From Octopus sinensis (Eukaryota), in the NCBI RefSeq assembly GCF_006345805.1, contig NC_043006.1:19468001-19532000 (forward strand): a DNA stretch of 64,000 nucleotides. The letters run 5' to 3'. A program made the translations under genes and the position numbers. How positions within the stretch are numbered: position 1 is the stretch's first letter; every line of letters starts with the position of its first letter. The notes beneath the pieces were generated by a model, which had not been told where the DNA came from, ran no database searches, and saw only the letters and a list, made by a program, of their open reading frames with translations. Below are positions 1 through 64,000 of the stretch, piece after piece.

Positions 1-542
1 CCTCCAGCGGTCCAGTGAGAAAGAGAAAATAGTCGCAGACTATATATATATAAATTCAACAATATAAAGGAATGACCCTGCGACTATTTTCTCTTTCTCA
101 CTGGACCGCTGGTGGCGAAAAAATTTCTATTGAATTTTTTGCTACTCTATATTGATTAATTAATGATTTTTGACTAATTCTGAAATTGAATCAGCAGTTT
201 ATATTTGCTGCTGACAAGTTGGCGCGATTACGGTAGATTTTGAAAAGTTAGAGTATATATTCCCGAGGCATCATTGAGGCTGCCTCGGGGAATATTTATT
301 CCTCCTGGTTTCCTTGCCGATGAGACGAACCAATGGTAGATTGACTTGATTAAATTTAATTTAATTTAATTAGGCTGGTTTGCCATAAATTACGTTGAAA
401 CAATGCATTGTCCAAGGATGATTAAGGTAAATGTTTTTGATTTTCATTTAATTTCTGAATTACTACTATTTAGCGGTTTGAGTATGGCTGCTCTTTCTAG
501 TGAGACGAATGGCCTACCAGGGTCATTCCTTTATATTGTTGA

Positions 543-544
<2 letters not shown>
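1..544 (+). mobile_element. Hammerhead-bearing foldback element in (TA)n (Penelope pLTR/retrozyme-like), left end outside window
   Basis: 54-80 is the reverse complement of 518-544; 4-38 is the reverse complement of 78-112; ends in (TA)n; contains HHR 311-418 and a hairpin at about 260-297. Confidence 0.7.
311..418 (+). ncRNA. Type I hammerhead ribozyme (U4C core, long stem II)
   Basis: Stem I tccttg(311-316)/caagga(413-418); core CCGATGA; stem II gacg...cgtt enclosing a long G-U-rich hairpin; GAAAC-aatgcatt-GTC with palindromic stem III (ACAATGCATTGT). Confidence 0.8.
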
Positions 545-576
<32 letters not shown>

Positions 577-578
577 AT

Positions 579-815
579 AACTAAAAATAAGGGTGTCTGA
601 GAGACACCACCATGCCGAAATAGCTGGCAAATCCCTGACTCTAAAAACCACGTGGTTTTTAGAGTCAGGGATTTGACTGCTATTTCGGCATGGTGGTGTC
701 TCTCAGATACCCTTATTTTTAGTTGTAAAAAATTATTACCTTTGTATGGTATTTTTTCCCATGCTGGCCACTTGATAATATCGATATTTAAATATCGATA
801 TTATCCTTATTTATA
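579..815. repeat. Near-perfect 146-bp palindrome plus one-sided extension between microsatellites
   Basis: Arms 579-651/652-724 centred on CCAC|GTGG; extension carries tgctggccact, similar to the ctagaccactgg motif of the HHR elements. Confidence 0.85.
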
Positions 816-816
816 A

Positions 817-895
<79 letters not shown>

Positions 896-1009
896 AAAGT
901 GTGTGTGTGTGTATGAAAGAAGCAGCCCAACTGACTGGAGGACACTGATTCAACGAGTGACCGAGAGTCGACTTCGACTGAGCGGATAGAGAGAGATATG
1001 TATGTATGT

Positions 1010-1258
1010 ATATGTTCGTATATATAGATATGTGTGTGTATGTGTGTGTCTGTGTTTGTCTCCCCAACGTCGCTTGACAGCCGATGCTGTTGCATTTACG
1101 TCCCCGTAATTGAGCGGTTCGTCAAATGTGGCAGATAGAATAAGTACTAGGCTTACAAAGAATAAGTTCTGGGGTCGATTTCTTCAACTAAAACACATAA
1201 TGGCGATGTTGCAGCATGACCGCAGTCAAATGACTGAAACAAATAAAAGAATAAAAGA
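1010..1258 (+). mobile_element. SINE family B, 3' half
   Basis: gtgtttgtctcccc...gatagaataagtact...cagtcaaatgactgaaacaaataaaagaataaaag tail. Confidence 0.85.
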
Positions 1259-1812
1259 ATGTGTGTGTATGTGAGCGTGTGTTTAATGTAAAGGCTCAAG
1301 TTCTGATTAGTTGTAGATTTAGTGACGTCACTTGTTTTTGTCTGCCTATGGTATAATTGTTTGGCTAGCTGACTGCCTGGATATGTCACTTGTTTTTCGA
1401 AAGTTCTTACCGCATATTTTGGTTTCGCAGAAATCCAACGTTCTAGCTGGTCTACTTCCTGGAGACAGCATTCGTTTGTCGACTGTTTTGATCATTTGGT
1501 TTTGACCAGTAGAGATCTAAGATCTGGCTGTTTGATTTTCTGCATCCGTCATTTGTTTTTGTGAAAGGACTTGATAACCTGTTTTTTATCTGACGGTCGT
1601 CCAACGTTCCGGTTGTTTATTTGTGTTTTCCTAAGGGTTCGGTTTTGACTAGAAAAATCTAATTGGTTAAGCCTAGAGTGATGCCAGCAATTGGTGTTTG
1701 AAAATGTGCAAGGTGCTATTGTACAGCAGTTTCGAGTTAGGGCTTCGAAACCTGGAGGCAGCCCGTTACTTCAACATTTTATTTATGACAGTTGCTTCTA
1801 GTCGTTTCTCAT

Positions 1813-2220
1813 ACTCTTTACTCTTTTACTCTTTTACGTGTTTCAGTCATTTGACTGCGGCCATGCTGGAGCACCGCCTTTAGTCGAGCAAATCGACCCC
1901 GGGACTTATTCTTTGTAAGCCCAGTACTTATTCTATCGGTCTCTTTTGCCGAACCGCTAAGTGACGGGGACGTAATGCTAGGGGTACAAACACAGACACA
2001 CAAACACACACACACACACACACACATACATATATATATACATATATACATATATACGACAGGCTTCTTTCAGTTTCCGTCTACCAAATCCACTCACAAG
2101 GCATTGGTCGGCCCGGGGCTATAGCAGAAGACACTTGCCCAAGATGCCACGCAGTGGTACTGAACCCAGAACCATGTGGTTAGTTAGCAAGCTACTTACC
2201 ACACAGCCACTCCTGCGCCT
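1813..2220 (-). mobile_element. SINE family B (tRNA-like head, internal TA/TG microsatellite)
   Basis: Head aggcgcaggagtggctgtgtggtaag on minus strand; (GAGTAAAA)n tail. Confidence 0.9.
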
Positions 2221-2326
2221 ATGAATAAATTTTCTTATTCTGGTGTGTTGTGATTTACATTTATTTATGTTTAGTTGTGGCTTATAGTTCTTAATAAGCA
2301 TATTTTCCTTACACAATCGAAATTGT

Positions 2327-2628
2327 GGAGGCATATGGTCGAGTGGTAAGAGCAGCGAACTCGCAGTCGAGGGACTGCGGGTTCGAATCTCAGACCGGGT
2401 GGTATGTGTGTTTATGAGCGAAGCACCTAAGCTCCACATGGCGCCGGCAGAAGGTAATTGCGAACCTCTACTTACTCTTTCGCCACAACTTTCTCTCACT
2501 CTTTACTCCTGCATCTATCAGCTCACCTGTGACGGACAGGCGTCCCCTCCAGGTGCGGAACCTATACGCCAATGAAACCGGGAACCCAATCCTTTTGTGC
2601 CAGGCATGGCTCAAGAAGAAACAAACAA
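2327..2628 (+). mobile_element. Diverged SINE related to family A, different tail
   Basis: tRNA-like head ggaggcatatggtcgagtggtaagagcagcg...ggttcgaatc; shares cacctaagctccac and cacaactttctctcactc with family A. Confidence 0.75.
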
Positions 2629-2704
2629 TCAAAATTTATTTGAAGTGTTTCCGGTGCATTGATATAGATGGAAAGATTGTTATAGTCGATATTCGTTTTC
2701 GGAT

Positions 2705-2862
2705 GTTCTTCTTTCAGTTTCCGTCTACCAAATCCAATCACAAGGCTTTGGTCGGCCCGAGGCAATAGTAGAAGACACTTACCAAGGTGCCACGCAGTGG
2801 GACAGAACCCAGAACCATGTGGTTGGTAAACAAGCCACTTACCACACAGCCACTACTGCGCC
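2705..2862 (-). mobile_element. SINE family B, head half
   Basis: Matches the 5' ~160 bp of family B. Confidence 0.85.
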
Positions 2863-2865
2863 AGT

Positions 2866-3119
2866 TCTAAAAGGATTTAACGGAAACGGAAACGTACCAC
2901 TTAACAAGATTTGACTGCAAAACCATCAAATTTTACGGACTTTCAAAAATTCACAAGAGTGAATCCATAGATGGAGCTTCTAGCAGATCAACGTCATTGG
3001 TTATTAATATGTTACATCACAGAGATCTCAAAATGAGACCAATTGTGGTATGTCCGTCCTGTGAGGCACATAGACTTAGTAACTTCACTGAAATTCTTCT
3101 AAAACCCATTCTTAGACAC
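2866..3119 (+). pseudogene. Penelope-like RT fragment
   Basis: Translates as KFYGLSKIHK...DLKMRPIVVCPSCEAHRLSNFTEILLKPILRH, the PLE RT YGLPKIHK/RPI motif region. Confidence 0.85.
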
Positions 3120-4053
3120 TTACTGACATTTTCCCAGTTGTGAGAGGCCGAATATGTTGCCTGCGTATTCTCACTCTGTTACTCAAAGTCAAGCTCTTAA
3201 TCCGCATTTGAAAACATAAATTAAGTTCCTCGACGCACAGGTGAAATGATTTTATTATAGTTAATGTTTGCCCTGGCTTGACTGTTGAACCTTCCATAAA
3301 GTTGATACATGTTCCACAATTAGGACGTTTGAATGTTTTGACTATTGCAATTGAATTTTTGGTGTGTAATTTGTCGCTAACCTTTTTAGAGACTTACGGA
3401 ATAATACCCTCTTTCTCATCGCAGTCCCAGACATTTGTCTGTAGATGCTGTCACTGAAGCTATAAAAAAAAATGCAAATACTGTATTACTGATGTTATAA
3501 CCTGTTCAGCTATAGCTTGTTTTCTTATTTGTTTTTGTTTGATCTGTTATATTATATCATCTGAACATTGATAGAATGGAAAGACATAAAACGTAGGAGA
3601 TTTGTTTTCCATACGTGCATCCAGATGTTCCTCTAGTGGAATTTGTGGACGATGGATTGTTAATTTCATTCTTAGAGAGAATTTAATTTGACACTGCATC
3701 CATTGCATTTGATGGCGTATATTAAATTGTTTGAAGAACAAGTAAAATGGTTTTTCACAGTAAAACGTGTCTCGGTTTAAGTGTAAAAGCTGTGTCCTCA
3801 AAAATGTTGTCACAAGTTCCACATGTTTTAGCTGATCGGCCACACTTTTTAACCGTTGGAATTGAGTCTGCAGTCGGTAGTTTCGCGTCGGTAAGTAGTC
3901 TTTTTTAGAGATTTTGGTTATCTTTTCCATTTGATTATTTTGTGTTATTCAAGTACCTTTTTTCCTTTCTGGGCCTCGGCTCAATATAGGTACCTTCTGA
4001 TGGATAATGTTCAATGTTTGTTGAATGTTTCTATGCTTATTGTGTTGTGTAGT

Positions 4054-4435
4054 GGAGGCGCTATGGTCCAGTGGTTAGGGCAGCGGACTCGCGGTCGTAG
4101 GATCGCGGTTTCGATTCCCAGACCGGGCGTTGTGAGTGTTTATTGAGCGAAAACACCTAAAGCTCCACGAGGCTCCGGCAGGGGATGGTGGTGATCCCTG
4201 CTGTACTCTTTCACCACAACATTCTCTCACTCTTACTTCCTGTTTCTGTTGTACCTGTATTTCAAGGGGCCGGCCTTGCCACTCTCTGTGTCACGCTGAA
4301 TATCCCCGAGAACTACGTTAAGGGTACACGTGTCTGTGGAGTGCTCAGCCACTTACACGTTAATTTCACGAGCAGGCTGTTCCGTTGACTCGGATCAACC
4401 GGAACCCTCGTCGTCGTAACCGACGGAGTGCTTCC
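4054..4435 (+). mobile_element. SINE family A (tRNA-derived)
   Basis: A box tggtccagtgg, B box ggtttcgattcc; TSD attgtgttgtgt. Confidence 0.92.
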
Positions 4436-4866
4436 ATTGTGTTGTGTGTAGTAATCAAAGATTGGGTCTTGAGTGTATCAACTGATTTTGGCTTTTCGTA
4501 ATTATTCGGTTCTATTCTATTCTCTTTCAGAGTAGACAGGCACTTTCTTTCACGCAGCGCTTGATCTAATTCAAATGATATATCCTGAACTTCTAGATTG
4601 GAGACAATTGCTTAGATTCTTCTAGCTAGATTTAAATGTGATATTGGATTTAATATACTTTGAGTGGCATGAAGTAAATAGTAGTTATTGTTTAGAGTAT
4701 GTTGGTTTACAGTGGACGTCGGTTTCTTGTCATTCTTTATAATCAAAATGTCTAAGAAGAGTGGTTGGTTAAATTCTATTGTGAACTGAATACTGTTATT
4801 GATGCTACTGAGTAGGAATTTGAAATTATTGAATTCATCTAGGTAGTATGTCCACAGAAGAAAGCA

Positions 4867-5092
4867 CGATCTGGCAGAATCGTTAGCACACCGGGTGAAA
4901 TGCTTAGCGGTATTTCGTCCGCCGCTACGTTCTGAGTTGAAATTCCGCCGAGATCGACTTTGCCTTTCATCCTTTCGGAGTCGATAAATTAAGTACCAGT
5001 TACGCACTGGGGTCGATGTAATCCACTTAATCCGTTTGTCTGTCCTTGTTTGTCCCCTCTGTGTGTAGGCCCTTGTGGGTAGTAAAGAAATA
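4867..5092 (+). mobile_element. SINE family C (Nin/Deu-like central domain)
   Basis: ctggcagaatcgttagcac head; gcctttcatcctttcgg..gtcgataaattaagtacc core. Confidence 0.88.
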
Positions 5093-5914
5093 ACAATAAG
5101 GCGAGATTTTCACCAGATAAGTTAGGAAGTTGATACCGTACTTTGTTTGGTTTTATTGGTAGGTGTTTTTCTAGAAAATGAAAAGATCGTTTTGAAAGGT
5201 GAATATTAATCCCTCTGTGATGAATTGTGTACTAATTCGGTCCGAATATTATCGGGGGAATTCTCTTAGCTAAACTTCTATTGCATCTTGTCAATACTCG
5301 TATAAGATGGTAATATAAAAATTTACTATATCAAATGAAGCGATTATGGTATCCTGTTAACTTTTTTCGGAAGATAGTTTAATAGGTCTTGGTCACCTCT
5401 TATGGAACTTCGAATAAATTATAAAGGACGTTTTAACAGTAAGTCAAGGATGTTGCTAAATATGTGAGTTTCACAGGCTAGGCCTGCCACAGTTAGCCTT
5501 AATTTGATCTATTTCAGAAAGAATATGTTTATAGGAATCTGTTTTACTTTCATAGATTTTGGGAAATTCGTAGAAAATGATTTTAACTATAACGATTTGT
5601 TAGAAAATCAATTTCTTTATTAGTTAAGACTTTTCTGTGTTGGTTTATGAGAGTGTTATGGTTATACATTGTCTTTGTTGATAGATGTTTACAATTTTAT
5701 AGTGGGCAATAACTTGAAGGAGAGTTAATGCAGTATTTTTGCATTGTTCCATCTTCATATATGCAGCACTTCCCTTATGCGCTTCTTTTACGACTTATTA
5801 CTATTGTCCTTTTAGGGTTTCCATTGTGTTTTACAAGAGTTGGACTTCGGTTTAGGAAGTGAAAGTTCATTGTAAGTGAAGGTGGATAGAAACTCAAAAT
5901 TTAACGGTGAAAAC

Positions 5915-5995
5915 ACTACCAACTACCACTAAGTAGTAAGAACTAAATATAGGACCAGCGAAATCGATGTGTAGTCTCGACCACGGAACATCTCC
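5915..5995 (-). pseudogene. Gypsy-type LTR retrotransposon integrase fragment
   Basis: PWSRLHIDFAGP..SSYYLVVV motif in ORF 5894..6124. Confidence 0.75.
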
Positions 5996-6104
5996 TTTTA
6001 AACACAATTGAAGGTGGATAAAACTCATCAAAATATATCTAGTGTTTTGTTTTGTAATTGCTTTTATTTTGTAAAATGGGATGATCAGTATTTTCTTAAT
6101 CGAA

Positions 6105-6455
6105 TGATGCTGTGGTGATCTCATTCTCGCTCACAACATCATAAGCGGAAGGCGTAACCTCTCGAAAGAGATGTTCTTCACACCTGCTCCAGAGCGGGGT
6201 CACTCCGAAAAGCTCTATCTACGACGATTTCATCTCAATCGAAGGACAGGGGCTTTCTCCGTCCGGGTTGCGGATCCGTGGAATAATCTGCCGGTCGAGA
6301 TAGTGAAGATGCCGACGACCGCTCGGTTCAAAGTCTCTCTTGATCAGAAATGGCCTGAACTCTTTGTATTACCACCCTCCGTGTACATAACTCCCTGTCC
6401 CCCTACATGGCCTTGCTTTTGCTTTTTGAGCCAATAAAAATTGAATTGAATTGAA
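6105..6455 (+). mobile_element. CR1-clade LINE 3' end
   Basis: GDLI...RGHSEKL...FSVRVADPWNNLP...FKVSLDQKW, then aataaa and (ATTGA)n tail. Confidence 0.8.
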
Positions 6456-6755
6456 AAATGAAATTCTACCAAAACTTGAAATGTCATCATGTATCTCACT
6501 GAGGTTAAGATACTGTGGTGCCGGGGTATGTTTAAAACATTTTGAAAGGATATGGATTTGTTCTTTTCAGAACCTTAAGTTGGAAAGACTTATTATTTTA
6601 GATTTCTTACTTTTTTTGTCTAGTAGCACCGGGTGCCTAAAAATCTTTCTTCTGGGCTTTAAAAATAGTTTTATGATGCTTTTTTGTTTTGATTGTGTTT
6701 CACATGAGCCTAACTCATAAACGTTGACCAGTCAATCTGTACGTAAACAGACAGT

Positions 6756-7131
6756 GGAGGCGCAATGGCCCAGTGGTTAGGGCAGCAGACTCGCGGTCAT
6801 AGGATCGCGGTTTCGATTCCCAGAAGCGGGCGTTGTGAGTGTTTATTGAGCGAAAACTCCTAAAGCTCCACGAGGCTCCGGCAGGGGATGGTGGTGACCC
6901 CTGCTGTACTCTTTCACAACTTTCTCTCACTCTTACTTCCTGTTCCTGTTGTACCTGTATTTCAAAGGGCCGGCCTTGTCACTCTCTGTGGCACGCTGAA
7001 TATCCCCGAGAACTACGTTAAGTGTGCACGTGTCTGTGGAGTGCTCAGCCACTTACACGTTAATTTCACGAGCAGGCTGTTCCGTTGATTCGGATCAACC
7101 GGAACCCTCGTCGTCGTATCCGACGGAGTGC
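6756..7131 (+). mobile_element. SINE family A
   Basis: Near full length; TSD gtaaacagacag. Confidence 0.92.
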
Positions 7132-7338
7132 AGGAGATGTAAACAGACAGCATTCGGAGTCACATTCCTTCTTTAAAAACAAATAATTTTTATAACAACG
7201 GCCCGCCCAATAAGACAAAATTTGCGAGGCAGTTCCATAGGCAACACACTTTTCAAAATCTGATTATTTTAGAATCTGATTAATTAGATATTGATTAATT
7301 TTAGTATATTCTCTGTGCATTTTCAATCACACTTCTTA

Positions 7339-7720
7339 TACATACATACATACATACATACATACATACATACATACATACATACATACATACATACATA
7401 CATACGTACGTACGTACGTATGTATGTATGTATGTATGTATGTATGTAGGAATAAATGTATGTATGTATGTATGTATGCATGTATGTATGTATGTATGTA
7501 TGTATGTATGTATGTATGTATGTATGTATGCATGTATGTATGTATGTATGTATGTATGTATGTATGTATGTATGCATGCATGCATGTATGTATGTATGTA
7601 TGTGTGTATGTATGTATGCATGTATGTATGCATGTATGTAAGTATGTACGTATGTATGTATGTATGTATGTATGTATGTATGTATGTATGTATGTATGTA
7701 TGTATGTATGTATGTATGTA
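7339..7720. repeat. (CATA)n/(TATG)n microsatellite with inverted junction
   Basis: (CATA)n, then (TACG)n at about 7403-7419, then (TATG)n. Confidence 0.95.
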
Positions 7721-7894
7721 TACAGTACGAAGCGAGAGTCAAAATGTAGTTGTCATTCGTTCTTGAAACTGCAACAGGTTAACTACGGATATTACCTCAC
7801 GAAGCCCCTGGCATACGACTATTGAATTCAATTAGAAAAAATCATTCATCTACCTATGGTAAGATAACTCACCTTTCGTGCCTATCACGAAGTA

Positions 7895-7960
7895 GATAGA
7901 TAGATGCATACATATAAACATACATATATGTGCATACATACAGATATATATACATATATA

Positions 7961-8007
<47 letters not shown>

Positions 8008-8039
8008 GTGTGTGTATATATGTGTGTGTGTGTAAATAT

Positions 8040-8084
<45 letters not shown>

Positions 8085-8229
8085 CATATAAATATATATA
8101 TATACATACATATAAATATATATATACATACATATAAATATATATATACATACATATAAATATATATATATACACATACATATAAATATATATATATATA
8201 CATACACACACACATATATATATATACAT

Positions 8230-8270
<41 letters not shown>
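7895..8270. repeat. Compound TA/CA microsatellite
   Basis: Direct inspection. Confidence 0.9.
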
Positions 8271-8806
8271 ACTTTAGGCATATACAGTTTCATTGTGCTT
8301 ATCTTCTTTGCTATCTATCTGAATACCAATATAAACACACATCCACACAAACACATCTACTTGGGTGCGTGTGTGGTTGTATATGTATGTGTATCAATAC
8401 GTATCTATTTATACGTATGTATGTATTTATATTTATTTATACGTGCGTGTGTACGTATGTGTGTGTATGTGTAAGTGTGCGTGTTTGTATGTGTGTGTCT
8501 GTACCTATATATATATATATATATATATCTTATTTGTATAAATTTATTTCGCTATTTATTATCATGTTTTGGAATTTCAATCTAGATCTGATCTGCCAAT
8601 GTTTTTCGCCTTTGTCTTCGTCTTGATCTGTTTACAAATTTCTTTCTTTTTTTTCTTCTAGCTGCTGGTTGTGTTTTTAATAAATATATTCTGCTGTATA
8701 TTGCTTTAGCTGCCGGGTGAGAAACCATATTAAATTTCGTTTCTATGATTTCATTGTTAAGAATAAACTTATTGAAACATATATATCTTACCTGACATAC
8801 ATACAT

Positions 8807-8888
<82 letters not shown>

Positions 8889-8910
8889 TATATATATATA
8901 TATATATATA

Positions 8911-9307
8911 TTAATAACTCATAACCCATCATAACAAACAGTAATGTATGAACTTTTAAATCATAAAATGAAACGCATATCAATTTTGTTTTTCTTTTAT
9001 TTTCGTAATCACATATTACGTTTGATTATCAACACATTAGATTAGAATCCTAGATTCTCATATCGATTCTTGGAATGTTTTCGCGATTTTTCGATACAGT
9101 AACAAAATAATTAATAGCTAATTCGCTCACCTTGTTATTGAAATATTTTTCTAAAATTCATTATAACTTATTGTTTCCATCATTTATTAGTCTAATGCAG
9201 CGGAGGAAAGAACCAATAAATAGCTGAGCTTAAATATTTTCTGTGACTTCAACCTTGTTACATTTTACTACAGATTCGTTCATCCGAGGTCGCCAATTCA
9301 AAATCCA
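8911..9307 (+). repeat. ~397-bp segment duplicated at 11646-12043
   Basis: ttaataactcataaccc...ccaattcaaaatcca occurs twice with few mismatches. Confidence 0.92.
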
Positions 9308-9565
9308 GCTGAGTAGTGGTTTAAAATTTGTATTCGAAGATTATTTCTTCGATTAGAAACGATGTATAAAAAAACAGTCTCTTCCAAATCTACTATAATA
9401 CAGTTTCGTACAAGATTTTTTTCACTCTATGCCACATCGACCATGGGTGTCGACCACAACTCGAAATCATAATATGTCTTTCATTTGGGGTTTTCGTGGC
9501 AACTGTCTTGGATCGAGTGCACAGTTTGCTACTAGCGTGTTTTCACGAGATACCATTCGTCTATA

Positions 9566-9945
9566 GGAGCACTCCGTCGGTTGCGACGATGAGGGTCCCA
9601 GCTGATACGATCAACGGAACAGCTTGCTCGTGATATTAACGTGCAAGTGGCTGAGCACTCCACAGACACGTGTACCCTTAACGTAGTTCTCGAGGAGATT
9701 CAGCGTGACACAGATTGTGACAAGGCTGGCCCTTTGAAATACAGGTACAAGAGAAACAGGAAGAAAGAGCGAGAGAAAGTTGTGGTGAAAGAGTACAACA
9801 GGGTTCACCACCATCCCCTGCCGGAGCCGCGTGGAGCTTTAGGTGTTTTCGCTCAATAAACACTCACAATGCCCGGTCTGGGAATCGAAACCGAGATCCT
9901 CCGACCGCGAGTCCGCTGCCCTAACCACTGGGCCATTGCACCTCC
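9566..9945 (-). mobile_element. SINE family A (older variant)
   Basis: TSD accattcgtcta. Confidence 0.9.
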
Positions 9946-10302
9946 ACACCATTCGTCTAGATGGCCGTTAGCTCACACTGAGCTCATATTTCCTTTTAGT
10001 TTTTTTTAGTCCTGCATAATGTCCACAACAACCACCTTACTTGGCAGACTAGGTGTGAATTGGTTGAGTCATTGATTCATCCGACCCTGGAACAATTAGC
10101 AATGGATTAAGGATAAGCACACCTATTTACGTCGTTGCAGTGTGCATCTGTAGTTCCACAAAGAACTCCTCGGCAATATGATACGATTTTATCTTTTATC
10201 CTGCATGCTGTATACGCAGACTCCTCACCTTGTAAAAACATTTCCATTTCTGTGTACGGACAGTACTTCTTTACATCGTACATTTGGCAGAACTACGTAG
10301 AT

Positions 10303-10315
10303 ATACATGCATACA

Positions 10316-10349
<34 letters not shown>

Positions 10350-10664
10350 CATACATACATACATCATACATACATACATACATACATACATAATACATAC
10401 ATACATAATACATACATACATAATACATACATACATGCATACATACATACATACCTACATACATACATAATACATACATACTACATACATACATACATAC
10501 ATACATACATACATACATACATGCATGCATACATACATACATACATACATACCTACATACATACATGCATGCATACATACATACATACATACATAACATA
10601 CATACATACATACATACATACTACATACATACATACATACATGCATACATACATACTACATACA

Positions 10665-10694
<30 letters not shown>
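10303..10694. repeat. (CATA)n microsatellite
   Basis: Direct inspection. Confidence 0.95.
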
Positions 10695-10695
<1 letters not shown>

Positions 10696-13275
10696 TGCCG
10701 AGCAATCAACAAAACTGTGATGTCAGAGGTGCGCGAGCATAGGAGGAACCGAGTTTCATTGTGGCTGGACTACAAGAAAGCCTTTGACTCTGTTCCCCAC
10801 TCATGAATGCTAGAAGCCCTTCAACTTGCTAAAGTTCCAGCGAGAATAGTCAAAGCCATAGCTGACCTGACTTCATCGTGTGCCACCATCTTGAAATTAA
10901 ACACAGAGTGACTGTATTATCACTGATAGAATACAGTATCGCAAAGACATATTCCAAGGGAACAGCCACTCTCTGATGTTGTTTACACCTTTTGTAAACA
11001 CTTTGTCATTCATGTTAAAGATGTCTGATAGATATCTCACTGGTTCACAAGGAAACAGAAATATCAAAATTACACACTGGTTTGTTGTAGATGACCTGAA
11101 ACTTTATGAAAAGAATATGCTCGAGATGGAAAAGAGCCTTCACCAGCTACAACATTCTCAAAGGATGTAGAATTGGAGTTTCTTTAGGGTAAATGTTGTT
11201 ATATTGTTGTGAAAAGGGGGACAACTGTAAGCCAGACTAGCAACACTCCATCAATTACTTGACTGTTTTTTTTATATCTGATGAGGAATGTTACAGGTAT
11301 CTAGGAATGGATGGAAACATATCTTACAATGGCACCTGTAACAAAACACGTGTCACTAAAGAATATTACAGCCGAATATAGAACATTTGGACCTCAGAAC
11401 TCTCCGCATTCAATAAAACAGTGGCCCACAATGTGTTTGCAGTGCCAGAACTCACACCAACATTTGGGCTGCTTGATTGGACGCTTGATGAGATCTGAAT
11501 CCATTGATGTGAAAACCTGAAAAATACTAACAAGCACACATAATTTCCACATAAACAGTGACTTAGACCGCCTCTAGCTAAAAAGAAAAGAAGGCGGCAG
11601 AATCTTAACGTCGATCCAAAATTCTTTTGAATATATATATATATATTAATAACTCATAACCCATCATAACAAACAGTAATGTATGAACTTTTAAATCATA
11701 AAAATGAGACGCATATCAATTTTGTTTTTCTTTTATTTTTGTAATCACATATTACGTTTGATTATCAACACATTTGATTAGAATCCTAGATTCTCATATC
11801 GATTCTTGGAATGTTTTCGCGATTTTTCGATACAGTAGCAAAATAATTAATAGCTAATTCGCTCACCTTGTTATTGAAATATCTTTCTAAAATACATTAT
11901 AACTTATTGTTTCCATCATTTATTAGTCTAATGCAGCGGAGGAAAGAACCAATAAATAGCTGAGCTTAAATATTTTCTGTGACTTCAACCTTGTTACATT
12001 TTACTCCAGATTCGTTCATCCGAGATCACCAATTCAAAATCCATATCCCTCGGCAACATTTGTAAACCGCCAAGTATCGAAATACATCCCTTAAACAAGT
12101 TTGCACACGTGACGTTGATAACATCATAAGATTTGAAAGGCAGCTCCTTGAGCAACATTCCTGGTGTGATAACCTTAAATACATGTCCAAAGAAGTCGCA
12201 CGACTCTACCGCAACGTATCATCAAATGAAAGGATTAATATATATAAGCACAAGACTATACATGGATATGTTAGTAGAAAGCTCCGAGATGATAGTAACA
12301 TAGATCATCAAAGCAGTCTATCATGGACCAATAGCCAGATTACCACCGCCCAGGTTATTCGTTTGCAGTCCAGGAACAGAAAATATCAACCAAAAACCTG
12401 ATGCACAAAAGGGATAGAAAAATAGGAAAAGCAGTAAAATTTGACAACCTATGCAGAATTTGTGGAGTTGGCACTGAAAATATCACCCACATCATAAGCA
12501 GTTGTCCGAAAATGTCATCACGGTACGATCTACCAATGAGACATCAAGTTGTAGTTAGGACACCCTATAATGAAATCCGTCGGAAGGATAATCCCGAGGA
12601 CAAAGAAATAAGAACCCTAGCTACTCATAATAAAAACGAGTACTGTTGGAATGTCCCAGTAAAAACCTCAATAAAATGTAGGTACGACAGATCTCATATA
12701 ATGATTTGTGATAGAGAAGAGAAAGTGTGTACAGTTGTGGAAATTAACTGCCAGCGGATGTTAACATAAAGCTGAAGATCAGTGAGAAAGAGAATACCTA
12801 TGCTGAACTATTGAGAAATCTACAGTTACTCTATCCAGATTACAATACCTGTATTTATTGGAGCCGTAAGATATGTAACCCGTTGCCTAAATACCAATCT
12901 TGAGAAATTAGGCTATTCAAAACCAGATTGGAAAAACCTGATCCGAAGACTACAGATCCAGTCCATCACTGGAACTGTAAAAATTTGTAAAGCTTTCCAG
13001 AAGTTTATCATTTAAATATATATGAGCATGTCTAGATATGCAAGTATATGCATGAGAATATAAACATAAAACAAAACATGGAAATCTGCATATATGTCCA
13101 TATACATATATGTCCATCCATACATACATACACACATACATACATACATACATACATACATACATACATACATACAAAAATACCCTGTTGTTGATTCCAA
13201 TGAGGGAGCCTTGGATCTAGGTTAAAAACCGGCTCTTCTATTTGCAAGAAATCTTAAAATAAAACTGAATAATGA
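10695..13275 (+). mobile_element. 5'-truncated R4/Dong-clade non-LTR retrotransposon (RT + CCHC + restriction-like endonuclease), pseudogenised
   Basis: WLDYKKAFDSVPH, IFQGNS, FVVDDLKLY, CRICG...HIISSC, RH.VV and D..ICDREEK.C.VVEI motifs; 3' UTR with internal CATA repeat; flanked by (CATA)n on both sides. Confidence 0.88.
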
Positions 13276-13285
13276 TATACATACA

Positions 13286-13316
<31 letters not shown>

Positions 13317-13767
13317 GATACGTACATAAATACATATACATACGTATAAACATATATATATATATATATGTGCACGTGCCGCCATACATATTAACATATA
13401 CTCACACATATACGCATATACATATACGCATATCTGCATACTTAGATACCTGCATACACATATACTTAAATACATACATACATTCATATATGACTACCTA
13501 GCTGATGTCTCAAACCCAATAAAATAACCTTCTTTCTGATCTAGACACCACTTCTTTAGACATTGTCTGATTCTCTTTTAATAATAGCCATAATATACAC
13601 AAACACGCACACATACAAACGACACGCAGTCCCATGCACATACACACACACACACTTGCATGCACGCTCACATTTTATACACACACATATATATATGTAT
13701 GTACATGCATATATATGTGTGTATATATATATATATATGTATGCATATATATATGTATATATATATA

Positions 13768-15458
13768 CGCGAGAAAGAAGCAACAAGAATGGATAGGTTT
13801 TTAGTACAATCGTTTCATACAAGGACAGGCTTTATTAAAAGTTGTAAAAATTACAGCATATAAACGTGTCCCGTACTCATCAGCTAAAATACATGTGAGT
13901 TCTCTAGACATCCTAGTGGTTGAGGCTATACTCATGAAGTAATGTAGATAATTAAGTAACATAAACAGATTTCCAAAGTTCATTAAATTTCTTTAAAGAT
14001 GATGTACAGTCTTATCACAGAATTTTAAAAAAGTTCCAATAGCATCACAGAGAAGGTGACCTAATCCATAGAGCACATATGAATTTCCAGAGATATGATG
14101 AGGGATTACATACTCACAGAAGACAAATTTATCCATTGTTAATCACAACGAGGTGGGTCTCAATTCCTGCTTATTAGCATTACAGAGAGGGTGAATTAAT
14201 CCTTTGTATAGATGCACAATTTCCAATGGTGTAGATGTAAGTTTCCAGAGAAATGAAGAGGAATTTCATATTCACAGGCGATAAATTTATCAATGGTTGA
14301 ACACAATGAGGTAGGTATCAAAACTTGCTATATGATTAGGTATTTGCTACATTAATCACATTACTGCTATTTACAAGAGGCTGTAGCTATTTAACTTTTA
14401 AAGGCTGAAGGGCTTTCTAGAGAGGCCAAGAATAGAAAGGGAAGGGAATAGAAGAAAAGAGAGAAAATAAAGGAGGAGGGAGCAAAAAAAGGGGGGGGAA
14501 GGGGACTAAAAGAGAAGAGAAAAGGAAAAAGAGAATAAGAAGAAGAAACAGAAAAAAGAGAAAAGAGAAAGAAATGGGAAAGAAGGGAAAAAATAAAAAT
14601 AAAAAAGAGGGTTCTAGTTATACAGACGAATTAGTAGACTGCAAGTCTGGTTTTAATTTACAGGCATCTAGGAACTAGAGGAGAATATTATTCTTTGGCC
14701 AGTAAAACAGCTAATTTATTGCTGTTGAAATCAGCTATGAATTTAAAGAGAATCTAAAGAGATAACACAGTCAGGGGTTTAGGGGTCAGATGCTAAAATC
14801 AAAAGAAAATACATTAGGAAAATCTAAGTGTAATCTTATCAAAAAGTCAATAAAACTTACTTATTTAATTTATTCATTTTATTGTCTTAAGGAGTTGCCG
14901 TTATTATTCATACATTGACGGACTACAGGTCAAATCTTAGAAGATCATTTACAAGGTGTTAGGGGATTGTCTATCATAATGAAGATAATCATATTATCAC
15001 CGAGGGGGTAGCCTTATTTATTTAATTTTGAAATAGAATTATGGGGCTATAGTATCTCATTTTATTTTATTAGAGTTATGCTACTTAAATTAGATTAAGT
15101 TAGGAATTAAAATTAAAGATTACAATTAAAATTTAAAATTAAGAATTTAAAAATTATGAGTTTGAAATTAAATAAAGCCTCAATTAAGCAGCGTATAAGT
15201 ACTATTCATTTCCCTGTTCTCAAAAAAACTGATGCAGATATAAGGAAAAAGATAACTGTAGTGTGAGAACTCTTAGTTATCTACTTAAAGCAGTGCTATA
15301 CTAGTAGAAATCAAGTTATATCTATCTATCTAGTTACGGATATTCTAATCATTTAAAATATTTTAAAGTCTTCAATTTAGCGTGGACACAAACTTGACCT
15401 AGTTCGATATGATTATTCAATAAGTTACTATGTTTTCTATGCTTTAGAATTTCATAAT
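13768..15458 (-). mobile_element. Penelope-like 3' remnant between (TA)n tracts with terminal hammerhead
   Basis: HHR ~30 nt from the (TA)n junction; decayed ...FLDACKLKPDL resembling a GIY-YIG C-terminus at about 14640-14740; diverged tandem duplication 14043-14330. Confidence 0.6.
13799..13889 (-). ncRNA. Type I hammerhead ribozyme
   Basis: Minus strand: ttttag CTGATGA gtacgggaca...tgtccttgtat GAAAC gatt GTA ctaaaa; stem I is 6 bp and perfect. Confidence 0.85.
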
Positions 15459-15487
15459 TGTATATATATATATATATATGTATGTTT

Positions 15488-15528
<41 letters not shown>

Positions 15529-15573
15529 TATGTATATATATATGTATATATATATGTATATATGTATATGTAT

Positions 15574-15604
<31 letters not shown>

Positions 15605-15676
15605 CATGTATATATATGTATATATGTATATATATATGTATATATATTTGTATGTATATATATATGTATATATATG

Positions 15677-15720
<44 letters not shown>

Positions 15721-15730
15721 TATATATATA
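15459..15730. repeat. (TA)/(TATG) microsatellite
   Basis: Direct inspection. Confidence 0.95.
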
Positions 15731-16646
15731 GATCAATATATATATGTATTATATGTATGCATGTTATCACGCTTTGAATTGTCTGTTGATGTGTAGGGAA
15801 GACAGCATCCGGTGAAGTTAACCATCGCATTGTTATACAATACTAACGGACAATGAAATCTCAACAACAACAAAATATAGTCATTTACTATAGAAATAAG
15901 TTTTTCATCGGTGACAGCTTTGCATTTCTTTGTCAAAATTTAAAAAGAATAGTAGCAACCTTAGAGTTCCTTTAAGCGAATCCACTGCATTAACCGACAA
16001 GATTCTATTGGCATTTATCTCTACAAAAGTTTTCTATAAATAATCTGTTACTATTTGTTGTTTTATTCTCATAAAATTTGATTCCTTTCTTTTTGTAATA
16101 TACAAACTTTCACTGTCATTCCGAACGAACGTTCGTGTTTAGAATGATGTGACGGCCTACATTCTAGAAAAGTCACTCGCCTATAATGTTTACTAAAATT
16201 TTTTAGATGTATTGTAAAAAATTGTTCTGAAGTTCACTGATAATATCTAAGTGTGGCTTTCTCACATGTGCGTGTATCGCCAGTATTGTGGCTTTTATCG
16301 CTGTTTCCATAAAGCGGAACAAACCCAAAATAGCTGATTTTTAGAGAGGTCAGAATATAGCGCACAGCCCAATTCATATACATGTTGCTGCTGGCAATAG
16401 CTCGAACAGAAAGGATGTAAAACGTTTCTGTCTATTTTTTTTTTTCCTTAACCATTGCAACCGTGAACAACCCTATCCAAAATGTCACCAACTCCTACCG
16501 ACTCCTACAATATCATTTTACACTTTGTCACTTTTCACCAGGTTATACAAGTTTCACTGGTGGTGGCTAACACTAGTCCCCTTAGATTCTGTTACACTCG
16601 CACACACACACACAACACACACACACACACACGTATATATTTATGC

Positions 16647-16920
16647 CATTATTAAGTTTTATTTCAAGATTTCTTGCCAATAGAGAAAGAGCCGGTTTCT
16701 AACCTTGATCCAAAGCTCTTTCATTGAAATTTCAACATCAACATGGTAATTTTGTTTATTTGTATGTAGGCGCAGGAGTGGCTGTGTGGTAAGTAGCTTG
16801 CTAGCCAACCACATGGTTCCGGGTTCAGTCCCACTGCGTGGTGTCTTCTGCTATAGCCCCGGGCCGACCAATGCCTTGTGAGTGGATTTGGTAGACGGAA
16901 ACTGAAAAAAGCCTGTCGTA

Positions 16921-17002
<82 letters not shown>

Positions 17003-17615
17003 GTGTGTGTATGTGTTTGTGTGTCTGTGTTTGTCCCCCTAGCATTGCTTGACAACCAATGCTGGTGTGTTTACGTCCCCGTCACTTAGTGGTTCGGCAA
17101 AAGAGACCGATAGAATAAGTACTGGGCTTACAAAAGAATAAGTCCCGGGGTCGATTTGCTCGACTAAAGGCGGTGCTCCAGCATGGCCGCGGTCAAATGA
17201 CTGAAACAAGTAAAAGAGTAAAAGAGTATGTATGTATGTATATGTGCAGATTTGTATGCTTTGTTTTATGCATGTATTCTCATGCTTATATTTAAAAGAT
17301 AAACTTCAGGAAAGTTTTACAGATTTTTACATTTCCAGGAGTCTTCGAATCAGCTTTCTCTTTTCTGGTTTTGAGAGGTCTAATTACTCAAGATTGATAT
17401 CTCGACAGTGTGTTACATATCCAGCGCTCCAATAATTACAGGTATAAACCTGAATTTGTAATCTGGATAGAGTAACTATTGATTTCTCAATAGTTTAGTG
17501 TAGATGCTTTCATTTTCACTGATCTTTAGCTTCATGTTAACATCCGCTGAGCAGCTGCCTTCCACAAGAGTACACAGTTTCTCTTCTCAATACCAAATGT
17601 CAGGTCTGTTATGTT
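16647..17615 (-). mobile_element. R4/Dong 3' end (same family as 10695-13275), split by a family B SINE
   Basis: tcaagatttcttgccaatagagaaag 3' UTR and endonuclease-domain remnant; SINE sits in the UTR TATG repeat. Confidence 0.82.
16768..17226 (+). mobile_element. SINE family B
   Basis: Near full length with internal (TA)n. Confidence 0.92.
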
Positions 17616-17619
17616 TCCC

Positions 17620-19385
17620 CTCTGCAAGCTCAAAATAAAACACTTATTTCGGCATGCGTTCATCTGCCATTCGAACGCTATGGCCACACCATCTCAATTG
17701 GTTCCTCAAAATTATAGCTTTAATTGAAGTGATGCCTGCAGATGCAAGGATATCCGTGTTTGGGATAAAAGAACTCCATTTAATTTTTTAAATGCGATGA
17801 AGTCATTTTTGATGTAATTGTTCTCACAATTTAAAATGCCGTTCATAACAAGTCCAAGTTTCACAGGAATACAACAGGGATGGTAACACAAATCATTTGT
17901 AAAGAGCCAGCTTTGTATTCTTATTTATATGACGCTGGCACCAAACGCGTGACTCTAAGCCACCAAAGGATTTTGCTGCCCTTTGAATTAGCAGCTGTAT
18001 TTCTGTATCAAGATTTCCATCATTTGAACAGAGCTTCCAAGGTAGACGAACGAAACGACAACCTCAAGTAACTTGTCCTTAACAAAAATTTCAGTGGGGT
18101 TACAAACAGCATGTTGATGCATTGCAACCGTTTTTTTTTTTCAAGTTGATGGTCAAGCCAAAATCATTACAAGCCGAGTCAAATGCAGATACAAGAGATT
18201 GCAGACCTTTTTCAGAATGACTGACAACATCGCAATCATCAGAGTACAAAAGTTCCCTAATGAGTGAAGTAAAAGTCTTCGTTTTGAATTTCAGTCTGGT
18301 CAGATTAAAAACAATCCCTGTTGTTCGATATTTTATGTAAATACACTCCGCTGAGTTTTGAAAAGCATGTGACAACACAACAACAAAGTATATTGCAAAG
18401 AGGGTGGGTGCATCAAGGTCTCCTTGCTTTACTCCATCTTCCACAGCAAAAGATTCAGAGAGCCTACCACCAAAGTTAACTCTAGCTTTCATATCTTCCT
18501 GCAAAGCTCTGATCATGTTTACAATTTTTTCTGAGCAACCTATTTTCCTTAGAATTAGCTACAGAGCATTTCGATTCACAGTATCGAATGCTTTTCTCAA
18601 ATCAACAAAACAATAGTATAGAGCAAGATTTTGTTCAATGCACTTTTCTTGTAATTGTTTGACAGTAAAGATACAATCAGCGGTTTTCCCCTAGAGGAAA
18701 GAAATCTACACTGAGATTCAGACACTAAATTTGGAACTATAAAGGTATTTAAACGTCCTAACAAAATGCGGGCAAGTACCTTTCCAACCGCAGACAAAAG
18801 CGAAATCCCATGCAAATTACTACACAGATCCTTTGGCCCCGATTTATACAAGGAAACCAATATGGCATCAATCCAGTCTTGATGCACTAACTCAGTTCCC
18901 CAACAGTGACAAATTAATATATTAAAAAGTTCAAACATTTTGTCACCTCCATATTTCAAGACTTCTGCACAGATCCCATCAGACCCTGGAGACTTATTGT
19001 TATTCAGCTTATTCACAGCTAAATAAATGTCATTTAGAGCTTGCTCAAATGCCATTTATTCTATAACTGGAAGGTGTTCCAGTTTTTCTATCGCCCTCGT
19101 GTCAACGGATGATGGTCTATTCAAAAGTGCAGAAAAATGTTCTACCCAACGCTTATGAATAGAAGCGGTGTCAATCAGAAGAAAACGCCCATTTGTTGTT
19201 CTCACTGGAGCTATTGAAGAAATTTTGGGACATACACCTCCTTAACATACGAGTACAAACGCTTGGCATCGTTTCCATCAGCTGCTTCTTGTGCCCCTTT
19301 TGCTCTACCATTCCTGTTTAATTTTCCTTAGAACAAGTCTGCACTTTCCTTTTCAGCTTTCTGCAAGCTTTGTTTGAGTTGGGGT
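17620..19385 (-). mobile_element. RTE-clade LINE RT region, pseudogenised
   Basis: KSPGSDGI.AE.LK.GG, GISLLSAVGKVLARIL, GVKQG...PTLF, LLYSDD, FGLTINLKK in ORFs 18597..19055 and 18100..18516. Confidence 0.88.
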
Positions 19386-19637
19386 TCAAGGACTGAGAAA
19401 GAAGTGTATTGTCTAAGTTTTGTTTTTCTAAAAGTAGACCATGAATTTCTGCTGATATGAGAACCAGTCACTGGACTTATGTTGTGATTAACGTTTCTTT
19501 GGATGTCCTGTACCCGTATATGCATGCATATATACATATATATCTAGGTATGTACATATATGTATGTATATATGCATATATTTATATATCATTTATATTA
19601 CTATATGATCGAACACCACGCATCCTTTTCCAAGTAA

Positions 19638-19699
<62 letters not shown>

Positions 19700-19700
<1 letters not shown>

Positions 19701-20768
19701 GTGGTCTGATCAAAAAATATCCGGACTGTTGCTGCAGTAACGAAGCTAAAACACGGAGAGTGATGCCGCTGGGAAAAACTTAACTTGAACTCTACTGTGC
19801 ATGCGCACTGAGTTTTAACGTTGTAGCTTACTTCCGCTGTTTACAGTAGTGAATGGAATGAACGTGTGTAGCGTGTGATCGTCGCATTGACAATGTCAAA
19901 GTAAGTTGATCAGAAGCAGTGAGCTGGCAGAAACCTTAGCACACCGGGCGAAATGCGTAGCCGTATTTCGTCTGCTGTTATGTCCTGAGTTCAAATTCCG
20001 CCGTAATCGACTTAATCCCTTTGTCTGTCCTTGTTTGTCCCCTCTATGTTTAGCCCCTTTAGAAATTTCATCAGAGAATTTGCATCACCTTTTGCCAAAA
20101 GTTTGGCAATACCTGCTACGCAAAGTTTTCGAAAAGTTTGGCAATACCTGCTACGCAAAGTTTTCAAAAAGTTTCCATCGTTCTCGACGCAGTGAAGGGG
20201 ATTTTGTGTACCTGAAACCCGAATGTCATTTTGTTCAGGTGAAAGCAGTTTTGGCACAAACTTGGCAGACATGTGACTCATACCTAAATCTTCACTGATA
20301 ATGGACTGAAATGAACCGTAACTAATCTTCACATCTTCTGATTACTCACGGATGGTGATTCGACGATTTCCATTCACATTTACGATGTTTTTCTCCGTTC
20401 TGCTGGGTGCGGGACTCCCAGAATGTTCGTCAATATGGACATTTTTCGGCCAACTTGGAAATGTCTAAACCATTTGTACACTTGTGTGCGGCTCATACAC
20501 TCCTCTCCATACACTTTCTGCAATTTACATAGCCCTCTGAGCAGATATCACCATGACAACTTTCTCTGTCACGGTCATTGCGACAATCATACGCTACACA
20601 CACATTCCTTTCAAGTATTGCTGCAAACAGCGGAAGTAAGCTAGAACGTTAAAACTTAGTGCACATGAACAGCAGAGTCCAAGGTTAATCTGTGCCAAGC
20701 GGCTTTACCCTGCGTAATTTAGCTTCGTTATGATGGCAACGGTACGGATACTTATTGATCAGACCTCG
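19700..20768 (-). mobile_element. Mariner-type DNA transposon derivative with ~200-bp inverted ends
   Basis: TA|CGTGGTCTGATCAA...TTGATCAGACCTCG|TA; transposase N-terminal remnant RRITIRE...ISEDLGMSHMSAKFVPKLL. Confidence 0.85.
19918..20058 (+). mobile_element. SINE family C, internally deleted, inside the mariner
   Basis: gagctggcagaaacc...ttcaaattccgcc joined to taatcgacttaatcc tail. Confidence 0.8.
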
Positions 20769-21576
20769 TATATATATAGATATATATATATTATATTAAA
20801 TTAGAGATAAAACCACTATTAGGCAAATCAAACAATGAAAAACTTAAGCCAATACATAAAATTAATTAATTTATATTATTTTAAATATATATCAAAAGTA
20901 TTAAAAGTTTAATAAAAGATAATGAGAAAGTTTATATACATACATATATGTACATACCTAGATATATATGTATATATGCATGCATATACGGGTACAGGAC
21001 ATCCAAAGAAACGTTAATCACAATATAAGTCCAGTGACTGGTTCTCAGATCAGCAGAAATTCATGGTCTACTTTTAGAAAAACAAAACTTAGAGAATACA
21101 CTTCTTTCTAAGTTTAATAAAAGACAATGAAAAACTTAAGCCAATACATAAAATTAATTAATTTATATTATTTTAAATATATATCAAAAGTATTAAAAGT
21201 TTAATAAAAGATAATGAGTGTGGGTGAACGTAACGGGAAAAAGTGAAAAAGCGCGAGATGGAGATATAATTCGCCAGTATACGAAGGAGCATTATATGTA
21301 TACATATGTGTATTCGTGAGGTGTGAGGAGAAAAATTACGAGAGCAAGGAAGTGAGAGAAGGAGAGGATGATAGGGAGATATGGAGAGTAAAATAGGAAA
21401 GCGGAGAAAATGGGGAAATAGAAGAGGCGGGTGGATATATGGAGCTGGGTGGGTTATCGAGCAAAGAAGAAGAAAAAGAACAAAAAAAACGGGATGGTGA
21501 TCATGGTCATGATCATGATATATCGAAGGACCTCTTTCAAACCCGACTATATCTTTTGAAAATATTCAAACTAATA

Positions 21577-21845
21577 AGGCGTAGGAGTTGTTGTGTGGTA
21601 AGTAGGCGTAGGGGTAGTTGTGTGGTAAGTAGCTTGCTTACTAACCACATGGTTCCGGATTCAGTCCCACTGCGTGGCATCTTGGTCAGGTGTCTTCTAC
21701 TATAGCCTCGGGCCGACCAAAGCCTTGTGAGTGGATTTGGTAGACGGAAAGTGAAAGAAGCCCGTCGTATATATGTATACACCGACTAAAACAGCGGTGC
21801 TGTAGCACTATCACAGTCAACTGACTGAAACCAGCAAAAGAGTAA
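21577..21845 (+). mobile_element. SINE family B with duplicated head and deleted middle
   Basis: aggcgtagg..gttgtgtggtaagt occurs twice in tandem; tail remnant gactgaaaccagcaaaagag. Confidence 0.8.
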
Positions 21846-21869
21846 TAGTAGTTATTCAATAAACATTGA

Positions 21870-23865
21870 TAGGGATTGGCTGAATGATTAACATGCTTGT
21901 TTTTGAACTATAGGGTTCCGAGTGGGGTCGTTCCCAGTGCTTGATGCATTTGGCAACTGTTTTCAACTATAGCTTACCGTCGACAAACAGGTAGGCGAAA
22001 ACTAGAATATCGTTGAGAGGACCGTTCCTTCCCTTGGGGAATCTTATTCTGTGATCAGTTTTAACAACAATGTTTGGTCCTTGCGTAACTCTAGAAGGTC
22101 CCTTTTATTGCAAGCATTTGAAGCAGAAGTCCCTGAAAATGGCCATGGAGCCAGTGACGCTGCCTCTTCTCACTAAGCCAAAGAGATATTATTTAAAAAA
22201 AAAGATAAATTCAAAAAAGATATGATGTATCTTAGAATGATATATAGTCGTTTTTAATGTATTTAATGGAAAAGCATATGAAATCGATAGCTATGGAAAT
22301 CATTTTCATCTATGTTTTATTGATTTTCAAATGACAAGTAAACATTAGCACTGCTTTAACTTTAGAAACCTTTTAGAAAACAGCTGCAAAGTAAAGAAAA
22401 CTTTCAGAATTTGGTTAGAAATGAGGAAGACATGTACCTCAAGATGGTTAGATGTAAATAGTGGAGGCGCAATGGCCCAGTGGTTAGGGCAGCGGACTCG
22501 CGGTCATAGGATCGCGGTTTCGATTCCCAGACCGGGCGTTGTGAGTGTTTATTGCGCGAAAACACCTGAAGTTCCACGAGGCTCCGGCAGGGGATGGTGG
22601 TGATCCCTGCTGTACTCTTTCACCACAACTTTCTCTCACTCTTACTTCCTGTTTCTGTTGTACCTGTATTTCAAAGGGCTGGCCTTGTCACTCTCTGTGT
22701 CACGCTGAATATCCCCGAGAACTACGTTAAGGGTACACGTGTCTGTGGAGTGCTCAGCCACTTACACGTTAATTTCACGAGCAGGCTGTTCCGTTGATTC
22801 GGATCAACCGGAACCCTCGTCGTCGTAACCGACGGAGTGAAAAGAAGAAGAAGATGTAAATAATATCTATGATAATCTTTGATCGTTTCATCACTTCAAG
22901 CCACGGTAAGGATGAGACAAATATTACTAGGGAGTATATTGTTTTGAAAATACCCCCAATACCTTTAGGTTCGTCTGTTGCCTGTTTCAGAAGTATGAGG
23001 TAACGTAAAGTAAATCGGCTATTCATGCTAACGAAACTTCACTAAAAGCTTTACAAAATACGTTCCATTTGTCTATATTCGAAAGTAGATAACTAGCTAC
23101 AGTCAGATAAGCCAGTAACTTAATACTTAGCTTCATATTTTTGAGTGCCAGTTTTATATTGAACAAAATATATAAACACGGTCGAACGCGCTATTATATA
23201 TATGAGGCAAGACATTGTCGTCATATGTGAAGCATGGAACATTAAAAATAACAACGTGAAATATATGTATATATATGTGACAAGGAAAACTCAAAATCAG
23301 TCATCGCGAGTGATTTTTACTTACAGTATTTTAGTACGTCTCTTTTTTTCATTCTCTCCGCTTTCTAAATGTCTTTCATTTTGCAGTAATTTCTTTAAAA
23401 GTTTTCTAAAGTAAAAGCTGTGGCAATGTTTACTTGTCATTTGAAAATCAATAATGTATTGATGCTAATGATATCAATAGATATCAATTTCATATACTTT
23501 TCCATTAAATGCATTATCAGACAATACATATACATCTAAAGTATATCACATTTTGTTTAAATTTATCTTCCTTTAAAAAAAAAACACTTTGGCTTAGTGA
23601 AAAGAGGAAGGTAGCGTCCGTGGCCCTTTTCAAGGATTCGTAGATTAGAGGGTTGGCCCGAATGGCTGCAACAGAGGGGACTTTTCTAAAGTTATACAAG
23701 GGCCAACTATTGTTGTTAAAACTGATCAGAGAATAAGTTTCCACCAAAAAAGAAACGACATTCCACAATTTGCACCTACCAAGGCGTTGATCGACGTTGG
23801 GCAATGGAAAGAATCCGGAACCACACACTTTCGAACCGAGCTTGTTAACCACACAGTCAAACCTT
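21870..23865. repeat. Old ~500-bp inverted repeat pair (about 21870-22410 / 23360-23865)
   Basis: Matching blocks tgatcagttttaacaacaat, cactaagccaaag and tattgattttcaaatgacaagtaaacatt are found reverse-complemented in the right arm. Confidence 0.8.
22463..22839 (+). mobile_element. SINE family A
   Basis: TSD agatgtaaata. Confidence 0.92.
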
Positions 23866-24829
23866 ATCGGTGTTTACCTCATATCTTTTCTCATTCAGGA
23901 CAGGGCTCATTCTATATAGATCCTTCTTTCGTCATCATCATCGTCGTCGTCTTACTTATCATCGTTTTCATTTTTCCTTATATTCTTCTTCTTCCTCCTC
24001 TTCTACCTCTTCTTTTTTTTATTTCTTCAACCCTTCTCTCTTACAAATGACAGAATATACTCGACTGATCAGTCCTAAATGATAGAAAATAATCAATGAG
24101 GCCGTTGCTTGGACAATAGATATTGGTCAAAGAAAACCATTATTGAAGATAAATAAATACCAAATTTAGCCAGGAGAAAAGAACAACAACAACCAAATTA
24201 AAAATGTTATGCGATCTATTCACTGTGTAACACGATTTTTGTCCTTGGTAGAAACTGTTCTTTTCTATTTGCATAGACTTAGAAAGTATGAAAAAGGATA
24301 ATATTTCCTTTAAACTTTGCTTTTGTCACACTTATTCAAACCCCAAAGTATTCCTCTCAACACATGGCTATGATTCTCCCACACTGCTCCTACTTCTGAT
24401 CAGAGATGCACATACTGTCAACCACTAAGGGACGATTCTACCAACTCCCCTCGTTACTTTCCGAATATATTTAAATAATATACAATGGGTTTGTATATGT
24501 ATCAACGGATATATCAGCTATTTCCCGTCGATGATGAAAAAGAATTATTTAGTTATCTATAAAAACCCATAATGAATATAAAACTCTCTACCACCAGTGT
24601 TTATTGATCAATCAATTAAATGCTTGTATGTGCATGCAACATTTAACATTTTAGCAAATATTTTAAAGGTGGAATAGTTTGGCTTCTGGAGCTTGTTAGA
24701 ATTATGGCGCATCCCACACAACTTGATTGGTTTATCGCGATGATCCGTGTTAAATTTTCAGTATCAATTTACAGTAGAATGAACTGTTCTCTAGACATAC
24801 TAAAGTAATAATCCTCTCTAATATAGACA

Positions 24830-25025
24830 CAAAGCCTGAAACTTCAGGGTAGTGGCTAGTCGATTACACTGATCCCCACTAGTTAACTGGTACTTATTTC
24901 ATCGTCCCTGAGAGGATTAAAGGCGAAGTCGACATTGGCAGAATTTGAACTCAGAACCTAAAGAGAGGCGAAATACCGCTCAGTATTTTGTCCGGCGTGC
25001 TAACGTATCTGCCATCTCGCCGCTT
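24830..25025 (-). mobile_element. SINE family C, diverged
   Basis: actggtactta...gaatttgaactcagaac...ctcgccgc. Confidence 0.75.
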
Positions 25026-25395
25026 TATACTGATCAGCCCTCAACGAATTGTTTAGTACCCCATCCATTCAATTAAATGAACTTCTCATTTCATACAACT
25101 AATTCAGCTATTTTTGATAAGGTAAATATAAAATACAAGATCTGATATACATTTGGCCTATATATTTCTAGTAAAAGAGGAACAAGTAAGAATATTATAA
25201 TGATAGTGGACATGTTGGAGAAAGGATGAGAAATCTCAACAATCAACTTCGTAGATGCTTCTTCGATGAGTTAATAATAAACATAGAAACTGGAAATTTG
25301 CAAGAGCTTTATGTCACCGTAGCTGCTTATACACTGTGTAATTCTTTCCCATGGCTGATAGGATTGGAATAGGACAATTGTAGAACTTTTAACAT

Positions 25396-25806
25396 AGGCG
25401 CAGGAGTGGCTGTGTGGTAAGTAGCTTGTTTACCAACCACATGGTTCCGGGTTCAGTTCCACTGCGTAGCACCTTGGGTAAGTGTCTTCTACTATAGCCT
25501 CGAGCCGACCAAAGCCTTGTGAGTAGATTTGGTAGACGGAAACTGAAAGAAGCCCGTCGTATATATGTATATATATATATATATGTGTGTGTGTAAGTTT
25601 GTGTGTCTGTGTTTGTCCCCCTAGCATTGCTTGACAACCGATGCTGGTGTGTTTACGTAAACGTCACTTAGCGGTTCGGCAAAAGAGACCGATAGAATAA
25701 GTACTGGGCTTACAAAGAATAAGTCCTGGGGTCGTTTTGCTCGACTAAAGGCGGTGCTCCAGCATGGCCGCAGTCAAATGACTGAAACAAGTAAAAGAGT
25801 AAAATA
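25396..25806 (+). mobile_element. SINE family B
   Basis: Full head to tail. Confidence 0.92.
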
Positions 25807-26062
25807 GTATCTACTGAGGCCGAAGCATGTACCCACGGCTCTTCGCCTGTCTTTAGAAAATAAACCTGCTTTTTTTCCTAAAGGAATGCTAACTTTGGAG
25901 CGTCCATAACTCTTGAGATTTTCTCACCTTCTCGTATGGAGTTATTCTCAATCACCATTTAGTAACTGGAACACAGCCACAAGAGGAGGAGATAATTTTC
26001 ATAAAGAATTTATGCTGTATATGATTTGATATACCAGTATTTCTCTTTTTCTCTCTTTGTAT

Positions 26063-26463
26063 GTATTCTTTACATGTTTCAGTCATTTGACTGCGGCCAT
26101 GCTGGAGCACCGCCTTTAGTCGAGCAAATCGACCCCAGGACCTATTCTTTGTAAGCCCAGTACTTATTCTATCGGTTTCTTTTGCCGAACCGCTAAGTGA
26201 CGGGGACGTAAAAACACCAGCATCGGTTGTCAAGCAATGCTAGGGAGACAAACACAGACACAAACACATACACACACATATATATATATATATATATACG
26301 ACAGGCTTCTTTCAGTTTCCCTCTACCAAATCCACTCACAAGGCATTGGTCGACCCGGGGCTATAGCAGAAGACACTTGCCCAAGATGCCACGCAGTGGG
26401 ACTGAACCCGGAACTATGTGGTAGGTTAGCAAGCTACTTACCACACAGCCACTCCTGCGCCTA
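26063..26463 (-). mobile_element. SINE family B
   Basis: Full head to tail. Confidence 0.92.
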
Positions 26464-26477
26464 TATATATATATATT

Positions 26478-26512
<35 letters not shown>

Positions 26513-26513
<1 letters not shown>

Positions 26514-26848
26514 AATTAGAAAGAAAATACCTTTTATCAATTCAAAATAACAATAAAATATCAATAATTAAGTAAATTGCAAAAGAAATAATAAAAATGT
26601 ATATAATTGGTAGAATAATGATACGTGTTTCGTGACTATATTTAAGAAGTGATTATAGTAAAAAAATTAATAGTAGTAGTAAAATCGTTATTCTACCAAT
26701 TATATACGTTTTTATTTTTTTTTCTTGCAATTTACTTAATATTGATATTTTATTGTTATTTTAATTTTTAATATTTCTATTATATGTAATTTTCTAGATG
26801 GTGTAATTTAATTGTTCATTTTGAATTGATAAAAGGTGTTTTTTTCTA

Positions 26849-26902
<54 letters not shown>

Positions 26903-26980
26903 GTGAAATTTAATTTAGTTTTTCTAAATTGAATTCTTTTTCCCTGTAAGTTGGATTAATATTCCCTCAAATAATTATAT
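26513..26980. mobile_element. AT-rich foldback in (TA)n with partial hammerhead
   Basis: 26513-26620 is inverted at 26686-26852 (with an indel); minus strand carries GAAAC-acgt-ATC next to the arm start. Confidence 0.6.
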
Positions 26981-27532
26981 ATATATATATACACACACAA
27001 ACACAGAAAGTGACATAGACACGTACTTAAATATGTATGTATACTTATACGTGTATACGTATATAATTGTTTAAATGTGTTCGTGTGTGCGTATGTGTGT
27101 GTGTGTACAATTTTATTTTTGCCTCTCTGCATGCGTGTTTACAGATTTAAGAATTAATATTATTGTAATTTGAGGTCAATAACGATAGTTCTACTCTGCC
27201 ACATGAGTAACAAACTATCCACAAATTTCCTCATTCCCTTTTTAAAAAAGGACCGGCACCGTTGATGTCGTAGCCCCAGATACAACGCATCTATACAAGA
27301 CAGGATTGTCGCTTCAGTACGATGGAAGCTCACCTGAAACCAAGCAATAACTGGAATTCGGGGATTGTCTGCTCTTTTAAAGCAAATTTAGGAAAAATTA
27401 ACATTTAACTATACTATGACAATTAAAAGTATTTCATTTTTGTTAGTGCATGTATGTATGTATGTATGTATGTATGTATGTATGTATGTATGTATGTATG
27501 TATGTATGTATGTATGTATGTATGTATGTGTG

Positions 27533-28033
27533 CATGGTCGGGTCGTCGGTGACTAAACCGGCAACCCCATCTAGCTTGCTTGGTGAGAAGGGTGTTTATT
27601 GGACACCCTACGGGATGAAAAACAAAACCCGTCAAAGGGCGAAGGAACTCTTGAGAGTCAACAACCATCCAATAAATGTCTTAAGGCTGTATCATGCGCG
27701 GGGACATAGAAATAATCGGACTGAATACCCGATCGCGCGGTTAAACCATTGGGAGTGAAGGACTCCTAGCCTTTGTTAGGGCATCCTTCTAGGAGATGGT
27801 AACTCAGGTAACTGGGATAACTCCGACATAAAACCTGCGGCTCAGTGGTTACCGATGATGTTGACTTGTTCTTCTTTTCGGATTATGGCTCTGTTGCTTA
27901 GTGAGTGGGATTGACTCAGTGCACAGCCTTTCCTCACTTTAAAAAAAAATCTTGTTGCACAGGCATTGCACGATAACAATATTGATTAAGCTTCGTGCAA
28001 TGGTCATACTCGATAACGAGGGGGCAGCCACCA
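27533..28033 (+). mobile_element. ~500-bp non-coding retroposon inside (TATG)n, probably RTE-derived
   Basis: GC-richer island flanked by (TATG)n; aaaacccgtc / gggcatcc / ggagatggtaactc / aaaacct blocks resemble RTE 5' UTRs (recognition only). Confidence 0.45.
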
Positions 28034-28084
28034 TGTATGTATGTATGTATGTATGTATGTATGTATGTATGTATGTATGTATGA

Positions 28085-28168
<84 letters not shown>

Positions 28169-28219
28169 TCAGACACACAGACACACAGCTAGATAGGTAG
28201 ATAGGTAGATAAATAGATC

Positions 28220-28503
28220 GCATGATCTACAAGGCTATCGGATGTTGCAATACATCGCTAGTCGCAATGCGCTTTACGTCGTTTTAGATTCCACCCTGCT
28301 GGCTAGGCGAGCAGGCCAACAATCCGCACTGATGAGAAGGTTAGTCTGTCGCAGGGTTACCTTTTTACAGATGAGTGGACTGGAGCAACGTGAAATGCAG
28401 TGTTTTCTGCAAGAACACAACGCACCATTCGGTCCGGGAATCGATCCCGCGATCCAGCGATGGGGAGTGCAACACACTAAAGACTAGGCCATGCGCCTTC
28501 ACC
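28220..28503 (-). mobile_element. tRNA-headed SINE, family D
   Basis: Minus: ggtgaaggcgcatggcctagt...gatcgattcccgg...gcgttgtgttcttg; its tail recurs at 55497-55610. Confidence 0.7.
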
Positions 28504-28509
28504 ATATAC

Positions 28510-28558
<49 letters not shown>

Positions 28559-28618
28559 AAGAGACACATAGATATACATGCACGATATATATATTTATAT
28601 ATATATATATATGTATGC

Positions 28619-28663
<45 letters not shown>

Positions 28664-28730
28664 ATATACATATACATATGTATGGGTAATTGTGTGTTTG
28701 TGTATGTATATACATACGTGTGCTTGTATG

Positions 28731-28830
<100 letters not shown>

Positions 28831-30066
28831 ATGAGAGAGCGAGTGCGAGAGAGAGATTATACATACACACGTACATACAGGCTATTTAATGCAAGTTGTC
28901 ATGTCTGAAAATAATTCAAATTTCTAAATCTCTCTTAATCTAGTCAATGCTCTGAGTTTCTTGAAGACATTCTTTCAAGTAATGTTTCTCTTCTTTGAAC
29001 ATCTTCAGAGATTTATTTTTGCATTTCTTTCCAAAATGGCGAACTATAAAAAAACTAACTAAATAAATATATATATTTTTGTTTCATGTTATTTTCTAAG
29101 CGTGTAAATTTTTTTTTTTTCTTTAGACTATATTAAATATTTTTTTGTGTTTGTTGCTCATAATAGAATTAATCCTCCATTGTGAATAACTAACGAAAAA
29201 CAAAGCAAACTATGAGAAGCGCATAAAAAAATAGTACGTTAAAGCCAGCATGTTGTTGGAACACTAATGCTGTTTTTTTTTTCTATATGATGATTAAACA
29301 GCAATTACAGTAGATTTAGACTTGTTGTTGTTGCAGTTATTGTTGTTGTTATTGTTGTTGTTGCAGTTATTGTTGTTGTTATTGTTGTTGTTGCTGCTGT
29401 TGTTGTGTAGCCCCAGATCAGTCCAAATCAAGCAGACAAATGATCAAAGGAATTATAGTCGTAATCATCCATTTTTTCATATTATTTTTAGTATTACTGT
29501 TATTATTAATGTTAATTTATTTATTCATTTATTTACTTCTTCAGACATATTTACGGTATTATCTAATTATATAATGTGTATTTCGTTTTCTTTCAGATAC
29601 AATTCTGTAGAAATTTAGCTGCTATTTCCAGCTGATCCAGCTTCAGCATTGATGCACCGCTTTATAATATGATATATTTATTATTGTTATTGTCACTGCT
29701 GTCTACCTCCAGGTCAAAGTTCAGTCTTTATCGAACAGATTTATAATCAAATACAACACTATATCCGGATTGTTGCTATTTTCTCTCCCAACTTTGTTAA
29801 GTATATTATTTGGGTTTTTTTCTTGAAATTTACTGAATATAGAAATCAATTAATCTAATGTATCTTTCTTTTATAATGTAGAATATAACATAAGGGAGAG
29901 TTAGATATTTTCCGATTCAATGAGTACGCATAATTCCTCATTGGCTCAGAGAGGTTTCCTGATTCTTATGGTTTCGTCCAATTAATCCAACAGAAATTCT
30001 GTTACTCTACTCACCAAACTTATGAATCCCTTCCTTAATGTTAATGATACATTTATAGGTACAGAT

Positions 30067-30450
30067 GGAAGCACACTCCGTCGGTTACGACGACGAGGGT
30101 TCCGGTTGATCCGATCAACGGAACAGCCTGCTCGTGAAATTAACGTGTAAGTGGCTGAGCACTCCACAGACACGTGTACCCTTAACGTAGTTCTCGGGGA
30201 TATTCAGCGTGACACAGAGAGTGACAAGGCCGACCCTTTGAAATACAGGTACAACAGAAACAGGAAGTAAGAGTGAGAGAAAGTTGTGGTGACAGAGTAC
30301 AGCAGGGATCACCACCATCCCCCTGCCGGAGCCTCGTGGAGCTTTAGGTGTTTTCGCTCAATAAACACTCACAATGCCCGGTCTGGGAATCGAAACCACG
30401 ATCCTACGACCGCGAGTCCGCTGTCCTAACTACTGGGCCATTGCGCCTCC
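30067..30450 (-). mobile_element. SINE family A
   Basis: TSD ataggtacagatg. Confidence 0.92.
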
Positions 30451-30714
30451 ACATAGGTACAGATGTGGCTGTATGGACTGGAGAGGTTTGAAGCTCCTCT
30501 CACAACCACGTTGTTTTGAGTTTAGTCCTATTATTACGTGGCACCTTGAGCAAATGTCTTCTATCATAACGGAGAGTGTTGGAGGACCACCATATACATA
30601 TGTTCATGCGTGCATGTGTGTGTGTATATGTGTGTGCGTATGCCTGTTTCTTTATTTCTTTATATTTTTGTTTAATCTATCACAGAATAACGGTGTGTAA
30701 AAGCTATTATGAGT

Positions 30715-30995
30715 GGGGGTGCAATGGCCCAGTGGTTAGGGCAGCGGACTCGCGGTCGGGGGATTGTGTGTGTTTATTGAGCGAAAACACCTAAAGCTCC
30801 ACAAGACTCCGGCACTGTTTTACTCTTTCGCCCTAACTTTCTCTCACTCTCTCTTCCTGTTTCTTGAGTAACACTGCGATAGAGTGGCGTCCCGTCCAGC
30901 TGGGGGGGGGGGGACACATACGCCACAGAAACCGAGAAACCGGGCCCATGAGCCTGGATAGGCTTGAAAAAGGGCGCATAAATAAAAGTAAATAA
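30715..30995 (+). mobile_element. Family A-related SINE with alternative tail
   Basis: Family A head; tail gcgtcccgtccag...gaaaccggg similar to the 2327-2628 copy. Confidence 0.75.
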
Positions 30996-31149
30996 ACAAG
31001 ATTTTATGCACCACAATTCATTAAGACACATTCTCTCAAGGTAAATAACGCAGTATTTTGCGTTCTAACACACCTCCGCGTTAAGTTTGGCACTAATACT
31101 GCCTCTGCTGTTAATAATTATACACATACATGTGTTATTTGTTTATCGT

Positions 31150-31528
31150 CCACAAGGAGCTAAACCTACAGGGGACAAACAAGGACAAGACAAACGGATT
31201 AAGCCGATTACATCGACTCCAGTGCGTAACTGGTACTTAGTTTATCGACACCGAAAGGATGGAAGGCAAAGTCGACCTCGGTGGAATTTGAACTCAGAAC
31301 GTAGCGGCAGACGAAATACCTATTTCTTTACTAACCATAAGGGGCTAACACAGAGAGGATAAACAAGGACAGACAAAGGGATTAAGTCGATTATATCGAC
31401 TCCAGTGCGTAACTGGTACTTAGTCTATCAACCCCGAAAGGATGAAAGGCAAAGTCGACCTCGTAGCGGCAGACGAAACACTGCTAAGCATTTCGCCCGG
31501 CGTGCTAACGTTTCTGCCAGCTCGCCGC
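31150..31528 (-). mobile_element. SINE family C, dimeric
   Basis: Two core+tail units behind one head. Confidence 0.85.
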
Positions 31529-31889
31529 CATTATATGTATGTGTGGGTGGATATGATGCGTGTGTGTGTGTGCGCGCGCACTCGCGTATGTGTGTGTAGA
31601 TCTCCGTCAGTTTCGACAATGAGTATTCAGTCGCTCGATCGACTGAATTCAATGGGTAAGCAGCGTAGTAATGCACAGCAACTTGTGCCGTTTGCATAAT
31701 ACTCATGTAGAATCGGCATGACACAGTGTTGGCATGACACAGTGTGTGTGTGTGTGTAAGCGTGTGTGAGTGTATGTGTGCGTGTGAAAAGTTTGCACCT
31801 GTGAAATACAGATTCAGTCCAGCCGAGAGGCTTCTATACAGTTTCCATCTACCTAATTTTCCTACGAGGTATTGGTCGTCAAAAGGATA

Positions 31890-32135
31890 CAGAGGGGCAG
31901 TCTGGTGCAGGGGGTTGCGAAGCTAACATCCTTGCTCACCATCCAAAGGCACTGGACAAAAGCTCTGTGGCGACGGAGTAAATGTGACAGCGGCAGGTGT
32001 AAGTACCTGGGAGTAGCAAGCAAGAGCTGTGCACACAGGCAGCTCGCTCTCGATATTTGCAGTCAATACCAACAGGCTGAGGAAGAAGCTTTCTGGTCAC
32101 AGAAGTCAACTCGACCTATGAAGAATAGCCGATGA
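31890..32135 (+). pseudogene. Possible restriction-like endonuclease C-terminus (HERO/NeSL-type) fragment
   Basis: CRG motif and AEEEAFW resemble GCRGF...AE.AS.W; weak and frameshifted. Confidence 0.3.
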
Positions 32136-32216
32136 CGATATTCAGGAGCAACGATGTTATCTATGTTTTTCTATGGTTGGTCTTGTATATAGTTTTGGCA
32201 ATATCATGTTGCTGTA

Positions 32217-32790
32217 AGGCGGCGAGCTGGCAGAAATGTTAACACGCCGAGCGAAATGCTTAGCGGTCTTTGCGTTCTGAGTTCAAATTCCGCCGAGGTC
32301 GACTTTGCCTTTCATCCTTCCGGGGTCGATTAAATAAGTACCAGTTACGCACTGGGGTCGATGTAATCGACTTAATCTGTTTGTCTGTCTTTGTTTGTCC
32401 TCTCTGTGTTTAGCCGCTTGAGGGTCGTTAAGAAATAGGTATTTCGTTTGTCTTTACGTTCTGAGTTCAAATCCCACCGAGGTCGGCTTTGCCTTTCATC
32501 CTTTCGGGGTCGATTAAATAAGTACCAGTTACGTACTGGGGTCGATGTAATCGACTTAATCCGTTTGTCTGTCCTGGTTTGTCCTCTCTGTGTTTAGCCG
32601 CTTGTGGGTAGTAAAGAAATAGGTATTTCGTTTGTCTTTACGTTCTGAGTTCAAATCCCGCCGAAGTCGACTTTGCCTTTCATCCTTTCGGGGTCGACAA
32701 ATTAAGTACCAGTTGCGTACTGACGTCGATCTAATCGACTGGTACCGTCTCTAAAAATTTCGGGCCTTATGCATAGAGTAGAAAAGAATA
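32217..32790 (+). mobile_element. SINE family C, trimeric
   Basis: Three ttctgagttcaaat...aagtaccagtt units. Confidence 0.9.
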
Positions 32791-32869
32791 AGGTGGCATT
32801 TTGGTGCTGTCGCTGGTGAAATGTGTTATGTGGTTCACAGAAGGGTAATTAGATACATATTAGTCATTA

Positions 32870-33061
32870 GTCTGGGATCATGCTGGGGCACAGCCTTGAA
32901 GAATTTTTAGTCGAATGAATCGACCCCAGTCCTTATTTTTTAAAGCTTGGTATTTATTCTATGAGGCTCTTTGGCCAAACTGCTACGTTGCAGAGACATA
33001 AACACACCAGCACCGGTTCTCGAGTGATGGAGGGGACAAACACACACAGACACACACACAC

Positions 33062-33130
<69 letters not shown>

Positions 33131-33290
33131 ACATACATATTTATACATATATACAATGGAGTTCTTTCAGTTTCCGTCTGCCAAATCCAGTCACACGGCT
33201 TTGATCGACCGGAGGCTATAGTAGAAGACACTTGCACCATGATACTAAGCAGTGGAACTGCACCCGGAAATACGTGGCTGGCAAGAAAGC
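32870..33290 (-). mobile_element. SINE family B, diverged
   Basis: Recognisable tail, (CA)n middle and head. Confidence 0.75.
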
Positions 33291-33660
33291 TTCTGCACGC
33301 ATGCATGTAAATATGCATGTATCTATGAATGCATGTATGTATGTATGTATGTATGTAATATGAATTAAAGCGGGAGCGGTGATTATCTTTTCCTTCCGTT
33401 TGTTCCTTTGCGTGAGTGTATGTACGTATTTGTGTGTACTTGTGCATGTACAGAGGTGTACGTACTCATATGTGGATACTTTATGTGTTTACTTCTACGT
33501 ATATACGTATGTATGTATTTGTGCGTTTGTATACATATATTTCTACATTCATCTATACATGTGTATATATCTCTACATATGTAGAGATATAAACATGTGT
33601 ACTGCTTGGATGTGAGTATATGTATTTTTGGATATTTATTTATTTGAATATATTTATATA

Positions 33661-33710
<50 letters not shown>

Positions 33711-33752
33711 ATTTAAAAAAGGAGATGTGGAACACGAGTTGTGATATATAAA

Positions 33753-34101
33753 AAAAGGAAATGAAGAAAATGCTGACAAAATAATTTAAGTAATTTAAGT
33801 AATTTAATTAGGTGAAAGTTCTTTTTACCGGTTGCGCATTTGTTATGCTTATCAAAAGATATTTTTTTAAGAGAGATAGAGTTCCTTTCTGATAGATTTT
33901 TTTCCTCTTATCTGATAAGAGGAAAAAATCTGGAAAACATTTTTCCAGATAAGAAGAAAAAAATCTATCAGAAAGGAACTCTATCTCTCTTAAAAAATAT
34001 CTTTTGATAAGCATAACAAATGCGCAACCGGTAAAAATAACTTTCACCTAATTAAATTACTTAAATTACTTAAATTATTTTGTCAGCATTTTCTTCATTT
34101 C

Positions 34102-34105
<4 letters not shown>
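33753..34105. mobile_element. 353-bp foldback in (TA)n with a hammerhead-like motif in each arm
   Basis: ~160-bp near-identical arms; right arm 34000-34037 reads tctt TTGATAA gcat-aacaa-atgc GCAAC cg GTA aaaa. Confidence 0.8.
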
Positions 34106-34156
<51 letters not shown>

Positions 34157-34162
34157 ATATCC

Positions 34163-34575
34163 TCTTTTCTCTCTTTTACTCTTTTACTTGTTTCAGTCAT
34201 TTGACTGCGGCCATGCTGGAGCACCGCCTTTAATCGAGCAACTCGACCCTAGGACTTATTCTTTTGTACCCACAGTACTTATTCTATTGGTCTGTTTTGT
34301 CGAACCGCTAAGTAACGGGGACATAAACACACCAACATCGGTTGTCAAGCAATTCTAGGGGGACAAACACAGACACACACGCATACACATAAATATATAT
34401 ATACATATATACGACGGGCTTCTTTCAGTTTCCGTCTACCAAATCCACTCACAAGGCTTTGGTCGGCCCGAGGCTATAGTAGAAGACACCTGCCCAAGGT
34501 GCCACGCAGTGGGACTGAACCCGGAACCATGTGGTTGGTAAACAAGCTACTTACCACACAGCCACTCATGCGCCT
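34163..34575 (-). mobile_element. SINE family B
   Basis: Full head to tail. Confidence 0.9.
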
Positions 34576-34603
34576 ATATGCTTGTATATATATGTATATA
34601 TAT

Positions 34604-34675
<72 letters not shown>

Positions 34676-35151
34676 TATATATATACATATACAAATATAT
34701 ATACATATACAAATATATAACTATGTGAGCGTATGCATATACACTTGTGGGTGTGCGTGTGTGTGTGTAAAAGTAACATTTGCGTCATTTTTCATTGTTC
34801 GTGTCTCAACCTACTTCTGTCGTACAGCCGAAAGGCCTCCTACGTACATATAAAATAATACTTTTGTCATTTGTTTATGTTTTCGTTACTGCCTTTGCTT
34901 TTTCGATTTCTATTCATTTTACCGTTCGTTCTTCAGAAACTGTCTGTTTTTTCTTGGTCTCATTGTATCCTTTATGTCTGCTCATAAATCGCAGCAGCTT
35001 TTTTTGACGCCACCAACGTGAATAAACTTATCGAAAATCGTATGAAATTGGAAAGACCTTTGGCCGATAAATGATGAAGGATGAGTGTCCACAACTTCTG
35101 TATATGTTTTTCATATGTTCCTTTCTTGTCTACCTGTGCAGCTTTTTATTC

Positions 35152-35189
<38 letters not shown>

Positions 35190-35195
<6 letters not shown>

Positions 35196-37740
35196 ATGTA
35201 AGTATGTATACATGCATATATATAATAACACAAAGGGAGGAATTTCGGTTATCCCCAGGTGGTGAATTGTAATGCAAAATATATATGTATAAAATAAAAG
35301 AAAGAAAATGCCCCTTTACATGCTTCAATATATTTTTAAGTACATTTTATATTGAGTTTCGGTAATCATGACATTGAAATTAATGTAATTTCGTATTTTC
35401 TTAAGAAGATTTTAAACCAGGTGTGTGGAGAATTTTATGAATGAATGATTCAACAAGTAGAAAAATCTGAGGGCCGGTAATACATGATCGTTATTATTGG
35501 GAACAGAGGAAGTAATTGTTCATCTTTCGGAGATGGGGGTGAATAAATATATGCAAAAACTCAAAGGTTAAAATAATGAGATGAAATATGTACAGTGTTG
35601 GGTATGAGATCATGAACTAAAATATATACTATGATCAAAGTTGGTTATGCGTTCATACTTAGACGTTTTCTGTATTCTTCGATGGACAAATTTTCTTTAT
35701 TTAAACGTTCGTGAATAGAAAATGTTTCATTGCACTGGTTGATGAGGAAAACTGTGAAGCTTGGTTGGATATACCTGCACATCTCTCTATGGAATCTCGA
35801 AGGAATCTGTCTGTATTGCGGGAACCGGATCTTTTCCTTATGTAGTGTGATTCTCCGTCGCAGTTTTATACTTGTCCGTCCTATATAGTTATCCCTACAA
35901 CCTGAGCAATTTGTACCATAAATTAGATTCTCGGAAGCACAAGTCAAGTTGGTTTTAATTCTGAACCTCTCTCCTTGTTTGTATAAGAATTCCGAGCCTA
36001 GGAAGGGGCATGTGCCACAGTCTTGATGTCCATATTTTTTTACCGTTGCTTTTGTGTTTGTTGTGAAAAGCTTCGCATTTATTAGACGTCTTTTTAGCGA
36101 ATTGTGTTGCTTTTTGCATTTCATTAATTTATGCTTTTACAGAATAGTGTCCATTTTTAGATCTCTAGTGGGCTTAGGTAGATTTTGTAAAATAGTATTG
36201 TATGCCTCATTGCTTCTAGGGTTGTGAGTTGATATATATAGAAGTGTTTTGAGATGAGGTTTGGTGTTATGTTTTGTTGGCCTTAGTGTTTTAATGTCTA
36301 ATTTCTTAGCACGCTTAATTCCATCGTCTATAAGTGAGGGTGGATTTTGTCTTTCAGTTAGTGTTGCTCTGAAGTTTTGAAGACGAAGGTCCCGAGTATT
36401 TCTATCAGACACTAATATGTAAACCCTTTTTGCTACATTAAAGAGGATATTCCTTTTTATGTGTTTCGGGTGGCATGAGCTAAACAGGAGATCTTGCTTC
36501 GAGTCTGTTGGTTTATGATAAATGTTATTTATAATTTGGTTATTGACTTGTTTTTATCATAATATCCAAGAAAGGGAGCTGTTTTTTTGCTACATTCCAT
36601 TGTGAATTGAATATTAGGGTTTATATTATTTAGTATTGATTTGAATTCCAAAAGCTTACCAGTGGCCTCCTTCCAAATGATAAAGCAGCTATCCAGGTAT
36701 CTTTTCCAGTATCTCTCTTATATAATTATAAAATGGATATCCATACTGAAATGGATATCCATATTTTTGCAATGACACTTCATATATAGTGAATTCAAAA
36801 TAATCCATTATTAGGTTCGCATGAACAGGGGCTGCTTTCGTTCCCATCGCAATTCTGCATTTTTGACGATAGTAGGTGTCATCAAAATAGGAAGTAATTG
36901 TTCTAAAGTGTAAATTTTAAAGATCCAATAATAAAGACCTGGTTTATGCGTTCCAGAAGCACTACAGGGTACTTTTCCACCAAGACTTTTGTTGCTTCTA
37001 TTTCGTAGTCAAGTAGGATGCTGGTGTAAAGATTAATAACATCGAAGGAAACCAATAATGCCTTTTCATTAATTGTTTTTGGTAAGTACTCTAGTATGCC
37101 TAGATCGTCTGTAATGAAACTTTTGATGTTTTTCAGCAAGGGTTTCAGCAGTATGTCTAGAAAATTGATTACGCGGTGGGTTTCACAGGCTGGGCCAGCT
37201 ATAATGGGTCTTAACTTTAAGTCTTCTGACACTTGGATATTTATGTATTTGCCTGGTGATTACTTGCAGGCTTCATTAACTATCTTGCTCTTGTGTATTT
37301 TAGGTAGGCTGTAAAATGACTAGGTTTACATTTAAAGTTCGTGATATAATATACTTTTTTCTGTCAGGTCTTTTCCATGTAAAATTATTAAGGATGCAAG
37401 CTTTATATTGTTTTTGTTGTATATAGCTTACAATTTTTTCGTAGAGGATATCGTTTTCTACCATGGATAATACTAGGTTTTTGTAGCATTCTGTGTCCAT
37501 CAGGACTAGAACGCTTCCTTTGTCTGCTTCTTTAATTGTCAGTTCTTTGTCGTTTTGTAATTCCAATAGATTTTTCCATTCTAGATTGTTGAGGTCTGAA
37601 TTAACTTTTCGCTTACGAAAAATATTTTGGAAATTTTGGTTGTGGGAGCAGAAGTCATCTAGGGTTTTATTCTTACCTTTGGGTGGAAGATAATTACTTC
37701 TATTTTTAAACAATGATTCATCCTCGTTGTTGTATTCAGG
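35190..37740 (-). mobile_element. Penelope-like element (Neptune-type RT + Cys-rich GIY-YIG), frameshifted
   Basis: IKEADKGS, LRPIIAGPACETHR, VSFDVINLYT, WKRYLDSCFIIW, CGTC...NLIYG.NCSGC..NYIGRT...RRRI.LH; 3' end runs into (TA)n. Confidence 0.92.
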
Positions 37741-38165
37741 CGACTGCTCTCTATTGTCAGAGGTGGATTAGCGCAACCGGTCAGCGGTTGCTGTGAAAAA
37801 GGTGGTGGAACGAAAAAGGGGACAAAGAATTAGTTTAGGAGTTATGTACCTTGGTTGGGTGTGCTGTGAAGCCGGCAAGAGTTATCTTGCAGTGGGGAAA
37901 GTGTGTATTATTAATGTGGTGTTCCTGTATGGATGGGTTGTGTGGTATGTGTAGCGATGTCATGTGTATAATTTTTTCTGGGGGTGTAAATTTATACAGC
38001 TGTGTTCGTTGATCTGTTTACTTTCTGTAAACAATAAAGTCGTGGGTGGGATTATGTTAGTGTGCGTTGAGTTATGAGTGTATGTGAGATCTGTGTATAT
38101 GTGGAGGTACAATTTGTGTGAAGGGGTATATGTTGGGGTGGGAAATACAGTTTATTTTGGAGGTG

Positions 38166-38554
38166 TGACTGTGGTCATGCTGGAGCACCGCCTTTAGTCG
38201 AGCAAATCGTCGCCAGGACTTATTCTTTGTAAGCCTAGTACTTATTCTATCGGACACTTTTGGCGAACCGCTAAGTTACGGGGACGTAAACACACCAGCA
38301 GCGGTTGTCAAGCGATGTTGGGGGGCCAAACAGAGACTCACAAACGTATACATACACAGGCACATATATATATATATATATACATATATACGACGGGCTT
38401 CTTTCAGTTTCCGTTTACTAAATCTACTCACAAGGCTTTGGTCGGCCCTAGGCTATAGTAGAAGACACTTGCTCAAGGTGCTACGCAGTGGGACTGAACC
38501 CGGAATCATGTGGTTCGTAAGCAAGCTACTTACCACACAGCCACTCCTACGCCT
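38166..38554 (-). mobile_element. SINE family B
   Basis: Near full length. Confidence 0.9.
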
Positions 38555-38797
38555 ATAAACGTAAAGACAGGCGAAATACCACAAGGGGCTAAACACAGAG
38601 CGGACAAACAAGAACAGACAAATGGATTAAGTCGATTACATCGACCCCTGTGCATAACTGGTACTTAATTTATCGACCCTGAAAGCATGAAATGCAAAGT
38701 CGACCTCGGCGGAATTTGAACTCAGAACGTAACGGCAGACGAAATACTGCTCAGCATTTCGCCTGGCGTGGTAACGCTTCTGCCAGCTCGCCACCTT
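38555..38797 (-). mobile_element. SINE family C
   Basis: Head ctgccagctcgccacc on minus strand. Confidence 0.88.
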
Positions 38798-38901
38798 ACA
38801 TATATATATAAAGGCAAAGTTTACGAAAATAAACAAAAGACGAAGGCAGGTGGAGTACAAACAGACAAATGTATTAGTATAGCGCTCAGGAATAGAAAAA
38901 G

Positions 38902-38939
38902 TCTTTTACGTTTCGAGCCTACGCTCTTCGACAGAAAGA
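38902..38939 (-). ncRNA. Minimal hammerhead-like motif (CUGUCGA core, no stem III loop) in a TA-flanked element at 38811-39020
   Basis: Minus: tcttt CTGTCGA a GAGC gtag GCTC GAAAC GTA aaaga. Confidence 0.7.
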
Positions 38940-39037
38940 TACACAGAAAAAAACAAGGAGAGAAAAAATGCATTTAGGAGCTAACAATCTATCATGGCGT
39001 CCTGACTTCGGACAGTGGTCATATATATATATATATA

Positions 39038-39492
39038 TTATCATTAATTAAAATCTTAGGGTAGCAAGAATATTAATCGAAAAATTCTTAGTTACCAGCG
39101 GTCTAGCGAGAAAGAAAAAATAAGTCAATAGACTATATACTATTTAAAGAATACAGTGCGCGTTCAAATACAAAAGAGATACCCGAAGAATAGGATATCT
39201 AACTCGCTAGAAAGAGCAGTTAAAGCTCCGTACCTATGTGTTCAGTCCTGGCAACCTGCTGAAGAAGCAGGGCCAGATATAGACTGAAATTATTTTCTTT
39301 CAGTCTGTATTTAAGTCTGCAGAAACCTTGCAGGGTCTAGGATTAAGGTAAAAGTTTTTATTTTTCCAATCACTTTCGGAATTGCAACAATTAGTGGCTT
39401 GGAGTTTTAACTGATCTTTCTAGCGAGTCAGATATCCTATTCTTCGGGTATCTCTCTTGTGTTTGAACGTACACTGTATTCTTCTTTGAATT
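39038..39492 (+). mobile_element. Hammerhead-bearing foldback element in (TA)n
   Basis: Arms 39147-39229/39401-39483; left extension with ccagcggtctag; HHR in the loop. Confidence 0.8.
39255..39341 (+). ncRNA. Type I hammerhead ribozyme
   Basis: cctg CTGAAGA a gcag...(agactgaaa/tttcagtct inner stem)...ctgc a GAAAC cttgcagg GTC tagg. Confidence 0.82.
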
Positions 39493-40388
39493 ATATATAT
39501 ATATCGGTTATTTTTATATTGTCGTGCAGTATGATATATTCGCATCTTCAAGTGAAAGCAATTGCAACTTTCTGATTGGTTATATTAAATAACCAAGAAT
39601 ACTCAATAAAACAAAGTGTGTGTGTGTGTGTGGTGTGTGTGTGTGGTGTGTGTGTGTGTGTGTGGTGTGTGTGTGTATTGTACTGCAATATTTCAAGCAG
39701 TAGTGAACGATGCAAATTTGACGGAGAGAAAAAGTATTCGTAAACAATATATCTATTCTATAGATATAGATGACTGGTGATCAGAAAAAACAATGCCAAA
39801 GGTAATACGTTAATGATTTGATTATTTAAAAACGTGAGACGAGGGAAATTACTGAAGATAACTGTTGGCAATAATCTAAATGAAGATGTCATGTGCAGAA
39901 CTCAAAACATTCTCATTTACTTGATATATTCAATATTAGTTGAAGAAAGGAAAAAAAAACCCAAGGTGAAACCGTTAGTTATTCTCAAAGAAGATAATTT
40001 CAAAAACTTCAAAATTGGTCTCACGTAATTATTTTCTCTACTTAGAGAAATAATTGATTGTATAAAATTAATTCTTTATTTATTTAAACTATCACCTCTT
40101 TTCTTTCTGAATCGCGAAAAATTACTGTTGTTAATTTGATTTTGGAGGAGGTGTTTTGCAAAAAAAATGGAAATTTTTAATTAATTAAGATTTTTAGTGC
40201 ATTAGACATCCGGCAAAGCGCTCCTTAACTTATTTAAACTAATCTCAAAAATAAATACCTATCTGAAGAATTATTAATCTAACGGTAAAGTTTCAAAATC
40301 TATCGGTGATATCTTCACAGTCATATCGGTGCTGTCCGTTATAAAAGGGTATCAACATATTTGAATATCACTTCTTCCAAAAGATTAT

Positions 40389-40588
40389 ACTCTCTTTTTA
40401 CTCTTTTACTTGTTTCAGTCATTTGACTGCGGCAAATCGACCCCGGAACTTATTCTTTGTAAGCCCAGTACTTATTCTATCGGTCTCTTTTTGCCGAACC
40501 GCTAAGTGACGGGGACGTAAACACACCAGCATCGGTTGTCAGGCAATGCTAGGGGGACAAACACAGACACACAAACACACACACATAC

Positions 40589-40639
<51 letters not shown>

Positions 40640-40802
40640 TACGACAGGCTTCTTTCAGTTTCCATCTACCAAATCCACTCACAAGGCATTGGTCGGCCCG
40701 GGGCTATAGCAGAAGACACTTGCCCAAGGTGCCACGCAGTGGGACTGAACCCGGAACCATGTGGCTGGTTAGCAAGCTACTTACCACACAGCCACTCCTG
40801 CG
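40389..40802 (-). mobile_element. SINE family B
   Basis: Near full length, small deletion in the tail. Confidence 0.9.
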
Positions 40803-40921
40803 AAGGTCTAGAAATTATTATATGTTATGTTTAGGAACTTCTTGTTCTAAACAAGCTGCAAAGGACTCTTTCCATTTTCACTTCCTTCTCTCTCGCTATT
40901 TATCTAACAACTTACTTATTT

Positions 40922-41072
<151 letters not shown>

Positions 41073-41678
41073 ACTATACGCAGTTGCAACAACCTCTGAT
41101 TAACTCATCGGTGTATGAAATGTGTATCCGAATTTGGAAGGGCCTAGTGGCAACATTTTGTGTGAGAGAAAAACTTCAAAGAGACTTGTTTGTAAAACCG
41201 CAAGGGATTCGCTCATAACACTAGTGGCTCACGAGAGAGTTTTTTTTTTTTTACATGATTTTGTCTTCCTTGTGGCGAATATCCATCCTGGACTATCTCA
41301 TCGAAATCGGAATGATTGTGCTGATACAGAAATCAGTAAACAAAACATATACTGATTTGTGCGTAAGCTAGCCGGGATAGAATTAAATTAATAAATGCAT
41401 TTCAGATAGCTTTATATTGAATTACCGCTATGTATGGTATTTATAATCTGAATACATATGTGGAATAATACTAGTTGTATTATTTTATCTCAGAAAAAAA
41501 TCTCAGATATAGTGATGTGTTAAAAACCTTCCTTCAGAACGTTGGCAGATCGCCGAACAGATGTTTCGATTTAATTCAGTTTTCTCAGTAACGAATTTTC
41601 TCCTATTTGTTTTATCAAATATTATCAGGTTTGTTGCATTCTTTACTTGAGCATTTTTATGGCCTCTCTCTCTCTCTC

Positions 41679-41767
<89 letters not shown>

Positions 41768-41924
41768 GAAATTTTTAGCTTACGCGTTGCTTTCATCTGC
41801 ACTACTAAGTGTACATTTGCAGTTCTGCGGCTTCACTCTCTCTTAATACTTTTTTCATTTTGTTCAACGCAGTAAGGATTGTACAAGCTCGTCTCTTTAC
41901 GACTTCTACTACTACTACTACTAC

Positions 41925-41968
<44 letters not shown>

Positions 41969-41980
41969 TAATAATAATAA

Positions 41981-42211
41981 TACGCAAAATACTTTCTATG
42001 TAATCTCAAGGTTTAAAACAAACATAATTTTCGGTTTTTAAAAAAAAAAATTTTTTTTAGACATTCATTAGTACAACACCAAAACAAAACCCCCCAAATA
42101 TATGGCACACTAGGCATAACAACAACATGAACTTCCAACCTGTTGTCTCTTGAGGTCTCTGGGTAAGACTTGGAGCCAACTTGTACAAATATAAAGCAAA
42201 AGTCAAACATA

Positions 42212-42212
<1 letters not shown>
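41981..42212 (+). mobile_element. Dong/R4-type LINE extreme 3' end inside (AAT)n
   Basis: RKILSM* ORF end, UTR gaggtctctgggtaagacttgg, (AAT)n on both sides. Confidence 0.7.
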
Positions 42213-42270
<58 letters not shown>

Positions 42271-42279
42271 TCTACAATA

Positions 42280-42437
42280 GGCACAAGGCCTGAAATTTCG
42301 GGGAAAGGGATAGTCGATTACGTCGACCCCAGTACACAGCTGGTACTTAATTTATCGACCCCTAAAGGATGAAATGCAAAGCCGACCTCGGCGGAATTTG
42401 AACTCAGAGCGTAAAGACGGCGAAAATGCTGCTAAGC
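42280..42437 (-). mobile_element. SINE family C, partial
   Basis: ctggtacttaatttatcgacc...ggaatttgaactcag. Confidence 0.8.
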
Positions 42438-42482
42438 AAGAGGGTTTTTTCAACATATTTACATGCCTTCATATCTATCTAC

Positions 42483-42513
<31 letters not shown>

Positions 42514-43252
42514 CCTATCTGTCTGTCTGTCTGTCTGTCTGTCCGTATACATATGTGCATATGTATGTGTGTATGTGTGCCCGAATATGTGTTGATGCAC
42601 CCACATATAAATAGTATGCAAATAGTGTTAAAACCGTGAGTAATGACACAGTTGTCAGTGGAGATATTTAAATCGATCTGCCGAGGGTGTTACTTGGTTT
42701 GTACGGTGAGTTCTACAGAACTCACTGCAAGGTTAAACATTTAACGATTTAGATGGTGTCAAATTTATGCTGATGGAATATTTAGATTGCCTGGTAAATA
42801 GACAAAGGTCATTAATAATAATGGAAATTATTTCAGTGACTAAAATTTATTGAAAGATAAATTATTTATATCCCTTTTTGCATATTAAAATACATTCATA
42901 ACTTTCCAGACAACCTAATACAAACGGGTTAAAAATTTTGTCTGACACCCTAATGATCTTTCCATCAAAAGCAATTTTCTTCAAGAAAAAATACAAAAAT
43001 TATATTTCTAAAGGGAAACGTAATCACAATTGCTAAAAATTTATATAGGGTGCATTTTAAAAAGAAATTATGTCGTTGGGAAAGTAACCTTTTTGAAAGT
43101 TACCTGGTGTAGAGTCTGACAGAAATCATACCTCTAAGAACTTTATATACCCGAAGGCAATTGAATTGAAATATTCATTCCATATATCTTAAATAAAGGA
43201 AAACATTCCAATAGCAAAATGCGTAAAAGTACAATTTTATTTTACTTCATGC

Positions 43253-43396
<144 letters not shown>

Positions 43397-44330
43397 GTAA
43401 TCGCTACCTCATATGAGTGACAATGAAAAAACAAAATATTGTGAATAACGGTGGTAATGAAACTGAAACCAATGATGGTGACAGTGTTACACCCGGTAGG
43501 CTCAGAGATTCTGGTCCAGCTCCAGCCTGTCGATATCCAGAAAGGGACCACCACACACGGCGTAGATGGAGCAAGCAAATTAATGCTTTTGGCACGGAGA
43601 GTTACTGCCTGAGTAGCCCAGTAGATGAAAATGGTGCTCAGATTAGGGGTTACTGACAACGTATGTATGATTATTGGAGAGAAAAGGGATAGTTTAAACT
43701 CACGGAACAGCGACTATGTGATCAAGCTAGAGCAATAAGAAAAAGAATTGTTGGTTCACAGAAAGTAGAGCTCGAAGCTAGCAAAAGATTGGTCATATAA
43801 AATAGCAGCAGAGACCAGAATGAAAACACAGTTCTTACTAATAAGACTAATCTCATGGCGACATGACAGATGAACAAAAGGGAATCTACGACAGAATAAA
43901 GGCAAGACTACAGGAGAACGACAGCGACATTATTTGCAACCTTAAAAAGGTTGATCGATGGAAATTGAACGAAGAAACGAAAAACGTCAATGAAATTCTG
44001 AAATACATCAGAACAAACAATACCACAGGAACAAATAATTTGATCAAGGCAGCAAGTATTGTTGTAGCAGAAAACGTGGGTGTTGATGTCAAGAAAAAGA
44101 AACATAATGGGAGTTACAAAAGAAAAGATCCATGGTGGAAAAGAAGATTCCAGGCAGGGTTAGACATGCTCTCGAAGGATATCTCTGTGTTAGACTGTAA
44201 AGAAAAAGGGATTAAAAGCGAACAAAAATACAGGGTGTTGAAATATTTAAAGTCAAAGGTTTTGGAGTGACATCTGGAGCAAAGAAAAGGAGCACAAGAA
44301 GGATGTTGAATGTTTGCAAGCACTGAAACA
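43397..44330 (+). mobile_element. Dong/R4-type LINE 5' region directly after (AAT)n
   Basis: RRRWSK...GY.QRMY..W...EQRLCDQARAIRK...ELE...N.LIKAAS.VV...PWWKRR N-terminal domain, with stops. Confidence 0.72.
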
Positions 44331-44399
44331 AATAGTAGTCTGTCCAAAACAGGCAGAACTAGGCATTTTAGTTGGGCAAGTGAAGGAAATCAGCAAAAA

Positions 44400-44755
44400 A
44401 TGAGCCACTGGTAGAATGTGTTTATAAAACATCTTTTTCTCTTGGCTTTATTTAGAAAATTCTATAGTTTGTAAGATATTTGTTGTTGTTTTTTCTTCAA
44501 TTTCTGCAATTTGAACCAATCACTGACGTCTATTGAGGTAAAAAAACATTCTCTGCCATATGAATATGTCCCTCCTTTAAGAAACAGATTGGGTTTATTT
44601 TCATTTGTGAAGAAAAAAATATACCCTTCTCCCCACCCCTAACCCTAACTAACCCTAACCCTAAAACAGATTGAAATGCAATAGATCGATACTAGGGTCA
44701 TAATTATGGGTGACAATTTCATTTCACACCGCTAGAAAAAACTGCCGTTCAAACT
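44400..44755. repeat. Unclassified interspersed element with short (CCCTAA)n tract
   Basis: cccctaaccctaactaaccctaaccctaa at about 44636-44664. Confidence 0.45.
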
Positions 44756-44929
44756 GATTATGTATGCTCACACCATCTAAAATATGCAGGCAACATATTT
44801 TAAATACGTATATTTGCCATTTGAATATGGCTAACCCCTAAGGGTGGATGCTACTATAGTTTGTAGCCCCAGGAAGACACCTCCTCCAGCTGGCTATAGA
44901 CACACTTTCTGTGCCCTATCAGTATTTAT

Positions 44930-45315
44930 GAAATGCTTGGCGGTATTTCGTCTGCCGTTATGTTCTGAGTTCAAATTCCGTCGAGGTCGACTTTACCTTT
45001 CATCCTTTCAGGGTCGATTAAATAAGTACCAGTTACGCACTGGGGTCGATATAATCTACTTAATCCGTTTGTCTGTCTTTGTTTGTCCCCTCTATGTTTA
45101 GCCCCTTGTACAATAAAGAAATAACAATCGTTTGCAAGCCGGGTTAAAATTCTTGACGGCATTTCGTCCGTCTTTACGTTTTGAGTTCAAATTCCGCCGA
45201 GGTCGACTTTACCTTTCATTCTCTCGGGTCGATAAAATAAGTACCAGTTGTGTACTTGAGTCGATATAATCGACTTACTTCTTCCCTAAAATTACTGGTC
45301 TTGTGCTAACATTTG
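44930..45315 (+). mobile_element. SINE family C, dimeric
   Basis: Two core units. Confidence 0.85.
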
Positions 45316-45759
45316 AAATCAACAATTTCTGTAAGTCAGCACAATGTGTAAAACTTCAAATCGATCATATTTTAACTCTTCTTATTATTAAGTTGGTATC
45401 AGCTTCTCATATCAAATCTGAACCCTGAAAGATATGAGAAGTCATGGCTTCTTAGCAGCAGAAAACATGCTGATGAATCGATAACCAGAAAGAAGAGATC
45501 GCGGTGAAAGTAGACACCATGTATCATTATGGAACATTTTGTGGCGTAAAATAGGTGCCTAATTCATTTGATACATTTTTACATTGAAAAAATAAATTAC
45601 ATATGTATATTGGCTGTTCAATGAATATATGTGTATTCTACATGCAGCTAGACTTGTAAAGTTGTAAACTCTACGCTTTCATTAGAGGCAGGTTATCATG
45701 GCTGCGAGGGTATGGATGTGTGTATGTGTATGTGTGAGTATGTGTGTGTATGTGTGTGT

Positions 45760-45836
<77 letters not shown>

Positions 45837-46417
45837 TCTGACTTGTCATGGTGTTAGCTTTAAACTATTATTAGTGGTTTAGTGGCGGCTGGTAATTGCA
45901 TGTAAAATTATTTATTCTTGCATATGATATACAGGTGAGAAGTTGTAATCTTTAGTCTATTATCATTGATTGTGTTAGAAAAGAGATGTGTTGAGATATT
46001 TGCCGTTTGTATAGAAGATCACCTCAGGACATAATGGAAGTAAATTACAAATCTAACGCAACGATAAAATAGTTGAATTCAAAATAAACTGTCATTTAAA
46101 CAAAATTAAAAACAGTTGTACTCCTCTTTAACGACAACGGCTAATGCATTATTTAAACTTGTTTTAGAAATTTCAAAGAATCACAGACAGTAATAATTCT
46201 GTTAGTGAAATCATAAAAGATCAGTCGATCTTGTAGGAATTCAATCGCGATAACAAAATACCGACAAATGTAACGATAAAAAGACAAACTTCACAAAATA
46301 TTTTCCATGATTAAATATAGCAATGACAAAATAACAGGATGTGTCATCCAGCAGAATAATGTAAATACTGATGCCGCGGGTTTAAAGCTCACTGGGTGAA
46401 TGGTTAATTCACGTTTA

Positions 46418-46833
46418 CGGTGGCGAGCTGGCAGAAACGTTAGCACGCCGGGCGAAATGCATAGCAGTATTTCGTCTGTCGCAACGTTGTGAGTTCAAAT
46501 TCCGCCGAGGTCGACTTTGCCTTTCATCCTTTCGGGGTCGATAAATTAAGTACCAGTTACGCACTGGGGTCGATGTAATCGACTTAATACCTATGTCTGT
46601 CCTTGTTTGTCCCCTCTGTGTTTAGCCCCTTGTGGGTAATAAAGAAATAGGTATTTTGTCTGTCGCAACGTTCTGAGTTCAAATTCCGCCGAGGTCGACT
46701 TTGCCTTTCATCCTTTCGGGGTCGATAAATTAAGTACCAGTTACGCACTGGGGTCGATGTAATCGACTTAATACCTATGTCTGTCCTTGTTTGTCCCCTC
46801 TATGTTCAGCCCCTTGTGGGTAATAAAGAAATA
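46418..46833 (+). mobile_element. SINE family C dimer with TSD
   Basis: TSD ggYtaattcacgttta at 46402-46417 and 46834-46849. Confidence 0.93.
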
Positions 46834-48179
46834 GGCTAATTCACGTTTAATATTCCTGCAATAAGCAGAGCAGTAGAATGCAAGTATAACAAGTGATAGC
46901 CTGCAGCGGATAATAAAATGTAATATAGTCACAATTAACGAGCGAATATTACTCTGGCAGAATGAATCATGCTTTTGTTAACTGTTTTTAGATACCAAAC
47001 GTATTTACAAACAGATATAAACTTGTTCACGATCCTCTCACTCTTGGCGTAATGGATCATTATGCATTTGTCTACTGAAGGGAGAATGGGGCTGCTCCGG
47101 CAGACGTTTGGTACTCATTCTTGGACTGAATAAACTGGAGTAATGTGAAGTGAAGCACCTTACTCAGGGACATTATGTACAGGTTTTACTTAGTAACATC
47201 GTAGATCCCTGGGCAAGTAAATGCACAGGGTCATATAATATTTATTTACTGAAAGTAAGCCGCCGCATACATTAATCAGAATTGGGCCCCTAAAAGCTAT
47301 ATGCCCTTAGGTAATTGCCCGGTGTGCCCATGCTTTTAGACGGTACAGCTCATGGGTCATATGATCATGAACCTCGCACCCAGATCGCAAGACCAGGTAC
47401 TTTCACATGCAGTAGAAAATTGTGTGCACAAAGCAGCATCAATTTGCTGTCGATAAAACGTGAGCTAAGAACTGGGAAAAGCTTTTGATAAAGAAAGTTG
47501 CTGCTTGTAAATAAAAGCAAAAATACATACCAAACTGCGGGCACGAACTCCTAAACTAGGAGAAAGTAGCCACATGCCTTACCGACAAGAATATTTCTCT
47601 ATCTAAAACAGAAAATATATTTTAAAATTCGAAAGAAATAGAAAAAAAATGAGCGCAAAATTCCTTAAAAGCAATTTTTATCCAGGAAGCACATCACTAA
47701 AAACAAATATCAATAAAAAGAATACAAAATGCTAAAATACATAAAATTATTTAAAAAATCCATCAGAGCATAACTGTATCAATACTAGACGATTGAAGCT
47801 ATCTGTTTGGCAAATGCAATCGATAAATCAATATGACCAATAGTAAAAATTCCTCTCCGAATATAACACACAGGCACACACACATATATATATATATATA
47901 CTTGTGCGCCTGTGTGTGTGAATGCATGGGTTAGTATATATGAATATGCATATGTAGGTATGTAAGTATTTTATTTGTATGTATGTGAATGGGTATGAAT
48001 GCACATATGTGCGAGTCTTAATGTACAATCACGGATAAAGATACCGAATACTAAATGGAGGATCACAATACATTTAAGTAGATTTGCAAGTTTATTTTTA
48101 CAATCAAAATGTCAGTGACTTCGAAATTTTGTCGTGCGCAGAGATCGATAAGAGTATGTATACACACATACATGCTTAT

Positions 48180-48564
<385 letters not shown>

Positions 48565-48755
48565 GTTAATCCAAACAAGAAAACCAAAAAAAACTCAACA
48601 AACGCGAGGACGTGGAACAAAATAGTATTATTGGACGCTCAGGAAAGAAGGGAAGAAGGAGGGTTTAAAGTTCGAGCGTAGCTCTTCGTCGGAAGCATAG
48701 GAGAAGGAAAGATCCAGAGAAGGGAAGACAGAGGAAAAAAATCGCCAACGGTACA
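48565..48755 (-). mobile_element. TA-flanked element with decayed minimal hammerhead (48661-48696)
   Basis: Minus: CCGACGA a GAGC tac GCTC GAAC..; same layout as 38811-39020 (gtatta...cgctcagga). Confidence 0.6.
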
Positions 48756-48864
48756 TATATATATATATATTACCAGGTGGTGCTATTAAGTTAGACATGG
48801 ATTGGGCCAATAATGGCCGAAACCTATCAAAGTATCAAAGTATCAAAGTATATATGTATATATA

Positions 48865-49075
48865 CTTTATTTAAGCAGCAGAAAATTCAAAAAAATCGTA
48901 CTCTGAGTTTCTCGTTGCGTTCATCAGACAGTTTTGCTGTTGATGAACGGCAACGAGAAACTCGAGTAACAGATTTTGTTGAATTTCTGCTGCTTATTTG
49001 CTTTACTATAACCACTGGTATTTGAGTACTCTTTTTTCCACCTTGTTCACATTTATGTGTTTACTACGGTTATAT
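48865..49075. mobile_element. Foldback with two head-to-head hammerhead motifs
   Basis: Minus 48899-48931: ctgt CTGATGA acgcaacga GAAAC tcaga GTA; plus 48937-48972: ctgt TGATGA acggcaacga GAAAC tcga GTA acag; extension with accactgg. Confidence 0.78.
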
Positions 49076-49076
49076 A

Positions 49077-49107
<31 letters not shown>

Positions 49108-49539
49108 CCAATTAAGGACTGAACACGAAAAAGTGGACAGTCAACATGCTAGATATAGACGTCAAATCGCCATTCTCCACAAAAGGATTATGTTCTCAAA
49201 TCAAACTCGACACAAACCCAAGCAATAAACAAGTGAAAATATACGTAAAACAATACTCATCCATGTACTGAATCAGTTTCGACTATTATTATCCGTAAGG
49301 ATACCTGTAGTCTTCGTCAGCATGGCCGATATATTGCTTGGGTTTGTGTTGAGTTTGATCTGAGAACATAATCTTTTGTGGAGAATGGCGATTTGACGTC
49401 TATATCTAGCATGTTGACTGTCCACTTTTTCGTGTTCAGTCCTTAATTGGTATATATAAATATTTAATCTTCGGATTCTTTTTTAATATGCTAGACCACT
49501 GGTTTTAATTGATAAATATTGATTTCTACCCTTAATTAA

Positions 49540-49545
<6 letters not shown>
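49108..49545 (-). mobile_element. Hammerhead-bearing foldback element in (TA)n
   Basis: ~120-bp arms 49108-49227/49332-49450; extension with ctagaccactgg...ctacccttaattaat. Confidence 0.85.
49261..49325 (-). ncRNA. Type I hammerhead ribozyme, intact
   Basis: Minus: ccatg CTGACGA a GACTA cagg TATCC ttac GGATA ataa TAGTC GAAAC tgattca GTA catgg. Confidence 0.9.
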
Positions 49546-49596
<51 letters not shown>

Positions 49597-49607
49597 CATA
49601 TATATAT

Positions 49608-50034
49608 AGCAATAATAAATCTCTAAACGAGATATAAACAGTAACTGCTCTATAACATAAGGGGCCTTATGTTATAGAGCAGTTACTGTTTATATCTCGT
49701 TTAGAGATTTATTATTGCTTTCGAACGGTTTTTCTACACCAGTCAATGTGTTTTACTGTGAAAACCCTTAAATATAGCCTGTACAGAGAGTTATTCGTCG
49801 GAGAAAGCGGTGCTTACCATGCGTTGATAATAGGCAAATACCTTGAAACCTGGTCCGTATGTAGCATCCGCTTCTTCGGGGAATGACCTCCCTTTGCAGG
49901 CTAGAGAACACCGAGATGGCGTCAGCCCTTCTGGTGACGTTGATAATCGCCTGGGGCTAAATGCATCAGTAACACCCCCACCGCCCTGCCCTGTCCCTAG
50001 CCACATTCAGATGGCTAATGCCCCTTATGTCATA
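49608..50034 (+). mobile_element. Foldback plus ~358-nt unit with terminal direct repeat
   Basis: Palindrome 49608-49719; ccttatgtYata at 49665 and 50023; HHR inside. Confidence 0.75.
49818..49861 (+). ncRNA. Type I hammerhead ribozyme, U3:A8 variant
   Basis: catgcg TTGATAA t agg caaata cct t GAAAC ctg GTC cgtatg; stem I is 6 bp. Confidence 0.72.
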
Positions 50035-50096
50035 TATATACATATATATACATATATATACATATAGAGAGACAGACAGACAGACAGACAGATATA

Positions 50097-51293
50097 CACA
50101 CATGACAGAAATAAATAGACACCCCCATAAAACATCGTTTTATGTTTATTTTAATTTATAAAGGTTTATATCTTTTAATAATTGACATTTTTATGTTTCA
50201 GGTTCTATATGAGACTGTTTAATCATGCCATATACAAAAGAAGCCTGAATTTCAAAGAGGCCGTGTTTTGGGTCATTCCAAGGTGGACATAGTCAGCGTA
50301 AAATCGCAGAAAACCTTGGCATCCTTCTTTCTACGGTTAAAAGAGTGATTGTGCAATTCACCAGAGAGGGGAAGAAGTTCACATCATCTCGCTCACGTCA
50401 GTCAAGGCCTTCTAACAAGACCCTTCTCATTGCTAAGAGAAGTGTAGAAGATAATCTTCGTTGCAAGGCCTCTGACATAGCAGAACAAGTTGATGTCAGT
50501 TCTAGAACAGCGGTCAGGTGTCTTCACAAACTTTGTTATTACGGCAGAGCAGCGAGCAGGAAGCCACTTCTTTGACCAGCCAGTATCGAACGGGAAAAGA
50601 TTGGGCCAATAAGATGGTGGAGAGGCCACTAGCATTTTGGATGGCTATCATATTCCCTGATGAGCCCAGATTTGTTGTATTTCCTGTCAGTGGTCGAGTG
50701 TGGGTCTGGAGACTTTGTGATGAAGAATTTGATGTGAAAATATTACAGCCAACAATGACACACGGCAGCTAATCTGTAATGATCTGGGAAGCGATTTGGA
50801 GCAATGGTTCATCAGAGCTGCTAGAGTATGAGGGAAGTATAAACTCAGATAAATATTTGCCCATATTGCAGAAAGGACTCCTTCCAATCTTTTCCATGGG
50901 TCAGATGCTTAAAGAAGACTCTTTATTTATGAAAGATGAGGCTCCTTGTCACAGGGTTAAAATTACCCAAGAGCTGTTAAATGAGAATGGCATTAAGAAG
51001 TTTCTACGGCTAAGCAAGTCACCAGATACGAAGCCTATTGAACACCTCTGAGACATAATGGACAGAACACTTTTGAGATTATTGCATGGAATTTGGCAAG
51101 AAATTCCGCAAGAGGATATTCGTCATCTGATCAGTAACATGCCTCATAGGGTCCTTGCATTGAAAAATGCAAAGGGCATATCTACTATATATTAAATATT
51201 CACATTATAACAATAAATAATTTGAATGAATATTTTCAGATTTAAATAAATCTTAATGGTAATAAGGGTATCTATTTACTTCTGTCATGTCTG
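50097..51293 (+). mobile_element. Tc1 DNA transposon, near full length, transposase pseudogene
   Basis: TA-flanked TIRs cacacatgacagaaataaatagacaccc / gggtatctatttacttctgtcatgtctg; RKPLL, FPDE, KDEAPCH...34 aa...PIE (DD34E). Confidence 0.93.
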
Positions 51294-51304
51294 TATATAT
51301 ATAT

Positions 51305-51359
<55 letters not shown>

Positions 51360-51519
51360 TACAGACAGACAGAAGTATTTCGGCTATCACCCAGCACCAA
51401 CCCCTGTCACTACCCCCAATGCAGAAGCTGCCTTCATCACAGTCAATAAGCCATGTCTCTTTCGAGCACTACTCCAGTCTCAACACTTTTGCTGAATGCA
51501 CAAGGCATCAGTCCATCTT

Positions 51520-51680
51520 TTAATTCGACCCAGTACGCAACTGGTACTTAATTTATCGACTCCGGAAAGATGAAAGACAAAGTCGACCTCGGTGGAATTT
51601 GAACTCAGAACGTAAGGACAGACGAAATACGATAAGCATTTTCTGCGGTGTGCTACCAAAAATGCCAGCTCACCGCCTTA
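51520..51680 (-). mobile_element. SINE family C, partial
   Basis: Head and core on minus strand. Confidence 0.8.
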
Positions 51681-51887
51681 CAGATCTGTAAATAATAATA
51701 ATAATAATATTTTATAAGCTTAAAGCTTATAAGCAATCACCGTGAAATGACTAAACAAAAAAGTCTAATAATGAGGAACATAAGGCCTCGAAGGTAAAAT
51801 GTAGGTTTTCCCCTACTTTATTTCGTACATGGCTTATATGCCTCATTATTAGAATATGTGTGTGTGTGTGTGTGTGTGTATTTATGT

Positions 51888-52281
51888 TTACTCTTTTATT
51901 TGTTTCGGTCAATTGACTGCGGACATGCTGAAGCACCGCATTTAGTCGAGCAAATCGATCCCAGGACTTATTCTTTGTGAGCCTGGTACTTATTCTATCG
52001 GCCTCTTTTGCCGAACCGCTAAGTTACGGAGACGTAAAAACACCAGCATCGGTTGTCAAGCAATGTTGGGGGGGGAGCAAACACAGACACACAAACATAT
52101 ACACACAGATTCATATATATATATATTATATATATATATATATACACACGGCGGGCTTCTTTCAGTTTCCGTCTACCAAATCCACTCACAAGGCTTTAGT
52201 CGGCCCGAGGCTATAGTAGAAGACACTTGCCCAACCATGTGGTTGGTAAGTAAGCTACTTACCACACAGCCACTCCTACGA
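51888..52281 (-). mobile_element. SINE family B
   Basis: Near full length; deletion in the head. Confidence 0.88.
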
Positions 52282-52287
52282 CTATAT

Positions 52288-52666
52288 GGAAGCACTCCGT
52301 CGGTTACGACGACGAGGGTTCCGGTTGATCCGCATCAATGGAACAGCCTGCTCGTGAAATTAACGTGCAAGTGGCTGAGCACTCCACAGACACGTGCCAC
52401 CATAATGTAGTTCTCGGGGATATTCAGCGTGACACAGAGAGTGACAAGGCCGGCCCTTTAAATACAGGTACAACAGAAACAGGAAGTAAGAGTGAGAGAA
52501 AGTTGTGGTGAAAGAGTACAGCAGGGATCACCACCATCCCCTGCCGGAGCCTCGTGGAGCTTTAGGTGTTTTCGCTCAATAAACACTGACAACGCCGGTC
52601 TGGGATCGAAAACCGCGATCCTATGACCGCGAGTCCGGTGCCCTAACCATGGGCCATTGCGCCTCC
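52288..52666 (-). mobile_element. SINE family A
   Basis: TSD cctacgactatat, inserted at the head of the family B copy. Confidence 0.92.
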
Positions 52667-52671
52667 CCTAC

Positions 52672-52737
<66 letters not shown>

Positions 52738-52746
52738 TATATATAC

Positions 52747-52788
<42 letters not shown>

Positions 52789-52794
52789 TCTATA

Positions 52795-52840
<46 letters not shown>

Positions 52841-52865
52841 TATATATATATATATATATATATAT

Positions 52866-53075
52866 AAATCCTTAAATCCTTAAAAATGTTTTAGCCCGAA
52901 GGCTGCGGCCATGCTGGGGCACCACCGCTGAATGAGCTACACTAGTTTGTGAATCCACCTCTGATACGTGGCACTTGATCAACAAGGGAGTTCGATGCTG
53001 CTGCCCGCATCCGTGTCTCCTGTCGTGAGGTAGGTTCATCTGGGACTCCCAACAAGAAGAGATCCAGTTTAGTTT
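52866..53075 (-). mobile_element. CR1-group LINE 3' end sharing its tail with SINE B
   Basis: KLDLFLLGVPDEP...RAAASNSLVDQ...* then ggtggtgccccagcatggccgcag and (TTTAAGGA)n tail. Confidence 0.75.
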
Positions 53076-53804
53076 ATTATATATATATATAATATATATA
53101 TATATAACAAAACAGGAGAGAAAATATTTTATAAACAAACTCTTCTTTTGTTTCCTATAGGTATACTGTTACAAGATACCCAAACGATAAGTCGAACATC
53201 ATATGAGTTCTCGCAACCGCAACTTCAATTATGCGGGAAGACATATGGAATTCTCCTCGTTATTTGTCATGCAATTTAAATTTAAAATCGTACTGTGTAA
53301 ATAAACACATCTCAGCGGGATTTGAACGCGGAACTTAAAGAGCCGGAACAAAAGCAGAGGGAACTTGATTTTTTTTTTCAATGCTCTAACGATTCAGCTA
53401 TCGACCACATATTCCATGGATGGAATATGTATCAGTTATTTAATAACCTTGATTCAGTTAACCATTGCCCTACATTAAGTGTGTCAAGATAAAAGATATC
53501 AATGTCTTTCTGGAAATATCTAGGTTGATTATTAAACCCTACTGCAATTGAAAATAGCTAGAAAAAAGCAAAAACTCATGTGTGTGTATGTGTGTGTATG
53601 TGTGCGTGCGTGTATATGTGTGTGTGTGTGTGAGCGCGCATTCCTTTCCCTAAGTGTTACTCGACGAACGATGTATCGCTGTGTGGTCCAGATGTCTTCA
53701 TCGCAATCACATTGTTTCGGGCTCAATCTCAGGGCGAATGTCTTTGTTGAAGCATGCAATAGGAGTCGTCACCCTTGATGGAGTAGTAGAAATAATAAAA
53801 ACTG

Positions 53805-54122
53805 GCTCTCCGTCGGTTACGACGATGGAAACTCCAGTTGGTCCGATCAACTGAACAGCCTGCTCGTGAAATTAGCGTGCAAGTATTGAGCACTCCACAG
53901 ACACGCGTATCCTGAATATAGTTCTCAGTGAGTTTCAACGTGACACAGAATGTAATAAGGCCGGCCCCTTGAATCACATGTACAACTCACTTTTGCCAGG
54001 TGAGTGGTCTGGAGCAGCGTAAAATAAAGTGTCTTGCTTAAAGACACAGTGCACCACCGGGAATCGAACTTAGGACTTTACGATCGTAAGCCAATTATCC
54101 TAACCACTAAGCCACCCGCTTT
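53805..54122 (-). mobile_element. Chimeric SINE: family D head plus family A tail
   Basis: 53805-53975 matches the family A 3' part; 53990-54122 matches the 28370-28503 head. Confidence 0.7.
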
Positions 54123-54144
54123 CACGATTGTAGAGATAATATGT

Positions 54145-54519
54145 GGAGGTGCAATGGCCCAGTGGTTAGGGCAGCGGACTCGCGGTCGGAGGATCGCGGT
54201 TTCGATTCCCCGACCGGGCGTTGTGAGTGTTTATTGAGCGAAAACACCTAAAAGCTCCACGGCAGGGGTTGGTGGTGATCCCTGCTGTACTCTTTCACCA
54301 CAACTTTCTCTCGCTCTTACTTCCTGTTTCTCTTGTACCTGTATTTCAAAGGGCCGGTCTTGTCACTCTCTGTGTTACGCTGAATATCCCCGAGAACTAC
54401 GTTAAGGGTGCACGTGTCTGTGGAGTGCTCAGCCACTTACACGTTAATTTCACGAGCAGGCTGTTCCGTTGATTCGGATCAACCGGAACCCTCGTCGTCG
54501 TAACCGACGGAGTGCTTCC
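54145..54519 (+). mobile_element. SINE family A
   Basis: TSD agagataata. Confidence 0.92.
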
Positions 54520-54734
54520 AAAGAGATAATACATCACTGGATTAAATCCACTAGTTTAACATCTCACCGTTTTAACACCGCCGAGCCACTTTTGATCGTA
54601 GTTTCCTGTTTTGAAAACATTGATTGAGGGTAGGAGTCCAGGCTTGAGATAAAACCTTTCTTTCCTCCCCCCTAATTAATTTCCAAGATCCTGTAATGAT
54701 TCATGGGTGCTAAGTTATCTTTTACCGTTATCTA

Positions 54735-55098
54735 TTACTTGTTTCGGTCACGGGGCTACAGCCATGGATGGGCACTACTTTGAATGGTTTCGTATAACAA
54801 ATCGATCCTACTAATTATTATTTTTTTATAATATAGCACTTATTCTATCGGTCTCTTATGCCGTACTGCTAAGTTATGAGAACGTAAACAACACCGCTTG
54901 TCAAGAAGTGGTCATAGACAAACACTGCACAGACACAGAGACACGTACGCAAACGCTCGTGTGCGCATCAGGTGTTGTTCCGAGGTTTTGGTTAGCCAAG
55001 GGTTATAATAAATGACATTTTCTTCAGGTGCCGCACAATGGAACTGAACCTAAGATTATATAGCCGGGAAGTAAGCTTCTTAACCATACAATTATGCC
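54735..55098 (-). mobile_element. SINE family B, highly diverged
   Basis: cttattctatcggtctctt...ctaagtta...ggaactgaacc...accataca remnants. Confidence 0.65.
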
Positions 55099-55181
55099 TA
55101 TGCGTGACTATATGCGTATTTAACTCATTTGTTTTCGCATTTCATGTTGTTTGCTGTGGTGACGTTCTGTACCCATATATA

Positions 55182-55219
<38 letters not shown>

Positions 55220-55451
55220 TATATGTAATATACATATATATATGTATGTATGTATGTATGTATGCATGCATGTATGTGAGTGTATTCATATAGTTATGTA
55301 TTATATATATATATATATATTACTATATATATATATTATTATTCATATTATTGCTTACTTACACACATATAGACAAACATACATAAATACAAAAACATAT
55401 ATATAGACACGCAGGAATAGATCACACACACATACATATATATATTACGTA

Positions 55452-55489
<38 letters not shown>

Positions 55490-55654
55490 CGTATATCACC
55501 GTGACCGACCAGGCTATCAGATGTTACTACACATCGCTGGTCACAATGCGCTTCGCATTGTTTTAGCCTTCAAATGATGCCACCTCGCTGGCTAAGCGAG
55601 CAGTCCAATATTACGTATATATATATATATATATACAGAAACACACACACATAC

Positions 55655-55768
55655 ATGTACTGATGTTGTTATACACATTGACTTTGGCCGTTGATAATTC
55701 GGCTGTTGCCTTAGTCTTTTTAGAATGTGTTTCTGATTGCTTCATTTGAAATTCCTCCATTTTTATGT
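55655..55768 (-). CDS. Possible isolated host exon (MEEFQMKQSETHSKKTKATAELSTAKVNVYNNIST)
   Basis: Non-repetitive island; acceptor ttccgtttatgcag, AAAAATGG start context, donor gtatgt. No homology recognised. Confidence 0.22.
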
Positions 55769-55854
55769 CTGCATAAACGGAATAGTAATACCCACTACCA
55801 CCATCACCACATACATCCAGTAGATGTGCCTGTATTTCCAATCATGTAAGATAT

Positions 55855-55901
<47 letters not shown>

Positions 55902-56154
55902 TATGTATGCGGATACAATAAATAAATATACATGAATATATGCATGGAGATGTGTTTATAGACACCAGATGTCGATATTGAAATTATGTCTTACTTAAAA
56001 GACACATGAGGTGGATGTATATGTGCTTATATTCGTAAGCCAGTTGGCTGTGTACAGAAACATACCTCTCTGTGTCTCTCTCTCTTTCTGTCCCTCTCTC
56101 TCTCTCTGTCTCTGTCTGTCTCTCTCTCTCTCTAACATACACACATATATGCGT

Positions 56155-56190
<36 letters not shown>

Positions 56191-56238
56191 GAGGAGGTAT
56201 CCAAAAGTAACCTGAATTTTGCAATATTTTATCCACTT

Positions 56239-57910
56239 AAGGCGGCGAGCTGGCAGAAACGTTAGCATGCCGGGCGAAATGCTTAGCGGTATTTCGTTTG
56301 TCTTTGCGTTCTGAGTTCAAATTCCGCCGAGGTCGACTTTGCCGTTCATCCTTTCGGGGTCGATTAAATAAGTACCAGTTACGCACTGGGGTCAATATAA
56401 TCGACTTAATCCGTTTGTCTGTCCTTGTTTGTCCTCTCTGTGTTTAGCCCCTTGTGGGTAGTAAAGAAATAGAAATAGGTATTTCGTCTGTCTTTACGCT
56501 CTGAGTTCAAATTCCACCGAGGTCGACTTTGCCTTTCATCCTTTCGGGGTCGATAAATTAAGTACTAGCTACGCACTGAGGTCGATGCAATCGACTTAAT
56601 CCCTTTGTTTGTCCTTGTTTGTCCCCTCAATGTTTAGCCCCTTGTGGGCAATAAATAAATAAGAAACGTTAGCACGCCGGGTGAAATTTTGTTGTATTTC
56701 GTCTATCTTTACGTTCAGAGTTCAAATTCCGCTGAGGTCGACTTTGCCTTTCATCCTTCGGGGTCGATAAATTAAGTACCAGTTACGTACTGCGGTCGAC
56801 CTAATCGACTGGTGCCCTCCCCCAGAAATATGGGCCTTGTGCCTTGAGGAGAAAAGAATATTTCAAAGGTAGCGTGCTGGCAGAAATGTCAGCACGCCGG
56901 GCGAAATGATTAGCGCTATTTCGTCTGTCTTTGCGTTCTGAGTTCAAATTCCGCCGAGGTCGACTTTGCCGTTCATCCTTTCGGGGTCGATTAAATAAGT
57001 ACCAGTTACGCACTGGGGTCAATATAATCGACTTAATCCGTTTGTCTGTCCTTGTTTGTCCTCTCTGTGTTTAGCCCCTTGTGGGTAGTAAAGAAATAGA
57101 AATAGGTATTTCGTCTGTCTTTACGCTCTGAGTTCAAATTCCACCGAGGTCGACTTTGCCTTTCATCCTTTCGGGGTCGATAAATTAAGTACTAGCTACG
57201 CACTGAGGTCGATGCAATCGACTTAATCCCTTTGTTTGTCCTTGTTTGTCCCCTCAATTTTTAGCCCCTTGTGGGCAATAAATAAATAAGAAACGTTAGC
57301 ACGCCGGGTGAAATTTTGTTGTATTTCGTCTATCTTTACGTTCAGAGTTCAAATTCCGCTGAGGTCGACTTTGCCTTTCATCCTTTCGGGGTCGATAAAT
57401 TAAGTACCAGTTACGTACTGCGGTCGACCTAATCGACTGGTGCCCTCCCCCAGAAATATGGGCCTTGTGCCTTGAGGAGAAAAGAATATTTCAAAGGTAG
57501 CGTGCTGGCAGAAATGTCAGCACGCCGGGCGAAATGATTAGCGCTATTTCGTCTGTCTTTACGTTCTGAGTTCAAATTCCGCCGAGGTCGACTTTGCCTT
57601 TCATCCTTTCGGGTTCGATAAACTAAGTACCGGTTGCGTCCTGGGATCAATCTAATCCACTGGCCCCCTTCCCAAAAGATTTCGGGCCCTGTGCTTAGAG
57701 AAGAAAAAGAATCGTTAGCACGTCGTTCGCACGTCGAAATGCTTGGCGGTATTTCGTCTCCTGCTACGTTCTGAGTCCAAATTCTGCCGAAGTCGACTTT
57801 GCTTTTCTTCCTTTCCGAATCGATTAAATAATTACCAGTTACGCAACGGGGTCGATGTAATCGACTTACACCATCTCCTCCCAAAAAATTTCACGCCTTG
57901 TGCCTATAAT
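56239..57910 (+). mobile_element. Tandem array of ~8 SINE family C units including a ~628-bp duplication
   Basis: 56301-56928 repeated at 56929-57556 almost identically. Confidence 0.92.
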
Positions 57911-58502
57911 AAAAAGGATTATTATTATCATTGTAATTATTATATATCTAAAGTATTTATGAATATATATATAGATACACACACACACTTATACATATCA
58001 TAGATATAGGCATGTGTGTGCGTGTGTCCGCGTGTTTATATTTTTTCGCGGAATTTCATTTCGTGCAAGGAATATTTTACATAATGAGATGTCACAAAAT
58101 TCAATTTTGTTAATGAAGCCTAATGAAATACTTTTGGAATATGAATAGACATGAACATGCCAACGGATTTCTACAAATAATTTTCGTGTCTGCTACTGCT
58201 GCTGCTGTTGTAATGGATAATGGCGGCGGCGGCGGCAGTTTTCATGGAGGCAGTAGTGGGCGTTTTTTGATGTTGTTGTTTTTTTCTGTAAAAGACCGAA
58301 ACAGTTTTTTTTTGCTATTTTTTTTTTATATTATTCTTCTCCACATTAGTTTTAAATGAAATGAACATTGAATTTTCTTGATTTTAATATCATATGTATT
58401 ACGTATATATATATATGTAGTGAGTATATATGTATGTATGTGCATATATGTGTGTCCGCGCACATGCATGTGGGAGTGTATATATATATATATATATATA
58501 CA

Positions 58503-58793
58503 CTAGCAGTATCGCCCGGCATTGCTCGGGTTTGTAAGGGAAATAACTATATAAGCATTTTTAGAGAGTTACTTCCCTTATATAATAGCAAAAAATGCAT
58601 TAAAATGGGAAAAAATGATGGTAAATTTCTTTTTTTAATCGTAGACGCATGCTAATACCCAGAAGGGCTCGATATGAATCATGACTATAAGATACCCGCT
58701 TTTGGTTAAACTGCACCGCAAAATGTGGGAGTAGTTAGGAATCTAAATCGTAGGAGACAGACACTCACACAACTTCACTTTTATATATAAAGA
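58503..58793 (-). mobile_element. Non-autonomous Helitron
   Basis: Minus strand A|TC...cccg-agcaatgc-cggg hairpin...CTAG|T, no TSD. Confidence 0.85.
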
Positions 58794-58829
58794 TATATAT
58801 ATATATATATATACATACAAACATATATA

Positions 58830-59165
58830 TATAGTTCGAATTTATAGAAAGCAAAAGACGAAGACAGGCGAGGAAACAAAACAAGTAGGTATATTAGAAT
58901 AATCGGGAAGAATGGAATAGTCTTTGACGTTTCAGCCTACGCTCTTTGACAGAAAGGACTGAGAGGGAAAGAAAGGAGAAAGAATGAAAAAGAAACGGAG
59001 AAACAAAAAAATGTGTATGGATTAATGGTTCAACACGATGAAATGGCCAGAAGAATGAGGCGAAGTGAAAGGGAGATAACAGTAACCCGGACGAACTAGG
59101 GTGCACAAGCGCGTGTGTGTATGTGAGAATGGTGTGTGTGAGTGAATGGTGGCGAGCGCGTGTGA
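58830..59165 (-). mobile_element. TA-flanked element with decayed minimal hammerhead (58921-58957), relative of 38811-39020
   Basis: Minus: ccttt CTGTCAA a GAGC gtag GCT GAAAC GTC aaaga; shares aaaagacgaagRcagg. Confidence 0.65.
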
Positions 59166-59189
59166 ATATATATATATATATTTTTTTTT

Positions 59190-59385
59190 TTACTTGTTTC
59201 AGTCATTTGACTGCGGCCATGTTGGAGCACCGCCTTTAGTCGAGCAAATCGACCCCGGGACTTATTCTTTGTAAGCCCAGTACTTATTCTATCGGTCTCT
59301 TTTGCCGAACCGCTAGGTGACCGGGACGTAAACACACCAGCATCGGTTGTGAAGCAATGCTAGGGGGACAAACACAGACACACAA

Positions 59386-59420
<35 letters not shown>

Positions 59421-59850
59421 TGTAGGTCCCGGGTTGATTCGGGGTTAACCACAGTAAATAAGGTACTCAATACATAGCAGAGTAAAATTAATTTATTATA
59501 TAGAAGGAGATTCTACAGGACTAGAACTGTTTCATTCAAGAGAAATCATCAGGAAGCTAGTTAACAAGAATTGTTTTGGCATTTATACATTTAGGCAGGT
59601 TTAAAGGGGTGGTGGTGGGGGACTTTTTGGGGGTAGGCATAGCGCAAAAATGTCATACTTAGGGGAGTGGTCAAGGAGTCAGTGATAAATTAGATAAAAG
59701 AATAAATAAAAGAATAAAAAATAAAAAATTAATAGAAGAATAGAGTTTTAGGTAAATAAGGAGATTCTCACTTATACATATACACATATGTATATATATA
59801 CACACACACACACACATATACATACACACATATATATATATATACATATT

Positions 59851-59897
<47 letters not shown>

Positions 59898-60059
59898 ATA
59901 TACACACAAAGAAGCCCGTCTACCAAATCCACTCACAAGGCATTGGTCGGCCCAGGGCTATAGCAGAAGACAGTTGTCCAAGATGCCACGCAGTGGGACT
60001 GAACCCGGACCCATGTGGTTGGTTAACAAGCTACTTACCACACAGCCACTCCTGCGCCT
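59190..60059 (-). mobile_element. SINE family B split at its internal (TA)n by an insertion
   Basis: Tail half 59190-59400, head half 59916-60059. Confidence 0.88.
59508..59558 (-). ncRNA. Type I hammerhead ribozyme in the TA-inserted element 59421-59770
   Basis: Minus: agcttc CTGATGA t ttc tctt gaa t GAAAC ag ttctagtc ct GTA gaatct (one stem I mismatch). Confidence 0.72.
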
Positions 60060-60413
60060 ATGTGTAAGCGAGCTTAAAATTATGTTGGCCTCTGTGTGTG
60101 TAAGTAACCCAGTGCGTGCATTTCGTGCGTTTCATGTATGTGTGTGTGTGTGCGTTTAGACGTGTGGATGTGTGTGTTTCTGTGGATGTGTGTGTGTGTG
60201 CATATAAACGTGAGTATGTGTATGGATGTGTGTGTTTCAGTGTCTGTGTCTGTGCGCGCTCGCGTGCGTGTGCAAACGCTTGTGGGTAGCAGTTGATGTA
60301 TGCCTCTTCGAGTGGTGTGTACACGTGTGTATGTGTGTCCGACCTTATAGTATGTGTATTGCGTGTGTTTATGTGCGAAACTTGTGCGTTTATGCGTATT
60401 GTGTGCGTGTGAT

Positions 60414-60796
60414 GGAGGCGCAATGGCCCAGTGGTTAGGGCAGCGGACACGCGGTCATAGGATCGCGGTTTCGATTCCCAGACCGGGCGTTGTGAGTGTT
60501 TATTGAGCGAAAACACCTAAAAGCTCCACGAGGCTCCTGCAGGGGATGGTGGTGATCCCTGCTGTACTCTTTCACCACAACTTTCTCTCACTCTTACTTC
60601 CTGTTTCTGTTGTACCTGTATTTCAAAGGGCCGGCCTTGTCACTCTCTGTGTCACGCTGAATATCCCCGAGAACTACGTTAAGGGTACACGTGTCTGTGG
60701 AATGCTCAGCCACTTACACGTTAATTTCACGAGCAGGCTGTTCCGATGATTCGGATCAACCGGAACCCTCGTCGTCGTAACCGACGGAGTGCTTCC
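60414..60796 (+). mobile_element. SINE family A
   Basis: Full length. Confidence 0.92.
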
Positions 60797-60799
60797 ATC

Positions 60800-61985
60800 C
60801 ATCCACATGGTCTTCTGCTCATATACGCTCATCCTTTCATCTGATAATACATTGCGATTCAGCTCAAGGAGCTGTCTTCCAAGTCTTATGATGTTATCAG
60901 CATCATGTACGCAAACTTGGTCAAGAGATGCATTCGACACTTGGTAGTTAAAAGATGTTGCCGAATGGATATGATACAACATTCAAAGGCATTTTGGATC
61001 GATGTTAAGCCTCTGCCGCCTTGTTTTCGTTTTAGGTAGAGGTGATCTACGTTACTGCGGATGTGGAAATTATGTGTGCTTGTTAGTATGTTCCGGGTTT
61101 TCACATCAATGGTTCGGATCTCATCCAGTAGTCCAAATGTTAGTATGAGTACTGGCACTGCAAACACATTGTGAACAATTGTTTTATTGAATGCAGAGAG
61201 TTCCGCGGTCCAAATTTTCTTTATTCAGCAGTAATATTCTTTTTAGTGACACGTGTTTTGTTATAGGTACCATTGTAAGATATGTTTTCATCCACTCCTT
61301 ATCAGATGTAAGGGAAACAATTACGTTATTGTTGGAGATGTTGCTAGTCTGATTTGCAGTGTTCTCTCTTTTCACAACAATATAACATTTAACCTGACGG
61401 CGAGCTGGCAGAAACATTTAATGGCGGCGAGCTGGCAGAAACGTTAGCACGCCGGGCGAAATGCGTAGCCGTATTTCGTCTGCCGTTACGTTCTGAGTTC
61501 AAATTCCGCCGAGGTCGACTTTGCCTTTCATCCTTTCGGGGTCGATAAATTAAGTACCAGTTTCGCACTGGGGTCGATGTAATCGACTTAATCCGTTTGT
61601 CTGTCCTTGTTTGTCCCCTCTGTGTTTAGCCCCTCGTGGGTAGTAGTGAAATACATATAACATTTAACCTGACCATACTCCAACCCTGTATCTTTTGAGA
61701 ATGTTGTAACAGATCAAGGCTTTTTCACTGCTCGTGTATATTCTTTGTGTATAGTTTCAAGTCATCCACAAAGAAACCGTGCATAATTTTGGTATTTCTG
61801 TTTCCTTGTAAACCAGTGAGATATATTTCAGATTTCCTTAACGTAATTGAATAGGGGTTTACAGAAATTTTAAACAACATCACAGGGAGGCTGTCCCCTT
61901 GGAATATGCTTCTGCGATACTGTATTCTATCAGTGATAATAAGGTCACTCCTTATGTTTAATTTCAAGATGGTGGCACACGATGA
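60800..61985 (-). mobile_element. R4/Dong RT fragment (same family as 10695-13275)
   Basis: IFQGDSL, FFVDDLKLY, LYLKRKQGGRGL; 5' end abuts (CATA)n. Confidence 0.88.
61399..61654 (+). mobile_element. SINE family C with 19-bp TSD inside the R4 copy
   Basis: TSD atataacatttaacctgac at 61380-61398 and 61655-61673; stuttered head. Confidence 0.93.
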
Positions 61986-62131
61986 AGTATGTGTGCATGT
62001 ATGTATGTATGTATGTATGTATGTATGTATGTATGTATGTATGTATGTATGTATGTATGTATGCATGCATGCATGCATGCATATATGTATGTATGTATGT
62101 ATGTATATATGCATGCTTGCATGTATGTATG

Positions 62132-62162
<31 letters not shown>

Positions 62163-62328
62163 GTATATATGCATGCATGCATGTATGTATGTATGTATGT
62201 ATGTAAGTATATATGCATGCATGCATGTATGTATGTATGTATGTATGTATATGTGCATGCATGTATGCATGTATGTATATATGCATGCATGTATGTATGT
62301 ATATATGTATGTATGTATGTATGTATGT
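61986..62328. repeat. (TATG)n/(TGCA)n microsatellite
   Basis: Direct inspection. Confidence 0.95.
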
Positions 62329-63150
62329 CAATATTCAGTTTAATTCAAGATTTCTTGCCAATAGAGAAAGAACCTATTTCTAACCTAGATCCAAAGTTCC
62401 TTAATTGGAATTTCAACATCAACAACAGGGTATTTTTGTTTGTGAGTATGTATGTATGGGTTGTGTATGTATGTGCAGATTTGTATGTTTTATGTATGTA
62501 TTCCCAAGCATATAGTTGCATATCTCGACATGCTAATATATATTCAAATGATAAACTTCTGGAAAGTTTTAAAGATTTTTACAGTTCCAGTGATGGATTA
62601 GATTTGTAATCTTCGGATTAGCTTTCCCCTTTCTGGTTTTGAGAAGCCTAATTTCTCAAGATTGCTATTTAGGCAATGTGTTACATATCCCAGGGCTCCA
62701 ATAATTACAGGTATAAACCTGCATTTGCAATCTGGATAGAGTAACTGCAGATTTCTCAGCAGTTGTGTTACATATCCCAGGGCTCCAATAATTACAGGTA
62801 TAAACCTGAATTTGCAATCTGGATAGAGTAACTGCAGATTTCTCAGTAGTTCAGCATAGGTATTCTCTTTTTCACTCATCTTCAGCTTTATGTTAACATC
62901 TGCTCAGCAGCTGGTTTCCACACCAGCACACAGTTTCTCTTCTCTATCCCAAATCATCACATCAGGTATGTTGTGCTTACACTTTATTGAGGTTTTCATT
63001 GATACACTCCACCAGTATCTCTTTTCATAATGAGTGGCTATGGCTTCTACCATATTGTGGGTTCTTATTTCTTTGTGCTCAGGATTATCCTTCGGACGGA
63101 TTTCATTATGCAGTGTCCTAGCTACAACGTCATGTCTCATCGGTAGATAA
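62329..63150 (-). mobile_element. R4/Dong 3' end with in-frame 87-bp tandem duplication
   Basis: RHDVV...PDVMIWDREEK...PVIIGALG (twice); 3' UTR ends in (CATA)n. Confidence 0.88.
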
Positions 63151-63344
63151 AGCCAAGAATTGAGCAAGTGTTGTTTTTGTGACGGTTGTAATTTTCGTTG
63201 ACGTTATTGTTGTTGTTGTTGCTGTTGTGATTTTTCTCCTTGTTGTTATTTTTGTTGTTCTCATTTTCATTGTTACTGTTTATGTCGCTGTTGTTGTTAC
63301 AATCGTCTTTGTAAATCTTTCTGTAACCAAGTCATCTTTAATTA

Positions 63345-63812
63345 ATTTATGTTAACATCTGCTCAGCAGCTGCTTTCCAGACCAGCACACAGTTTCTCTT
63401 CTCTATCCCAAATCATCACATTAGGTCTGTTGTGCTTACACTTTATTGAGGTTTTTACTGAGAAATCTGCAGTTACTCTATCCAGATTGCAAATTCAGGT
63501 TTATACCTGTAATTATTGGAGCCCTGGGATATGTAACACATTGTCTAAATAGCAATCTTGAGAAATTAGGCTTCTCAAAACCAGAAAGGGGAAAGCTAAT
63601 CCGAAGATTACAAATCTGATCCATCACTGGAACTGTAAAAATCTTTAAAACTTTCCTGAAGTTTATCATTTGAATATATATTAGCATGTCGAGATATGCA
63701 ACTATATGCATGGGAATACATACATAAAACATGCAAATCTGCACATACATACACAACCCATACATACATACATACTCACAAACAAAAATACCCTGTTGTT
63801 GATATTGAAATT
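63345..63812 (+). mobile_element. R4/Dong 3' fragment with inverted 5' piece
   Basis: 63345-63456 is minus orientation; 63457-63812 is plus and mirrors about 62405-62850. Confidence 0.82.
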
Positions 63813-64000
63813 TTTCAGACACACTACCTAGGACTATTTTAACTAATGTGGCTTTCCTTTCTTATGATACCAGAGTTTCATTTGAAGAACTGACTGGTAT
63901 TTCAAATAGATAGAACTGCGTAAAGAAAAATTTCACAGAGCAGATTGAAAATCAAAGCTGTACCAGCAGTGATCATCCCTTTGTTGCTTCAGGTGTAAAT

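What the first reader, a model, noticed from the sequence alone, without database searches (positions are those of the whole stretch)
49108..49545. Cleanest example: intact HHR in the loop of a 120-bp foldback
All core nucleotides are present, stem I is ccatg/catgg, and stem II is bipartite with an extra A after A9. The arms differ at only a few sites, so the insertion is young. The antisense arm reads past the TA point where the sense arm stops, into a ctagaccactgg...ctaccct extension, exactly as in 39038-39492. This is the best candidate for biochemistry. Any transcript would form long dsRNA, a possible ADAR or small-RNA substrate (inference).
Basis: partly seen in the sequence, partly recalled or inferred. 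Interest (0 to 1): 0.72.

Follow-up and report, generated by a model that had tools for sequence, protein, structure and literature searches.

The report
Penelope-type insertion of a hammerhead retrozyme
This foldback is one cut-short copy of an abundant non-coding jumping repeat that carries a predicted self-cutting RNA and lands in TA microsatellites as two back-to-back arms with two fixed end points, the footprint of a Penelope-type copying enzyme that likely starts on both cut DNA strands; it is a new member of a known kind of animal parasite.

Summary
Observation confirmed: an intact type I hammerhead (minus strand, 49325-49261, predicted cut after 49266) lies between 120-bp arms that are 97.5% complementary; one arm runs about 95 nt further into a conserved tail. 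The locus is a truncated insertion of a ~510-bp non-coding tandem repeat (animal retrozyme, non-autonomous Penelope-like element) with hundreds of copies. The foldback is the family's normal scar: 26 of 30 copies picked only by the short end have an inverted partner ending at the long end, nearly always flanked by (TA)n. The ribozyme is in the loop only because one arm was copied past it and the other was not. Stems I-III covary, and stem III is palindromic. Folding predicts a misfolded monomer and a perfect double hammerhead, so this lone copy is a poor biochemistry candidate; natural dimers elsewhere are better. Likely mechanism (inferred): a borrowed Penelope RT/GIY-YIG primes cDNA on both cut strands at two fixed RNA sites, and the two cDNAs are end-joined. 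The partner element was not identified. Cleavage, expression and editing are untested. The scan reported the same kind of element and two-end pairing on other DNA before.

The parts
49070..49107 (.). Left (TA)n-rich flank (target microsatellite)
   Evidence: sequence
49108..49227 (-). Short-ended ('A') arm: unit positions +39..+158 after the cleavage site, ending at the fixed site ...TTAATTGG|TATA
49228..49333 (-). Single-copy loop: continuation of the A arm to unit position about -65, containing the ribozyme
49261..49325 (-). Type I hammerhead: stem I 5 bp, CUGACGA + extra A, bipartite stem II, GAAA, palindromic stem III ACUGAUUCAGU, predicted cut after GUA (49266)
49332..49333 (.). Head-to-head junction, 2-nt (TA) overlap between the two arms
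49332..49450 (+). Long-ended ('B') arm, shared part (unit +39..+157), opposite orientation
49451..49545 (+). About 95-nt tail between end sites A and B; reaches the end of the 510-bp unit
49491..49532 (+). Conserved tail motif CTAGACCRCTGG + hairpin + CTACCCT, shared by several ~470-510-bp families; candidate protein-binding signal (inferred)
   Evidence: (2075 matches, control 0)
49546..49609 (.). Right (TA)n flank
   Evidence: sequence

Best explanation
This is a 5'-truncated, head-to-head insertion into a (TA)n microsatellite of a ~510-bp non-coding, hammerhead-bearing tandem repeat (an animal retrozyme), likely made by a borrowed Penelope-like RT/GIY-YIG protein. Shown: the unit, its tandem arrays, two fixed 3' ends (A and B, about 95 nt apart, flanking a conserved motif), their near-obligate pairing in opposite orientation, TA flanks, and covarying ribozyme stems. 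Inferred: the endonuclease nicks both strands of (TA)n; one DNA end primes cDNA at UAUA site A and the other at site B of uncleaved multimeric or circular RNA; the two cDNAs stop at independent points (here -65 and +39) and are end-joined through a 2-nt overlap. Predicted: the hammerhead cuts as a dimer (double hammerhead via palindromic stem III) in multi-unit transcripts to release unit-length RNA that would circularise. This lone copy is likely an inert by-product.
For: 510-bp period in L017 and arrays of up to about 19 units; longest stop-free frames are short. A-end pattern 662 matches, tail motif 2075, controls 0. First 30 of the 662 A-end matches in coordinate order: 26 A+B inverted, 1 A+A, 3 single-armed (8 of the 26 were read by hand because the subfamily-3 reference lacked the motif); 26 of 27 versus a coin toss p = 2e-7. 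All 64 loci: 50 A+B, 1 A+A, 1 B+B, 3 B+other, 9 one-directional; both flanks TA in 39 of 41 automatically called A+B loci. In 13 of 27 single-unit loci, this one included, the A arm reaches more than 10 nt further 5' than the B arm, so neither arm can be a copy of the other. 25 of 55 junctions have 0-2 nt overlap. Covariation: 99.1% of cells paired, 9 of 19 pairs with double changes, slid controls at most 38.7% (12 hand-picked variants, structure taken from this copy). The dimer MFE is the double hammerhead in 3 of 3 subfamilies. A young coding Neptune-type PLE in the genome also targets (TA)n, has A/B ends with a ~40-nt tail, and 6 of 25 tail-ended copies have an inverted A-ended arm within 1.5 kb. 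Literature: PMC8557442 (inverted 5'-truncated copy, one-sided tail), PMC11167929 (both strands cut and extended, two RT start sites bounding the tail), PMC4209133 (extra nucleotide after A9, palindromic helix III, dimers).
Against: No autonomous element sharing the unit's sequence or tail motif was found among 69 PLE-ORF/GIY-YIG loci (29) or in the cut supplement of PMC8557442. Arm 5' stops are not enriched at the cleavage site (4 of 58 within -3..+4, p = 0.42), so there is no genomic footprint of cutting. Array units share variants non-periodically, which is not what copying one monomer circle would give. The tail is about 95 nt, against 30-40 nt in print. In PMC11167929 initiation is at a site not homologous to the target, whereas here A and B are TA-like. 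Only 1 of 9 Xenopus retrozyme dimers cleaved in vitro (bioRxiv 10.64898/2026.07.22.740005).
Confidence: 0.8

Rival explanations
1. Self-priming or fold-back synthesis on an antisense template or on the first cDNA makes the inverted arm (model proposed for head-to-head Penelope inserts in PMC3846280), with the tail produced by endonuclease resolution of the intermediate (PMC8557442).
For: Arms within a locus share subfamily variants (within-locus 2.8%, inflated by gap placement, versus between-locus median 5.2%). A few junctions are palindromic, with both arms stopping at the same unit position (L091, L107, L152).
Against: In 13 of 27 single-unit loci neither arm contains the other. In L152 the two arms carry different subvariant marks. 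Most junctions are blunt, have 1-2 nt overlap or have filler, not palindromes.
Confidence: 0.12
2. The unit is the pLTR/3' end of an unsampled protein-coding Penelope-like element, and this locus is only its truncated end, not a separate non-coding element.
For: Ribozyme features match PLE minimal HHRs (PMC4209133). Most PLE insertions are 5'-truncated. The GIY-YIG search scored only 150 of 5029 candidates.
Against: All 10 arrays examined and the tail loci consist of head-to-tail ~500-bp units; 244 exact unit-to-unit junctions; tblastn found no PLE ORF joined to a unit in 60 loci (hits only elsewhere in the window and in an L004 flank).
Confidence: 0.06
3. A MITE or other DNA transposon whose terminal inverted repeats captured a ribozyme, or a host-selected hairpin gene (small-RNA or editing substrate).
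For: Long near-perfect inverted arms and TA flanks.
Against: The arms have unequal fixed outer ends and random inner ends. The same sequence forms direct tandem arrays. The loop content differs at every locus. No Rfam family reaches its gathering score.
Confidence: 0.02

Closest known systems
Animal non-LTR retrozymes (PMC7229834: passages and section 14 read; bioRxiv 10.64898/2026.07.22.740005: parts 1-3 of 5 read)
   Same: Non-coding, low-GC tandem repeat with one type I HHR per unit, monomers to multimers, co-occurring with PLEs; dimer-dependent ribozyme as in amphibian retrozymes.
   Different: Unit is 500-510 bp (170-400 nt in PMC7229834; 51-972 bp range in the preprint). Insertions are mostly two-armed head-to-head in (TA)n with two fixed ends; 'inverted' does not occur in the main text of PMC7229834 and once in the preprint (count, place not looked up). 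circRNA not tested here.
EN+ Penelope-like elements: pLTR, inverted 5'-truncated copy and tail (PMC8557442: passages, section 11, supplement searches and part 23 of 59; PMC3846280: passages; PMC11167929: parts 1-2 of 4)
   Same: Inverted truncated copy, one-sided tail, partial tandems, (TA)n targeting, HHR upstream of the 3' end, two end sites.
   Different: No ORF; tail about 95 nt, not 30-40; the inverted partner is near-obligate (26 of 30) rather than 'often'; the end sites are TA-like.
PLE minimal/variant hammerheads (PMC4209133: parts 1-2 of 4)
   Same: Short stem I (5 bp), long stem II, unpaired nucleotide between A9 and G10.1, G10.1-C11.1 pair, palindromic helix III, predicted dimer action; opposite-strand pairs 100-700 bp apart were already noted there.
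   Different: Stem II is bipartite (5 + 5 bp); helix III has 3 Watson-Crick pairs beyond A15.1-U16.1; the extra nucleotide is U in subfamily 2 and absent in subfamily 3.

Membership tests
Type I hammerhead ribozyme | Conserved core CUGANGA / GAAA / NUH with C3-G8 and G10.1-C11.1 | tested here: met
Type I hammerhead ribozyme | Three stems, open stem I, supported by covariation | tested here: met
   stems I, II, III 100% paired, 9 of 19 pairs with double changes (12 hand-picked variants)
Type I hammerhead ribozyme | Match to an Rfam hammerhead model | tested here: not met
   (loop alone): no hammerhead family up to E = 10; none among the 150 of 200 rows shown
Type I hammerhead ribozyme | Self-cleavage after N17 | not testable with these tools
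   folding predicts a dimer; no enrichment of arm stops at the site
Animal non-LTR retrozyme | Short tandem unit with one HHR per unit, at least two consecutive units | tested here: met
   L017 trimer, L144 and other arrays; this locus itself is less than one unit
Animal non-LTR retrozyme | Non-coding, no LTR/PBS/PPT organisation | tested here: met
   six-frame translation without a long frame; PBS/PPT not searched separately
Animal non-LTR retrozyme | Expressed as unit-length linear and circular RNA | tested here: inconclusive
   only contigs of runs guessed to be RNA
Penelope-like element insertion | Inverted 5'-truncated copy and one-sided tail | tested here: met
Penelope-like element insertion | Microsatellite (TA)n targeting | tested here: met
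   39 of 41 loci with TA on both flanks
Penelope-like element (autonomous) | ORF with telomerase-like RT and GIY-YIG | tested here: not met
   no ORF in the unit; such ORFs exist elsewhere in the genome
Non-autonomous PLE | Sequence homology to the pLTR/3' end of an autonomous partner | tested here: inconclusive
   none among 69 sampled loci; only a small part of the candidates was scored
MITE | Fixed-length element with equal terminal inverted repeats | tested here: not met
   unequal ends, variable inner breakpoints

The most novel reading that the evidence does not exclude
The family records a strictly coupled two-strand priming reaction: one Penelope RT-endonuclease dimer, bound on the conserved CTAGACC hairpin, primes one target strand at site A and the other at site B about 95 nt away on the same uncleaved or circular RNA. 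The head-to-head palindrome would then be the programmed product of Penelope-type retrotransposition rather than an accident, and this 510-nt RNA a minimal substrate for reconstituting it.
Probability: 0.45. Interest if true: 0.6.

Novelty: new member of a known kind. Interest (0 to 1): 0.33.

Why it matters
The locus itself is ordinary. The family gives countable in vivo support for two open ideas: that animal retrozymes are mobilised by Penelope-like enzymes, and that the Penelope tail and inverted copy come from two start sites used on the two cut strands (shown in vitro only for one lizard element). It also seeds the genome with hundreds of long near-perfect hairpins, which would be dsRNA if read through; that is untested.

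Tried and rejected
Rfam scans found no hammerhead; the window-wide hits were microsatellite matches to miRNA models. One search used a mis-indexed structure and was replaced. One search used a subfamily-3 reference that ran into an inverted arm and was replaced. (B-end count) double-counts reverse-strand matches and was not used. Expression: no RNA holder listed; contigs of guessed-RNA runs cover parts of the unit and locus, but they cannot show strand, ends, level or editing, and the A>G differences also appear in the non-RNA runs: no verdict. Partner search: Neptune-type ORFs and GIY-YIG hits share no unit sequence. The motif-bearing foldback abutting a full Neptune-type copy in L187/L194 may be two independent TA insertions. 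The CTAGACCG match at the 5' end of Naiad_Obim in the PMC8557442 supplement is not kept in Naiad_Ovul and was rejected; that supplement is held cut, so unseen parts may bear on the partner. The 270 bp upstream of the L017 array is another repeat. No cleavage-site enrichment of arm stops. A monomer rolling-circle signature in arrays was not seen. No PDB relative of the PLE ORF. A paper search for penelope-like + head-to-head + both strands + target-primed gave 0; some searches gave only the papers cited, so I found no paper stating obligate A+B pairing within these searches. The host taxon was not tested.

Full report
Observation. On the minus strand the loop reads stem I CCAUG (49325-49321), CUGACGA (49320-49314), an extra A, a bipartite stem II, GAAA (49280-49277), stem III ACUGAUUCAGU, GUA with N17 at 49266, and CAUGG. 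A strict descriptor finds this one site in the window and none in 300 resampled windows. The arms 49108-49227 and 49332-49450 differ by two substitutions and one indel. The right arm runs on to 49545 through the CTAGACCACTGG...CTACCCT motif, and both ends meet (TA)n. The 39038-39492 element has a related ribozyme on the plus strand and the same motif, but aligns at only about 66% around the tail. Rfam misses the ribozyme.

What it belongs to. A genome search gave 133 matches from 40 of 1364 candidates scored. L017 holds three head-to-tail units of 510 bp without a long reading frame. Related subfamilies of 500-509 bp form arrays of up to about 19 units. The tail motif has 2075 exact matches, the short-end pattern 662, unit-to-unit junctions 244, and this ribozyme variant 18 at 16 loci; all reversed controls were 0. 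The window copy spans unit positions about -65 to +158 in one arm and +39 to +251 in the other, so it is less than one unit.

Insertion anatomy. Copies end at two fixed sites: A, just after ...TTAATTGG, and B, the unit end about 95 nt further on. I took the first 30 of the 662 A-end matches in coordinate order (three were replaced by longer fetches of the same loci). 26 have an inverted partner arm ending at B, 1 has A+A and 3 are single-armed (8 of the 26 were read by hand). Over all 64 loci, which include sets chosen by similarity, by ribozyme and by array length, 50 are A+B, 1 A+A, 1 B+B, 3 B+other and 9 one-directional. 39 of 41 automatically called A+B loci have TA on both sides. Inner breakpoints are scattered, and 25 of 55 junctions have 0-2 nt overlap (2 nt here). 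The same layout holds when each arm is several units long. The ribozyme falls in the A arm, the B arm, both or neither (6, 3, 1, 17 of 27), so its place in the loop here is incidental.

Ribozyme. Across 12 hand-picked variants of three subfamilies, 99.1% of cells pair, 9 of 19 pairs show double changes, and slid controls reach at most 38.7%. The sequences are related and the structure came from this copy, so this is support, not a probability. Stem III is a palindrome in each subfamily, loop-less in subfamily 3. For 3 of 3 variants the two-molecule MFE is exactly the double hammerhead. PMC4209133 (parts 1-2 of 4 read) describes the same traits in PLE ribozymes and found no cleavage for a single motif. 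Arm stops are not enriched at the cleavage site (4 of 58, p = 0.42), and many arms pass through it, so the templates were uncleaved multimers or circles (inference).

Mechanism (inferred). PMC11167929 (parts 1-2 of 4) shows a PLE protein cutting AT-rich DNA, extending both strands, and starting at two RNA sites that bound the tail; it predicts a dimer and finds the ribozyme dispensable for insertion. PMC8557442 (passages, section 11) and PMC3846280 (passages) describe the inverted truncated copy and the one-sided tail. Two cDNAs primed from opposite target strands, one at A and one at B, then end-joined, give exactly this layout. Simple fold-back copying does not fit 13 of 27 loci where neither arm contains the other, including this one. 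Arms usually share subfamily marks, which suggests one RNA or one source; L152 is an exception. If each strand chose A or B freely, half the pairs would be alike; 26 of 27 are not (p = 2e-7).

Partner. The genome has intact Neptune-type RT + CxxC + GIY-YIG frames (clade name from the CxxC linker described in PMC8557442; no tree built). One young two-ORF family targets (TA)n and has a ~40-nt tail, and 6 of 25 tail-ended copies carry an inverted A-ended arm within 1.5 kb. It shares no sequence with the unit, and no partner was found among 69 sampled loci. This is the main gap.

Against and untested. There is no footprint of cutting and no monomer-circle signature in the arrays. The tail is longer than in print. 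Expression and editing are undecided. Arm identity is typical for the family: 5 of 30 pairs have no differences, so the copy is recent but not exceptional.

Verdict. This is a new member of a known kind: an animal retrozyme with a Penelope-type scar (PMC7229834, passages and section 14; bioRxiv 10.64898/2026.07.22.740005, parts 1-3 of 5). Earlier notes of this scan report such elements and the two-end pairing on other DNA; my counts were made before I saw them and extended afterwards. Interest 0.33; the coupled two-strand priming reading would deserve about 0.6 if shown.

Noticed in passing
window 39038-39492: Second family of the same superfamily: plus-strand type I HHR (core at 39259) with long stem II, inverted arm and the same tail motif.
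   Followed up: partly
window 1-260: Another tail-motif foldback, cut by the window edge; motif variant CTGGACCGCTGG on both strands.
   Followed up: partly
window 35645-37767, minus: Decayed Penelope-like RT + GIY-YIG element (DKG-like motif, CxxC linker), about 50-60% identical to an intact 782-aa frame elsewhere. Further PLE fragments at about 2850-5700.
   Followed up: partly
window 48871-48998 and 49608-49719: Two further short foldbacks directly flanking the finding, from other repeats.
   Followed up: no
window 13883-13805, minus: Another type I hammerhead motif with a long stem II and short palindromic stem III.
   Followed up: no
L187 6439-1750, minus (G000:C19): Young two-ORF Neptune-type PLE (479-aa ORF1 + 781-aa RT/GIY-YIG; many copies 96-99% identical); several copies carry a UUGAUAA...GAAA hammerhead-like core variant near the 3' end.
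   Followed up: partly
L194 / L187 6470-7001: A tail-motif foldback abuts the 5' start of a full Neptune-type copy with no TA run between: nested insertion or template jump.
   Followed up: partly
L071-L073: 474-bp tandem family with the same tail motif whose hammerhead core reads CCGAUGA (U4 changed to C) with a perfect palindromic stem III.
   Followed up: no
L144 (G000:C5:61583000-61592900): About 19-unit array, still built as two inverted arms with one A and one B end; unit variants recur non-periodically.
   Followed up: partly
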